This document shows positions 1 to 64,000 of a stretch of DNA of 64,000 nucleotides, one piece after another. Made by a program: the position numbers and the translations under genes. Source of the stretch: Emiliania huxleyi CCMP1516. Lineage: Eukaryota. The stretch lies in contig NW_005202428.1 of assembly GCF_000372725.1 (NCBI RefSeq), positions 1,535,331 through 1,599,330 on the forward strand, given 5' to 3'. The notes under the pieces were generated by a model. That model saw only the letters and a program-made list of their open reading frames with translations, did no database searches and was not told where the DNA came from. Each line of letters begins with the position of its first letter. Position 1 is the first letter of the stretch.

Positions 1-2
1 AC

Positions 3-845
3 GATGTCATCAAGGCGCTGCTGGATAAGGGCGCCGACGTCAACCAACAGGACAGCAAGGGCCGGGGCGCTCTGCTGTACGCCGTCGTAAAGGGACAAGA
101 GGAACGTGGATGGGGAAACGATAGCACGAAATATGAGGACATCGTCACGAGCCTGTTGTTGCAGGGCCGCGCTGACCCGAACATGCAGGATGAGAAGGGC
201 AACACGCCGCTTATGCACGCTGCCAAGGGCGCCGACGTAAACATGGTGAGGAAACTGCTAAAGCACGGCGCTAAGTATTCCCTCCAGAACTTCCACGGCG
301 ACACTGCAATGCGACTGGCTGCACAATCCCCAATTCACGCGACGCTCGAATCACACGTCGAGGTGGTCAACATGCTGAATGCAGAGTGGGAAACGCATCA
401 CGCCCTGGGCACGCCCCCCCGCAGACCCAATTTCAGCCCCCAAGTGAGGCAGCATCAGTCTTCCGAGGCCGGGCCTTCTGGGCCCAACACGCCGCCTGAG
501 GGAACTCGGGAGAGGCCGAATCCGCCCAGTCCACCGGAGAGCAAGTCGAAGAGGATGAGGACCGGGAAGCCTACGCGACATGACAGCGAGGTGATTTCGC
601 CGCCACAACAAGATGGCAGACCCACGGCATCTCAGATGGAATACGCGCGGGTCGTCCTCGTCGTCGTAGCTACTCGTAGTTTGGGTCCGCGTCCGGGCTG
701 GTCGGCCACCCCCCGACGCGAGCCGCAGCAGGCCCGGAGGTGCCCGCCGAGCCGAGGAGGGCGCAGAGCGAATCGGCAACTGCCGTCATCTCATTGGCCA
801 TGCGCTATCGGTGCGAGGCTCCCCAGGTTTCCTGTGCAGTGTTAA
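3..845 (+). CDS. Ankyrin-repeat protein (5' end outside window)
   Basis: Open frame from position 3: DVIKALLDKGADVNQQDSKGRGALLYAV...LLLQGRADPNMQDEKGNTPLMHAAKGADVNMVRKLLKHGA...GDTAMRLAA, then a low-complexity tail. The true C-terminus may be spliced. Confidence 0.8.
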   Translation, partial: DVIKALLDKGADVNQQDSKGRGALLYAVVKGQEERGWGNDSTKYEDIVTSLLLQGRADPNMQDEKGNTPLMHAAKGADVNMVRKLLKHGAKYSLQNFHGDTAMRLAAQSPIHATLESHVEVVNMLNAEWETHHALGTPPRRPNFSPQVRQHQSSEAGPSGPNTPPEGTRERPNPPSPPESKSKRMRTGKPTRHDSEVISPPQQDGRPTASQMEYARVVLVVVATRSLGPRPGWSATPRREPQQARRCPPSRGGRRANRQLPSSHWPCAIGARLPRFPVQC

Positions 846-941
846 TGTGCGCGATTAACCTATATGTATATGTGTCCCGTATCATGTATAATTAATGCCA
901 ACCCGCCCAAGAAGCAAGATTTTCGGGGCGCCCTCGACACA

Positions 942-2837
942 TCACCTCGACCGTACCGCCGCTCGCCCCCGGATCGACTCGTCGGAGCCAAAGTGCTCGA
1001 GCAGCCCCGGCCAGCGGGGCCGCCCCCAGCCGGTCGCCGGGTCCCACCCCTTGGTTGCGGGGAAGCCCGTCGCGCAGGACGTCTTTGTGTTGCCCGTCGC
1101 GACGTCGTCGAACGCCTCGCCGGGAAAGGCCCGCGCCACCTCGTAGATGCGCGGCCCGAGCGGCCCGAGCGGCGGCAAGCCGGCGTTGAGGCGCGCATCG
1201 ATGAGCAGCGAGAAGATGCCCGCAACGGTGGGGGCCGACTCGCTTGTCCCCTCGACGGCGACGGCGGACATGTCTGGGTAGGCGCCTGGGAGGAAGCGTG
1301 CGGCGCGTGCGATGGGAAGCGGTGGGTGCTTCGAAGAGCTGCGGGACTGGCTGACTGATATCTAGATGGCGCATCTAGGGGCTGGCTGCGGTTGCTCGCA
1401 TTGAACGACGCGGCCGGTGGCAAGCCTACGCAAGCAGAGACACGCGGCACTGACGGGCGTGCTGCACCCGGCATGCCCTCTGCGGCCACAGGTGACAGGC
1501 GCCGCACCCGCCGTGCGTGACAGATAGGCGGCCACGGCCGCCTCCTGGTGCTCGGGCCGCCCAAACTGCCAGCTGAACCCTCCGCCGCTCCCCTCCCACG
1601 CCACCGGGCGGCGAGGATCGCCCGCCTCCCACGCGGTGCCCCCCACGCTCGCCATGTACGGCGAAGGGGAGGGGAAGATGGGGAAGCTGAAGGCGCAGCC
1701 GACCTCGTTGAGCACCGACGGCACACGTCCGGCGCCGCGGAACGGGCCAAACGACCAGTGCGAGCCGCCGTCGCCGCTCGAGCCGAGGACGGAGACACCG
1801 CGCAGTCCGAGAGCCATCAGGCCGTGATTGATGCGTGCCACCTGCGCCTCCGACTTGAACATGCAAACCTGCCTCTGCGACTGCAGGAACGCCTCGCACT
1901 CCCCCCGCGACACCTTTCGTGTCTTGGCCGCCTCGGCGCAGAGCAGGTCGCAGGAGTAGGCCGAGAGGCTGCCCAGCGAGAGAGAGAGCACGTGCGGCAC
2001 GACGGCACGATTGGCGAGGCCCGTCACAAAGTCGAGGAGGGCGAGTCCGAACCCGTCGCCCTCCTCGGTCGTGAGGGAGGCGTTGGTGTTGCTCACCAGC
2101 GTGGAGACGTTCATCCCAAACGCGCTGATCATGTGCGTGTCGAGGTTGCCCTCCATGAAGTTGTCGCCGCCGAAGCGGCCGTGGTGATCCGTGTCGAAGC
2201 GCACCTTTGACGGGTTGATGCCTGGGCACTGGGTCGCGCGGAAGGCCTGCAGGCCGAGGGGCGAGTAGCCAAAGGTGCCGGGCCCCCACACCATCTGCAG
2301 CGTGGCTGGGTTGGTCGCCTGTTCACGGCGAAACAAGTCGATGAAGGCTGCCTCAGCAGGGAGGAGTTACCCCGAGGATGCTGTCAAAGGCACCGCGAGG
2401 CTGGCGGGGATCTGGTACGCCGCCTTTTGCTCTCCGACACCGTACCCTGATGACCGACGCCGGGCGCGAGGCGACGGATCGCCGCCCGAAGTTTCAGCGC
2501 CGGCGTCGCTGCGAGTCACAAGGTGCACTCCCGCAGGCGGACGGAGTGGCAGGCCACGCGAAGAGAAGCAGCCGGCAGGCGCGGAGAAGAATTTGGCGGT
2601 GAGCCGGTCGCGCATCGGGCTGAGGCGGATTTGGGTGCCGTTGAGGCTCGACAGCCACTGGGTCGCCGCGTCAACACTGGAGGGAGCTGCGCCAAAGAGG
2701 TGCGCAAGCGCCTCGGCCGACTTGTAGAAGTCGAGGTAGCGTGGCGAGCCAGGCGTCGAAACGCTCCAGAAGAGGGAGTCCAGCTCGTGCGGCGGCGTTG
2801 CGCTGCGTAGGTGGACGGTGAGGTCAAAGGAGGCCAT
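942..2837 (-). CDS. S53 family (sedolisin / tripeptidyl-peptidase I-like) serine peptidase with prodomain, multi-exon
   Basis: Prodomain LFWSVSTPGSPRYLDF; catalytic Glu/Asp in EGNLD; oxyanion SSGDGG; PSPSPYMASVGGT; GSGGGFS; catalytic Ser in EGTSESAP; C-terminal FDDVATGN...GWDPATGWGRP. Spread over ORFs 2367-2921, 1362-2336 and 942-1271. Confidence 0.9.
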
Positions 2838-3082
2838 TCTGGACAGCGCCCTCGCCGAGAAGGAGAGGGGATTTGCGCTGCCCCGGGTGTGCCGCGCCGT
2901 GCTGTGGCGAGTACAGTCCACGCCTGCTACACTGGGGTGCGAGTGAATGCGCGGTTGTAAGAGCTCCCTGACATTTACCCATACGGTGTGAATAGATCGG
3001 GGAAGACTGGGGTAGACCGCAGGGGCCAGATCTATCGCGACCTACTCAGATCTATAGCGATATTGCGCGGTATTGCAAGGTG

Positions 3083-3322
3083 GTAGACTGCGGTAGACTG
3101 TGGTAGACTGCTGAAGACTGCTGAAGACTGGACAGGCTCTTCACATGGCCGGTCTACCGCAATCTACTCCAATATAGTCCTCACAGCCTCTTGGCCATAC
3201 TGGAGTTGACTGCGCAAAATCGGGATAGATTGGCGAAAACTCGGGAATATTGCTGGAGGCTGCTGTAGACTGCGGTAGACTGCAGTAGACTGCAGTAGAC
3301 TGCAGTAGACTGCAGTAGACTG
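3083..3322 (+). repeat. Subterminal 10-bp tandem arrays (TAGACTGCAG-like), left end of the Harbinger-like element
   Basis: Degenerate copies at about 3083-3130 and near-perfect copies at 3265-3322. Confidence 0.85.
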
Positions 3323-5483
3323 GAGAACCGCTCGTGCGTCAGAGAGCTCGCGCGAGCCCCACGGCATTCGCGCGCCGCTGGGGGAACCGCCCGGGCGCCC
3401 CCGGCAGCACTGCTGCCGCCGGACAAGTCGGAGGCCACACAGAGGCTGCAGCTCCCATCCCGCCTCTCCCCGCTCCCTCTCCCATGCGCGCTCTGACGTG
3501 CAAATGGACGAGGTGCCTGTCAATATCTCCTCTCACCATGTGACAGGAGTGGGCGCCGGCAGGAGGCGGAGGGTCGCACGATCTGTCCCAGGAGGGTGGC
3601 GGCGCCATGAGGATCACGTACGCTGGGAGGTGCACATGCAGCGCTCGTGCGCTGGCCGCTCTGCTTGCTGCTGCATCAGTGACGGCACGAGAGGTGAGTC
3701 CGACGGACGCAGCACCGTGTAGCGCCTACCATGCATCACCATAAATCCATCCATCACGCTGCGCGCAAGGAAATGCGTGCATGCAAGAGTTCCTGCAGCG
3801 AGCAGCTCCGGCGGCGGACGACGATTCGAGAGCCGGGATCTCGAATCGAGCGCCTGATCTCCCGGTCAGCCAGCGCGATCTGGGCCGTGGCGGCCGAGAC
3901 GGTCTTGCGGTTGATCACTGTTCGTGTATGTCCACGTGCGCAAAGCAGGAAGAGAGCGGGCGTGTCTTTGCCCTCGCGCGGGCCGGGTATTCCTAGCAAA
4001 AGATTTTCAAAACAACTTTTTCGAGAAAGAATTTAAACAAAACAACTCTCTTCACAGCAGACAGGCTCGACACAGGTGCGAACTGGCGCGTGCTAGTACT
4101 ATCACCGGCACACCACCGGAGCCGCCTAAGCGACTCCGTTGAGAACGAGAAAGAATTACCATCTGCTTGCAGCCCCCCCCCCCCCCCTCTCACCACCCAC
4201 AACCCACCGCCCACTCCACCGCAGCCGCCGCCACAGGCGCACGAGCGAAAGCGCCTGCGGCAAGAGCCCTGAGCTCACAGTGGAACCACGGCCCATACGA
4301 GCGAAAGCGCTGGAACTGCCGCAGCGTCAGAAGAGCCCCACAATAGCTCTCCTCGCCGAGCACGTGTCTCCACTTCAAGTAGAGAGCCTCCGAGCCATGC
4401 CGACACGTGGCAAATTTGAGGGTGAAGATGCCGCGCCTGTAGTTGACGATCATTCCAGGGAGGTGCTCCGTGGACGCGGCCCACTCGCCGCCCCACACCG
4501 AAAACGGCACATTGATCACCAACCCCATCATTACTTTGGCGCCGGCCGTGGTGCGGCAGACTGGTGATGCAAGGAGGGATGGCTCTGAGAGCTTTGCGTC
4601 GCTGCCCTGCAACGTCGGGAGAGGAGGGGTGACGCTCGGCTCCGTCGCTGACCAGCCCGGCTGGCGGTCTCGGCGGGCGGCGCCGGCGGCGGCGCGCTTC
4701 TTCGAGATGTTGCTCTTGAAGCCCATACGTCAGTCCAGCCGAGCGAACGAACGGGACGCGCGTTGAAAGAGTTTTTGCCCGCGAGATTTTTTCCCTTCTT
4801 TTCTGCCCGCCGTCAAATCTGTGTATGAGCGTCGCCGAGCTCGAGCGAGCGTTCGCCCGTCGAGGTGTGGTGACAGAGTGGCACCGCGGGCAGACAAACG
4901 TCTTCTTTCCTGGAGAGACCAGATTTACTAAGTGCACGGTCCTCTGCCGCGTGGGCGGCCGTGGGAGGGTATGCGTTGTGCCCGAGTTTGAGGATGCCCT
5001 CGCCGGAGAGCTCAAGGACGCGGGCATGCAGCATGAGTTCACGCAAGCCGCCGCCTTCAAAATACGGCAGAGGCGCGTGCTACTAACGGATGCCGTGCCG
5101 GATGACATTGCCGCGCGCGTCTGCCAGGCTGCATGGACATCGCGGGCTGCATCCCCGTAGCCGACGCATTTTCCGCTGAGACCTACTCTCAGGCGGAGCG
5201 GGGGCGCATCGTCGGGAATACTCGACGTAGATCTCTTGTCAACCGTATACCAGGGCTTTCTGCTAACCCGCTAGGTGCCCCAGCCAGCCCGCCGCCGCCG
5301 TTTTGCATAGCTGAACGTGCGGAGCCTGCGACCGCCGGCGAGCAGTGGTTCAGCCTCTGAACGAATTCGTGCAGCCGGTGCAGCCTGCTGTGGACTTTGG
5401 ATGGTTCTCGTCGCCCCCAGACACCCTCTGAGCTACGCACATCTCTGCCACACACACGGCCATCAGTAACGAGAAATCGGCGG

Positions 5484-5720
5484 ATAGACTGCAGTAGACT
5501 GCAGTAGACTGCGGTAGACTGCAGTAGACTGCAGTAGACTGCAGTAGACTGCTGTAGACTGCTGTAGACTGCTGTGGATTGCGGAATACCCCTGTAGACT
5601 GCTGAATACCTCTATTTCTTCTGATTGCCAGATATACTCCCATCTACCCCAATTTTGCGCGGTTTACGCCTGCGGCGGCAACACCATAGATTGGAATAGA
5701 CTGCAGTAGACTGCAGTAGA
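5484..5720 (+). repeat. Subterminal 10-bp tandem arrays (TAGACTGCAG-like), right end of the Harbinger-like element
   Basis: About nine tandem copies at 5484-5575, more at 5593-5603 and 5697-5720; same orientation as the left arrays. Confidence 0.85.
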
Positions 5721-6192
5721 TCGCGAACGACTGCAGCTCCCCGTTCTATCGCGATCCGCGGGGATCGAGCGCGGTCCCGCGCGATTGACGAGGTGGGTAG
5801 ATCGAGCAAGACCGCGGTAGATCCCAGCTTTTCACACCAAAGGTGAATGTCAGGGAGCTCTAAGGGCCTGAAAAGGGGAGCTCCCTCTCTGCCCACCCTG
5901 AGAACCTCTGCCCAAGCTGATGGTGCCCAGCCCAGAGGGCCTCAGGGGCTGTAGAGTCACACCTAGGAGAGGGGTAGCTCACACCTTGTGGGCCGCACTG
6001 CCCCTTCTCCCACGTGCCCTTGCCCGCCCCTCTGACCGCCGCCCGAGAGGCCCAACTTTGAGGGGCTGGTGAGAGCCCCCACCGTTGCGCCCTCACCTCA
6101 CGCTGACATATCCTTTGGGAATGCCCATGGGCTTTAGGGACCTGGGGGCAGCTTTGCCCGCGGGTGCCATGCTAGGCTATGGTAGCCATTAA

Positions 6193-7537
6193 CCCCTAAA
6201 CGGCGTTCCTTTACATATGTAAAGGAACTCATTGTTATTTTATTCCTTTGCAGGACGGCTGGTCGGAGCGACGGCCGTTCCAGCAGTCGTCTCTGCGACA
6301 TGGTAGTGGCCCCGGGTCATGTGCAGCTGGTCCCGAGCGGCTCAGGTCCCAGATCGAATCTCGGACCCACAGATTCTAGATTCCTTTAGATTCCCTGGAT
6401 TCCCGCAACAACGATCTCTTAGCGGCGGCAAACAGAGGCGCAACTCTGCCAGCAGCGAGGAGGCTCCTGCTGCTCAGCTACCGAGGCCTGGTGGCGTCGG
6501 CTGCTGCGTGGAGAAGACAGCAGCACTGTCCGACCTCAAAACATGCACAACAAGCGGGATTTGTGACTCTGTCTTCGATTCTTCAGTCGCTCTGCCGGAC
6601 GCGCTCGCTTTGTCGCGAGGGTCACCTGTGCAAGCCGTGTGGACGCCCAGAATAGCCTCCCCTGGCTTAGCTAGACTGAGAGATATTGTGCACATGGTCA
6701 GCCTCTACAATATATACGCTGACACTTTACCTCCCAGAGCTCGTCTCGGTCCGCCACGGCCATCCTCAGCCTCCGGAGGGCCCCTGGCCGCGGCGCGGTG
6801 CGGCGGCGTCACAAATCCGACGTCAGTTCACCGGGACGCGATCGGGCGATCTGAAGTCCAACTAGGCGTATGGATTGCCCGCCCAGGGCTATCACCTGGA
6901 CCCCTCAATGGACGCCTGCGGTGCCGCCCCCACGAGGTGTTGTTCACACCTGTCCAACCATTCGTGCAGCAGGGACGCGCTGTGTGTGGCTGGCAGCAAA
7001 CTCAAATGACGACGGGTTGCAGCCTCGTAGCTCAACGGCAACATTGTGCATGAGGAAGGCTGATAGAAGTAGCACCAGCCACACAACCAACAGCTTCTGG
7101 AGAGTATGCGGAGCGCAAGCAGCCGGTGATCAAAGGCGTGTGTTGCTGTCGGTGGCAGATTGCCACAGGGACGCCGGCGCTTCGGTGCGTGGCTTCGTCA
7201 CAATTTTCCACCGCTCAACTTGGAGGCAGTGTGTCTAGTAGCGTGCTACACCTATGACGGCGGACCTCACTGGGGCGCCGACGTGCGACGACCGTCTGGG
7301 ATCGAAAGACGAAACCGCGTCCTCCAGGAGCTCGTGCAGTCTGCAGAGCGCGCTCCGGAGCTCTGTGGCGGAAAATTTAAAGGGAACGTGGTGGCTTCCC
7401 ACCGCCTCTGTATGTGCCCAATAAAGTGCTAACACGACCCTCGGGCAGCAGGGGGTATGTGGCGAGCGCACGGAGGCACAGTTAGGCCGCCGTGATATCG
7501 CCCTTCCGGGCACCCCGTTTCGGTAGCCGTTTAGGGG
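6193..7537. mobile_element. Non-autonomous piggyBac-like element (1.35 kb)
   Basis: TTAA (6189-6192) + CCCCTAAACGGC ... GCCGTTTAGGGG + TTAA (7538-7541): a 12-bp TIR starting CCC with a TTAA target duplication. No intact transposase ORF. Confidence 0.8.
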
Positions 7538-7974
7538 TTAATTATCCCATATTCTCCGGAGAGGCCGGAAAAGTGGCCAAGGCGGCCTCCGCTCAAGGAT
7601 CGTTGGGATTTTCTGGTGACTCAGGAAGGAGGGGTCTGCGCCAAATAAAAATCGGTTCCGTGCTGTCCGCCCCCGGATACGCCTGGCACAATTTATTAGA
7701 AGTCGGGGCTTCATCTTCCGCTCGAGAGAAAAATCCCTCTTGTCTCTCAGCCCACTTGCCCATAGCCGCCGAGACGGCGCGCTCTGCTGACTCTCATCTA
7801 GCACCCTCTTGGGGCCTCTCCTGACCGCTGTGGGCCTCTCCAGACCTCCTCTTGCCTATGGGAGTACCCCTCTCGGTCTACTTCCTAGGACACAGGCACA
7901 GGTTTGCATAATGCGAGCTTTTTCTCAAGGGCTATAGCGCAGAGAATAAATGCGCATTAACTCGCACCGGGGTG

Positions 7975-8052
7975 TATTCACGTAAACGCACAACCCCGGG
8001 CCCGAAATCGCCTGCTATTCACATAAACGCACAACACCGGGCCCGAAATCGC
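7975..8052 (+). repeat. 37-bp direct repeat, 41-bp period
   Basis: TATTCACGTAAACGCACAACCCCGGGCCCGAAATCGC (7975-8011) and TATTCACATAAACGCACAACACCGGGCCCGAAATCGC (8016-8052). Confidence 0.8.
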
Positions 8053-8854
8053 ACAGAGTCACGCAACACGGGATCCCAGGGAAGGCGAGCAAAAACCTGA
8101 TCGCGCGCGCTAGACGCCGACTCGGAGGCCGCACCGGTCAGCTTGTAGCTCGACGGCTCTTCGACGGCTCTTTCTGGTTAGATCAGACAGTGCTATCAGT
8201 CAGCAACGAACGCAATGCCGAGAGCAGGCAGCAGGGCGGCCTTCGAGGAGGGTCAACTAAGCTCCTGCTGCATATCGAGCATGGAAGGCGGCCATTGCTC
8301 AAACCTGTTCGAGTTGGCCTCTGGGAACAAGGGTGCGTGGCCGGCGCGGTCTGTTTCACGTGCAATAAGGGCAACGCCATCAAAATTGCGAACATGGCTC
8401 ATGGCGGGCCGACATGCCTCCGACATTTCTCAGGGCTCGGACGGAAGCTCTGCAGACAGCCAGACCGCTCTGCGCGGTCGGACCGACTTTTTCAGACTTT
8501 ACTATTCTGGATACTGAGGGTATGTGCTGCTAGATCTCACTGAGCTGAGCTCGTATCTGCCTTTTGGTAAAAGCAGTTTTGAGTTCGGTAATGTCTCCGG
8601 AGACGGAGGGCCGCGTCCGCGGACGGCCATGACTCGGCCGGGACCGCCCCGTGGGGGCCTTCGATGGCTGTCAGCGCTCCTCCGGGCTTTGCATCACACT
8701 CCCATTCACGCACGTGTATAGCTGAAGCAAGTGCTCGTAAAAACGGCGCGTCAAATGCAGCATCCAGGCGTCTAAAGAAGACGACATGAATCGTCACAGA
8801 GAATGTTGGGTGTGTTCAGACCTTTGCGCGGGGGGTGTGAACAGCCATTCCGCG

Positions 8855-9103
8855 TGGTTGAGGGGTTGAAGGGGTCTGTCAACCACTTGGTTGAGGGTTG
8901 AGGCCTCTGTCAACCACGTGGTTGACAGTTGAGGCAATCGGCCTCAACCACCGCTATGAGTAGACGCGTATAAACAAGGGAGGCTGACCAGGCTGTGTAC
9001 ATCTTTTGTTCTTTTCCCGGACCCCTTTGGTATGTCTACTTGGGTTTGTCGAAGGAAGAGAACGGCTGGTTGACAGTTGAGGCAATCGGCCTCAACCACC
9101 GCT
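8855..9103. repeat. Palindrome-rich repeat cluster with a perfect 37-bp direct repeat
   Basis: TGGTTGACAGTTGAGGCAATCGGCCTCAACCACCGCT at 8919-8955 and 9067-9103; perfect palindrome CTGTCAACCACGTGGTTGACAG at 8907-8928; multiple GGTTGA/TCAACC units. Confidence 0.8.
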
Positions 9104-9390
9104 GGCCTCAAATTTTTGGGGGCGCGCCGCCAGGCGCGTCCCCACCCACTTTTGTATCACAGCTGCGAGGGCCAACCAAAGCTAACCAAGGGATTCGGAG
9201 CGGTCAAAAAGGGACCGAGCGGTCGAATAGGTACCTTCGACGGCGAACTCGGGACCCATGACCCTTTTGGGAAAATGCTCTCCACAGGACTTGAGTTGTA
9301 AAAGGTGGCAAAGGCGCCCACGCGCGTCTAGACGTTTTTCTTCTTCTCTGGCAGCGCCCCCGCTGGCTGGTGACCGGCAGTTGCCGACTC

Positions 9391-12300
9391 ATGAGCCATC
9401 AGCCAGAGCTGGCCATCGAGGACATCGACGTCGACGACGGGGCGGTGGTCTCCGTCGTCGAGGACATCGACCTCGACGACCCGCCAAGCCTGCCGCCGCA
9501 GCCTCAGCCTCCCGCGCCCGCGCCCGCCGCGCCCGCACCCACCGGCGGCCTGGTCGGCCGCGCTGTTCTTCTGAATGGCCTCGTCGCTCGGGCCGACCTG
9601 AACGGCGCCACGGGCTTTGTCCTCTCCTACGACACTGCACGCGGCCGCTACGTCATTCGCGTCGTGAGCTCGGGAGAGCTCGTCAACGTGCGGCCGTCCA
9701 ACGTGTCCCTGCTGGTCGCGCCCAGCGGTGACCTCACGGAGTACGACCCGCGCAAGGCGCCTCGGCGCGCGCAGACGGCGTGGAACTACTACACCTCCAA
9801 GGCGCGCCGCGTGCTCAAGCGCGAACGCCCGCAGGCGGCCGAGGAGGAGCTGCAGGCTCTGCTCAAGGCTTCGTGGGAGCAGCTGCCCGCCGCCGAGAGG
9901 AGCGTGTACGAGGGCAAGGCGGCGGCGGACCGCGAGAGGCACGCGTCGCAGCTGGCCCTACACGCGTCGCACCGCAGCGCCAGCGACCTCACGTTTGGCG
10001 GCCAGCTGCCGCCGCTGCCCGCCGCCGCGCCGTCGCCGCTGGGCGACCTCACCTTCGGCGGCCAGCTGCCTCCGCTGCCCGCCGCTGCTCCGCCGCTCGC
10101 CGCCGGGGCGGTGCATCTGCAGATGCAGGTCGCGCAGCAGCTGGCCGCCGGGAGGGCGTGCATCTCTCAGCTGCACGGCGCCGGCTTCGCCACCCCCGCA
10201 CTCGCCTCGCTCCCGGGACCCAGCGCCGCCTCCTGCGCCGCCCCGGTGGGCAGCCAGCAGCTTCGAGACCTGATGGGCGGCGCGCCGTGCGGGGGCGGGC
10301 AGCAGCTGAGGGACGTGATGGGCGCGGGCGGCGCCTCCCTGCCGCCGCCGCCCGCCCTCCCGCCCCTGCTCGTCAACGGCTTCGTCGGCGGCGGGTGGGG
10401 AGGCGCCGCCACCGCCGCCGCGCCGCCGACGCTGCCGCCGCCGCCGCCGCTGAGCAAGCAGGAGGCGGCGCAGCTGCGCGCGAGGGAGAGGGAGGCGAGG
10501 GAGATGGCGGCGCGCGCGACCAAGTTGGCGGTGCAGCAGCAGCGGCAGCAGGCCAAGGAGGCGGAGCGGCTGCTGCGCGAGCAGGCAGCACTGGAGGGCG
10601 AGGGAGCGAGCGGAGGAGCAGCGCCGCCCAGTGACGGGAGTGTGGGCTCTGGGAGCTAGGCGAAGGCGGCAGAGCGGCTCGCGCGGGACGAGGCGAAGCG
10701 GCAGCTCAAGGAGGAGGTGCGTCGGGCGCCCCGCGCACTCGACCCTCTCAGCTGACCCCCCCCTCCCCCTCCAAACTCACACCCTGCCTCCAACTCGCAC
10801 CCCTCCCTCCCAACTCAAGCACACGCCGCAGCGCTCGCGTCTCCGCTGCCGCCCACCTCTGCCCCCCCCCCCCCCGCCAAGCCCGCACGAGAGGCCCCTC
10901 CTCCCCAGCCCGTCCCAACGTGCCCCGCATTCGGCCGCACGCTTGCGGCCCTCAGACCCGTCTCGGAGCCGCCCCCCCCCCCTCCCTGCCCCCTCCGGCG
11001 CCAGGCGCGGAGGCTCAAGGAGGCGGAGAGGCGGCTGAGGGAGGAGGCGAAGGCGGAGGAGCGCGACGCGAGGGAGGTGACGCGCTGCCTGCTCGACCTG
11101 CTCCGCGTGGTGGAGGCGGGCGCCGCGCGAGAGGCGCCGCTCTCCCTTCCGCACTGGGCCTCGCACTCTGAATCTCGCACTCTGAATGCCGTGCGGCTCT
11201 GGACGGGGAGTCGCGAGGGACTAGCCTGGCCCCTGCCCCACCACCTCGTGTGAGTGGAGAGGTTTCCCTTGCCTCACCTGACCTCAGGCGCGCCTCGTCG
11301 CGGCGGAGACGGTGCGGCTGCAGGCGAGGGCCGACAAGGCGCGGCGGGCTGCGGAGCGCACGGCGGAGCGCGAGGCGCGCGCCGGCGGCGAGGCGGCGGC
11401 GAGGTGACACGTCCACGACACGTCCACGACACGTCCACGACACGCCCGTAGGCGCGCGACGCCGACGAGGCGCGCCGGCTGGAGGAGGCGCGGCGGCGCC
11501 GGAGGGAGAGGGCACCGCTCGTGTATGCCTCCCTCTCGCTGTGCGGCGGCGGCGGCGGGGGTGCGCGGGTGCGGCTTCGGCTCTCGCGGCCGGCGGCGGC
11601 GGACGCGCTGCCGGAGGGGCCTCTGCCCGTTGGTACGGTGGCGTGGCGGCTCTTCGGGGAGTACGACTTCGCCTCCAAGGACGAGAGGTGTGTGTGTGTG
11701 GTTCTCGAGCCCAGATGCGGAGCACACGAGGAACCCCCCCAGCCCGCACTTGGGGATGCCTCGCTAGGTTCTCGAGCCGCCACCGGTGGGCGCTGATGCT
11801 GCGCGCGGCCGAGGTCCACCTGCAGGCAGAGGTTGGCGACCGCTTCGTCGTGCGCTCGTCGTGCGGCTGCGGCGGCTGGGCGAGGGTGCCTTGGCTGGTG
11901 GTGAGCGACCCGGGCGAGTCGACGCAGCACGGCCTGTACTTGCAGTACCTCTTCGCGGCCGACATGTCTGCCGTCTACCTCTCGCTCGGCCAGGGGACCA
12001 CCCGGCTGCGCACCGCTTTCGGGGGCAAGGCGAGGCCGGAAGAGAGAGGGGGGGGAGGGGGGAGGGAGGGGGAGCGCAGCGCCCGCCAGGGAAGCCGCCG
12101 CCCACGTCTGGGAGTCCCACCCGGACTCTTGGACAAGTCCCGGACATGTCGCGGACATGTCCTCGAAGGTGGCGGCCGAGCACTTGCAGCGCATCGGTGC
12201 GGACGTGCGCGAGCGGTGCCGCGCGCTGCTGCCGCCCGGCGCCGGCTTTGAGCTCGACGAGCCCATCGATTTGTGCGACAAGGTGGCTTCGGCGCAATCT

Positions 12301-14927
12301 CGGCGCATCTCGGCGCATCTCGGCGCATCTCGGCTCATCTCGACCCCGTGCGACAAGGGCGCCCTCGGGCGAAACTACGCGCAGGGCTCCCGTTGGCAAG
12401 GCTGGACGCGTTCCTGGAACCTTCTCGGAGCCTTCATGGAGCCTTCCTATAGGCTCCATCCTGGCGCGGCGGTACGGCGCGGAGGCACCGCTTCCGCCCG
12501 AGGCAGACATGCTGCAGCACTTGCGCGCGCTGCTCGGCGCCGCCCATCTCCAGCGCGCCGGTCCCCGCCCTCCTGCCGCCGTCCACCCCTCTCGCTGCGG
12601 GTAGGTGTTTACTCTGCCGTGCTGGCGGACGAGGGGTACCAGAGGGATGTGGTGCGGCCGCTCGACGCAGCTCTGGCCTCGCACTACGGCGCCAAGTTGC
12701 GCGCGGTCGACGACGCGGTCGCCGACGAGCGGCTCGGCGGATTGGAGCGGGAGGAGGTGAGCTGCGAGTCGGACTCGGCCGACGAGGGGGAGGGGGCAGG
12801 GGAGGGCGAGGGCGAGGAGGTTGGGGAGGGCGGGCAGGACGGGGAGGTTGCGGAGGTTGGGGAGGCACCCCCGCCTCTCGCGCCCCCGCCCGCCGCGCCC
12901 CCGCCCGTCGCACCCCCGTTTGTCGCGCCTGCCGAGGTCTCGGCCTCTTGCCAAGCTGAGGGGGCGGGCCCCGCGCAGCAGCTCGCGCCGCCGGCAGAGG
13001 CGGCGCCTCCGCCTCTGCCGCAGAAGGCAGCACAGGCGGCGCAGGAGGCGGCGGCGCAGGAGGCGGCGGCGCAGGAGGCGGCGGCGCAGGAGGCGGCGGC
13101 GCAGGAGGCGATGTGCGACGACACCGGCGCCGACGCAGCGGGCGCAACGGGCAATCCTCCCGCCTTCGCGCCGCCGTCATGCGAAGGCGGCGCGGGCGTG
13201 AGTCCAGCGTTTGCCCACGCGCCAGCTCCGCCCCGCGACACCGAGGCGGGTCCGTCGGTCGCGGGGCCTCTCCCGGCCGGCGGCGGCGGCGGCGGCGTCG
13301 CGCCCGCCCCCGGCGGCGCGGAGCTGGAAGCGGACAACTCTTGGGTGAGGCGGCCGAGGAAGGCGGGTCCGAAGCGCGCGCCGTGGGAGCGGGCGCAAGC
13401 CGCGGCGCCGTTGGGCGCGCCGAACGGGCCGTGGGAGTCGGTGTCACTGCGCTTGAGCGGTGCGGGCTTCGCGGAGGCGTTGGCGAGGGCGAGCGAGCCT
13501 AGATGCCGGACCACAGCTCCGCGTATTCCAACCCAGCCCTCGAGAGGATGGTAGTCAGCCGTATCCAGCGGCGCTCACTGTATGCGTGGCCCGTGTATTC
13601 GCGCGATCCGCTCACACTACACTGCACGAGACCGTCCTTACGCCCCGACTCTAACTTGCTCATGACGTAGGCGCTCGACCCGCCGAGCGGCGAGGGCGTG
13701 AGCGGCGAGGCGCTGGTCGGCAAGAGCGTCGACGTGTGGTGGCCGATGGACGTGGCGTGGTACTCTGCGCGCGTGCTCGCCTACTCGGGCGAGGCGACCG
13801 ACAAGCACCAGCTGCTCTACACCGACGGCCAGCGGGAGACTCTCAAGCTCGCAAGGCACCGCTGGCGGCTCAGCGCGGCGCAGCCGCCCTCGCAGCCTCC
13901 GGCGCAGACTGGCCCGGAAGCTGCGCCCCCCCCCCCCCCTCGAGGAGCGGCCGCCGCCTCCGCGAAGCGCAAGCGCGCGGCGGAGCGCGAGGAGGAGGAG
14001 GACGCGGACATGCTTGAGAAGCTGCGCGCGCGGAGCCGCGCTCGCCGGCGCTCGGCTAGCCTTCCCGGCGGCGGCGCTGGCGGCAGTGGCGGCAACGGCG
14101 AGAGCGCACCAGGCGGTCTAGCTTCCGCGCCAGCGCCAGCGGCGGCGTCAGCGGCGGCGTCCGAGGCAGAGGACGACGAGGTGGAGGTGGAGGTGGACGC
14201 GGCGGCGGCGGAGGGCGGGGCGGCGGCGGAGGGCGGGGCGGCGGCAAGCATCGACGTTCTGCCGCCGCCGCCCGAGGCTGCGTTTGCTCCGACCTCGACG
14301 GCCGAGGGCGAGCTGGTTGAGGGCGGCGGGGAGGAGGGGGAGGGGGAAGAGGACCTGCTGTCTGAGTTGCCCGCGGCTGAGCTGCAGCGCATTCTCTCGT
14401 GTGAGGCTTCGGCGGACGCCGAGAGCGGCGGTGGCGGAGCTGACGGCGCGACTGACGGCGCGACTGACGGCGGCGGCGGCGGGGGGGGCAGCAGCAGCGA
14501 GGGTGGCGCCGAGGGCGACGGCGGCGGCGAGAGCGGGGGTGAGTTTGTGAGGGAGGTGGAGGGCGTGGGCAGGCTGCTGCTCTCGTCGCGCAACCCGACG
14601 GGCTACCAGGGAGTCTACGCCCCAAAGGCGCGGGCCGGCACCGCCAAGCCCTTTGTCGCGATGCTCACGGCCTCTGGTGTGCAGCGCCACATCGGCTGGT
14701 TCCGCACCGCCGTCGAGGCGGCCGCGTGCTACACACGCGTGCGCCACGCGCTCGATGCGCGGTCTCAAAAGGCGAGCCGCAGCCAGCCGAGCGCCCGCCA
14801 GATGCCGCCCGCCGCCCCGCCCGCCGCGAGCCCGCCTCCTGGCTCCGAGGCGGGGCTGTTTGGCCCGCCCGCCGCTGCGGCGCCGAGCGACGAGCCGCCG
14901 CTCCCAATGGAGGTTGAGGAGCTGTGA
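9391..14927 (+). CDS. Multi-exon chromatin/DNA-binding protein: SH3-like + HMG box + coiled coil + McrB-N/DUF3578-like + Tudor-like + AP2/ERF-like domains
   Basis: SH3-like GRAVLLNGLVARADLNGATG...GRYVIRV (~9550-9715); HMG box PRRAQTAWNYY...ASWEQLPAAERSVYEGKAAADRERH (~9750-9945); DUF3578-like VRSSCGCGGWARVPW...GLYLQYLFAADMSAVYLSLGQGTT (11768-12640, spliced); Tudor-like LVGKSVDVWWPMDVAWYSARV...HQLLYTDG (13710-13870); AP2-like TGYQGVY...RHIGWFRTAVEAAACY (14580-14745). The parts can be joined by plausible GT/GC-AG introns, so a single gene is inferred. Confidence 0.75.
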
Positions 14928-16845
14928 TGGCGGGGGGGGGGGTGGCATCTTAGATGATCTAATGATCATCACCCCGTCTTTTGAGCACTCTTTTTGTCTC
15001 TTTCTCGGACGCTCATCGCGGCCATGGCGCATGGCCCATGGGTCGGGAGGGTGGACGGGCTCCAACCTCTGGGCCGGCGCGGGGCCCCCCGGAGGCACCG
15101 TGCACCGCGCCGCACTGCGGAAACGGGGCTGCTCCGGCTCCGCTAGTGTCAGCTAGCACCAACTTCCCGATTAAGTACGGTTAAGTAGAGGGCAGATTTG
15201 GAAAGATCTCGAGGAGTACATACAGATAGACCCTCCAACCATCAGAAAACTCCGACCTGATCGGTCGTACTGACCGCCGACAGATCACTCCAGACAGCAG
15301 ACAGGCCGACTTCTGCACGCGGCCGGCCGGGCGAGAGGCTTGACACGATCCGACCCTGCGACCCTGACGCTGCTGCTCTAGCTATCAGCCATGCACTGCT
15401 GACTGCTGCCACAATGTGCGACCTGTGCTGGCCCACTTGGCGGCCTTCCCGGTCAGTGGTGAGGCGCAGTTCAGAGCTGTCGATGGCGCGATGCCGCACT
15501 GGTCCCACATTGGTGACACGAGACCACCAAGTTTGCCGGTCCAAGAGAGAGGCACCGGCGCTGTCCTGAGAAGGTGCGTGGTCCCTCTTGACTGCCCATG
15601 CGCGCGAGGCTGTGTAGGCATAGCCTCGAGAGTGCCAGCAGCCAATCCGAGGTGACGCGCATTGCGCCAGAAGCGTGCACACGATGGAAGGACACCTTCC
15701 TACTGGCCGTACGATCAGGTCGTCACTGAATGCTTGATACTAAGGCCGCGAGCTATGCAGGTGATCAATTGTGCATCATGGCACGGTCAGCTGCGCCGAC
15801 AGGCTGTCGCAAGGCGTGATAGCATGGCCGCAAGTACGCCGAATTCCCATGAAAACAAGTAAAAAATCACAAAAAAGAAAAACAATCCAAAAAATCGGCG
15901 CCTGCGGCGGGCCATGGGACCCCATCTCCCCCCCGCATGGACACCCTCTGGGGCCCCCGCGCCGGCCCAGAGGCTCCAACGCTGCTTCAAGCAAAGAAGG
16001 GGAGGGAGAGAGCGAGCACACGCGGCGAGCGCAGGAGGCGAGCGTGCACGTCGCCTGTGCGGCGTCTTGTTCACTCCCCTTTGAGCTACCTTTGTGCCCC
16101 CTTAGGGGCACCCCTCCTGCGCTGCGCGTATGGTCACCCCTCCCTTCCGCCCTGTTGTTTTGGATGCCCCGCTCCGAGAAAGCATCTCTAGCATGTCTCG
16201 CGCCCCCCAATGAACATACCAGTGAGGGAGGGCGAGACGATCGAGGGGTCCCGTACCACGCGGAATCGACCCTATCCAGTGCTCAAGTGCTCAAGTGTCT
16301 CGCGCAGGCGCGCAGCTGCGAGAAAAGACCTTTCGCAGATCCACGCGGCCCGCGGCGCCGGCGGTTCTCGGCGCGCCCGGGAGACGCGAGAGAACGGTGG
16401 GTCGGTGGGAGAAGAGATGTGCATGTGGGCATGCCATGTTGCCCCATGTTACTCTACCACACTGGAGTGACAGTAGTATCATCCGCCGGTATTCTGATAC
16501 GTCTCATGTGCATGTGGGCAGGGCCTTCTCGTCACGAAATATGAAGAATGCACCGACACCACGATCCACGTGACGAGGGCCCCATCTGACAGCCCTCCTG
16601 ACAGAAGCCTCAGAGGCCAGACGCTCGCGTGTCGCGATAGGTTGCAACCCCTATGGCTATGTCCCCTGCATGCCTTACGAATGCGTAGTTTACCCGTTGT
16701 CGGGCCGATGTGTGTAGTCGACACACGCACAAGAGAGCCGACGCAGAGTGCGCGCCGTCACAGTCGGCAACGGGAGCACGCTCGTCTCGTCTCGCCAAGG
16801 AAGAGCACAGGCCAAACAATGCCCAGCGAACCATGTGCCACGCTC

Positions 16846-17301
16846 TCACTTGAATAGCTCCGCGATATCAGGGTTGAGCTCCTCGGCAATTTCACCTGGC
16901 GTCTTCCCCTCCTGAGCAGAAACATGTTGAAGGGCGGGACTGTAAGGAGCGCTCGCTAACACGGGCGTGACAATTGAGACAGGAAGTGGCGGCACACGTT
17001 GTTCTGTATCGTGAGCGCATCGGGGTACATCTCGATCATTGCCTTGACTACGGTCTCCGATTTGCTGTACTGGGCGGCCACGTGCAGGGCGACGCCGCCC
17101 GCCTATGTCATAAACTCTTGCCTCATGCTTTGCTCACGATGTTTCCCATCCATTGACGCGCACCGGGTTCTGCGTGTCTTTGAGCTCGTCCAAATTCATC
17201 AGCTTGAGCAGCCGCTTGTCTGACTTCGCGTAGTTCTCCGGGTGGAGAAAATCGTTGTATTCAAATATCGAGCCCTCGAGGTTCGAGGCAGCGCAGCCCA
17301 T
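16846..17301 (-). CDS. Small three-exon ankyrin-repeat protein with an N-terminal MGC acylation-type motif
   Basis: Inferred splice product MGCAASNLEGSIFEYNDFLHP...|AGGVALHVAAQYSKSETVVKAMIEMYPDALTIQNN|GGKTPGEIAEELNPDIAELFK*. It is not present as one ORF in the track. Confidence 0.6.
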
Positions 17302-17676
17302 GTGCAAAGCGCAAGCGTCGCGTGCGACGTCTCGCGTACCCTCCCGTCCGTCGCGGAACTCGTTGCGCCGCGAGGATTCTTTCCTCCTTCGTTCGGCAAG
17401 CTGAGGAAAAACAAAAAAAGTTCCTTGCGCTTCTGGCATCCCTTTGCGATGCGCATTCGAGGCCGAAGAGGGCAGAGGCGGGCTCGACGGCAGCAGCGCC
17501 GGCAGCAGCGACAGTGCGGCCAGCGCGCCGCGCCGCGTCAACGCCGGCGACGCGCCGCGACGCGTCTAGGCGCATCGGCTAGTTCTGCGGCGAAGGGCAG
17601 AGGGGCGACAATAGCACTCGGGGGCGACGGCGGAGGCACGGCTCTGCAGCTCCCGGCGACAACCCCAAAAAGAAAC

Positions 17677-18830
17677 AATAAATAAATAAATACAACGGAC
17701 ATCCCAAGCTAGGGCTGGGTCGAGGACAGACACGTCCCCACCTTTGCAGGATTTTGCAAAAGCGAGGGGGGAGGGCGCATCGCCGCGCGGAGAGGGCTCT
17801 CTCGCATAGGATACGCACTCGGCGGCACGAGGGCAAGGCTGGGCGTCCTATGTTTGTGCTCCCCCCCGGACCCCTCGCTCTCGGGCACTAACCATCTGAC
17901 CACTCATCGACGGGGCTTGGCGAGCGGCCGCGCTGCGGGGCAGGGCTGGTGAGAATGGGCTCTGGCCACTCGCCCGTGCGGTTGTAACCCCGCATCTGTC
18001 GGACAGAGGCCTCGACCGCCCCTCGCGGCAAGCTCTCGAGCACCTCGAGCAGCTCGCCCGCCGCCATCGCCGCCTCGAACTGCTCCCTCATGCCGAGCGC
18101 GCCGCATACCCTGCGGACCGCCTCCTGCTGCACCTCGTCCGGCGTATCGGTTTCATAGCCGGACGAGTCAGCGGAGGCGGCCCGCTTGGCGGGCGGAGAG
18201 TCGGGCGACGGCGAGCGCGACTGGCGCGAGGGCCCGCTGCCGCGCGCGGACAGCGCGTTCTTGTCAACGAGACGGGGTCCAGCATCGGCACGGCCCCTGG
18301 CACCGCGGCCCTTGCCGCGCTGCTGCTGCCCACGCTTCCTGCCCGGGTTAGGGACAGTGAAGGAGCAGCCGCGCACTCCGCCGCCGCTGGGCGGCGGCGG
18401 CACGCGCGCGGCGGCGGCCGGGCCCGCAGGCGCGGCGGGCTGGCCACCCGCGGTGGCACCCTGCGGCTGCGATGCGGCTGCGGCGGCGTACGTCTTGGGC
18501 GCCGGCTCCGCGGCTGGCGGCGCGGCGGCAGGGGCGGGCCGCGCCGCAGGGCTCGCGCTCGCAGGCGGCTCCGTGGCCTGCGCCTGCCGCTCGTGGCGCA
18601 CGGCGCGCTCGAGCTGCGAGTGCGGGTGCAGCTGTACGATGACGTCGCCGCTCTGCGTCGCGGTGAAGGAGACCGAGTACGGCGCTTCGCCGTCGTTCTT
18701 CTTCTCCGCGTAGACGAGCGCGTAGTCGCACACCTGTCGTTGGTGGTCAGTGAAGATGGTCTCTGTGCAGCGCTCGGCGGAGCCGACGCGAGAGAAGTGC
18801 CGCCTGAACGCCATGCGTTCAGGCGCTGTT
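17677..18830 (-). mobile_element. Dispersed non-LTR-type retroelement copy with an unknown ORF (17888-18835) and a (TATT)n tail
   Basis: The 3' ~420 bp is closely similar to 53697-54150 on the opposite strand. Both copies end at ...GATGTCCGTT plus a TATT-rich tail and differ in their 5' extent. Confidence 0.7.
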
Positions 18831-18894
18831 AACAACGCCTCGACTCGCAGAATGGCGCAAATTCTTTTTCTCTCTTCATTTCAGACATGTGTGT

Positions 18895-20940
18895 ATGTCC
18901 GCCGCGCCAGCCCGCACCGGCGCCAGACGCCGCACACCGCCTCCTCCGTCGACGAAGCGCGGCGGCGACGTCCCTGCAAGCATTCGGGAGGCCGCCACGG
19001 ATGGCCAAGCGGGAGCGGTGCTGGCGTGGACCGACGGCGGCGGTAGGGTCGACGAGACGTTCGAGTACACCTTTTTGGACGGCTCTCGTGAGAGCGAAAT
19101 GACGCTGCTGATGATCGCGATGGCCAATGGCCACGCGGAGCTGGCCGAGGCGCTTCTGCGGCGCGGCTCGGACGTCTCGTTGCAGAAGAGCGACGGTGGC
19201 ACCGCGCTGTGCCTTGCCGCCGCCAACGGCCGCGAGCTGGCTTTGCGGCACGGCGCGGAGATCAATCAGAGAAGCACGACCGGCGTCACTGCGCTGATGG
19301 CCGCCGCCTACGAAGGCCACGAGCGGGTGGTCGACACGCTGATCCGGCACGGCGCGGAGATCAACCTGCAGGCCAACGACGGCGACACCGCTCTGATGTT
19401 CGCCGCCCTCGGCAACCGTCCCGCCGTGGTGCTCCGCTTGCTGCGGGCGGGCGCAGACATGACGCTCCGCTCTAGCGGCAAGACGGCGCTGCAGATTGCC
19501 AAGGAGGAGGGCCACGCCGAGTGCGTTGAGGCTTTCAGGACGTATCTCGTGGAGGTAATGGCGGCGCGCAGCAAGGCGCCATCATCGGTCGAGGCGGGCG
19601 GCGCGGGGACGAGCGGCGCACCCGCAGGCGAGGCGGAGGCGGGCGCCAGTGCCGCGGCCTCTTCTTCGAGCGGCGAGGGCGCAAAGGCCGCGCCGGGCAG
19701 CGAGGCGGTGCCAAAGGAGGTCGTGCTTGCGGCTGGGCGAGGAGACGAGCCGCCGGTGCTGGCGTGGCTCGACCGCGGCGGGTGGGTCGACGCGGCGTTC
19801 GAGTTCCTCTTTGGTTGCGGGACTCATGCGAGCGGCGTGACGCTCCTGCTGCTCGCAATGATGAATGGTCACGAGGGGCTGGCCGAGGCGCTTCTGCGGC
19901 GCGGTGCGGATGTCTCATTGCACACCAGCAACGGTGGCACCGCGCTCATGACCGCCGCCGTGAACGGCCGCGAGAAGCTGGTCGAGCTGGCACTGCGGCA
20001 CGGCGCGGAGATCAATCAGAGAAGCTGCACGACCGGCTGCACCGCGCTGATGGACGCCGCCTACAAAGGCCACGAGCGGGTTGTCGACACGCTGATCCGG
20101 CACGGCGCGGAGATCAACCTGCAGACCAGCAACGGCGACACCGCGCTGATTTGGGCCGCTTTCAACGGCCACCCCGCCGCCCTGCTCTGCTTGCTGCGGG
20201 CGGGCGCAGATATGACGCTGTGCACTAATAGCGGCAATACCGCGCTGCAGTGGGCCAAGGTGAAGGGCCACGCCGAGTGCGCGCGCGCCCTCGAGGAGCA
20301 CGCGGCGGCCAAGGCGGCGGCCGAGAAGGCGGCGAAGGAGGCGGCGTGGGCTGCGGGGGCGGCGGAGAGGGAGGCGCAGAGGGCGGCGGAGGAGAAGGAG
20401 GCGGCGCGGCACGCCGACGAGCTGCTGGCGGAGGTCGAGGCTGAGAAGCGCGCCAAGGGCAAGAAGGGCAAGAAGAAGAAGAAGGGCGGAGAGGCGAGCG
20501 CGGCTGGGCCGTCGCAGGAGGCGGAGGAGGGTGCCGAGGCGCCGTCGGAGGCAGCTGAGGCCGCAAAGAAGGCCGAGGAGGAGAGAATGATCAGGCTTCT
20601 CGAGAAGTGTCACGAGGAGAGGATCCGGTTCGGCATCACGGCGGCGAGCCAGGCAGCGGCGTCGGCAGCGGTGGCCAAGGCGGTGCGCTTGGACGCTGAG
20701 GCGGACGAGGCGGAGGAGGAGGCAGAGGCGGACGAGGAGGCGGCGGCGGTGGCAGAGGTGGCTCGGGCGGCGGCGGCGCAGGCGCAGGCGGACGCCAGGG
20801 CAGCGCTGGAGAAGGCCAACGCGGCGCTCGCGGACGCGACGGCCGCTGCAGAGGCGAGCGCTGCTGTTGCGGCTGCTTCGAAGGCCAAGGCGACCGCTGC
20901 CAGGATGGCCGCGGATGCAGCCGAGCAGCAGCGCTCGTGA
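18895..20940 (+). CDS. Ankyrin-repeat protein with an internally duplicated ankyrin block and an Ala/Glu/Lys-rich coiled-coil tail
   Basis: Repeated TALMAAAYEGHERVVDTLIRHGAEINLQ and GDTALxxAA motifs; two similar ~190-aa blocks; single ORF. Confidence 0.9.
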   Translation: MSAAPARTGARRRTPPPPSTKRGGDVPASIREAATDGQAGAVLAWTDGGGRVDETFEYTFLDGSRESEMTLLMIAMANGHAELAEALLRRGSDVSLQKSDGGTALCLAAANGRELALRHGAEINQRSTTGVTALMAAAYEGHERVVDTLIRHGAEINLQANDGDTALMFAALGNRPAVVLRLLRAGADMTLRSSGKTALQIAKEEGHAECVEAFRTYLVEVMAARSKAPSSVEAGGAGTSGAPAGEAEAGASAAASSSSGEGAKAAPGSEAVPKEVVLAAGRGDEPPVLAWLDRGGWVDAAFEFLFGCGTHASGVTLLLLAMMNGHEGLAEALLRRGADVSLHTSNGGTALMTAAVNGREKLVELALRHGAEINQRSCTTGCTALMDAAYKGHERVVDTLIRHGAEINLQTSNGDTALIWAAFNGHPAALLCLLRAGADMTLCTNSGNTALQWAKVKGHAECARALEEHAAAKAAAEKAAKEAAWAAGAAEREAQRAAEEKEAARHADELLAEVEAEKRAKGKKGKKKKKGGEASAAGPSQEAEEGAEAPSEAAEAAKKAEEERMIRLLEKCHEERIRFGITAASQAAASAAVAKAVRLDAEADEAEEEAEADEEAAAVAEVARAAAAQAQADARAALEKANAALADATAAAEASAAVAAASKAKATAARMAADAAEQQRS

Positions 20941-21059
20941 CGTGAGAGCTGCTCGGGTGGCTCTCAGGATAGTATTCCGTCGATCACAATCTGTCCGCCG
21001 CGTGGCGAGACTGAGTGAGAGTTAAGGACAGACTGTCGCACGCGAGAGAGCTGCTCGTA

Positions 21060-22140
21060 CAGCCACCATGATGCAATTTCGAGGCAACTCCTTGTCGCAT
21101 GTCGGGTATGCGCCAGCGCTTCTCAATCTGCTGCAGCGCAGGTTTGCAGTCGCATAGTACTAAGCACCGTCGCGTCTGTGCGTCGCGCTCGCGCTCGCCA
21201 TTTTGCGAAGGTATGCGAGTTCGCGTACATCTCCGCGTCTATCACCTCCCACGTGCTCGGCAGCTTTCCTCCCCCCACATTCCCGCCCCAAACGCTGTCC
21301 GTATCTCCCCTTCTTCACAGGGTCCGATTCCGTTGGGATCCTTTACCTGTGCGTCTCTCTCGGGACGCTCTTTTCGAATCGTGTCCGGTCCTCTTCGAAC
21401 ACGCCGTACGCCACCCCCTACGGCTTTAGGGTTCGGCACGTACTTTCCATCCTCCGCCATTTTGTCTTCATGGTCCTTTCCTCCGTCCGTCGCCGCGAAG
21501 TGTGTGAACTGGTGTGAGACGTGCAGCGCGAGGCATGTCTGTGCTACTTTCACGTTCAGAGCTCGTCCCTTCCCCGACGGATCGGAGCGGCTCGCTGTCC
21601 TTTCCCACCTTGATTTGCGCTCCCTTGCCGTCTCTCAGCTCTCCCCCCGTCTCAAACTCTCGTCGTATCGGAGCAAGAAGCGCGTTAGGGGGTCCTCCTG
21701 TAGCTCCCCTACTCTGATCGCGCTCGCCCCGTGTCCGTATCCCACAAAGAGCTCGTAGCCTTCGTCCCGCCAGTTTATGTGTCTCTGGGGCGCCCCCTCT
21801 GGGAACAACGTCTCATCCGCCCCTAGGCTCCCCTCCTGTCGCTCCCTCTCCTGCCTCTCCATCATCTTTCTCACCGCGTCCGCCGTGATCTTATTTTGCT
21901 CGGGTATCTCCTCCTCCCATGTCGCATTCGTGTCGAGGCCCGGGGTCCCCTCCAGTTTTACCACTCGATTGTCCCCTTCCTCTCTCGACCCCAGGTGTGT
22001 GCCGCTATCTTGCGCCGGTTTCTTCCCTCCGAGGTAGAGCGTCCTGGCCTTCCCCTCCACTCGGATGTCCGTCTTGGTTCGCCCTTCTTCGAACGTGTGT
22101 TCTGTCATGTTGGCGCCGGTGTGCACAACCCGTTTACCTC
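21060..22140 (-). mobile_element. Decayed non-LTR retrotransposon fragment with an RNase H domain
   Basis: Minus-strand translation across a stop and frameshifts gives FAATDGG ... WEVIDAEMYA ... RCLVLCDCKPALQQIEKRWR, the D-E-D arrangement of RNase H as in LINE ORF2. Confidence 0.6.
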
Positions 22141-22201
22141 CCTGCTGTAATCGATGAATCGCCCTCAAGCTGTGCAGCAGCAGCAGAGCAGCACACCCGC
22201 A

Positions 22202-22940
22202 CTTGGAGCACTTGGAGTGCAGTCAGTAACCGCACATCCAGGGCCGGGGAGCTAAGAAGCGCACCCAGCGGGCCGGATGATTGGCATCGGGTTGCGGGCA
22301 AGAGAGCCCTAGCCCCGGGGGTGCGCGTTCGCAGGGAAAGGGCCTTAAAGTAAACACGGGTCTCCGAGGGTTAGCCCCGCGTACCGGGTTTCCCCTTAAC
22401 TGCAGGACGCCCCCTCTACTCGGAGCTAATGAACACCATACTGCACGCCCCACACCACCACTCTACACTCACTTGCGTCGGCGTTTGAGTAGTCCCCCCC
22501 GCCTGAGGGCTCACCCCTCGCCTTCCCAGGGAGCAGGGTCTCACTCAACCTCCTTGATCGCCCTCTTGCTCGTCTCCCGAGCGTTATGCGACGACCGGTA
22601 TGGTCGTTTCCCTCGTTGTTGGTGTCGCTTCCTCCGCTGCCGCCCTTCATCTCCGCCAGCTTCTCCCGGCTCCACCGCTTCCGAGTGCGTCGACGGCCCG
22701 GTCGAGGTCTCGCCTTGGAGCACTTGGAGTGCAATCAGTAACCGCACATCCAGGGCCGGGGAGCTCAGAAGCGCACCCAGCGGGCCGGATGATTGGCATC
22801 GGGTTGCGGGCAAGAGAGCCCTAGCCCCGGGGGTGCGCGTTCGCAGGGCAAGGGCCTTAAAGTAAACACGGGTCTCCGAGGGTTGGTTCCGTGTACCGGG
22901 TTTCCCCTTAACTTCAGAACGCCCCCTCTACTCGGAGCTA
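22202..22940. repeat. Two 227-bp direct repeats (22202-22428 and 22714-22940) separated by 285 bp
   Basis: Both begin CTTGGAGCACTTGGAGTGCA and end CCCCTCTACTCGGAGCTA, with only scattered substitutions. Confidence 0.9.
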
Positions 22941-23173
22941 GTAGACATGACACTGTACACCACGCACGTACACAGGTCCTCACTCAGCTTCCCGTCCCGG
23001 GGTTCCACCGCCCGCATTCCCAGGGCTCCGGTTCTCCCTGATTCGCTCTTTTATTCGCCAGCCGAGCGTCGCCTGACGGCCGCTGTAGCCGTTTCGCTAC
23101 GGTCTTTTTCTTTGGCTCGCCCGCGGCCGCCTCTCGGAGCGCCCTCCTCGAGCGCCGCGCGCGCCGTGGAAAC

Positions 23174-26100
23174 ATGCCGCGCTTCGTTCCCCAGGGCACG
23201 GCGCCGCTCACAACCATGGTTGAAGACGACGAGGAGGACCAGGAGAGCGAGACGGCCTCCGACTCGGACGACCTCCTCGGGACGCACATCTCGGATGATG
23301 ACGAGCCCCGGCGGCCGGGAGACCGCCGCCTGCGCGCTGCCGACCCCGAGAAGCAGGCCAAGTTTGAGAAGGAGCACGAGCAGGAGGTGCATACCGTGGC
23401 TCCCGACGGCGGCTACATGGGCAGGAACTTCCACGGCGCCTTCACCGGCGGCTGGTCGGCGGGCTACTTCAACAGCGTGGGGAGCAAGGAGGGCTGGGCG
23501 CCGTCGGAGTGGAAGTCGAGCCGGGGCGCGCGGACGGAGGGCGTGGCGCAGCGCGTCGAGGACTTCATGGACGACGAGGACCTGGCCGGGCACGCGGCGG
23601 AGAGGCGCGTCGTCACGCGAGGCGGCTTCAGCGGCGCTGCTCCGGCCGCCGCGGGCGCAGCAGCACGGCGCGCGGCTCCTGCGGCGGCGGCGGCGGCGGC
23701 GGCGGGTCCGTCGCGGGCGGGCGGCAGCGTTGCCGACTTGGGCGAGCGCATCGGCGAGCTGCTCCACCGCTCGGGCGAGGCTGAGTCGGTCGGGAGGCGG
23801 ATGCTGCGTGCGATGGGCTGGCGCGACGGCTTCGGTGTCGGTCCTCGCACGGCGGCCCCGGCGGCCGGGGCGAAGAGGAAGGTGTACGGGTGCAGCCCCG
23901 GCCCGTCCGCCTCGGCGAGCGCCGGCGGCGGGAGCGCCGCCGCCGCCGCCGCAGAGGCGGACGACCTCGACGCGGTGTTGGGCGCCGCGCCGGGCGTTAC
24001 GCTCGCTCCTCGAGCAGTCGCTACGGTGGCCTTCACGCCAAAGAACGACCTCTGCGGTGTGGGGTACGATGCGATGCGAGGCGCGCCCGAGTTTGCCGCT
24101 GCCGCCGCCGCCGCCGCCCCCGGCGCCGGCCGCTACGCGCGCGCGCTCGCCCCAGCCAAGGCGCTGCGCAGCGCGCTGCCGTCCGGGTACGACGACGACG
24201 ACGACGGCCGTTTCGACTCGCAGCCGGGCGACGACATGGCGCTGTACGACTCTGTGCTGGACGGGCCCGGCGACGAGGCGGAGGAGGGCGGGAGCTCCTG
24301 GCGCGAGCTGCGTCGGCTCGAGGGCGGCGGCCGGCGCAAGCCCGCCTCGGTCAAGCCCGCCATTGGAAAGTACTCGCTGCGTGGGTTTGTGCCGGCGGAA
24401 CGGCCGCCCCCGCGTGAGGTGAGGACACACAGCCGAGATGTGGCCGAGATGTGGCCGAGATATAGCCTCCCCGCGTGAGGCGAGATGTTCGCCGAGATAC
24501 GCCGCCGAGATGTGATCGAGCACGCACCGGCCGGTGGAGCCGGCATCGGTGGAGCCGGCATCGGTGGAGCCGGCATCGGTGGAGCCGCGCCTCAGCCGTC
24601 CCCGTGCCGCCTGCCAGGCGTGGTACGAGCCGCCTCGCGTGCCGCGCGAGTTTGACGAGCGGCACGTCTTCCCGCCGCCGCCGCCGCCGCCCTCGGACTT
24701 GCCGCCCGCCCTCGTCGAGGCCCTCCAACGGCAAGCTTTGCCGCCAAAAGCGCCGTCGCGCGAGGGCGCGCCGCCGCCGCCGCCGCCGTCGGCGCCGCAC
24801 CCGCCGCCGCCGCCGCACCCACCCCCAGGGGTGCCTTCCGCACCGCCGGGGGTGCCGCCGCCGCCGCCGCCGCCGCCGAGCGCAGACTTGAGCGCCGTCT
24901 GGGGCCTCGTCGGCAAGCGGGACATGCTTCGTCTCTGGCAGCACCTCCAGCACCTCCGCGCACCGCCGCCGCCGCCGCCGCCACCGCAGCGTGAGCAGCG
25001 GAGACAGCCGCCGCCGCCGCCGCCGCCGCCACGGATGGACCTGGCCGCAGCGGGCGGTGCGGCGGCCGCCGGCGCCGCCGCCGCCGCCGCTCATTTTGCG
25101 AGGCAAGGGCCGCCGCCGCCGCCGGCCGGAGGAGCGCCGCCGCCTCCTCCGCCGCATGGGGGAGGAATGGGCGGGCCAGCAGCCCCCGCCGGCGGCTGGC
25201 AGCCACGCGAGTGCTTGCAGCCCCTCCGCCCCCTTTCCCCCGCTCAGCAGGCCGTGCTTCTGTCTTCTAGGCAGCTCGCCGACGACTGCAAGCCCTACGC
25301 AGCCGACCCGCCCAAGCAGGCGCGTTTCGAAGCTTTCCTGCAGTCGAGCCGCGAGGGCCAGGGGTGGGCAGAGGTTGGCACGGCCCCGCCCGCCGTGAGA
25401 CGGAAGAGGTGGGTCGTCTCGAGCCCAGCCGCGCCGCGCTGTAGGCGGAGGAGGGGCGAGAGTTTGCAAAGGTGGCGGCTTTCTTCTCGCGCCCCAAGCA
25501 CTCCGTCATCTCGGAGCGCTTCACCTCGTCGTCGATGCACATCTCGATGCCGGCCGGGATGAGCAAGGGGGGCGGGGCGAAGGCCGCCGCGCCCGCTGCG
25601 CCAGCTGTGCCCACCGCGCCGCCGCCGGAGCCGGTGCGGAGCGAGGCGGCGCAGGCAGCTGCCGCTGGGATGTTTGGGAAGCTCACACGCAAGACGGAGC
25701 CGTGGGCCCCTGAGCCGCTGCTGTGCAAGCGGCTCAACGTGCCTGTCCCTGCTGTCGCAGAGCCGGCGCGGCAGGAGGGGCGCGGGGGCGGTGGCGTCGG
25801 CAAGCGGAGTTGGGAGTCGACGATGACATTCAACGATGCGTTGCTGCCCCTCCCCCAGCTCGATGCCCCGACTGCGACTGGCACTCGCGGCGCACGGCAA
25901 GCGCCGCCACCGCCGCCGCCGCCGCCGCCGCAAGCGCAGCACGGGCAGGCTCGTGCCGCAGCGGACGCGCTGCTCGCTAACCTCAGCGGCGCCTCCTCCT
26001 CGGATGGCACTACGAAAGGAACTTTGTCGGCTGGCGCTGCAGCGCCCGCTCCCAGCCCCGCCGCCGCCGCCGCGTCGGCTGCGATGGAGGAGGATGCCGA

Positions 26101-26581
26101 CGACGGCCCTGAGGCGAGACCGCCCCCCCCTGGCCCTCCGTGGGCTGCACACACGTTGGAGCGCGACCTCTCTCGGCTGTAGGAGCGCCCACCTCTCGAC
26201 CTCTTCCGTGCGATCTTCGACTCAGACTCCGAGGAGGACGCGCCCGCGCCGGCGTCGGCTGCACAACGGTCTTCGGCACCGCCCGCCGTAAGGGAGGCGG
26301 AGGCGGCGCCGGGGTCGTCGGAGCAAGGAATGGCGCACTTGCCAAATCCGGGCGCGCCATCGCTGCCACCGCGCGAGCCATCGCCCATTTTGTCGCAGCA
26401 GCAACAGCAGTCGGAGGCGGTAGGCAGCAGCTCTTCGGACGAGTCGGCCGAGGAGGAGCCGAGAGAAGGCCACTCAAAGCGGAAGCGCGAGAAGAAGAAG
26501 AAGAAACAAGGCGCCAGCAAGAAGCGGAAAAAGGAGAAGAAGGAGAAGCACAAGAAGGAGAAGCGGCGGAAAGAGTCGTGA
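23174..26581 (+). CDS. GPATCH1: G-patch domain-containing protein 1 (GPATCH1 / TOUGH-like), multi-exon
   Basis: [44 protein letters not shown]-patch [53 protein letters not shown]...[26 protein letters not shown], Lys-rich C-terminus. Confidence 0.92.
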
Positions 26582-27033
26582 GTGTGCGTAGTTTATGAGT
26601 TACGTGTACGTGTGCTTCCGAAATGTAGCCATCATATACGTTGAAAGTACACTCAACAGAACGACTCTCTTCGCGCGGACGCGCACGAGTTCTCGCGGTA
26701 TCTCGAGTTCCCTCCAGTGAACACTCGCGCCGCGCTCCCCCCCTGGCACGCAGCGCGCGAGCGACCCAGACCAACACATAGACACGCGCTCCAATGAGTC
26801 CGCTGCGGCCCGCTGTGTACCGCGACCCCACCCCTCTCTATGCTATCCCCCCTGTTCTCCATGCCTCCACGAGCGAGTCGCCCCGCCCCCGAGCTCAGGG
26901 CCCATTGATTGCGAAATAGTTGCTATCGCATTCCCGAGCGACCGCTGTCTGTCGGCAAGGAGCGAGAGATGCCGTCATGCCTTCATGCACGCCACAATCC
27001 CCCCCCCCCCCTTCCCCCACACCGTTGCACATC

Positions 27034-29802
27034 TCAAACTGCCACCGTTGGCGGGTTCGCCGGCTCAAGCTCAGAATCAGACGGCCGCTTGTCCTGTACC
27101 ATCGCCTGCAACCTGTGGTAGCGGTTGCGAATGGCGTGGTCCGTGCGGCCAGGCAGCCGTTGCGCAATCTGGAACCACTTGTGCCCAACCTCCGCAACTG
27201 AGTTGACAATGATCGCATCCTCCGCGCGAGTCCAAGAGACCCTCGCCTCCTTGAAAACGCCGTCAGCCCCGTCCACCGCCGAGGACTTGGGGTGCGCCGG
27301 CTTGCGCTGTGCCCCGCCCCCCTCCACTGCGCCAGACAGCGCCATCCCACCATCGCCCACCTCCCACGCCTCGCCCTTGAGCCGGTTCCACCGGTTGCGC
27401 ACCGCGTCGTCCGAGCGGCCCGGCAGCATCTGGGCAATCTTGCGCCAGCGCAGGCCGTGAGTGGCGACGCCGGTTCGGATGACATCATCCTCCTCAGCCG
27501 TCCACTCCTTGCGCTCCGGACCGTTGCGTTGGCCGCTCTTGCCGCGCCCGGACGAGCCTGCTGGCTTCGCTGGCATCGGCTGCTGCGGAGTCTGCCAGTG
27601 GCCAAGCGGCACCGCCTGTGCGACCACGCGATAGCCCCCGCCAGTGGCCGGGACAGCGGTCTGCACGGCGTGGCCCAGAGAAGTGGCGGCGCCAGCGAGC
27701 GGCGGCGCGGTGTACGACGAACCGGAAAAGTCGTACCCGGTCGATGCCGGCGGGTACGAGATCGCAGAGGCGCCTGGGTACGCCTCGGGGCAGCCCAACA
27801 CAGCTGCATTGGCGAACGACATACCGCCCTCAGCCGCTTGGTAGCCGCCGTTCCCGTCCGCGATCGCCCAATTGCCGCACCCCGCTGCCGCTGCGTGGTC
27901 TCCGGCGCCGTCGTAAGCCTGCGGCGCGTAGCCGTGGGGCACGTCCGCATACTCCACGTCTCCGTACGCGTAGCCATCTCGGCCTGCATAGCCATAGTAG
28001 CCCTCGTCGCCGCCCGCCGAGCCCACCGGAAACGTAATCGGAACCGGGGTGCCGCTGGCGTCCATGTAGTAGCCCGCGCCCGCGTAGCTGCCTCCGCCTT
28101 CGTGGTACGTGGTGCCGCCGTAGTAGCCTGACGCGCCGCAGCCGCTGTCGTACGCCGAAACGGCGCCGTAGCCATGGCACGGGGCGGCCCCCGGCGGCGC
28201 GGCATAGCCGTGCTCAATGTTGTGCGCATCGCCCTGCACCAAGTTCCCGACAGCGCTCTCGTCGGTGTGCAGAGCGGCCTGGCGAAAGTGGGGCGGCTGC
28301 AGCGGTTGCACGCTCTCATCGAGGGGCCGGCTGGCGGCCTGCTCCATGATGTAGAACAGCTCGCCAGAGCCATACTGCTGCACGCCGTTGCTGTTCACGC
28401 AAGCACCGGCCTGGAACGCGGAAGACGTTGGAGCCTCCTCGCGCAGCACCCCGAAAACGCCGGTGGATCCCGACACCCCCGCCGCCGGTAGCTGCAGCGA
28501 CGAAGAGATTTGCGAGGGAAGGTCGCCGAGGGAGTCCTCGCGACCGAGGGCATTCTCGTCTGCCGGTCCGCCAGGATGCGAGCTCGCCGCCCCCGGAGCG
28601 TTGTCGTGGACGCCGGCGTCGCTGACGCAATCGACCTACGGGAGACGAAGTGCTGGCTGTCGCTCCCCCCCCCCCCCCCCCCTCCTCCTCTGGCTCGGTG
28701 AGGCCCCACCGAGGCAACGGCGATGGCGAGGCCCATCTCGGCGTCTGCGTCGGCGTCTGCATCGGAGGACGAGGTGGCATCTCCACCGGCAAGCGGGCTT
28801 GGGGGCGATGGCCGGCTCGGCTGGGGCGGCGAGGAGAACATGGCGCCAACAAAGGACATGTCCACCTAGGCAGCAGCGGCCGTTTTGAATCGTGGTGGCA
28901 GCCAGCCCAGGACAGGTACAGGTGAGCTTGCGCACCTCGGGTGTCGATGTCAACTTCCCTGGGAAAGAGCTGTCCGCCGCCTCTCCATCCGCCGCACGAT
29001 CAGGCCGTGGAAGCGGTGTGGGGCTGGCGGCCGGGGCGAGCTGTGGCCCACCGTCAGACCGGCTGCGCCGGTGCCCTCCGCCACCACCGCCGATTGCGCC
29101 AAAGCTGCTGCAAGCGTCGTCCCCGCCGCCGCCTGCCTCGCCGCTGCTCCCCGCGCCGCCCGCGCCACCGCAGAGAGCCTGCACGTCTCCCACCGTGAGC
29201 GTGTTGACGGAGCCTGAAGGGGTGCGCTGCCGTCGAATGCGCGGCCACGAGCCGGACGATGAGCCGTGCATCAGATCGCTCCCTACAGAAGAGCGAGGGC
29301 TTTCATCAAGACACGCGCAATGGCAATGGCGCGCGCGCTGCAGCAGGGCGCCGTCGGCGAGGGGCGCTGCTGCTGGCGGCGCGCCGAGCGCACCGTCCAC
29401 CTGCCACTCCCGTTGCCAACCCTCCTTGGGCGCACCCCGCGGCGTGGGCAGCCCCGAGCCTGTCCCAGAGGCCAAACCGGAGGAGCTCGAAGACGCCGCG
29501 TACAGCAGCCCTCCTCCTGCTGCGGCGCCCTCGCCCTCGTACACGGCGCAGGGCGGGTCGCGCGTCAGCGCAATGGTCAGACCGGCGTCTGCTGCCGCGG
29601 CGACCATCTGCGCCGAGCTGTAGTCGCCGGATGCCGACCCCGCCGCCTGCGCCGGCGCCGCCCCTCCCGCCTGATGCTCGCATGTGAAGCTGAGCGCGGC
29701 CTGCATCTCCCAAACGGAGGGGGCCTCCCGCTTGAGGCCGAGACCACGCCGCCCGCCATCCTCCGCCCCAGCAGCCAGCGCCGGCTGAGCCTGCGTCGCC
29801 AT
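27034..29802 (-). CDS. MYB transcription factor with two separated C-terminal MYB repeats, multi-exon
   Basis: RKEWTAEEDDVIRTGVATHGLRWRKIAQMLPGRSDDAVRNRWNRL and RVSWTRAEDAIIVNSVAEVGHKWFQIAQRLPGRTDHAIRNRYHRL. Upstream exons from MATQAQP (29802) are joined by inference. Confidence 0.85.
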
Positions 29803-30961
29803 GATGGGGGGCGTGCACACACGCCGGTGCTGTTGTTGGCTGCTCGAGACCTGCTCTGATTCCCCCAATAAACGAGGCGGCGACGAAACCACTTTTTCTT
29901 TTTTGAGCGAGTCTGCTTTTTTTGATCGGGGGGGGGGGGGGGGGGGGCTGCGCGCATCTTTCCGCCTTACAACCAGTAACCAGCCTCCGGCGGGCCCCCG
30001 CTACCATCCAAATCCGAGTGCCGGTCTACTAATCATAGATAGAGGCCGTCAAGTGTGACATAAGTCCACACACATACGACATACACACACAATGCAACTC
30101 TCACGACACACGGGCACCGGTGGAGCGGCGGCGGCGGCGGCAGCGGCACGCGCGGGCGGACGGATTCGGACGGGGCGGAGCAGCGACCGCCTGGGCGGCC
30201 GCTGCTCTGTCTTGCCAGAGCGCGCCGTCTGTCTGCGCAGCTCGAGCGCGGTCAGGTGCAGGGAAGCGTGGCGGCGCGGGGAAGCGCGGCGGCGGTGCCG
30301 GTGGCGAGCAGGCGAGCGGCCCGCGCGCGGCGAGGCGGACAGGTGATCGGGCAGGCGGGTGATGGGCCGGAGAGTGACCGCGCCCAGCGATCGGAGACGA
30401 GCCGATCGTCGCTCGGCCGCAGCTGACCTCGAAGGCGTGCGGAGCGCGACTGTCGGTGTCGCGGGGCGGCCGTCATGTGGCGAGGAGGGAAGGACGACAA
30501 GTGCGCGTCGTACGGGTCGCTCTTCATCGGCCAGTCGAGCGGCACTCAAGTGAGCTCGAAGGAAGCAAAGCATGCCCGGTTGAGCCAGTCGCTTCGAACG
30601 CCCGTGAAATCTGCTTTGGCGCCAAAGCTTGTGACGAGTTTTGCCACGAAAAAATGGCCCTTGGCCTTGCTAAAAAGGGGGAGCTAACTGGGCGGCCAAA
30701 TTCACACCTCGCGGGACTACTTATGTTTACCCCCCCGCTACGTGTCGCACGAGTGCAACCGGGTAGCGCGGGCGGGGGGCTAAAATTGCCCGGTGTCGGA
30801 CGTGTGCGGGCGCGCGCGGTGCGCCGCCGGTGTGCGGTGACCGGTGGACAGGGGGCGGTGGCGACAAGGCGAGGGCGGAGGGGCGAAGGCGCGGTGGTGG
30901 AACGCTGCAACCGACGCGCTACTAGACTAATCTTGCGTAACAAGGGTCCACGATTTGAGCT

Positions 30962-33900
30962 CTAACTCTCTCGATCGGTCTCGGGACACGACGGCTCTGC
31001 CGGGGCAACCCTCAGCCCCTTGCCTGGTCGCTTGTCGTAGTGAGGCACAGCGTCCGTGACGAGGTCCGACACGACCACGTCCCGAGTGCCGCCGCCGCCG
31101 CCGTCGCACCCCTTTGGCGTGAGTGTGCGCTCGAGCGGGTGAGAGTGGCCGGCGGGGTCGGACCAATGGCCACGGTTCCACCCCTTGTGGAAGAGCCGTG
31201 CACCACTCGCGCGGCCGCCGCGCCGCACCAAATTGGTCGCCGCGAGCACCTTGCCCGCGGCGGCGACCGCCTCCGCTTCCCACCCGCCCGGCAGGCGGAG
31301 CGAAGTGACGGTCGACGGCGCCGCCAGCCGCGGGCGCCAGCACCAATCGCTCGGCCGCGCGCCGTGAGCAATGGCGAGGCCAGCTGTGCAAGTGGAGGAG
31401 TTGCGCTCGTAGGTCACCTTGCGGCAGAAGGGGTGTGTGGGAGGGGCGGGGGGGAGGGGAGGGGGTTCAGCGCGGCCGGATCAGAGGGTGCTGCGGGCTC
31501 TGGCGGCTAGATGTAGATGCAGATGCGGCGCAGCCTCAGTTGGTGGGTGTGTCCGTGCTGGAGGGAGTGTGTGCGCGCGAGGCACCGAGTGGCAGGTGGG
31601 CTCGGCACAGCAACGCCGCTCGCACTCGGCCAGAGACGGCGCCTCTCCGGCCGGCCACACCACGCGCGCGACGCCTACGCCAGTCGGGGCCGCGCTCGAC
31701 GGAGTGTCGCAGGGGGGCGGGAGGGGGTGCTTTGGGCGCCGTAGCCGTAGTACGGCTTGGAGTGCGCTGCGGCCACGTTGTCCACGCCGCGAAGCCGCCG
31801 GAAGCCGCAGCTGCAGCCGGGCATGCCGCGCACACGGGCGGGGCGGCCGGCAGCGCCGCCGCGGGAGCGTCGCACGGCGCACACGTCGTTGGGCTTCGAG
31901 GTCGGCTCGGGCGCGAACTTGTCGCCGACGACGGGCGCCGCGTACCTGAGGACAGCCGGGAGGAGGAGGGGGGGGATGCACGTGCCCTGCAATCCTGGAC
32001 GCGTTGCGGGGAGCGGCCGACATTCCAATCGCGGGCAGTTGCGGGCAGTCTCGCACGATGTTGCTGCGAGCGGGTGGTCGGCGAAGCTTGGGCACGTGGC
32101 CGCGTCGCCGACCAGAGTGAGGAAGGCGGCGAAGGGCCGACGCCGCGGCGGTGCGCCCGTGCGCACCGCCTCGAAGCCGGCGGCGGTGTGGTACCTGTGC
32201 GTCTCGGGGGACTCGGGTCATCTCGGGCCATCTCGGGCGGCGACGAAGCCGGCGGCGGTTGCGGCGGCGCCCCCGCTTGAAGCACGCCTCGCCGCCTCCC
32301 GCTTGGTGGGCGCAGACCTACTCACCGCTGCACCCGTGCGGAGAGGCTGCTCGCACGCGCGCAAGCCCGAGGGCAAGCCCGAGGGCTAGGCTGGCGCAGC
32401 ATCGCCCACCTCGCAGTTGTGGCAGAGGTCTCGCCAGCCCCAATAGCAGCGCAGCAGCGGGCACCACGGGAAGGTGTCGAGTGTCACGTACCTGTGGACA
32501 TGCCTCGGACACGTCGTGGGCGTGTCCTGGGCATGCGCACGGGAGGCCGTCAGCGTCGTGCACTCGGAGGCGGCGCCGAGCTGGAGCGCCATCTTGACGA
32601 AGGTGGAGGCGAAGACGCCCGCCAACAAGTCGGCCTGCGAGCGGACGCGAGGCTGAGAGTCGGCAGCAAGCCGAGGTTCATCAGCCTCGGCTCTCGACCT
32701 CGCTCTCGGCGCAACCTCGGCGCAACCTCGGCGTGATCTCGGCGTGATCTCGGCGTGATCTCGGCGCCCCCTCGCCTGGGAGAGCAGGGCGAGGTCGAGC
32801 AGCTGCAGGTGCAGCATCTCGTCGCCCTCCCTCCGCCGCTCGCTCTTGCGGTGCGACTCCTGCACCGCCCGGCGGTCCTACCGGCCATCTCACAGACACG
32901 TCCTGGACATGTCCTGGACACGTCCCCGACTCCCGCAGTCGGCGCTCCTCGCGCAGAGTGAGCACGTCGAAGCCGTCCGTGGAAGCCGTCATCGCCTCCG
33001 CCGCGACCGAGGGGTCGTCGGTGGCCAGGAAGATGGTGCCTACAGAAGGCAGTCTCGGGTCATCTCGCGTCATCTCGCGTCATCTCGGGTCATCTCGGCT
33101 CATCTCGGCTCATCTCGGCTCATCTCGGCTCATCTCGGCGCAGGAAGAGGGCGCCTACAGAAAGCTCCCACGGCGGCCTTTCGGCTCCCGCGACAGAGTC
33201 GGTCCTCCGCTAGGTAAGGTGGCGCCGCTGGTGACCCCCGCCTCGCGCAAGCGCGTGACGGCGTGCGCAAACGACTTGACGTACTTGCAGCCGCCTCGCT
33301 TCGCGTCGCCGCACCCGTCGCCCAGCCGCACATGCATTCCGACGAGGGGCCGGCGCACCGAGCGCGTCCACGCAGCGACGCCCTCGCCAAAGCTCGCCGC
33401 GAAGGGCGGGCGTGCCTTGCCGTCGGCGGGCGAGGAGGAGGAGGACGAGGAGGAGGGGCCAGGGCTCGCGGCGGGGTGGGCGGCGGGCGGGCGGCGGAGT
33501 AGCAGCGCTTCGAGGGGCGGCGGCGGCGGCGCGCGGCCGGCGTCCTCGGCCGGGGATCGGAGCAACGAGGCGCTCTGCAGCGGCGCGGGCGGAGGACGCG
33601 TCAGCGGGGGGCGTGCGGCGTGTAGGGCTGCAACACCTGCTGAAGTGTTGACTGAGCACAGCGGGATGCGGCGGAGCAGAGCTGGCCGCAGCGGACTGTG
33701 GGCGCCTCGCCTGCAGCGTGCGCGCGAGGCCGGCCGCGAGGCGCGGGCCGGGCGAGAGGAGGTACTGCGTGAGCGCGCGCCAGTACTGGAGCCACGTGAC
33801 GCGCGAGGACCACTCGTCGGGCACCTGGGCGAGTCGTGTTTTTGTGTGTGGGCATGTCCTGAGGTGTTGTTGCCACGGGACGTACGCGCATCGCACGCCT

Positions 33901-34550
33901 CGAGGAACTGAGTGGACTGGTGCGCCTGTGTTCCGCGGCGTGTGGTGTTAGGAGAGGCGGCCTCCGCACCGCCGAGGGGCTGCGTCGGCGGTGCGCCCAG
34001 TGAGGCTGCGTGAAGGCCTTCCGAAAGCGCGACGCCGTCGAGAGAGGACAGGAGGCGACTGTGCACTTGCGGATGGGAGCGCGGCCGCGCTGGTCCTCCT
34101 CGAAGAGCCGCTGACACGCCGACGGCCGCACGAGTTCCTCGAGCGGGTACCTAGAAGGGCTCGATGACGCGTCCAGGGAGGCTCACCTGAGGGTCGTCTC
34201 GCCAAGCGGCGGGTGCACGATGTCGGCATCGTTGCTGGCGGCCAGTCTGTCACCACGAGCGCACGCCGCTGCATCAGCGCCATGTGGAACGACATGGTCA
34301 AAGCTAGCAGCTTGTTGCCAATCCCATTAGGCGAGGTCGGCGCAAAGTACACGGCTGTATCGTGGTAGGAGCACGGCAGCGAGACGTGCCGCTCATCGAG
34401 CCAGGCCTTGAGGTCTGCGTCGAGCGTCCCGTTGCCTACGACAAAGAGACCCGACGGACCGCCGCGGCGGCGGTGCCGGCGGCGCATGTTTCGAAACTTC
34501 GGCGCCGAGCTGAGCAGGTCGCTGCGTGCGCAGGTCGACCGCGGAAAGAA
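30962..34550 (-). CDS. FUT8/NodZ-like (GT23-type) fucosyltransferase with a Cys-rich C-terminal region, multi-exon; start uncertain
   Basis: NGIGNKLLAL (N-terminal GxGN), VGMHVRLGD (motif I), TIFLATDD (motif II), LLDLALLSQADLLAGVFASTF (motif III); C-terminal SLAECERRCCAEPTCHS is PAN/apple-like. Confidence 0.75.
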
Positions 34551-34996
34551 TTTTAGAAGGCCGGGGCCTGATCGTCCTTCCAAGATCCTGCTCGTGCCGG
34601 CGGGGGCCCTGTCCTTCTCCCACCCCTCGTCTGGCGTGTCCGTTTTATTTATTTATTTTGGCACGCAGCTGCGTAATCGTCGGCGCACGTGCGCGGCTCT
34701 TCACGGCCTGTGCCTGCGAGTTGGCAGCCCGGGCGTTCACGCGCTGAATCATCATCGTCATTGCTCTGTCTACACCCTCCCTCAGCCGAGGTCTCGCACA
34801 CACATCGTTTTTTGCGCGCATAGACAGACCGCTGACCGGAGAGGCGTGGGAGATCCTGGCGGGAGTGTTGCGTTTTGGTGTAGGTTTAACAACTCTAGAT
34901 TGAACATAGGGAGCTTTTGAGCGGCAAGGCGCTGGCGGCTAGGCTGGTGGTACTCTCACGCGACTGCATCCACTCAAAGTATTGGTACACAACGCC

Positions 34997-36915
34997 TCAC
35001 AAAGCCACCATGCAGTACACGCCGCCGCCTCCCTCCCTGTCCTTCGACTGCAACAGCATGCCGAGCATCCCGCCCAGCGCCTGCATAGTTGGGCGGGTGG
35101 AATGCTCGCGCACGCACGTCGGTTCCGCCGCCGCGGCCTGCTGCGGCCTCGGGCCGGACAGGAGGTGCAGGTCGCTGATGGAGAGCGGTTCCCCGGCAGC
35201 GACCGAACGGCTGCAGCGCAGGAGAATCCGCGCCGGCCCGTCGTCGACAAAGACCGCCTCGAGGAAGCAGTTTGCTTGCGCACGCTGCAGCCGCACCCAG
35301 CGCGAAGCGTTGCCCTCCGCACGCGCGTCGAGGACGACAGAGGTGACCGCGCCCTCGCGAAGGACGTCGAGTCGCACCTGATCTCGGGAGATCTCGGCTC
35401 ATCTCGGCTGGTCTCGGGTAGCACCTCGCGCCGTCGTGCCGCGCGGCGAGCCTCACCGTACCGTCCCCAAACCAGCACCCTGCCCTGCCCGAGAGCCTGA
35501 CTTGTGTTGAGCTCGCGTCGCCGCCTCCAGGCCCGATGTCCGCGAACCGAACGCGGCCGGCGACCTCGCACACTGCTGCGCCCGCGGCGAGAGGAACGGG
35601 GCTGGCGCAAACAAGGGGAGGCCGCCCCCCGCCCAACGCCTGCGCCGGAGCGGCGGGCAACAGGACGAGGAAACTTGTCGGCATTGCCCGCGGCTCCGTC
35701 GGTGGCAGGTGCGGGAGGAACGCGGAGCGGGTGCCTGCACACACCTCAATCCGTGAAGAGGCGCCGTCCACAGTGCGCACTCACGGGGACAAAGTCGGGG
35801 CTTGCCCGCGACAAGCATGCCGCAAGACCGCCCAAACGAGTCGGCCACAGGCCTGGTCCAGGCGGCTGCAGGCAGGAAAGCAGGGCCTTGCCGCCATAGA
35901 CGCGCGCACGCAAAAAGCGCGGCGGTCGCCAGGACCTCCCGCGCCTCCGCCTCCGCCTCCGCCTCCGCCTCCGCCTCCGCCTCCGCCTCCGCCCCCGCCT
36001 CCGCCTCCGCCCCCGCCTCCATCTCCGCCTCCGCCTCCTCCGCCTCCGCCTCCGCCTCCTCCGCCGCTGCGGGAGCGGGTGGTTGGACAAGGAGCAGCGG
36101 GTAGGGCAGACTGCCGCGGGACAAGTCTGCGCGCGCGAGGAGGTGGAAGAGCCTGCGCCCGCCAGCAGCAGGGAGGGGAGCCCACGACGGGACCGGCCTC
36201 CCCTCCCACCGCGGCAGCAGCACGCGCGCAACGCCGCCACTCCCGGACCCCCCGCGACCTCCCACGGCACCGCCCTCTCCACACCCGCCCATCGCCTCGC
36301 ACACCCCCGGCCAGCGAGACTGCAGCAGCCGCCGCCACCACGCCTCGTCGCACAGCCGCGCGCAGTGGCGGCAGACAAGCGGCATGGCGGCGGCGTCGCC
36401 CCCGGGCCATGTGCTCGCCATGTGGAGGATTCGTTGCAGCAAGTCCTCAGGGAGCGAGAGCAGCGGCGGGGGAGGAAGCTGCTGATCGGCGGCACACGCG
36501 CGCAGCCGCACCATCTGGCCAATCGTGCCAACCCTGAGGCGTGCCTACGGGCGATCTCGGGTGACCTCGCGCGATGCTAGGATGATCCAGCATGATCCAG
36601 GGCGATCCAGGGCGATCTTGATCCCCGAGGAGAGGAGCGATTGGCTGCTTGAACACTGCTAACCACCACTAACCAGCTACCATGGAGGCGCGCCAGCGAT
36701 CCCGCGCTCATCGCCGCGATGTCGCCGCACGCCAAACCGCGCGAGAGCAGCGCCGCCGTCGCCTCCGCACCGAGCGACGCGCCCGCGGCCGCGTCGCACA
36801 CCGCGCTCGCCCAGGCGGGGCGCGTGGCGCCGCCAGACGAGAAGAAAGCCTCCGCCTCGGCCTCCGTCAGCGGTTCTGGCGGAGGGGCGACGTCGTCGGC
36901 GTAGAGCGACAGCCT
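34997..36915 (-). CDS. SAM-like + F-box + degenerate SET-domain coding region, multi-exon
   Basis: F-box LLSLPEDLLQRIL...LVCRHCARLCDEAWWRRLLQSRWP; SET-like LVCASPVPLAAGAAVCEVAGRV and VLDARAEGNASRWVRL...ANC...RILLRCSRSVAAGEPLSIS. Confidence 0.65.
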
Positions 36916-36947
36916 GCACTCACCGCCCAGCCGTGAAGAGGCGCCGT

Positions 36948-38110
36948 TCACAGCTCCCGCGCGACGGCGTCGGTCGGACAGAGGGAGCGCCGGATCTCGA
37001 GGAGTCTGTCCAAGCTCACGAACGCACGTCCAGCCCGGCCGCTGCCGCCCTCTCCGCCGCCACCATCGCTGCCGTCCTCTCCGCCGCCACCATCGCTGCC
37101 GCCCTCTCCGCCGCCACCATCGCTGCCGCCCTCTCCGCCGCCACCATCGCTGCCGTCCTCTCCGCCGCCACCGTCGCTGCCGCCCTCTCCCGTTGAGAGG
37201 CTGCCGCAAGCGGCGTCGGCGGACGGCGTACCGCCCGTGCAGCTGCCCGCCCTTCCTCGCGCCGCGCCTCGGCGGCTGCCAGCGCAGGAAGGCGCTGCTC
37301 CAGGAAGGCCCCTGCGAGGCCCCTCGTGCAGCCGCCGCTCGTGGCGCGCCGCCCGCCCGAACCCGTGCGCGAGCCGAGCGAGGTTTCGGAAGGGGGCGCG
37401 CGTCCGCTCGTCAGGTCCGTCCTCGAGGTGTGGAGAGGCGAGCAGCACCTGAGCGAGTTTGTCGAAACTGATTGTTGAATCCCTCGGGCCCGCCCTCGAG
37501 GGAGAGGCGAGCAGCGCACCAGCCCGTCTCCGAACCTGCCGGCGACGATCGCCGGCGACCCCTCCATCGCCACCGCCGCCGGGCGAGCGCTCGACGCAAA
37601 GGTTGCGAGCACCTGCAGCGCCGCGCCGCCGCCCTCTTGCTCGAGCAGCTGTAAGAGTGGCCCGTTCGCATACCGTGCAATGACGGGCGCCGAAGGCCCG
37701 CCGAGAAGGTCCTGGCCGGCCGCAGTGAAGGCAACGCGGCACGGCGTCGCCTCAGCACCGACGTGGTCGATATCTCGCACAGACACCGGGAGCAGACCCA
37801 ACTCGCACCCGAGGAAGGCGCCGGCGCACACGCCGACGAACCCGCCGCCCGCGCGAGTCCACTCGCGAATCGCGGCGGCGCCTGCATCGCCTAGCCGAGC
37901 GAAGGTGTGCGGCGCAAACCCACCCGGGACCACAAGCACAGTGTGACCCGCGAGCCGGCCCGAGGCTACGTCTTCGCAGGAGAGCGTGGTGAAGGCCATG
38001 CCGGCCTCACCCGCCAGCCGCTCGCGCACGTCTGGCGCGGGGTAGCCGGCCTCGGAGGCCAGCTTGACCGGGTCGGGGAGGTACGCCACATGCTCTCCGC
38101 CGGCCCACAT
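36948..38110 (-). CDS. BPL_N / class I glutamine-amidotransferase-like domain protein (possibly the 5' part of the F-box/SET gene)
   Basis: VLVVPGGF...IREWTRAGGGFVGVCAGAFLG nucleophile elbow; YANGP; PAIVAGRFGDG|VLLASPHLE. Confidence 0.75.
37040..37190 (+). repeat. 30-bp coding minisatellite, about 5 copies
   Basis: Tandem GCTGCCGYCCTCTCCGCCGCCACCATC-like units encoding GSDGGGGE repeats on the minus strand. Confidence 0.85.
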
Positions 38111-38646
38111 TCATTCGCGGCTGGGTTCGGCTACTGAGGGGGCGGGGCGCGCTCACGTGGTCGCCAAGTGAGTGAGTGTCTTTCTCCCGGACCAGTCGAG
38201 ACCAGCCGGAATTGCCGTACGCGGGAGCGCTTCGCGCCCATAGGCAGGGGCTCGACAGCCCTCTAGGGGTGCCGGCGCCCTGCTGGGCGCCCCCCGCTAC
38301 CTGGTCAACGCCGCATCGAATGGCGGCGAGCGATCCGGGTACTCTTAACGGCGTTCATAGAAGCGGAGACCCTCGAGGTCGCCGCAGCCAACGGCCGCAG
38401 GTCTGTGCTTGACTGGCTGAGTGGCTGTGGGCAGCGCAACGCATAGTACACAAGTGGCAGGTGGCAGGTGGTCCTTCGAACGGGACTGGCGAGCGCTGGC
38501 ACCAGTGCTAAAAAGAAATACTGGTTACTCGAGGGCACCTTCGGCGAGTGGCTCGACGAGCAACCGTTCGAGGTGGAGCCTGCGGCTACCGCCCGGCTGC
38601 TCAAGCACTACACGGCGGAGAACCGAGGGACGCGAGCGGTTGCGAG

Positions 38647-41600
38647 ATGGCCCCCAAGCGCCAGCGCACTGCCAGTCCTGGTCAATCGCCGCACGCGGAG
38701 CACGCGCCGCCGCCGTCGGATGACGACGACGACAGCACGCAGGCTTTTGCAAACCTCGTCGACGATCCGATGAGCAGCTCGCAGATGAGCGTCACCGACA
38801 ACCCGACGCCGCGGCCGCACGACACGGTGAAAAGGAACCGCAGCAGCAGCAACGCGAACGCCGCGCTCGACGGCGGCGGCGGCAGCGGCGGCGGTCCATC
38901 CGAGGCGGTGCCCCTTGCCAAGGACAAGAGTATCCATGACCGCGTGCACGGCACGGTGGCGCTGCCGCCGCTGCTCGTCGCGGTGATGGACACGCCCCAC
39001 TTCCAGCGGCTCGATCAGATCCAGCAGCTCGGCGGCTGCCACTTTGTCTACCCGTCGGCAAAGCACTCCCGCAAGGCGCCCGCGGCTAGAGAGTGTTCTC
39101 CCTCGCCGCCGCCTCGGCCCAGAGCACTTCTCCGCCGGCTGCCTCTGCCGCGCCGCCCTCTCCTGCCGCGCCCTCGCCCGTCTCCAGCCGTGCCCTCTCC
39201 TCCACCCGCCCGCCCCCCGCAGGAGCACTCGATCGGCGTCGCCCACCTCGCGGGAACGCTTCTCAAGCACCTGCGCGTCCAGCAGCCCGAGCTGCAGATT
39301 TTGGAGGACGACGTGTTTTGGGGGCAGCTCGCCGGCCTTGTGCCCGACCTGGGGCACGGGCCCTTTTTGCACATGTAAGAGACCTTTTTCAAATGGCAGG
39401 GCGGGCTGAGAGGAGACCCCCCCCCCGACGATTCCGAGCGCACCCAAAAGGAACCGAACGGTCCCGAAAGTAGGCGGGCAGGAGGAACTCCCCCCCCCAA
39501 AACTCCCCCTGGGCAAAAAACCCGAGGGGGCGGCTGCCCCCGCGGCGCGGCTGCAACCCTGGGAGCCCGAGGAAATGTCGGTGGCCCTTTGACCCTTTGG
39601 GGTTTTGGCCCCCCCCCCCCCCCCTCTCCCTCCCCCCCTCCCTCCCTCCCCTTCCCCCTCTCCCAGCGGCCGGCATGGGGAAGGCCCCGCCCCTCACCAG
39701 AGGCGACGCTTGCGGGGAAGGTGCTTCTCTTCGACGACTTGCTCGACTCGAACCGGATCGAGCTCTCCGCCTACTGCAGCAGCGCCGCCTGCCCCGCCGA
39801 GCAGCGCCGCTTCGTCAAGGCGCTGCACCCCCACGGGGCTCGAGCCGGGCCCGTGTCTCGGCTACGCCTCGGCCATCTCGCGAGCCTCGGTCGGTCTAGG
39901 CGCTGGTCAAGGGGCTCAAGCCGGCCGAGGAGTGGCCGCAGGACATCGGCCGCGACAAGAGCAAGCGCTTCCTCTTCGACATCGTGTCAAACTCGCGCAA
40001 CGGCGAGATCAACCGAGATTGGCCGAGATTGGCCGAGATCAGCCGAGATCGAGCGAGATCGGGCGAGATCGGGCGAGATGACGCGAGAACAGCCGCGACA
40101 CGTCGTGAGCAAACTCGCGCAGCGGCGCCGTGTGGCAGCTCGGCGCTTCCGGCGCTCCCCGTTGGCACGCGAGACTAGCGGTGCACTCCCTCGCCGCCAG
40201 GCGTCGACGTCGACAAACTCGACTACCTTCTGCGCGATGCGATGGCGTGCCACGGCGCCTCGCGCCCCTTCGAGCTCTCTCGCCTCTTCGAGTCGACTCG
40301 CGTCATCACGCCGCACCCGGGTCCTAGATGCGGGAGCTACAGGCCCGTGCATTCCGAGTGGCACTCGAGAGGGCACGCATTGGCATCAGCTGGCATTCTC
40401 AGCCGCATTCCACCGCATGCGTAGCCCGTTGTAGCCCGTGTGTGCACGCCCGCAGCTTGGGCGTATTGGTGACCTTTGGGCGTATTGGTGACATAGGCAC
40501 TCGGATCGCATCCGCGGCGCGCGGTGGACACAGGATGGGCGTCTCGAGGGTGGCAGGCACACGCTCACGCACACCACGCACACCACGCGCGCGCACACCG
40601 GGAGGCTCCTCCTGTCTTTTGGACGTGGAGAGGGGTAGTCTGGCCTTGGCCCCATTAGCCTCGGGAGGAGTGTCCCCCCCCCCCCCCCCCTCCCCCTCCC
40701 TCCTAGGCGGGACCGGCCCGCTCGCGCGTCGGCCGACGCGGTGCAGGCGCAGGCGCAGGCGCAGATCTGCTTCCAGCTCAAGGCTGCAGCCAGCCTGGTC
40801 GAGACGTACTGACAGGTGGGACTCGACTCGAGGGTGAGGTCGTGTGAGTCAGGTGGCCACAGATTTGGTCGAGATCTACACGTTGCGCGCCAAGCTGCAC
40901 AAGAAGCTCTACCAGCACCACACCGCCAACGTCGCAGAGCTCATGATCACCGACGTGCGCTCGAGCTCGCCGCGAGCCGAGATCACCCGAGATCACCCGA
41001 GATCGCCCGAGATCGCCCGAGATCACCCGGCTCGGCGCACGCCAGCCGCTCGGGAAGGCGCGTCTCCTGATGCGCGCTTGGGCGTGAGCAGGTGCTCAAA
41101 CTCGCCAACGACCACTTCTCCTTCCGCGGCAGCGACAACGCCGCCACCACGCTCGCGCAGGCCGCCCTCGACCCGAAGGCGTTCGCGCGGCTCACCGACG
41201 CCATCCTCGACTCAATCTACGTCTCGCTTGAAGAGGGGCTCGACGAGGCGCAGGGGCTGATCGAGCGGATGAAGAAACGCGACTATTACCGCCAGATCGG
41301 CCGCTCGACGCAGATCTCGCCGCTGCCGCAGTGCTACTACTGCGGCGAGCTGACGGAGATCCGCAGCAAGTTCTGCGGCGCGTGCGGCAAAAAGTGCAAG
41401 GGTCGCCTTCACGTCAGCGAGAGGCCCGACGAGCCTCACGGCCCAAACAACCCGGCGGTGCCTCCTGCGGCTCGGCGCGAGGCGTGCCCGCATCGCAGGC
41501 GCCCTCACGCCCGCCCGCGCGCACAGGTGGCGCAGCTGATCGGCAAGCGGCCGCCCGACTTCGAGCAAGACATCCTAACGTTCGTCGACGAGGCGTGGCG

Positions 41601-42649
41601 CGCCGAGGCGGGGGAGGCCGTGCCACGAGCCGCGTCTCTCCACGGGGCTGCCGCTGGTAGGCGTGGCGCGGCGAGGTGGGCACCTGTTCCGACGTCGACT
41701 GGCGCGCCTCGGGCTCGGTCTCGGCGCCGAGCGCGGCGTGCGGTGAGCGGGGCTCATGCTGTAGGTGCGTCTGGCTCGTCGACATCAAGCCGCCCTCCTG
41801 CTCAAAGTGCTCTGTCCTCGGCGGCGACCACGGGGACAACCTCTACTGGCGCGTGTACGACCCGCTCTGGCGCGCAACAGCTGTCGCTCTAGCAGAGCTG
41901 TCGCGCCCCGCTGCGGCGCCCGACGCCGTCTGCCCACACGCGCGCGCGCCGGGCGTAGGAACACGGGCTTCTACAACCCGAAGGAGGAGGGGGAGCAGAA
42001 GGACTCGGTCCACTACGTCGACATGGAGTCGCAGATGTCGCCCGTGCAGCTGCCGCGCGCTAACCAGGAGCGCACCCGCCCGCCGCCCTCCACCCCTCCT
42101 CGTTTCGGCCACTGCACGAGCGCGGCGACGCGTCCACGGCACCCTCGCGGGAGGCGCTGAGATGACCCGAGATTACCCGAGATGGCCCGTGACGCGCCCT
42201 CGCAGGAGCGCACCCTCTACCTCTACCTCAAGAACGAGCGCACGCTGCGGGCGGGCGGGTCGGAGGCCCGCCTTCTCTCCGAGCTGCTCTTCGACGCGTA
42301 CGAGGCGCGGGCGGAAGCTGGTCGAGGCAACGGGGCGAGCCGACCCGAGATCACCCGAGATCACCCGAGATTAGGCGTGGACGAAGCGTCTCAAGGGCAA
42401 GGGGGCGACGAGCCAGGTACGGGGGGCCTGCGCCCCTCCCCCGCCCTTCTCCCCATCGCCCCTCTCCCGCATCGATCGCCTCTCTCGCTCCCTCTCCCCG
42501 CCCGATCTGCCGCCCCCGACCCTCCTCCGCTCCCAGGAGGGGAACCAAAACACGCCCACGCACACGCCAAGCCGCGCGCAGCGGCGGCCGGCGCAGGGCA
42601 AGTCGACGCTGCGGCCAATGAAGATGTTCACACCCGTGGGCGAGGGTGA
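38647..42649 (+). CDS. SAMHD1-like HD-domain dNTP triphosphohydrolase, multi-exon; 3' end approximate
   Basis: IHDRVHG...MDTPHFQRLDQIQQLGGCHFVYPSAKHSR|EHSIGVAHLA, LAGLV(P)DLGHGPF, FLFDIVSNSRNG|VDVDKLDYLLRDA, RAKLHKKLYQH, FARLTDAIL, LIERMKKRDYY. The HD segment lies in an error-rich stretch. Confidence 0.85.
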
Positions 42650-43176
42650 GGAGTCGACGGAGGCGCACCCTTCGAGCGAGCCGGGCGGCGACTGAGTGGC
42701 GCAATGGCGGCCGAGTAGCGGGCCGCGGTCGTGTGTGTGACGCGACCTACGTAGGCTCTGCGTTCAAATTGTGCCGAGAATTCTTCGGGAAAAGAATTCT
42801 TGAAGAACAAGCCTCTCTATAGACTGGCACGACAAGGGCGCGGACTGGCAAGCATAACGGACTCGGGGCCGGTGCTTTGACGCAGCACAGTGTGCTTCGT
42901 GGTAGCATGAACTCAGAACGGCCCCCCGAGAGCGCCTCTTCGACGCCCACGGGTCCCGGGGGGTCGGAGGGGTTGCGACAGAGGGCCCCGGCTATTTTTT
43001 GTTTGAATCCCGGAGGCCGTTCGAACATATAACGTGCGTTCCACGTGCCCGTCCACAGCTACGGACAACATGCTAGCCCAGCAGGCCGCTCCCACCGCCG
43101 CCCGCGGCGGAGGCAAGGCGGCAAAGGGCGGCAAGGGCGGCGGCAAGGGCGGTGGCAAGGGTGGTGGCCGTGGCGC

Positions 43177-43451
43177 ACCAGACCCGCTTTGCGCCGCCGC
43201 CCTCAACGCCCGATATACTCGGTTAGAGCCGGCGGAGCGACGGCGGCGGAGTTGCGGCCGCCGGTGACCTCACACGGTGTCGAGCGCCGTAGAGACGGCC
43301 CCGAGAGCCGCCGCCAGGTGTGCCACGACCGCCGCCGCGAGGCTCGTGGCGATGGATGCGCCAGACCCGCTTTGCGCCGCCGCCCTCAACGCCCGATACT
43401 CGGTCAGAGCCGGCGGAGCGACGGCGGCAGAGTTGCGGCCGCCGGCGACCT
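43177..43451 (+). repeat. ~93-bp direct repeat pair
   Basis: CCAGACCCGCTTTGCGCCGCCGCCCTCAACGCCCGATA...GCGGCCGCCGGYGACCT at about 43177-43270 and 43361-43451; the first copy has a 2-bp insertion. Confidence 0.8.
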
Positions 43452-44092
43452 TCCCCTCGACCACGCCGCCGACCCGTCGACAAGCACACGCGGACTGCCA
43501 TCGAGAAGAAGGAGAAGGAGCGCGGCGCATCCGGAGCCCGCGGGCGCGGCGTGGGCGGGCGCGGGCGCGGGCGGGCGCGCGGGAACCCCGCCAGCGGAGG
43601 CGACACAATGCCTCTGGCGGCTCTGCAGGCGGCGCGCGGCGCGCCCCTCGCCGGTCTCCCGCACGCTCCTGAGGGCCGAGAGGGCCGAGAGGCGGGGTTG
43701 GTGACCCGGGGGCATGGGCGGTGCGGCCCGCGCCGCGTGCGGGCGCGTGGCAGCCCGTGAGTGCCGAGATCGGGTCTGTGCTTCGACGTAGCATGGGCCC
43801 CCGGAGGCCCATCTACAGCAGCGGCGAAGTGAGCGTGTTTGTGGTGTTGGTGTGACGTCTGAGCTTGGATCTGTGACTAAAGCCGCTTACCACTGATGGA
43901 TCCCCACCCGAATAACACACAGTGAGCGCCCCAGCACTTCACTACGCCCTCCGCGCGAAATCGCTAGTGGTGCTTTGTGGCAGCACATTGTGCTTTGTGG
44001 CAGCACGGGTGCGGTGCCCGCGAGACCGAGAAGAATTCTCGCTGGGCTGGCCGACCATCCATCGCCCCGCCTTCGCCGCCGTGCCCAACACA

Positions 44093-45286
44093 ATGCGAAC
44101 ACTTCGCTCCGTGAAGGTGCACGCGCCGGCGGAGCTCAAGGCTGCCCTCTCGGACGTGCGCTCCGACGCGTCTCCCACCGACTGGGCTCTCTGCGCGCTC
44201 GAGCCCGACGGCAGCTCCCTGCGCCTGGTGGGCAAGGGCGAGGGCGGCGCGGAGGCGTTGGCTGCGCAGCTGTCTGACGACGCGGTCTTCTACGGCCTGG
44301 TCCGCCGGACGGACCAGATCGACAAGTCGACCACGATCAAGTTTGTGTTCCTCTCCTTCATCGGCTCCGCCCTCTCGACGATGAAGCGCGCCAAGGTGTC
44401 GACCGTGAAAGGCGCCGTCTCAGAGGTCTTCGCGCCCTTCCACGCGGAGCTGATGTCGGCGACCGAGCCGTCCGAGGTGACTTCAGCCACTGTGGACGCG
44501 CTCGTCCGCGAACTCGGAGGCGGCGCCGTGAGCGACGGACGGGCGGGCGCGGCCGCAAGCAAGAGCGGCGCGGCCGCAGAAGTTGCCACTGCCATCGGCG
44601 GGCGGCACAACGACGTCGGCGCCCACAAGACCAAGGCGGCGGTCATGGCTCCGCCGCAGCCGGCGGGGACGGCGGTGTCGCCCGCGGTGGCGGCAGCGAT
44701 CGCGGCCGTGCGCAAGGGCAGCGGCGGAGCGACGTGGGTGCTGCTGGGGTACGAGGCTTCGGGCACCCAGCTCAAGGTTGAGAGCACGGGCACGGACGGC
44801 GGCGAGTCGCTGCCCGCGGCCTTCGACCCGGCGAGCGCGCAGTGGGCGCTGCTGCGCACGGAGCACGAGATGGGGTCCGCCGAGGACGTGGTCCGGCCAA
44901 AGGTGAGAGACGCCGGAGGGAGGGAGGGAGGAGCGGTGAAACGGGTCGGGGGACGCATCCCTTGGTGCGCCAAAGGTGACGCGCTTCACGCTGCTCTCGT
45001 GGGTCGGAGAGCAGACGCCCCCGCTCCGCCGCGCCAAGCTCACGACGCTGCGCGGCGAGGCGCAGGAGGCGAGACGACGCCCAAGCCTTTCGCGCGCCTT
45101 CCTCTTCGCCCGCCACGCTCCCTTCCCTCCGCGCCTCTGTCTCACACGCCGCCCGGTGTCTGCTCCGCCCCCTCTGGGTGGCAGGTGCTCTCGCCCTTCA
45201 ACGAGGAGAAGCTCAACCTGAGCTCAGAGGCGGAGGCGGCCAGCGCGCTGCGGGAAGCGGCGGCGGCGGCCGCCGCCGCCTGCTAG
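44093..45286 (+). CDS. Coactosin-like actin-binding protein with two ADF-H domains, two introns
   Basis: AALSDVRSDASPTDWAL...GEGGAEAL...YGLVR...KFVFLSFIG...KRAKVS...FAPFHAEL; second domain ATWVLLGYE...|VTRFTLLSWVGEQTPPLRRAKL. Confidence 0.85.
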   Translation: MRTLRSVKVHAPAELKAALSDVRSDASPTDWALCALEPDGSSLRLVGKGEGGAEALAAQLSDDAVFYGLVRRTDQIDKSTTIKFVFLSFIGSALSTMKRAKVSTVKGAVSEVFAPFHAELMSATEPSEVTSATVDALVRELGGGAVSDGRAGAAASKSGAAAEVATAIGGRHNDVGAHKTKAAVMAPPQPAGTAVSPAVAAAIAAVRKGSGGATWVLLGYEASGTQLKVESTGTDGGESLPAAFDPASAQWALLRTEHEMGSAEDVVRPKVRDAGGREGGAVKRVGGRIPWCAKGDALHAALVGRRADAPAPPRQAHDAARRGAGGETTPKPFARLPLRPPRSLPSAPLSHTPPGVCSAPSGWQVLSPFNEEKLNLSSEAEAASALREAAAAAAAAC

Positions 45287-45610
45287 AGGCGGAAGGGGCG
45301 ACACGCTCCTCGGCCGCTTTTGCTAATCGTACGGGCGCTTGGGCGGGAGGTGCGGAATCGACCTATTTGGGCCGATCGAATTCTTTTTCTGAAGAAAAGA
45401 ATGTAACACTGACAACAGCAGAGCAGCATATCGTCAGATTGGATCTCACTCTGCCATCTCTGTCGCTGAGCATGGGCTGGAAGTGAATACGGCAGGAAGA
45501 TCCCCCACCACACACGTTGTGTTGCGCTGTGCATTTTCGGTACCACGGCGTGCTGGTGTTTCTTCATCTGAATTCGGCCGCGCGCGCGCGCTAGGGATCC
45601 CTCGCCAGGC

Positions 45611-48092
45611 ATGTTGCTGCTCACAGCTGCCCTGCTGCCGCCTGTGCCGCGAAGATCACTCGCAGCAGCCCGCGCGGCCGCTTTGCGAGCAGCTGCCACC
45701 GACGGAGAGTTGCCGCCGCCTGCAGAGGCTGACCCGACCGCCGCCTTTTTTGAGGAGGGATCGCCGTACGAGCTCGACTTGAATGTGCTCCAGGAGGTTT
45801 CGCGCCGCATGAAGGCGAGCGGCCGGCCTCCGCAGCAGCTCACCGCGGCGCTCAGCTCCACCGGCGAGCCAGCCTTCTCGGCGCCCGAACTCGTCCCTCC
45901 CAAGCCGCCACCCGGGTATGACGACGAGGGCGAGTACGACCGGCTGGACGCGCGAGACTTCTGGCACCACCGCCTGTACGGCGTCTTCCCCACCGCCGCC
46001 CGCCGCGACGCGGTCCTCGCCTTCCGAGAGCGGCTGCAGCCGGTAGTGCGCTGCTCGCTGGCGCTGCCACTCTTGCTCGGCTGGAGACGTCCCGCCGCCG
46101 CCGCCGCGCTGTCGCTTGCCCTCGCGCCGTGGGTGCACGCCGCGCTGCCGGGGGCACATCTCGCCCTGCAGGCGTGGCGAAACGCTCGCTCGCGCGCCGC
46201 GGGCAGGCTGCCGCAGGTACCGCCGTACCCAGCGGCGGGCGCCGCCGCCGCGCAGGGCGCGGCAGCCGCAGCAGCTGCCGCGCGCGGTGCTCCCTCCTCG
46301 TGGCTGCCTCGCGCGCGCGCGCCCGACGTGCTCTGCGTGGGCTACCTGCTCGCGGGCAGCGGCCTGGTCGCGGCGTCCGCACTCTCCCGCGTCGCCAACC
46401 CGCTCGAGCCTCTCGGTAGCGCACACACTTCCGAGACACGCGCCTCCGCCGCCTCAGTCACGCCGCGCCTCCTCCGCCGTTGCGCCACCGCGGGCTGTCT
46501 GCCCCCAGCCCTAAACCCGACCCAACCCTCCCCGGGCCGGTGGCTGCCGCGCTCGTGCTCAGCCTAGTTGTCTCGTCTGCGGGTGTAGGGCTGGCGCTCT
46601 CATCCCGCCTGGGCATGGGCGCGGCGCTGTGGCGCGAGAGGGACCTCTCCGATGACCTCTCCTCGGAGCCTTCCAAGACCCTTCTCGGGCCCCTTCTAGG
46701 TACTGGAGGGACCTCTCCGACGAGCTCTTCTCCGAACGCGGAGGAGTCGGCGCCTCCCGCTAGATGCCGAGCAGCACACACCCCTGCATTCAACCGGCGC
46801 CTCCAACGGCCATACTCGCGATTGGCGGTTCTCCCTCGTCTTCACGCCCAGGATTTCCAACAGCTTTCTGTATTAATGCAGCGCGCCAGAGCACTCGGCG
46901 CGTGTACTCGCACCCGGACGGGACGTGTCCACCAGGCGCCTCCCGCTTCCGCTGCTGGCGCCTCGTCGCCACGGCGCTCTGTGCCCTCGAGGCGGACGCC
47001 CTGGCACACAGTCCTCTCCCTGGAGCCCTCCGAGACCTCTCCCGGAGCCTTCTCTAGGCCGCCGCCCTCGCGCGCGCCCTCTCCGCCGCGCTGCAGGTGC
47101 CGATGGCGTCCGCCCTCACGCACGGGTGGGCGCGCGCGCTCCCCCACCCCGTGGCTGCTGCCACGCGCGCGCTGCTGACCGCGCCTGTCGCTCCGCTCCT
47201 CGCTCTCGCGCCGCCGGGCGTAGGCGCCGCGACCACTGCGGCCTCGGGCTCTCTGTGCGCGCGGCTGGGCGCGCTCTGCTACGGCCTGTACGGTGCCTGG
47301 TGGCTCTGCTTCCCGGCGGAGTCGCTCACCCGCCGCGATTGGCGGCCATCGCTACTGCCCGATCGGCCTCCCGTGCGCAGCCTCGGCTCGTGGCTGCTGC
47401 TGCGGCTGCGCGTTGCCGCGCCCGAGCCGGCGGGCGAGTCGCTCGTCGCCGCCACGTCGGTCGCGAGTGTGCGCGAGCAGCCGCTCGGCGTGTGGGACGC
47501 AAAGATCGGCCACGGCTTCCCCTCCGCCGTCTGCCGCCTCTCCCCTGTCGCTGGCGACGAGGATGCACTCGATTTGCCGGCGCCTCTCGGCCGATCCCGC
47601 GCGGACCCGCCCTCCCCGTCCGGCGCAACCGCCCCCTCCCGCCACGCGCAGGCACCTTCGCCGCTCCAGGCGCTCGAGCTCTTCGACTTGCTACACAAGG
47701 AGTCGTTCGACGACGACGCCGCCGCGCTGGTTGCGCCCGACTGGCGCGAGGACGCAGAGGCCGCGCTGGCGGCCGCGAGGGCGGCGGCTGCGACCGGGCG
47801 CACGGAGGTCTTTCGGGCGGAGGACTATCTGGCGGGCGTGCCGGACGCCGACCGAATGAGCGAGGTGCAGAAGCTCAGGTTCCAGTTGATGGCGTGGGCG
47901 TCCAAACCAAACCCAAAGTACGAGAACAAGAGGCTCAAGCTCAAGGTCGACCTCGGGCGCGACACGCCGCTGGAGGCGGGGCAGGAGGCGCCAGGTGCGC
48001 TGGGGCTGGGTGACCGCGCGGGTCCAGAGGTGGCGGATACGTTGGGCGGCGACGATGGGTGGACACTGGCGGGCCCCGATGTGACGGTTTGA
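45611..48092 (+). CDS. Hypothetical multi-pass membrane protein with a plastid-targeting-like N-terminus, multi-exon
   Basis: MLLLTAALL leader plus an Ala/Arg-rich transit-like segment, several hydrophobic stretches, and coding-like ORFs 45611-46567 and 47097-48092. No family recognised. Confidence 0.5.
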
Positions 48093-49404
48093 ACTTCACG
48101 GTCTCCCCGTGTGCGTGCGCTGTGTGGGAGTCTCGACGAGAAGTCAGAAGACGATATAAGAGATTATAGAGCCGCCGGCCGTAGAGAGTGACGTGTGTGA
48201 GTCGCAGACGAATCGTGAGCGTGACCGCGTCGTGCGTCGCGGTGACCGATGAGGGTGTGCGCGGTGCGGACCGGTGTAGAATCGGCCCGCTGGACTTCAG
48301 ATACCAGTACTTCTCTCTCCACATGCAGCCCCACCGACGTACCGCGGCCACTAGCAGGCTACACGCGCGGCTCTACACCCACACGTAATCAGACTCGGAA
48401 TCACACACACCTACACGCTACGACCTGCTCGCGGTACGTCGGTGGATGAATCTGAAGAACGCGAGTTGTCTGACGGCAGTCCCCGTCCATGCATGTGCTG
48501 TGCAGGTGTGTCTTCCCGGCAGTCTCGGTGCTCGAGTCTCCCCGGTGATAGGAGGGGATATTGAATCGCAGCGACAATTGCGCTTTGACCAAGATTCTTC
48601 TAACTCTAGGAAGTGAGCGGAGCACGCCACAAACTCCAGGACGTGCCACCTGTCGTGACCCCCTGGAACACCCGTACCCCCGCACCATCTCCGTCGCTTG
48701 GTTCTATAACCTTGCCACCACACCGGGAGCGGCCAGGCAGGGCTTCATAGACTCGGTCGAGAGACCCCAGATTGGCATCCATGCCTTTCTGGACAGGGTG
48801 GCCCGCCACAAGGACCCCAGGAATTGCGACTCGCCGCTTTCCTCCCGCTGTGATTCTGTGTGAGCTATATGTGTCTTGACGTTTGCCAACAATACACCTA
48901 AGGGCTATAAGGACGTGCCACCTGGACGGCACCCCTCCTCTTGCTTGTCCCGCCAAACCTTCTCAGCTTTGCCGAGGCGAGAGTACTTGCCACCCGAATT
49001 CCGGCTTTTTTATTTTTTCATACTATTACGCTATTAGTACCGCGACAATGGTGAAACTTCTTGAAGGCACACACACCACACCAGAGCGCAGTTCAAGGAT
49101 CCCGCAGCTCTCCTTCCCCCCCTCCTCCCGCGCCCCTACCATCTTGGTTGGCGCGACTCCGCGGCGTTCGTCCTGTCGACGAGCCCAAGCGTGCCCCCCC
49201 CCCCCCCCCCCCGGGGGGCAGTTCAAGGGTTCGGGAGTTTTTTTTTCCCCCCTCTTTCGGGGCCCTTACCATTTTGGTGGGGGGGATTCCGGGGGGTTTG
49301 TCCTTTGGAGGAGCCCAAGGGGGCCCCCCCCCCCCCCCCCCCGCCCCCACCCCTCCCTATCCTCCACGCCAGACTCTTGTGGGTCCGCGAGTCTCGCACG
49401 CCCT

Positions 49405-50778
49405 TCAGCACGCGTTAAGCTCGAACTTGAGCGCCGACGGGTGAGTCGGCGTGCGAAGGAACTTGCGGTGGGGCTCGTTGCTCCCCTTTTGGTGGTACCC
49501 GGTGCAGAGGAGCGGCGCTGCGTTTGGCTGACCCGGCTCGGCACACAGGCCCAGCAGGGCGCGAGTGCCGAGCGCGAGGAGGTGCCCCGAGGGCAGGGGC
49601 GCGAAGACGCCGTGGATCGAGAGGCCGACGTCGCGCGCCTGAAGCATCATGGCCGCCCTGTGTGGTGGCGGGCGCGCCGTGGCAAACAACCCGGTCGTCT
49701 GGGACACGAGAGCCACGTATTGTGTCGCCTGGCCCGCCAGCGCCTCCGCGGCAGCCTCATGCTCGGTCGGCGTCGCCCGGCGGCGGTAGCGGGGGCTAGG
49801 CGGCGGTGGCGGCGGTGGCGGCGGCGGCGGCGGCGGCGGACTCGGTGGCGGAGGCGAGGTGGACGGCGTCAGCCGCTCGTACCACGGCTCGCAGTGGACG
49901 TAGGGCTGGCCAAAGGAGCCGCGGCGCGGCAGGCCAAGCTTCTCGACAAAGGAGCAGTTGGGGGTTGTGTAGCACCAGGGCGTCTGCCCCGGAGCGAGGG
50001 CGTCCTCCCACGCCTTGCAGAACGCGCCGTACCCGTGCTTGTTCTGGTAGCCGCTGCACGCGCACCCAGGGGGCGCCCGCCAGCCGGCAAGCTGTTGCGC
50101 GTTGGAGCTCGGGGCGGGGTCGGACGGGTAGCCCGCCCCCTCGGTGGCCGTGTGCACCTCGGGGTTGCACGTCTGGCTCTTGAGACCGAAGGAGCCCTTT
50201 GCCGCGGACGTGGAGCACTCCTCGTCGACGTAGCACCACGGCTGCTGCGAGCTCTCCTCCCACCGCTCGCAGTAGCCCCCAAAACCATAAGCGTTGGAGA
50301 AGCCAGAGCAGTGGCAGTTGGAGAGGGTCAGAATCTGCGGCCGCCGGCCCTGCTCGTCGAGGTTCAGCGCGGAGGCTCGTGCGCGAAGCAGGGCCACCAT
50401 GGCCGGAGAAACTTTGAACGCCAGGAAGGACTCGGACTCGGCCGAGCTGTTTCCTCCGAGCCTAGCGACGCCGTCACGCGAGACTGTCACATGGACGCCG
50501 AGCGAGGACTTGAGACAGACCTTCTGCGCTCCGATTGATGTGCTGTACGCCCAGAAGCAGGCAGCGAGGCCGCCCAGCGCCACGGCGGCGGCGCCAACCA
50601 CAAACATGCCTCTTTCGCCGAGGCCATCAAATGCCACGTTCTTTGCGTTGCTCACGGTCGTGGAGATGCGGGCCATGGCGTTCTGTTTGGACAGGCGGTC
50701 GGCGACGCGATCAGCGTGGCCGCCGCTGACCATTCCGCTCTCCTCGCTCTCGTCGTCCGTCTTCTCCTCGTCCGACAT
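49405..50778 (-). CDS. Type II membrane protein with two Cys-rich PWCY (kringle-reminiscent) modules and a Pro-rich linker; 3' end uncertain
   Basis: TM segment MFVVGAAAVALGGLAACFWAY; CHCSGFSNAYGFGGYCERWE...QPWCYVDEEC...GSFG and CACSGYQNKHGYGAFCKAWE...TPWCYTTPNC...GSFG. Confidence 0.65.
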   Translation of the reverse strand: MSDEEKTDDESEESGMVSGGHADRVADRLSKQNAMARISTTVSNAKNVAFDGLGERGMFVVGAAAVALGGLAACFWAYSTSIGAQKVCLKSSLGVHVTVSRDGVARLGGNSSAESESFLAFKVSPAMVALLRARASALNLDEQGRRPQILTLSNCHCSGFSNAYGFGGYCERWEESSQQPWCYVDEECSTSAAKGSFGLKSQTCNPEVHTATEGAGYPSDPAPSSNAQQLAGWRAPPGCACSGYQNKHGYGAFCKAWEDALAPGQTPWCYTTPNCSFVEKLGLPRRGSFGQPYVHCEPWYERLTPSTSPPPPSPPPPPPPPPPPPPPSPRYRRRATPTEHEAAAEALAGQATQYVALVSQTTGLFATARPPPHRAAMMLQARDVGLSIHGVFAPLPSGHLLALGTRALLGLCAEPGQPNAAPLLCTGYHQKGSNEPHRKFLRTPTHPSALKFELNAC

Positions 50779-52070
50779 AGGAGTATGTACGCGGCGGGTC
50801 AGTCCTGGGGCCGAATTTGCCACGTCAAGTTTCGCCGAGGTTTTCTTTATAGTGTATGTAGCTCTGACTACATTCCCGTAGGAGGACTCTGCTGACAGGG
50901 TTTGCGATGAGGAGCGACCCGAAGGGTTTCTCGGAGGTTAGTGCACCACTAACCGCCGAAGCGCAAGAACTCTACGACGGATCGGGCTTATACTATACAT
51001 GTACTAGCATTTACCGAGTCAGTGGCCGTCCTCAGCTTCCGTGTTACTGTCACTGTCAGTGCCAAAATTCTTGTTGGCTTCTAAAAATTGGATCGCTCCT
51101 CATCGCAAACCCCGTCAGCAGTCCTCCTTCGGGAATGTACGTAAGAGCTACATACACTGAAAAATCTCCCTCTCCCTCTGTCGTGTGCGGCGCGACTGTC
51201 TGCTACTCGCATACGTGTATATGTAGCCCACTCTTTTTTTGTCAGAGTAGGAAGGCTGTGTCGAGTGCCAAACGAAAGAAAGAATTCTAGATATAAAGCC
51301 CCTCTCCAGCACTGGCACGAACTAGCACCACAAAAGACACAGAAAAAATCCAAGAGAGGGGTTGGAGGGCGGGAGAATCCAAAAAAGCCGTCCAAAAAGC
51401 CACAAAAAGCCAGCGAGCCTCACGTTACGCGATTGCTCGCGAAGCGCAGCATGATGCGTGGCCAGCTTGGGAGGCTGCCGCCGCTGTCAGAGGCGGCCGC
51501 CACTGTGAGGTCTCGAGGGCCGACCGGCCGGGCGAGCATCCGCGCTGCCGACGACGTGCTCGAGGCTGACCTTCAGAGCGACGAGATTCTCGCATGCTTT
51601 GAGGAGGCGCTCGGCGAACGGCAGCCAGAGATGGGAACGGATGCTGCAGCAGGGCGAGAGGCGAACGCCGAGAGTGCGGAGGCCGCACCGCGACTCGAGG
51701 CTGCAGCAGAGCAGCAGCGGGAACATTCCCTGCTTGCACCGACCGCGGGGCGCGGCGTTGAGCCGGTGCTGCAGACCCGGTGCCTATGCTGCATACGAAT
51801 TCCGGTGGAGGGCGCAGATCGTGCGAGCCAGATGCCGGCGCCCGTCAGCAGATCGGGTCGGCAGCTGCGAGCATTCTCGAGTGGCGCGGCGAGGCGGCGC
51901 GAGCGAAGGTGCTAGATAAGGTGCGTGATGCGGGGCGAGCAGATGGGGACCCGGCCGCCCCAGAGGAGGAAAATGGCGAGTAAAAAACACATCGTGTCCT
52001 CAGCCGCTTCCTCTATGGCCGCTTCCGCTATGGACTGCCCAAACCAAATCTCTCTCTTTATGCGATCCAG

Positions 52071-52516
52071 ACCCGGCCGCGGCCGCGGGACTGGCCGCCG
52101 CCACCGAGACGGCCGTCATCGCGCTGGGGTGATTCTGGCATCCGCAGGCCGAGTACGACTCGCTTCCCGGCGTCGTCTCCACCTCGGTCGGCTATACGGG
52201 TGGTGCGTCCTCGAACCCCACGTACTCCACCGTCTGCCGCGGGGACGGGCACACAGAGGCTCTCAAGGTGGAGTACGACCCGACCAAGACTTCATACGAG
52301 GCGCTGATGACACGCTTCTTCGCCGAGGCGTCGGCCCACAAGAGCAAGCCGCAGTACATGAGCGCCGTGTGGGCGCAGAATGCGGAGCAAAGGGCGACCG
52401 CCGAGAGAATTGCGAGGCAGAGCGGCAAGCCCATCCCCGTGCTCGACGCAAAGCAGTGGCACGACGCTGAGGAGTATCATCAGCACTACATCGACAAGCA
52501 GTATGGAAGGAGGTGA
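52071..52516 (+). CDS. msrA: Peptide methionine sulfoxide reductase A, selenocysteine form (last exon; upstream exons probably from about 51450-51980)
   Basis: TAVIALG-TGA(52130-52132)-FWHPQAEYDSLPGVVSTSVGYTGG...NPTY...GHTEALKVEYDP...SYEAL...QYMSAVW...AEEYHQHY. The TGA falls exactly on the catalytic Cys of GCFW. Confidence 0.9.
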
Positions 52517-52564
52517 GGCTGCCACCGACACCCTCCGCTCCCGACACACTTTGGTATCAACTCG

Positions 52565-52668
52565 CCGCGGAATGACGCTGGCAAGGCCGCAACAGCAAGA
52601 TGAGGGCCGCACACCGAGACCTGGATCGTGCGTGTGCGCCCCCGCTGTGGCCGGGCTGCTGAAGAGCT
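52565..52668 (+). promoter_or_regulatory. Candidate SECIS element for msrA (form 2, long apical extension)
   Basis: ATGA (52572-52575) ... TGA (52660-52662); imperfect helix GCTGGCAAGGCCG / TGGCCGGGCTGC; unpaired AA, then CAGC/GCTG and an apical CGCACAC/GTGTGCG stem. Folded by eye only. Confidence 0.5.
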
Positions 52669-52837
52669 TATAGGAGCGGTGTTGAACGTGTGTCGGTGGA
52701 GCCGGGGCGTGGACCGTGGAGGCTGAGACCTTTCAGTCAGATGGGTGTGGAGAGAACTGTGTGTGATGCCTGATTCAAATAGGACGACACTGCTGGCAAC
52801 ACCGCGCTCACCTTCCTCTTGGCACCCACAGAGAGAT

Positions 52838-52917
52838 CCCTCTGCGCGTTGGTCTCAGCCGCGACCTCTGGGCGTGTCGGCGCCCGTTGGCAGTCGTGGC
52901 GTCATCTCGCGCGAGGG
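52838..52917 (-). promoter_or_regulatory. SECIS element (form 2) for the SelU/PRXL2-like gene
   Basis: Minus strand: CCCTCGCGCG AG ATGA C GCCACGACT GCC AA C GGGCG CCGACA CGCCC AGA GGTCGCGGC T GA GACCAA CGCGC A GAGGG. This gives helix I, the UGA/GA quartet, helix II, AA and an apical helix, about 50-130 nt after the stop. Confidence 0.85.
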
Positions 52918-52964
52918 CTCTGGAGCTACATGTACATGTACACGCCTCAGGCAGCGGTGGCCTG

Positions 52965-53609
52965 TTATCTCGCCGCCGCCTCGAGCAAGTCGTCCAGCTT
53001 TGCGTGCGCGCCAGTGCTGGGGTCGAAGTGCGAGAACAGCAGGTCGGGGCCTTCAAAGACGAACGCGCCGCCCTGCTGCAGGCCCTGGTCATTCTTGGGC
53101 GGCAGCCACGGCTTCCAGCGCTTGGTAGCGTCGATCAGGTCGGCGGCGCCGTCCTTGCGCGCGCGATCGAGAATCGCGAAGGGCGTGTCAACAGTGAAGA
53201 AGGTCGTGGCAACTCCCTTCTTCAGGCCGAGAGCGTCGTACGCGGCGTTCTCTGGATCGCAGAGGAGGGTTTCCGCAGGGAGGCCGACGTGCTCGCAGTA
53301 CTCTCGGCCTCGCTCGGCCGTCCCGATGCCGACCGCCACGAGCTTGGCAGGCGGCTTGCCGCCGCGGAGCACAGGCAGCACATCACGTGCAAGCTGTGCG
53401 CCCAGCTCCTGGCAGAACATTCAACCAAACGATCGCATCAGCACCAGCACCGCACGCTCGTCCGTGGCCCACTGCTCGGTGAGCGGGACCGCCACGCCGT
53501 CGGTGGCCCGCAGCACGTCGATGCCGCGCAGAAGGTTGAACGCGTTGGGCGGCGCGGTGGCGGACGGCACGGTGAACGAGGCGGCGGCGGCCGCGAATAG
53601 CGAGAGCAT
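52965..53609 (-). CDS. AhpC/TSA-like (PRXL2 / selenoprotein U family) thioredoxin-fold selenoprotein, probably plastid-targeted
   Basis: MLSLFAAAAASFTVP...EQWATDERAVLVLMRSFG-TGA(53421-53423)-MFCQEL...LVAVGIG...DPENAAYDALGL...QQGGAFVF...H: a UxxC motif. The two track ORFs are contiguous and in frame. Confidence 0.9.
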
Positions 53610-53696
53610 GTACACGCGTATGCCGTTCCTGTGAAACTCCCTCCAAGCTTCTACGAGTAAGAAATTTCCCCGCCTGGCACAACACAGAAGGAACTC

Positions 53697-54150
53697 TTTG
53701 AGGGAGCAGTTCGAGGCGGCGATGGCGGCGGGCGAGCTGCTCGAGATGCTCGAGAGCTTGCCGCGAGGGGCGGTCGAGGCCTCCGTGCGACTGATGCGCG
53801 GTTACACCCACCCGCACGGGCGAGTGGCCAGAGCCCATTCTCACTCACTCACTACAGTTGTAGCCCTGCCCCGCAGCGCGGCCGCTCGCCAAGCCCCGCA
53901 GATGAGTGGTCAGATGGTTAGTGCCAGAGAGCGAGGGGTCCGGGGGGGAGCACAAATAGGACGCCCAGCCCTGCCCTGGTGCCGCCGAGCGAGTGCATAT
54001 CCTATGCGAGAGAGGATCCCCTGTGCCCTGTGCCCAGCCCTCTCCGCGCGGCGATGCGCCCACCCCCCTCGCTTTTGCAAAATCCTGCAAAGGTGGGGAC
54101 GTGTCTGTCCTCGACCCAGCCCTAGCTTGCGATGTCCGTTTTGTTTATTT
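53697..54150 (+). mobile_element. 5'-truncated copy of the retroelement at 17677-18830
   Basis: Encodes REQFEAAMAAGELLEMLESLPRGAVEASVR and shares the 3' UTR through CCCTAGCTTG.GATGTCCGTT plus a T/A tail. ACTCTTT on both flanks (53693-53699, 54157-54163) is a weak TSD candidate. Confidence 0.8.
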
Positions 54151-54323
54151 AAAACGACTCTTTCTTTACTTTCCGAGGTAACGAACTCCGCCGTCAACGG
54201 CCGTCATCGCATTCGCCTCCTGGGTCTTGTGCTGACTTCTGACTGTCGTTGCTGTTTCTCGACTGTCTGTGCTTGTGCGCCTAGCGTCCTGTTTTGTGTG
54301 TTTGTGTCAACGTGTTCCGCCCC

Positions 54324-57000
54324 ATGGCATGGGACTGCGTGGCCGGCTGGCATCCCCGCGGCTTGCACCTCGACTTTGCGCTCGGCACCGAGGCGATCAA
54401 CAACCTCGGCGGGTATCCAGGAGGCAGCGGCGTCCTCTGCCAGCCGCCAGCGCTTGGGTCGGCGACCGACTGCTCGTGCGGGTGCGGGTGCGGCTGCTCG
54501 GACTCCGCGGAAGGCACGCTTCCGGTGCTGCGGTACAACGGTGTCGGCAGGGTGTATGACGGCGTCAGCACGGTGGCGGCGGGCCTGGACCTCGTCGTGA
54601 GCAACCTCACTTCCTACACTCCCTGGTCTTCAGCGCACAATGGCAGGACGATGAATGGCGGGAACTTCGCCTCTATCAGCCTCCTGCAGGGCACGCAGAC
54701 CACCTTTGGGTTCGAGTTCGTCCAGCCGGGCACCAACGCGCCCTTCGTCGTAGACCACCCCTTCGACTTTTGCTTCTTTGACTTTGACACCGGCCCGCAC
54801 CTCGGGGAGCTCGCAAACATGAGGGAGAGCATGGTCGCGTGCGGCACATCGGGCTACTTCATGCATGGTAAGCTTCCCGAGGCATCTTCAATCAAGGACT
54901 TCCTCTGCCCAGACATTGACACCTCGCCCTACATGCGAATCGAGGAGGATGCGGGCTGCATCCGCGTCGAAGCGCTGGCCGAGGGGCGTGGGCCCGACAA
55001 TCCGAGCGACTTTCCGGAGGCGCTAATGAATATTCCGGGGGGCGCCAGCGGGACGTGCGGCGACTACGACAAGTGTCCCGGGTTGGCGCACGGCCGAATG
55101 CCCGGCGACGGAATCTCGGGCTACCCGCGGCCCCCTGGCAGAGTCTTGGACGAGGTCATTTGCACCGACGAAGGCGCCGAGATCCCAGGCGCCGGCGTCT
55201 ACCCCGATGGCTCGAGGAAGTCGGGGCAGCCCTACCGCTACACGATGCCCAAATTTGTGTGCCTCCAATACCCTGCTGGAATCAGCAGCTTCGAGGTGAC
55301 ATATGAGGTTGGCCGAAACTTTGACGCGTCTGCGTACGGCCGGAACTTTCTCTTTGCAGGCACGGGGAGTCTGCCGCCCGAGTGTGTAGGGCCGCCCCAG
55401 TTGCCGCCCGCAATGCCGCCGTCACGGCCAGCACCAATGCCTTCTCCCAGCTCGCCACCGTCTACGCCGCTGCCTCAGCGACCGCACTTGCTACCACATA
55501 CTCCCCCACCGCTGATGCCGCCGCCGTCAACACCGCCGCCGCCGCCGCCGCTGCCACTGCCGCCGCCACCATCGCCATCGCCCCCGCCGCCCCCGCCACT
55601 GACGCCCCCGCAGACGCCAGCGCAGGCGCCGCCACCACCGCCAGTGCCACTACCGCCGCCAGTGCCACCGCCGCCGCCCTCGCCACCCCCGTCATCACCT
55701 CCACCGACACCCTCCTTGCCACCTTCCGAGCCGATGCCCTCGCCGCCGCCGCCGCCACCCCCTCTGGACGAGAAGGTGAGGCTTGTTCTTCCCTTCACGT
55801 TCCATCCTATGCAGGCAGCCCTTAGCGAGGGCTCTTTTTCGGTAGAATTTGAGGCTGCGGTGCGCCGTTTGCTGCCGCTCACTCGCCACGGCGTTGAAGT
55901 CTCCGTTGTGCAAACGGAGCAAGCAAGTGCCTCGTCTGTCGAGGTGCAGTTCAGCGCAGAGGGGGAAGATCTGAACGAATCCCAGAGAGCGTACCCGATT
56001 CGAGTGAGAGGCCTCTTGGCCAGGGACCTGCCACGCGTGCTCAACGCCGCCAGCGTCTACCCCTTGCAAGTCTGGGCAGACGTCGCTGTCTCCTCGGTCG
56101 TCACAGTCAAAACTGTGCACGCGTCGGCCGAGGAGGCCAGGACGGTGGCAAGGTTTTGGACGCGGGGCTCTGCGGCGGCGGGAGAGGCCGAGCTCGATCT
56201 TCTCTCCCGAGGCGGCTCTGTCTCCGAGATTCAACCTTGGGTTGGTCCTCCTCCGCTCATCGTCAGCTTTGACTTTTATGCCGCGACACATTCGGGCGAG
56301 CCTCACGAGAGCGCACTTGCCCTCGCGTGTCTTCTTGCCGAGCATGGCCAGACGCCTCTGCTGGAGACACAGGTGCGAGAGTTATGCCTCGCCTTCCTCA
56401 AGCACACGCCACCGACGTCGCCTGCCCTATGCTGGATGTCCCTGCGGCAGCGCTCACGCTCCCCCCTCCGCTTCGTGGCAGGCGGGCTACGTGCAGCCTG
56501 GCACGGCCCTACTGATGGTTGCGGGCGAGCGTGTCGAGGTTGTCTCATGCCCCCGCTCAACCTCGGGCCGCAGCAGCTCGACGATAGTGGCCATCGCTGC
56601 CGGCGGTGCCGTCGCCTTTCTCCTTTTCACGGCGCTCTGCTGCGCGGAGTTGGTCGCACGGGGCTTCTTCGGAGCGCGGGCTCAGCTGCACTGCACGCAC
56701 TCGAACAAGCGTTTGCTTCCGCTCTACCTTCCACGCGCGCAACGAGAGGCCATCCGAGGCCGCCTATACTCTGCCGACTCGCGCCCCCCTTCGCCCCGCT
56801 GTGGCTCAAAGGGTGACACGCAGCAGCAGCCGGCGGCTGGGGCCGCACTGCCGCCGTCTGGCGACCTGACATCGTCGGAGGCTTCCGCCGAGCCCAGTGC
56901 GGAGCTCCCGGTGTCGCCGTCGATCAATTTTCGCTTCGGTGCGATTGGCGTGCTGCAAATGAGAAAGGACTTGAGCCCGAGACAAGTACCGAGACGGTGA
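54324..57000 (+). CDS. Predicted cell-surface protein: NNLGG...GRNFLFAG beta-rich domain, Pro-rich stalk, C-terminal TM helix
   Basis: LDFALGTEAINNLGG, LRYNGVG, LDLVVSN, FFDFDTG, DNPSD, GRNFLFAG; long Pro-rich tract at about 55390-55760; TM IVAIAAGGAVAFLLFTALCCA in ORF 56242-57000, joined by inferred introns. Confidence 0.65.
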
Positions 57001-57457
57001 GAGCTGAGTCCTGAGAGGGGAGAGCGGTGCCTTGGGGGGCACACGTGGTCATCGTATTCGTAGAGAGAGAATGTAGGCAGATACTATAAGTGCATAGAGT
57101 AGTAGTATAATAGTATGCACATGGGTAAAGTGGGTTGAGGCGGGCTTGTACTGTAGGGTGGTCAGTAGTTTTGTGCCACCTTCTTGCCTCTTCGCAAGCG
57201 TTTGTTTTATTGACGAGCAAGTGACACTCTCGGACCCCTGGCGCCTGGGTTCCGGCTGTTTTTTTGGGGTGGGTAGAGTACACCCCCCGGATTGTAGGGG
57301 GGTAGGGGGTTGGGGGGTGGCCGCCCACAAGAGACGTCCGTTACATGCCCAAATGAGGGGTAGCAGACCGCGATCCGGCGCACCCTACCCTACCCCCGAA
57401 CAGCCGGAACCCTGCTCACATTTCACGATGCAAAGAGGAATTCCAGCACGTTGATAT

Positions 57458-58249
57458 ATGGCCGACACCGGCACCGGCAGCAGCGGAGACAGTGGCAGCA
57501 GTACGAAGACCCGGCCGATCGTATTCCTGGACGTGGATGGCGTGCTCTGCTGCAAACACGAGACAAGGCTGGAGGCCGCGCCGTGTGCAGAGCTGCAAAG
57601 AATCGCCGAGTCCACACGTGCCGCAGTTGTGCTGTCCACCGACTGGCGGCGTGACACGTCACTCAGTAGCCGCATCAAACGATGTCTGCACGAGAGAAGA
57701 GTCGACTGCATTGGCGCGACACCGCAGCTCAGCGGCTCCATGGACCGCGTTTCGCGCGTCCGCCCGAAGGAGATCCTCAGCTGGCTGTCGGAGCACGGAT
57801 TGGGAGGCCTTCATGGCAGCACGAATTGGGTGGCGATCGACGACCGTGACCTGGTATCAGAAGACGGCGGCGAGGCACTGCGGGGCCGCTTCGTCCAGAC
57901 AGCCTTTGCGAGTGGGTTGACCCGCGAGCTGGCAGACCGAGCTATCAAAATGCTTCTGCACGGCCCACAGCCCTGCCCGGAGGAGGAGAGGCCACCCAAC
58001 GTGCGAACGTTGCAGGATCTGCTCGCCGAGGCCGGCGTGGACACGGCGGTGATGGATGTGTTGCAGAGCTGCGCCACAACCAGCTCGCTACCAGCGCTGG
58101 TGAAGGCTGTTGAGAGCTCAGGGCGTGTGAAATTCCTTGAGCTACTCAAGGCAAGCGGGATATCACGCCCTGCGACGCGCCAGGCCATTGCGAATGCGAT
58201 CGGCAGGTGCAAACGAGAGGATCGACTGTGCCCTGAACTAAAAATATGA
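57458..58249 (+). CDS. HAD-superfamily (HAD_SAK_2, Swiss-Army-Knife-type) domain protein with a C-terminal helical SAM-like module
   Basis: IVFLDVDGVL, VVLSTDWR, IGATP, RPKEILSWL, WVAIDD, FVQT...GLT; C-terminal RVKFLELLKASGISRPATRQAIANAI. Confidence 0.85.
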   Translation: MADTGTGSSGDSGSSTKTRPIVFLDVDGVLCCKHETRLEAAPCAELQRIAESTRAAVVLSTDWRRDTSLSSRIKRCLHERRVDCIGATPQLSGSMDRVSRVRPKEILSWLSEHGLGGLHGSTNWVAIDDRDLVSEDGGEALRGRFVQTAFASGLTRELADRAIKMLLHGPQPCPEEERPPNVRTLQDLLAEAGVDTAVMDVLQSCATTSSLPALVKAVESSGRVKFLELLKASGISRPATRQAIANAIGRCKREDRLCPELKI

Positions 58250-58416
58250 AAGAAGAAATCGCGCCACCACCATGTCGTTTCACCCATCTCCGGTCGCGCG
58301 GCTCGCGCCGCGTGTGCCGCGCCGGCACCGTGTTTTTATGTATCAACGGCCTTCTCAGCCGTCACAGCTCACACGAATCTTATTTGCGTATACTCGACAT
58401 CGCGAATAAAAGCGAG

Positions 58417-59795
58417 TCAGATGTTCACGCGCGCAGAACCGAGAACGCGCGCCACCTTCCTAACGCCCTCATTGTACTGGTCGGGGTCGATGACATATGT
58501 GAGCCTCAAGTGGCGGCGGCCCGCCGGTGGCGGCGCGGCGGCGCAGCTCTCGCCCGGAATCACCGCGACCCCGTGCCGCCTCAACGCCTCGAGCAGCGGC
58601 CCCGGCTCGTAGTCCGCCGCCAGGGTCAGCCATAGGAACATCCCCGCCTGCGGCACGCTCCAGGTGGCGACGCCCCCGAGGTGCTCCTCGGCGGCCGCGA
58701 GGAGGGCCAGGCAGCGCGTCCGCATCGCCGCCTGCAGCGCCGTGACGTGGCCGAGCAGCCAGCCGGGCGCCGCGAGCATCTTTGCGAGCAGCAGCATCGA
58801 GAGCGTGCTGCCCCACTGCGACGACATGTACTGCAGCCCGTCCACCTTTGCGGCGAGATTGGCCAAGCTCGGCCAATCTCGGCTCACCCCGGGCTCCTCT
58901 CGGCTCACCTCGGGCTCCTCTCGGCTCCTCTCCTCCTCTCGGCTCCTCTCGCCTTTGCAACGAAGGGAGACGGCGCAGTCACCCACGCGAGCCGGAAGCC
59001 GGGCGCGAGGAGCTTCGAGAAGGTGTCGAGGCGCACGACGCGCCCGTCCTCGTCCAGAGAGAGGAAGCTGGGCCCGAGCCCACTCAGCCCGGGCAGGGGC
59101 ATGTCGGGCCGCGCCGCCCTGTGTTGCATGTAGTAGTAAGCATCGTCCTCGACAATGACGAGCCCGTACCTGCGCGCGGCGGAGTAGACGGCGGCATACC
59201 GGTCCGGCCGCAGCCGCGAGCCGGTTGGGTTCTGGCCGACGGGGATCGTGTAGAGCAGCTTTGGCAGCGGCAGCCCCGCCGCCAGCCGCGCCTCGCACTC
59301 CTCCTCGACTGCGCTCGGCAGGAGGCCGTCCTCGTCCATCGCCAGCGGGAGGAGGGTGGCGCCCGCCGCGAGGAGGTTGTCCTTGGACGCGAGGAAGGTG
59401 AATTCCTCGCACAGGACGGCGTCGCCCGGGTCGAGCAGCAGGCGCAAGACCGCGTCGATCCCGAGCATTGAGCCAGCGGTTATGCTCACGTCCCAGTGCT
59501 CACTCGGCGGGCTGTGCTGCTCTCGCACGTGCTCCAGCAGCCACGAGCGGAGCGGAGCCCACGCGAATGGCGCGTAGCGCTGTGCGTTGCGGGTCTCAAC
59601 GGCATCGAGCTCGACAGTGCTGCCGTCGGCGAGCGTCGCCGAAAGGCTAGCGATGGGCAAGGCTGTCACCGGCGGCACGCCCTGGGCCATGACGTGCGCG
59701 CCCTCCTGCTTCATAACCTCCTGCAGCGGGCCAGCGGAGAAGCGCGACGGCCCGACGCGTCTTCCGTACGCGGAGAGCGGGATGTCGAACGACAT
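58417..59795 (-). CDS. Class I PLP-dependent aminotransferase (kynurenine/2-aminoadipate transaminase, Aro8/AADAT-like), one intron
   Basis: LLYTIPVGQNPTG, IVEDDAYY, RLDTFSKLLAPGFRLAW (PLP Lys), PQAGMFLW, GVAVIPG, LRLTY. Confidence 0.9.
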
Positions 59796-60227
59796 CTTCG
59801 GCCCTTCCACTCGTGTGGGGACGCTGGCTGGCGCTGCGATACCCCTGGCGAGTACAGACGACGCCTCACTTTTTCACCGGCGGGCGTTGTTTTTCGCTGC
59901 AGGCAAAGCTTGTGCTGTGAATTCCAAGTGTTCCTCACGACGGCCGAGGGCCCCACGCGGCAAGCACAGCGGTCAACGCGAGCCGAGCATCCTCCAGCCC
60001 TGCGGCAGCGCCTGCGCTGGGACCAATGCGCGATGCATCTTGAATTCTTGATTTTGGTGATGGGGTGTGAGGACTGAGGAGCGGCTGTGACCTGTGTCTC
60101 TTGTTTTCGCTAACTGCATACCTAACGCAGCAGCGCGGGGCGCGTGGCCCGTGCCGGCGCACAGCAGGGCGCGAGGGCGTGCCAAGCGGAACATGGTCAT
60201 GGATTATTAGAGCGTCTCTCTCAGCCT

Positions 60228-60862
60228 TCACTGCACGTCGGGCGCGTCCCACCCGCTTGACCGCAGCGCCGCGGCGATGAAGTTGACCCGCTTCTTGTTG
60301 ACGCCGAGGTCCGAGTCGCCCACACGCGAGGAGGAGCGGATGCACGCGAACCCGTCCTCCACCGACAGCTCCAGGTCATCCACGAACGGTTTTCCGCCGT
60401 TGAAGAAGCGCGCCATGTTGCCGAGGCCAGAGCGGAACTCGAGCCGCGCGTAGCCGGCGGAGGCGAGCTTGTCGTCGACGCGGCTCCAGCCACCCTTGTC
60501 CACGTCAGCCTGGCCCGCCTGTAGGGACGGCTCGGACGGGCTCGGGAAGGGCTCCGGGGAGAGGCGACACGGGCAGCAGAGGCCTGCGGGTACGAGTCGA
60601 GAACCTTCTCGAGCGAGTCGATGGCGGCAGCCTTGTCCATGCCCTTGGGAAACTTCCACGTCGCGAGCTTCCCAACGGGCGAGGGCGCGGCGGTGGAGAG
60701 GCAGTTGTTTGCGCCGGGCGGGCAGGGAGAGAGCGCTCTGGCCTCGCGCGTCCCGCCCAGCGCGGCGATGCCGGCAGGGACGGTCGCGAGCGCGGCGCGG
60801 CGGCCTATCGAGGGGTCGACGAGGAGGGAGCACGTGGCGAGGAGCGGCAGCGCAGCGGCCAT
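60228..60862 (-). CDS. DUF1499 family protein with a bipartite plastid/twin-arginine-type leader, one intron
   Basis: GRRAALA leader, LSPCPPGANNCLST, FVDDLEL, IRSSSRVGDSDLGVNKKRVNFIAAAL. Confidence 0.85.
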
Positions 60863-61021
60863 TGTGTACAATTGTAACTTGTGCGTCGGTCGCAGCCGAG
60901 CCTCAACCTCGAAAAAGAATCTTAGGAGGAATACTCGGCACGGGACTGGCGGTCGCGCGCTGCCGACGGCGCTCGCCGGCGCTACGGCGCTCGCGGCGCG
61001 CTCGTGGCGTTCAGGGCGGCT

Positions 61022-61042
61022 CGCACACGCACACGCACACGC

Positions 61043-61127
<85 letters not shown>
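61022..61127 (+). repeat. (CACACG)n/(CA)n microsatellite
   Basis: Directly visible long CA run. Confidence 0.95.
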
Positions 61128-61128
<1 letters not shown>

Positions 61129-61369
61129 CACAACACATGCACAGACACACAGCCCCTTCCCCTCCCCCCTCAAGGGCGAGGACACGCACAGGCCGCACCT
61201 CTAGTGAGGCCCGCATAGTGTGTGGGAGACTCGTGCCGCCGCCCCTGCCACCCCTGTGTCAGTGTGCCTGTGGTAGGAGAGACTGCCAGCGACAAGCTGG
61301 AGGCAGGTCGCTAGACTGAGATGAGACCGCCAGTGGATGTGGGAGTCCACCGCGCACCGCGCTGCGAGT

Positions 61370-62542
61370 GGGGACCCTGTCCTCGTCCCATCCCTCGTTT
61401 GGCGTGTCTGTTTTCTTTCTTTCTTTACGGGACTGGCGAGAAGAGAATGACGGGAGAGAGGAGGAAGTGACAAGGGAGAGAACGACGAGAGTGGGACGGC
61501 CGCGAGGTGGCATGAAGGTTGCAGCGAGAAGCGGCGGGAGACTGCGAAAAGAGATAGGAAGAGGCAGACTCCCTAGGGTGGGCGACGGCTAGCGCATCAC
61601 ACCCCTCTCCTTAAAATCCCTGTGTGGTGGCGGCGTGCCGTCCTCCCATCCCTCCCTTTGCTTGTCTGTTTTCTTTCTTTCTTTACGGGACTGGCGCGCA
61701 CTGGCACTAACACAGGTACACCACTGGAGCTGGTGCGCGCCAGTCCCGTGCCCAGTGTTGTGCGAAAAAGAATCAGAGCACCGTCCAACGGCGGGGGTGC
61801 TGTCGACTAAGGGACAATCTTGTCTGTCGGCAGCCAAACTTGTGATGGGACACCCTCGGAATCCAACTGCGTACTACTTGGCTAGCACGCTATTGGCATA
61901 CCGACGGCTAAGGCCGAAATCGGTTCACACCTGCTCTTGCAGGTGTGAACACAAAGGATTCGCTGTATCTACTAAGCTGCTCCGCTTACACTTACCTGTG
62001 AAGTGTGAACAGCGGATTTTGAACAGTGTTCTCCTTGAACGATATCGGTGTCGAAACACCGCTCTGAAGCGCTCACAGCTGCGCAACGAGTTTTCCGCCT
62101 TTCTTTGAGTTTTACTCCTCTCCTTAAAATCCCTGTGTGGAGTGCTGGGGGGGGGCGACAGGAAGAATGTGGCCCTGAGTTATGTGTACCACGCCAACTC
62201 AGGGTGTGTGGCAGCCAGCTGGCTGTGTGTCTTGTGAGCTTGTTTGTGTCTGTGTGTCGCTCGTGCGTGTCGTCATCATCTGTCTCGCGTCCACCCATAC
62301 CGCGTTGGTGTCCAGTCCGAGCCTGGCTGTTCTTCACCTTTCTACCTACCTACCTACCTGTGTGGTGGCGGCGTGCCGTCCTCCCATCCCTCCCTTGGGC
62401 GTGTCTCTTTTCTTTCTTTCTTTCTTTGAGTTTTATTGTCTGTGTGTCGGCGCGTGTCGTCGTCTTCTGTCCCGCGTCCACCCAGACCGCGCTGGTGTCC
62501 TGGTGTCCAGTCCGAGCCAGACTGTTCTTCACCTAACTAACC
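61370..62542 (+). repeat. Mosaic of short repeated modules ending in (TTTC)n or (CTAC/CTAA)n tails, likely clustered retroelement 3' ends
   Basis: CCCATCCCTC...TGTCT.TTTTCTTTCTTT three times (about 61385, 61645, 62382); CTCTCCTTAAAATCCCTGTGTGG twice; TGTCCAGTCCGAGCC..CTGTTCTTCACCT twice. Confidence 0.7.
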
Positions 62543-62679
62543 TTGAGAAAGAAAGATTGTTTTCAAAAATCTCTCACTCTCTCCTAACGAAACCTAACAT
62601 GACAAGCGATCCCACGACAGCGTCTGTGGGGACTAATCCGGGCACCCCCCACTGTGGCCAAGCCGTTTGCTGGCCGTTT

Positions 62680-63010
62680 AATTGGCACGCTCAGGGGAGT
62701 TGAGCAGTAGACCCCGTTGGTACGCATCTTGCGCGCCTGCTTGTTGATGTTTGTCGGCGTCGCCCGCCACCGCCGCCATAAAGATCTGCTGCGTGTCCGT
62801 GTGGTGGACGACAAAGGAGGAGGCGTTCGCCGACGCCGCCCCATACACCGTCCGTCCGGTCCGTGTTGGTGCCCACCGCTTCCTTGGCGAACACGTGGAG
62901 GAACTGCTTGGTGGGTGTGGCGCAATGCCACCCAAAGTGTCCACGAGCACCAGCCGCCTTATGGCTTTCTCGACCCACTTGCACTTCGCGTCGTAGTACT
63001 GCGCCCCCGT
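62680..63010 (-). mobile_element. Probable decayed C-terminus of a non-LTR retrotransposon ORF (restriction-like endonuclease region)
   Basis: GAQYYDAK...LVLVDTLGGIAP...RTVYG...SFVVHH.TQQIFMAAVAGDA resembles the (E/D)TxGG motif region of REL-endonuclease LINEs. Recognised from memory only. Confidence 0.4.
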
Positions 63011-63141
63011 CCACTAAAAAAGACAATTATGTGTGAGTGTTAGAGTTGCTTGGTATTGCTATTGGCATTGAAAAATCTCTCTCGAAAAAAGAAGAAAAGA
63101 CGTCGCAGACGAATGATCGCACGAACGTCGGTGGGGACTAC

Positions 63142-63896
63142 ATGAAGGGTGGAGGGGCCCGTCCGCGGAACTTGGCGGCACGGGCGCGTCAGTCGCCGAG
63201 AGCACGCCTCTGTCACGTTTCTGTGCGGACGGGACCGTCTTCCCGGCACTCACCAGCCGGACGCAGGCGAACAATGCGGCGCAACGGGGTGAGTTCTTGC
63301 TCAACGGACGGACGGCGCATGGAGCCGCCCGAGTCCACTCTGGAGATGTCCTCACGCTGAACAACCCTCGAAACAACCCGTTGCCCGCGCCACTATCGAC
63401 GCCAGAGGTGCGGCGCGTCGAGAGGTTCTTTGAAGAACTGACCGAGGCGAAGCGGGAGAGGTGGGCGCTTTGAGGTTCTTCACGAGGATGACGAGCTGGC
63501 GGTGGTCTTCAAGCCTCCCGGCGTGCACAGTACGGGATGGGCGGGCACCCGGAAGAAGTGGGGCGCGTCACTCTGTGCGACGCTCTCCCGTTGCTGCTCA
63601 CGGCGCCCTCCCAACGGGCCTCGCTAGCACCGCTCCCCGCGCCCTCGCCTGCGCACCGGCTCGACGCGAGGGTGGGCGGCGTGATTGCCGTTGCCAAGAC
63701 TCGCCGCGCTCTCGCGGGGCTGTCCACGCTGTTCCGAGAGCGCCGAGTGACCAAGGTCTACGTGGCTGGGTTCACAGCGATTGTAGGAAAGTGTCGGGAC
63801 CAAATCCCGGTCGCGGCCTTCCGACTCGCGCCTTCGCCTCACTGGCACTATTGTAGCCCTGGCCGGTGCGCGTGTGGAGTTGAAGTTCCGGAGTAA
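63142..63896 (+). pseudogene. RluA-family pseudouridine synthase with an S4-like N-terminus, frameshifted (pseudogene or sequence errors)
   Basis: SRTQANNAAQRGEFLLNG...RVHSGDVL; EVLHEDDELAVVFKPPGV; HRLD catalytic motif; GGVIAVAKT...LFRERRVTKVYVA. The frame changes near 63460 and 63560. Confidence 0.7.
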
Positions 63897-64000
63897 AAAT
63901 TCGAACGCGTTCTCTCACGGTGACCAAAAAATGTCCACCTCAGAGGCACCTCCGGAGGCAGGCCGCCGCACGCCGGCGACACAGCTCCAGCTGTCAAACT

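Follow-up and report, generated by a model that had tools for sequence, protein, structure and literature searches.

A spliced, transcribed gene of Emiliania huxleyi encodes a protein that is likely a methylated-DNA reader, as predicted, of a kind undescribed for eukaryotes in the literature searched. The protein carries a McrB-N domain, whose family would be a 5mC reader with a clear origin in bacterial defense. We consider it fairly probable that this domain is an old bacterial acquisition, retained in the chromatin of haptophytes to read methylated cytosine by a predicted base-flipping mechanism. The gene lies within a 64-kb stretch of DNA that was analyzed as a whole, here called the window. 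Its model is based on a single open frame, GT/GC-AG introns and the offsets of transcript contigs, and the first ATG in the frame of exon 1 was assumed to be the start codon. The gene and its features are as follows.

9391..14927, plus strand: whole gene, 11 exons, 1443 aa
9391-10584, 10660-10716, 11005-11133, 11288-11374 and 11452-11687, plus strand: exons 1 to 5
11768-12029, 12169-12282, 12358-12385, 12453-12536, 12605-13488 and 13671-14927, plus strand: exons 6 to 11
9559..9714, plus strand: small N-terminal domain, aa 57-108, common to the orthologues P0003, P0004 and P0017 (E 1e-6 to 9e-9)
9760..9951, plus strand: HMG box, aa 124-187 (PF00505, E 9.6e-9, 36 bits against a cut-off of 25.4)
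10459..11514, plus strand: charged, predicted coiled coil, aa ~357-510, exons 1 to 5 (composition and alignment)
11515..11586, plus strand: two-strand hairpin directly before McrB-N, aa 511-534 (aligned across family members)
11647..12624, plus strand: McrB-N (PF12102, DUF3578, "ADAM"), aa ~555-737, over exons 5 to 10 (profile, alignment and orthologue fold)
13030..13110, plus strand: 15-bp tandem repeat (QEAAA units) within exon 10 (sequence; break point of the transcript contigs, crossed by short X7 contigs)
13692..13868, plus strand: Tudor domain, RDM15 type, aa 1033-1091 (sequence match to PDB 7DE9)
14541..14771, plus strand: likely AP2 DNA-binding domain, aa 1316-1392 (weak profile matches and predicted fold; conserved in orthologues)

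The record offsets of the transcript contigs (runs X1, X2 and X5) agreed with the 11-exon model to the exact base at 18 of 18 test points, and the ten introns of the model comprised three of the GT-AG type and seven of the GC-AG type. Exon 1 was connected to exon 10 within one 2124-nt contig (X2 record 7), exon 10 was connected to the Tudor and AP2 exon by X2 record 8, and the gap between the X2 contigs was tiled by short X7 contigs with depths of 192 and 173. These contigs bear out the original prediction of one mRNA, with the whole gene covered by several contigs and none alone spanning all 11 exons. The positions, motif and domains of the predicted exons also stood, apart from one exon end placed at about 12538, which with the start at 12605 shifts the frame; the intron, 12537-12604, is of the GC-AG type, and the preceding exon ends at 12536. 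Base 12606 is a T in the window and a C in another sample's copy of the gene, a silent difference.

The identity of the domain as DUF3578/McrB-N, proposed from the letters of the DNA, was confirmed by profile and by fold. Exon 11768-12029 alone matched Pfam MrcB_N (PF12102, formerly DUF3578) with an E value of 2.6e-21 (76.5 bits; cut-off, 25), the orthologues scored 98 to 117 bits with most of the model covered, and the profile comparison with E. coli McrB-N gave a probability of 96.7%. Searched against the PDB, a family profile with prokaryote-type rows included (A6) found 3SSC at an E value of 2.7e-7. In the PDB, McrB escaped the profiles of alignments A1, A3 and A4, the first two because the coiled coil swamped them and the third because its rows were eukaryote-type only. 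The fold was predicted for the domain of the orthologue P0003, in place of the window protein's own, and this model (pLDDT 90.8) had 3SSC, E. coli McrB-N, as its best match among 48,161 chains (Z 10.3; rmsd, 3.0; 135 aligned). Foldseek with the same model returned McrB-N in all of the top 12 matches listed.

According to excerpts of PMC3424535, the pocket walls of E. coli McrB-N are formed by W49, L68, Y117 and Y64, of which Y64 and L68 are the methyl sensors. The pocket and clamp residues S38, W49, Y64 and L68 are retained in the window protein as S599, W610, Y625 and L629. Of two alignments, one matched Y117 to Y700 with low confidence and the other left it unplaced; this stacking residue is probably retained as Y700. 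The intercalating finger, Y41, is a Cys. The base-flipping pocket to which the original prediction pointed is largely conserved. Next, 27 eukaryote-type rows, called so from architecture and sequence for 26 and from the species name (Prymnesium parvum) for 1, were compared with 115 prokaryote-type rows, all among the best 150 of 2885 matches. The most conserved positions in the eukaryote-type rows were the phosphate-clamp and pocket residues of E. coli (S, W, Y and L), with S at the S38 position in 27/27, W49 kept in 26/27, L68 in 27/27, Y117 in 25/27 and Y64 in 23/27. The Y41 position was C in 25/27 and the N43 position was changed to G clade-wide. The V66 position was Q in 26/27 versus V in 100/115 prokaryote-type rows, and the S120 position was G or A versus S in 81/115. 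The clade-specific changes at Y41, V66 and S120 lie at the DNA face. Pocket residues were lost in divergent members, such as P0038, with a C at the Y64 position.

As to origin, the 27 eukaryote-type domains fell on one side of a single branch (SH-aLRT 99) in a 144-row tree, and a second tree grouped 22 of 55 rows on the eukaryote-type side with a support of 98. This separation from the prokaryote-type relatives agrees with the horizontal acquisition that had been suggested; since both were quick trees with no bootstrap and no trusted root, and took their rows from the 150 best of 2885 matches, they point to no particular donor. A second clade, P0054/P0144, may join the first, at a support of 57. 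Scans with patterns of the clade's motifs gave 21 candidate stretches in viral contigs and 98 in prokaryote genomes, with no relative among either; patterns this specific to the clade speak against close relatives only. Among the matches listed for an Atlas search with the P0038 domain, the clusters were bacterial McrB-N (0.90), with none from eukaryotes.

A wider family, not foreseen in the original prediction, also emerged. Several of the eukaryote-type McrB-N domains lie within CHD-type nucleosome remodelers, one of them from P. parvum (P0038), which also carry chromo, PHD, CXXC and Agenet domains. In further members, a bromo, CW or SET domain adjoins McrB-N. SNF2 and McrB-N were found within one frame in P0008, P0038 and L002:2-7312, and chromodomains together with the SNF2 ATPase in P0038 and L002; SNF2 ATPase and chromodomains are absent from the window protein. 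A region resembling a coiled coil also precedes McrB-N in the aligned CHD-type members, and coiled coil, hairpin and McrB-N co-occur as a unit in the aligned members. A helix motif inside the coiled-coil region matches the orthologues, and in an orthologue model the hairpin forms strands E9-18 and E21-29 (pLDDT 55-76).

The remaining domains were less uniform. The HMG box matched PF00505, as predicted, and Pfam gave no match for the Tudor domain, the AP2 region or the short exons. The Tudor-like domain was corroborated by its closest structure, PDB 7DE9, the H3K4me1 reader RDM15 (E 1.3e-12), whose aromatic cage W616, Y623 and Y641 is identical at all three positions (W1049, Y1056 and Y1075). 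D643 and E647 of RDM15 are retained, D645 is replaced by Q and Q654 by H, and the D645 change touches one of the two aspartates by which RDM15 selects monomethyl-lysine. An AP2 domain is likely present, on the evidence of a model (pLDDT 81) with a three-strand sheet and a helix. The best structures for this model were AP2 domains, 2GCC (Z 6.7; rmsd, 2.3; 51 aligned) and 7WQ5 (Z 6.3), where Z below 8 may reflect a common arrangement. The AP2 assignment of the original prediction was thus favored by fold, with weak profile matches: a single-sequence PDB search gave none, and the region's own profile reached 1GCC and 2GCC at an E value of 0.013. For the N-terminal domain, which may be SH3-like, no match was obtained in Pfam or in a single-sequence PDB search. 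Three orthologues share the window gene's order from this domain to AP2, and HMG and Tudor were not found in these three; both are apparently local additions. The HMG-Tudor-AP2 architecture proposed at the outset holds for the window gene, its AP2 part as likely, and HMG-Tudor as a family-defining layout was rejected, the recurring home being the CHD-type remodeler.

No eukaryotic McrB-N was found described in the literature searched, and look-ups of previous findings returned either nothing or prokaryotic cases alone. The domain resembles that of E. coli K-12 McrB (PDB 3SSC, type IV enzyme McrBC) in profile, fold and most pocket residues. In contrast to it, the window domain is split by introns, lies internally among chromatin domains and has C instead of Y at the finger. 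E. coli McrB-N, the one characterized member encountered, shares ~14% identity with it and is set apart in the tree by a very long branch, at 6.1 changes per column, and therefore its specificity may not carry over. The E. coli McrB GTPase matched none of 677 window frames of at least 60 aa, the spliced protein likewise has no AAA+ GTPase, and McrC nuclease had no match within the 64-kb window. The absence of an AAA+ GTPase or nuclease noted earlier was thereby upheld for the window, and a McrBC defense locus was rejected, with no GTPase fused to the reader and no McrC nearby. The GTPase was matched by 58/115 prokaryote-type rows and 0/27 eukaryote-type rows.

Other known systems offer partial parallels. 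The SRA readers UHRF1 and SUVH5 are likewise base-flipping readers joined to histone-related domains; McrB-N and SRA have a common flipping mechanism and different folds (PMC3424535, excerpt), and SRA is also present in bacterial restriction enzymes (PMC4259335, excerpt). The eukaryotic 5mC readers listed in PMC8885841 are SRA, MBD and Kaiso, McrB-N not being among them. RAMA and the bdelloid N4CMT are restriction-modification parts that eukaryotic chromatin has recruited (PMC4738411 and PMC8885841, excerpts), and are similarly bacterial modules that became joined to chromatin domains once transferred. RAMA is predicted to read 6mA, N4CMT is a writer, and neither has the McrB-N fold. RDM15 of Arabidopsis, which acts in RNA-directed DNA methylation, is alike in the cage residues, D643 and E647 and otherwise unrelated as far as compared. 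The CHD-family relatives have chromo, SNF2, Helicase_C and CHD1-type HTH domains and add a C-terminal McrB-N, whereas the window protein lacks the ATPase. To our knowledge, a C-terminal McrB-N has been described in no CHD protein.

The occurrence of McrB-N beside chromatin domains, and of the same domain in related algal remodelers, therefore makes a putative methylated-DNA reader likely. It is unlikely, if not negligibly so, that bases are still flipped while the target has become unmethylated C, 5hmC, 4mC, another modified or damaged pyrimidine, or RNA. The clade-wide finger changes (Y41 and N43) and pocket-edge changes (V66 and S120) speak for such a shift, as do McrB-N complexes with 4mC, 5hmC and 5fC in the PDB, seen among the Foldseek matches, and CXXC fingers, binders of unmethylated CG, in some CHD-type members. 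In excerpts of PMC3424535, E. coli McrB-N flips unmethylated C as well, Y41 varies among homologues and its replacement may alter specificity, and the water held by S120 can be displaced by the 5hmC hydroxyl or an N4-methyl. However, the methyl-sensing residues Y64 and L68 are retained in most or all eukaryote-type rows, and 5mC is abundant and the 6mA signal scarce in G. huxleyi (10.1101/2024.05.26.595999, excerpt). It is improbable that McrB-N has lost DNA reading and now serves, together with the coiled coil and hairpin that precede it, for structure or protein binding: the three co-travel and divergent members such as P0038 have lost pocket residues, but conservation is greatest at the clamp and pocket residues, which would be superfluous for a pure scaffold.

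A retained defense role, in which modified DNA of foreign origin, for example from giant viruses, is marked for silencing, appears very improbable. Restricting modified foreign DNA was the ancestral job and giant viruses infect haptophytes, yet the partner domains found are all ordinary chromatin modules with no fused nuclease or effector, and the host DNA is likely heavily methylated and 5mC would therefore not mark foreign DNA. The suggested sensing of viral DNA accordingly gained no support. Contamination, a recent nonfunctional insertion or adjacent genes misread as one is largely refuted and hardly credible. Coverage of the full gene takes more than one contig, but five introns within McrB-N are spliced out in transcript contigs, the order from the N-terminal domain to AP2 recurs in three orthologues, exon GC (71-82%) is in line with the remainder of the gene, and the neighboring genes are eukaryote-type, e.g., cofilin, Myb and ankyrin proteins. 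Bacterial contamination was rejected on the introns, neighbors and GC.

For the favored reading, that of methylated cytosine in chromatin, we propose that a haptophyte ancestor likely acquired McrB-N in a single event from a modification-dependent restriction system of bacteria, and that the domain would swing methylated cytosine out of the DNA and into its pocket. The target would be the alga's own 5mC, in CG or CHG, methylated at ~18% and ~9%, respectively, in G. huxleyi (10.1101/2024.05.26.595999, excerpt). Having no enzyme domain, the window protein would act as an adaptor, gripping methylated DNA through McrB-N, bent or linker DNA through HMG and a sequence motif through AP2, and its Tudor domain would hold a methyl-lysine such as H3K4me1. 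The gene likely arose when the coiled-coil/hairpin/McrB-N tail of the CHD-type remodeler was duplicated; in that remodeler, this module would let DNA methylation direct the sliding of nucleosomes.

Periodic, linker-confined methylation by DNMT5 is described in excerpts of PMC9246332 and PMC9998398 (citing Huff and Zilberman 2014), and a review lists its function in algae (e.g., Emiliania) as "Genome compaction?". CG periodicity in the 64-kb window, which is too short for this measure, showed no peak above controls. We raise tentatively, as a doubtful extension, that McrB-N in the CHD remodeler and its derived adaptors may read the dense DNMT5 linker CG methylation, so that a methylation-guided motor would actively set nucleosome spacing. 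McrB-N would then join SRA, MBD and zinc fingers as a further eukaryotic 5mC reader class, with P0054/P0144 perhaps representing a second acquisition. E. coli McrB-N has already been used for enriching methylated DNA (PMC4699840, excerpt), and a reader with a new context preference could serve as another such tool. Overall, 5mC reading in eukaryotes has been described with a short list of folds, to which the McrB-N family would add one if true, and the protein is a concrete candidate for relating periodic linker methylation to nucleosome position in algae such as Emiliania.

The segment encoded at 11768-12029 matched the Pfam family MrcB_N (PF12102, or DUF3578), the base-reading domain of E. 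coli McrBC, with an E value of 2.6e-21. The structure of the matching region of the orthologue P0003, 55% identical to the window domain, was predicted using 79 relatives (pLDDT 90.8). Among 48,161 chains, its best match was 3SSC, E. coli McrB-N bound to methylated DNA (Z 10.3, rmsd 3.0, 135 residues aligned), followed by two proteins of unassigned function (Z 8.8 and 7.9), and McrB-N occupied all of the first 12 rows listed by Foldseek. These results confirm the McrB-N identity proposed in the original prediction. As described in PMC3424535, phosphates are clamped by S38 and W49 of the E. coli domain, the pocket walls are W49, L68, Y117 and Y64, the methyl group is sensed by Y64 and L68, and Y41, which varies among homologues, plugs a gap. 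S38, W49, Y64 and L68 correspond to S599, W610, Y625 and L629 of the window protein; Y700 was aligned with Y117 in one of two alignments, with low confidence. Across the 27 rows that we labeled eukaryote-type from architecture and sequence, these residues were kept in 27 (S38), 26 (W49), 23 (Y64), 27 (L68) and 25 (Y117), versus 110, 114, 108, 112 and 112 of 115 prokaryote-type rows. As judged from the sequence, the window pocket looks intact.

Candidate transcript data comprised 17 sequencing runs from four studies, three of them recorded as RNA; more than half of the sampled words were present in 14 of the 17. Contigs from eight of these runs, which carry no strand or expression-level information, were compared with the window, and the introns were absent from them. 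An 11-exon model, in which contig offsets place the ends of exons 3 and 10 at 11133 and 13488, showed exact, single-base agreement at all 18 positions compared (X2 records 7 and 8, X5 record 18 and X1 record 2) and gives a single frame of 1443 residues with three GT-AG and seven GC-AG introns. Introns rich in GC-AG are typical of Emiliania. X2 record 7 begins at 9930, within the HMG-box exon 1, and extends across the McrB-N exons as far as 13064; X2 record 8 covers Tudor and AP2 (13081-14941). The gap between them falls on a 15-bp tandem repeat within exon 10, which is tiled by short X7 contigs (depth 192 before, 173 after). One mRNA carrying the HMG, McrB-N, Tudor and AP2 parts, as anticipated, is well supported, though no single contig spans them all. 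Intron 10 was kept in lower-depth X4 and X7 contigs (13462-13699), which may represent pre-mRNA or DNA; were this form mature, an in-frame stop at 13552-13554 would end the protein ahead of Tudor and AP2. The introns at 11375-11451, 12283-12357, 12386-12452 and 12537-12604 start with what looks like the start of the following exon, and several contain short tandem repeats. The window DNA is of eukaryotic type (GC 0.59-0.75), and a Pfam scan of 104 long frames found ankyrin, Myb, cofilin and metabolic genes outside the locus, including the following:

3-842, ankyrin protein
18808-20937, ankyrin protein
23042-24475, DUF1604
27037-28635, Myb protein
43916-45283, cofilin-domain protein with two repeats
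57455-58246, HAD_SAK_2 domain

The HMG and Tudor flanks predicted for McrB-N were borne out, and the AP2 flank is likely only. The exon 1 HMG box matched Pfam (E 9.6e-9), and the Tudor segment matched PDB 7DE9 (E 1.3e-12), the Arabidopsis RDM15 Tudor, described as binding H3K4me1 (PMC8184781). The RDM15 cage W616/Y623/Y641 corresponds to W1049/Y1056/Y1075; D643 and E647 are retained, and D645 is replaced by Q. The C-terminal segment is likely, not certainly, an AP2 domain because it had no Pfam match, but both a six-row profile (1GCC and 2GCC ranking first, E 0.013) and a predicted model (pLDDT 81; AP2 domains best, 2GCC Z 6.7) favor AP2. The paralogue group P0169-P0172 matched the window Tudor weakly (E 0.003-0.008), suggesting that McrB-N and this Tudor type may have been paired more than once. 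At 13444-13467 (residues ~1011-1018), a short alternating-hydrophobic motif ending in LSG may pair with the hairpin ahead of McrB-N. Visual inspection shows the motif again in the disordered part of the orthologues; a sequence comparison gave no match at E 0.01.

Two word searches recovered 11 longer proteins (58-100% identity) among 116 candidates and nine among 2815. A profile search against 1.84 billion representatives yielded 2885 hits; the analysis covered the top 150. After removal of 25 fragments or near-duplicates and one sequence without the domain, 144 of 170 sequences entered a tree in which a single branch (SH-aLRT 99, stem 0.87) set all 27 eukaryote-type rows apart and the window domain grouped with P0003, P0004 and P0007 (support 96). 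A 55-row tree including E. coli McrB-N gave the same split (support 98). Both quick, unrooted trees, sampled from the biased best 150 of 2885 hits, support one origin for the eukaryote-type domain and name no donor; transfer from bacteria to eukaryotes is suggested by the far wider prokaryotic spread of McrB-N. The only named member of the window domain's clade comes from Prymnesium parvum, which, together with the GC-AG-rich introns, suggests a haptophyte origin for the window. P0054, P0144 and P0168 formed a second clade (support 100), lacking the GTPase and bearing basic NLS-like stretches, possibly a second eukaryotic acquisition; the terminal segment of P0054, without a Pfam match, presumably resembles MBD.

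Three orthologues (P0003, P0004, P0017) share a small N-terminal domain, coiled coil, hairpin, McrB-N and AP2 with the window protein; HMG and Tudor were not found in them. Frames from seven of 13 located metagenome loci were scanned. SNF2, Helicase_C and McrB-N lie within single frames in P0008, the P. parvum protein P0038 and L002:2-7312, and over consecutive same-strand frames, with PHD, CXXC, chromo and Agenet, in L003, L005 and L006; by domain content these are CHD-type remodellers. Such proteins (L006 together with L007) end in McrB-N, often with Agenet and some with CXXC fingers. A CHD-type remodeller is probably the ancestral home of the eukaryote-type domain. P0030 combines McrB-N with a bromodomain, and the 2261-residue frame L001:55-6837 carries Myb, chromo, CW, McrB-N, AP2-like repeats and SET. 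The near identity of the L001 and L002 McrB-N domains suggests that shuffling took place recently, and McrB-N behaves as a mobile chromatin module.

The window protein is transcribed and multidomain, with an intact-looking McrB-N pocket, a methyl-lysine cage and no enzyme domain. As noted initially, no McrB GTPase, McrC or nuclease accompanies McrB-N among the 677 window frames; the GTPase matched 58 of 115 prokaryote-type rows versus 0 of 27 eukaryote-type rows, and many prokaryote-type rows additionally bear EVE or PUA-like readers (72 of 150 McrB-N hits scanned). We lean toward a reader in which McrB-N would flip 5mC, HMG and AP2 would add DNA contacts, Tudor would hold a methylated histone tail and the coiled coil would bring partners together. 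The main rival, an altered base specificity, seems rather improbable given the retained pocket; in its favor, eukaryote-type rows differ from E. coli McrB at Y41 (C in 25/27), V66 (Q in 26/27) and S120 (G or A in 26/27). These changes, and the position of E. coli McrB-N as a very long-branched outlier in the 55-row tree, count against simple function transfer from E. coli. A substrate for the favored 5mC reader is on record in a haptophyte, with G. huxleyi methylation reported at ~18% CG and ~9% CHG, higher in expressed gene bodies, in a species without histone H1 (10.1101/2024.05.26.595999); this methylation is described second-hand as linker-confined and periodic (PMC9246332, PMC9998398).

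McrB-N in this chromatin-type gene is a real observation. A literature search for McrB-N, DUF3578 and PF12102 in titles and abstract openings, with subscription papers, supplements and older chromatin-domain surveys outside its scope, found no eukaryotic case; databases already tag such proteins automatically. The McrBC census naming the domain ADAM leaves eukaryotes out (PMC11090510), a review of eukaryotic adenine methylation brings up McrB solely with the RAMA domain (PMC4738411), and DUF3578 refers only to staphylococcal McrB (PMC10030836). Chromatin is already known to have taken up components of restriction systems, as with SRA, RAMA and N4CMT (PMC8885841); the McrB-N fold in that role appears new. 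The CHD-type members are a better experimental target than the window protein, and a CHD motor equipped to read 5mC would be a direct candidate for linking methylation with nucleosome position.

Follow-up and report, generated by a model that had tools for sequence, protein, structure and literature searches.

Convergent Sec-type MsrA and SelU-like genes in Emiliania huxleyi, with a likely dead MsrA allele in the sequenced strain

In the DNA analysed here, a stretch of 64,000 nucleotides from Emiliania huxleyi CCMP1516 (the window), two redox genes lie tail to tail, an MsrA gene on the plus strand and a SelU/PRXL2-like gene on the minus strand. An earlier note on this DNA had described their convergent orientation and a 448-bp interval between the stops, and both were confirmed, the interval (448 nt) running from 52517 to 52964; a TGA was likewise found at the catalytic position of each gene, as the note had stated (52130-52132, G-U-FW; 53423-53421, RSFG-U-MFC). 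The named members of the corresponding protein clusters are EOD41816.1 (MsrA) and EOD41817.1 (SelU-like), two neighbouring entries of E. huxleyi CCMP1516. The locus was compared with a metagenome contig, L001, which is 99% identical to the window and holds both genes, and with contigs from seven of the ten sequencing runs in which its sequence occurs (X1, X2, X3, X7, X8, X9 and X10); that these runs are RNA is only a guess, and the contigs are assembled, with rare transcript forms dropped and with neither ends nor strands shown. The features of the locus are as follows.

51349 to 51981, no strand assigned: insertion of about 633 nt, absent from L001, lying between six-A runs at 51343-51348 and 51982-51987
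52015 to 52516, plus strand: Sec-MsrA gene, single exon, frameshifted here (the ATGs at 52015, 52030 and 52060 are out of frame with the MsrA domain)
52046 to 52058, plus strand: site at which alleles differ; 8 nt present in L001, X3, X7, X9 and X10 are missing from the window, which breaks the frame just past the conserved CPN
52130 to 52132, plus strand: in-frame TGA in the MsrA catalytic Cys column (G-U-FW), aligned with GCFW of E. coli; predicted Sec
52572 to 52618, plus strand: weak SECIS candidate for MsrA (RTGA-AA-GA), the sole plus-strand candidate, 55 nt from the stop
52604 to 52642, plus strand: predicted competing hairpin, which captures the 3' arm of the SECIS candidate and lacks the 3' GA of the SECIS core
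52763 to 52767, no strand assigned: meeting zone of two X7 contigs, the MsrA-side one (52026-52767) and the SelU-side one (52763-53522); possible overlap of 3' ends
52854 to 52905, minus strand: SECIS of the SelU-like gene, canonical type II (AUGAC, AA 12 nt on, mini-stem, UGAG), 59 nt from the stop
52965 to 53609, minus strand: SelU/PRXL2-like gene, single exon, 214 aa, U-M-F-C (UxxC)
53421 to 53423, minus strand: in-frame TGA at the first position of UxxC, reading LMRSFG-TGA-MFCQE; predicted Sec

With the TGA read through, the MsrA product matched Pfam PMSR (PF01625) at 115 bits (cut-off 23.7; E 4e-33), and the alignment showed that the conserved residues Y, E, Y, H and Y are retained. Foldseek paired its model with E. 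coli MsrA (E 1e-13), and the protein of the intact allele described below was modelled as a standard MsrA with a pLDDT of 88. The codon phase of the domain is fixed from 52070 (TETAVIALG-TGA-FWHP) to the stop at 52514-52516; the start at 52071 given in the earlier note lies off this reading frame. The SelU-like product, treated in the same way, matched Pfam AhpC-TSA_2 at 64 bits (cut-off 27; E 2e-17). It was modelled with a thioredoxin-like fold (pLDDT 78.5) in which [CU]xxC is present, and the nearest folds in a structure search were human prostamide/PGF synthase (E 2e-8), which we take to be PRXL2B, and also peroxiredoxin Q. One of its matches carries the name 'seleno U' (E 1e-29); a sequence search of the SelU-like alignment against PDB gave 0 matches. 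The N-terminus of this protein (53609-53560, minus strand) consists of an Ala-rich leader followed by Phe, with an Ala run whose length differs between alleles, an arrangement that presumably resembles the bipartite plastid signals of chromist algae.

No redox gene beyond the pair came out of a Pfam search of the 104 frames of at least 210 aa in the window, which shorter or TGA-split genes would escape. An MrcB_N domain (11172-12248, plus strand, E 1.5e-20) and a HAD_SAK_2 domain (57455-58246, plus strand, E 6e-29) were seen in other frames, and other neighbouring genes in the window include ankyrin, HMG, Myb, cofilin and aminotransferase genes. High-copy repeats lie on both sides of the pair (50850-51400 and 53820-54300), where the summed contig depth reached hundreds to thousands; contig cover was absent at 54426-54727 in four of four runs and at 53671-53821 in three of four.

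Conservation of the MsrA TGA was assessed by a metagenome scan with two peptide patterns placed off the catalytic column, which matched at least 591 stretches and yielded at least 416 relatives, the best 80 of which were kept. Among these best 80 of at least 416 loci the catalytic column held TGA in 74, had no cover in 4 and was aligned with an unrelated codon in 2, and the 74 TGA-bearing loci collapse to 54 distinct core sequences. Of the MsrA protein matches (120 listed of 284 found), 91 do not reach the catalytic column, and the other 29 carry Cys (28) or Leu (1). Alignment of homologues, which the earlier note had proposed as a check, thus gave TGA in 74/80 best loci and Cys in 28/29 covering proteins for MsrA. 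For the SelU-like family, MFCQ, the residues right after the TGA, are the first residues of 51 of 105 homologues (these are protein calls, in which the codons themselves are unread), and SelU-like fragments from the same species stop at RSFG. Two patterns gave 0 matches in viral_contigs.

The earlier note had also raised the possibility that the TGAs are spliced out or are base-call errors. No splice joint was found at either TGA across the contigs of the seven runs, and the codon was unaltered in X1, X2, X7, X8 and X10 for MsrA and in X1 and X7 for SelU; not all difference rows were visible for X3 and X9, so the state of the TGA is given for the other runs only. Given the unchanged TGA in runs and relatives and the missing joints, we reject both possibilities. 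A GTGAG at the MsrA stop was considered as a splice donor and rejected, as no joint was present in the contigs.

Both public gene models (EOD41816.1 and EOD41817.1) skip the TGA by means of introns while their exons match the window; the SelU model drops 12 residues including UxxC, and the first exon of the MsrA model (51786-51920) falls inside the insertion. The contigs show neither of the annotated introns, which we therefore reject. The expectation that standard gene calling would mangle both genes was thus borne out, in that the public models step over the TGAs and most of the listed MsrA homologues, as well as 51 of 105 SelU-like ones, are called without the Sec column, and two models lacking their own active sites can now be corrected. 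Judged from sequence, the in-frame active-site TGA of both genes is likely to be decoded as selenocysteine.

The MsrA allele of the window differs from that of L001 at its 5' end. In L001 the ATG equivalent to 52015 is in frame and begins a reading frame of 169 codons that crosses the TGA and ends at the stop, whereas in the window the ATGs at 52015, 52030 and 52060 all read another frame and there is no in-frame ATG upstream of the TGA; ribosomes starting at these three ATGs would yield an unrelated frame of 136-151 residues. The longer form was found in L001 and in X3, X7, X9 and X10, which come from four studies. X1 and X2, which come from one study and may derive from the window's own source, are identical to the window in every letter at the 8-nt site, and X8 has no cover there. 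Because X1 and X2 match letter for letter, the short form was taken to be a genuine allele, not an error of assembly. The longer form is likely to be ancestral, since it keeps in frame a CPN(G) motif that lies 20-46 residues before Sec in 21 of the 54 distinct Sec-MsrA sequences (from the best 80 of at least 416 loci); the E. huxleyi CPN site is at L001:573-581, corresponding to window 52030-52045. The window copy of MsrA is frameshifted and likely dead. The earlier claim that both genes are true selenoproteins holds at the level of the species, but probably fails for the MsrA allele of the window. In this bloom alga of global importance a selenoenzyme gene thus segregates with both an intact and a broken allele, so that work confined to the reference sequence would misjudge MsrA.

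Upstream of the gene, L001 parallels the window over 50994-51344 and picks it up again at 51984, and the intervening insertion ends about 33 nt before the MsrA ATG. Contigs of six of the seven runs leave the window at 51982 and go on in other sequence. The insertion appears to be a fragment copied from a longer sequence, of which several diverged copies occur elsewhere in the genome.

The insertion bears on whether the window allele, too, could make a selenoprotein, with MsrA translated either from a CTG at 52091 or after removal of a new 91-nt intron (51980-52070). The catalytic domain is the same in both alleles, the CTG is in frame and 13 codons ahead of the TGA, and the proposed intron, bounded by GT (51980) and AG (52069-70), would preserve the frame, draw its start codon and donor from the insertion and contain a changed segment that is pyrimidine-rich. 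Against this, the sequence is left unspliced in the contigs of X1 (52030-52070) and X2 (52007-52070), with no joint found, the CTG is preceded by three out-of-frame ATGs, and the CPN cysteine would be lost. We consider such a rescue unlikely and retain the reading that the window copy is dead. The X8 contig starts exactly at 52072, with no X8 cover of 51998-52065, and may represent a third 5' form.

In the eukaryotic pathway a SECIS recruits SBP2 and eEFSec to recode UGA (PMC7539508, in excerpt). By this standard scheme the core of a SECIS in the 3' UTR would be bound by SBP2, while eEFSec would bring Sec-tRNA to the UGA of each gene. The interval between the stops was examined with a custom scan (RTGA, AA 10-15 nt later, GA and a closing helix). 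The earlier note had placed a SECIS-shaped hairpin on each strand, and the one on the minus strand proved solid: its upper part has a folding energy of -20.4 kcal/mol and belongs to the minimum free energy fold of its 254-nt context, its z-score is -2.86 (2/200 shuffles), and 0/1000 shuffles of the interval gave one as good. The one on the plus strand is doubtful. It has three bulges and only -6.5 kcal/mol, it was equalled in 74/1000 shuffles (at least 10 pairs) or 159/1000 (at least 8 pairs), and forcing it in context costs 15-18 kcal/mol relative to the hairpin at 52604-52642, compared with 0-2.6 in relatives; it is outcompeted in both alleles. A hairpin at 52600 was rejected as a SECIS since it has no 3' GA. 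A short TACATG tandem in the SelU 3' UTR (52921-52944) carries an extra unit in the window and X1 compared with L001, X3, X7 and X9.

Matches found in relatives (33, from a scan that favours stable hairpins and with near-duplicates included) ranged from -8 to -31 kcal/mol, all stronger than the MsrA candidate. They lie 22 to 142 nt from the stop in 30 of the 33, with an AA offset of 14 in 3 of the 33, and the plus candidate fits them in core and distance. A looser rescan of 18 relative loci left several without a convincing element or without AA; 3' of MsrA in L006, L011, L014 and L061 there are SECIS-like hairpins in which core and helix are good and only the apical AA is missing. Rfam (E up to 10, 51500-54200) found no SECIS family and, because even the clear minus-strand element was missed, is insensitive here. 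A covariance model built from 23 relative SECIS, which aligned poorly, ranked the minus-strand element 18th of 22 window matches (E 9.3), missed the plus candidate and is uninformative here.

Since the MsrA candidate is weaker than all 33 relative matches, the intact allele may escape recoding as well. Taken to its end, this would mean that MsrA is decaying throughout the species, its SECIS no longer working and the intact-frame allele also stopping at the UGA. Such decay would fit the tolerated frameshift and insertion and a candidate that is outcompeted in both alleles and that, with 14-nt flanks, reaches -11.9 kcal/mol, where the excerpted text of PMC2375036 gives a threshold of -12.6 kcal/mol that is narrowly missed. 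It is harder to reconcile with an MsrA coding sequence in which the window and L001 show no difference between 52070 and the stop, with a candidate whose core, order and distance (+55) are right when 30/33 relatives lie at +22 to +142, and with the several relatives that likewise have no strict match or no AA. We doubt that the decay is species-wide and prefer the reading of an intact allele beside a broken one. On that reading the intact MsrA would reduce methionine-S-sulfoxide through its Sec, with low efficiency if the weak element at 52572 is its only SECIS.

The CPN(G) motif hints at how the intact enzyme may be recycled. MsrA recycling proceeds through a resolving Cys, or through glutaredoxin in 1-Cys forms (PMC4479559, in part). 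As this MsrA has no C-terminal Cys, the N-terminal CPN cysteine becomes a candidate resolving residue, by which the intact-allele protein may be recycled. Several Sec-MsrAs without CPN(G) have a Cys near the C-terminus, as expected if either serves as resolving cysteine. The AlphaFold model of the intact protein has a pLDDT of 51-55 over residues 1-20 and is for this reason silent on the position of the CPN cysteine. A search of the literature at the level of titles found no paper on a resolving cysteine of Sec-MsrA at the N-terminus or in a CPNG motif. From these alignments we tentatively propose, as a possible and not yet probable reading, that this cysteine is the resolving residue of an algal Sec-MsrA clade, and the motif offers a testable recycling mechanism for algal Sec-MsrA.

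Turning to the pairing of the genes, tblastn with six SelU-like queries against the best 80 of at least 416 MsrA loci gave a match in L001 only and none in 79 of the 80. The base of the synteny test was 36 loci in 17 groups with at least 1100 nt downstream, and among these a SelU neighbour beside MsrA was found in 0 of the 16 groups other than L001. The pairing was thus not kept in other lineages with enough flank, as the synteny check of the earlier note turned out, in a set from which close relatives are absent; the test is partial because the best non-L001 locus is only 64% identical. If the gene total of E. huxleyi is taken to be 30,000-39,000, 96 selenoprotein genes would by chance form 0.23-0.30 adjacent pairs, of which roughly one in four would be convergent. 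That number of selenoprotein genes is the one reported for the species (PMC7539508, in excerpt). The same excerpt describes selenoprotein gene clusters in 13 algae, chiefly in E. huxleyi, and names MSRA and SELENOU as the families that most often take part. The earlier view of such clustering as unusual overlooks these published algal clusters, and the clustering itself adds little beyond published work.

In X1, X3 and X9 both genes lie on a single contig, and the X7 contigs meet between the two SECIS sites. This suggests that the 3' ends touch or overlap there, in contigs that cannot show ends or strands; a title-level literature search found no paper matching convergent or antisense selenoprotein genes. 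It could be argued from the spanning and meeting contigs, from the retention of the pair in L001 and from the high frequency of MSRA and SELENOU in the clusters excerpted from PMC7539508 that the pairing is selected, with overlapping 3' UTRs or shared chromatin coupling both selenoproteins under selenium or oxidative stress. Weighing against selection are the absence of SelU beside MsrA in the 16 other groups, a chance adjacency that is not rare at 96 genes, a meeting zone that covers neither SECIS, and the tolerance of a null allele in one partner, and we give this explanation little credence; selection for the pairing within the order may yet apply, the best locus compared beyond L001 being 64% identical. 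Least probable is that the MsrA SECIS is a switch, held folded away by the hairpin at 52604-52642 until the SelU-like transcript, extended antisense at its 3' end, pairs with the distal arm of that hairpin and frees it; the mRNA of one selenoprotein would then permit Sec insertion in the other. A SECIS that is weak and outcompeted, and 3' ends that touch, are compatible with this, but the X7 contig stops some 120 nt before the hairpin, and the SECIS was still not the best fold once the distal arm had been removed.

Taken as one joint claim, we think it probable that these are unrelated redox genes whose active-site TGAs both likely encode Sec, that the SelU-like gene is likely functional and the window MsrA likely dead, and that their adjacency is likely a lineage-specific accident. 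The pair is real, but its Sec-type genes belong to known families, its cluster is of a kind already described, and it has probably been catalogued before; what is new is that the MsrA allele is broken, that the SECIS of MsrA is doubtful and that there is a CPN(G) motif.

Sec-MsrA and Sec-SelU are both known in algae, the former in Ostreococcus, Thalassiosira and Chlamydomonas (PMC2375036, in part). Like these Sec-MsrAs and that of Clostridium oremlandii (excerpt of PMC4479559), the E. huxleyi protein combines a PMSR domain, G-U-FW and the MsrA fold; unlike them, it is short and has no Cys after the domain. The intact E. huxleyi allele has three Cys in its N-terminal extension, including that of CPN, whereas the Clostridium enzyme CoMsrA has no Cys and uses glutaredoxin (PMC4479559, same excerpt). 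In the alignment with E. coli MsrA, nothing corresponds to the Asp of the E. coli DHGTQY stretch. As in the algal clusters of Jiang et al. 2020 (PMC7539508), adjacent genes here come from different selenoprotein families; orientation, UTR overlap and allele polymorphism are not discussed in the excerpted cluster account. The sole cluster reported there as common to several species is SELENOF-PDI_a of Mamiellales, and, unlike it, the MsrA/SelU-like pairing was not found in other groups (0/16, close relatives not included). SELENOU corresponds to PRXL2A/B/C (PMC13134290, in excerpt), and the SelU-like protein resembles this family in its AhpC-TSA_2 domain, its UxxC and its best fold, human prostamide/PGF synthase, from which it differs in sharing just 19% identity and in bearing the Ala-rich N-terminal leader. 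By this likeness it would be a thioredoxin-fold UxxC thiol oxidoreductase, perhaps located in the plastid, whose UxxC may alternate between selenolate and selenenyl-sulfide and whose substrate would most likely be a peroxide or a disulfide.
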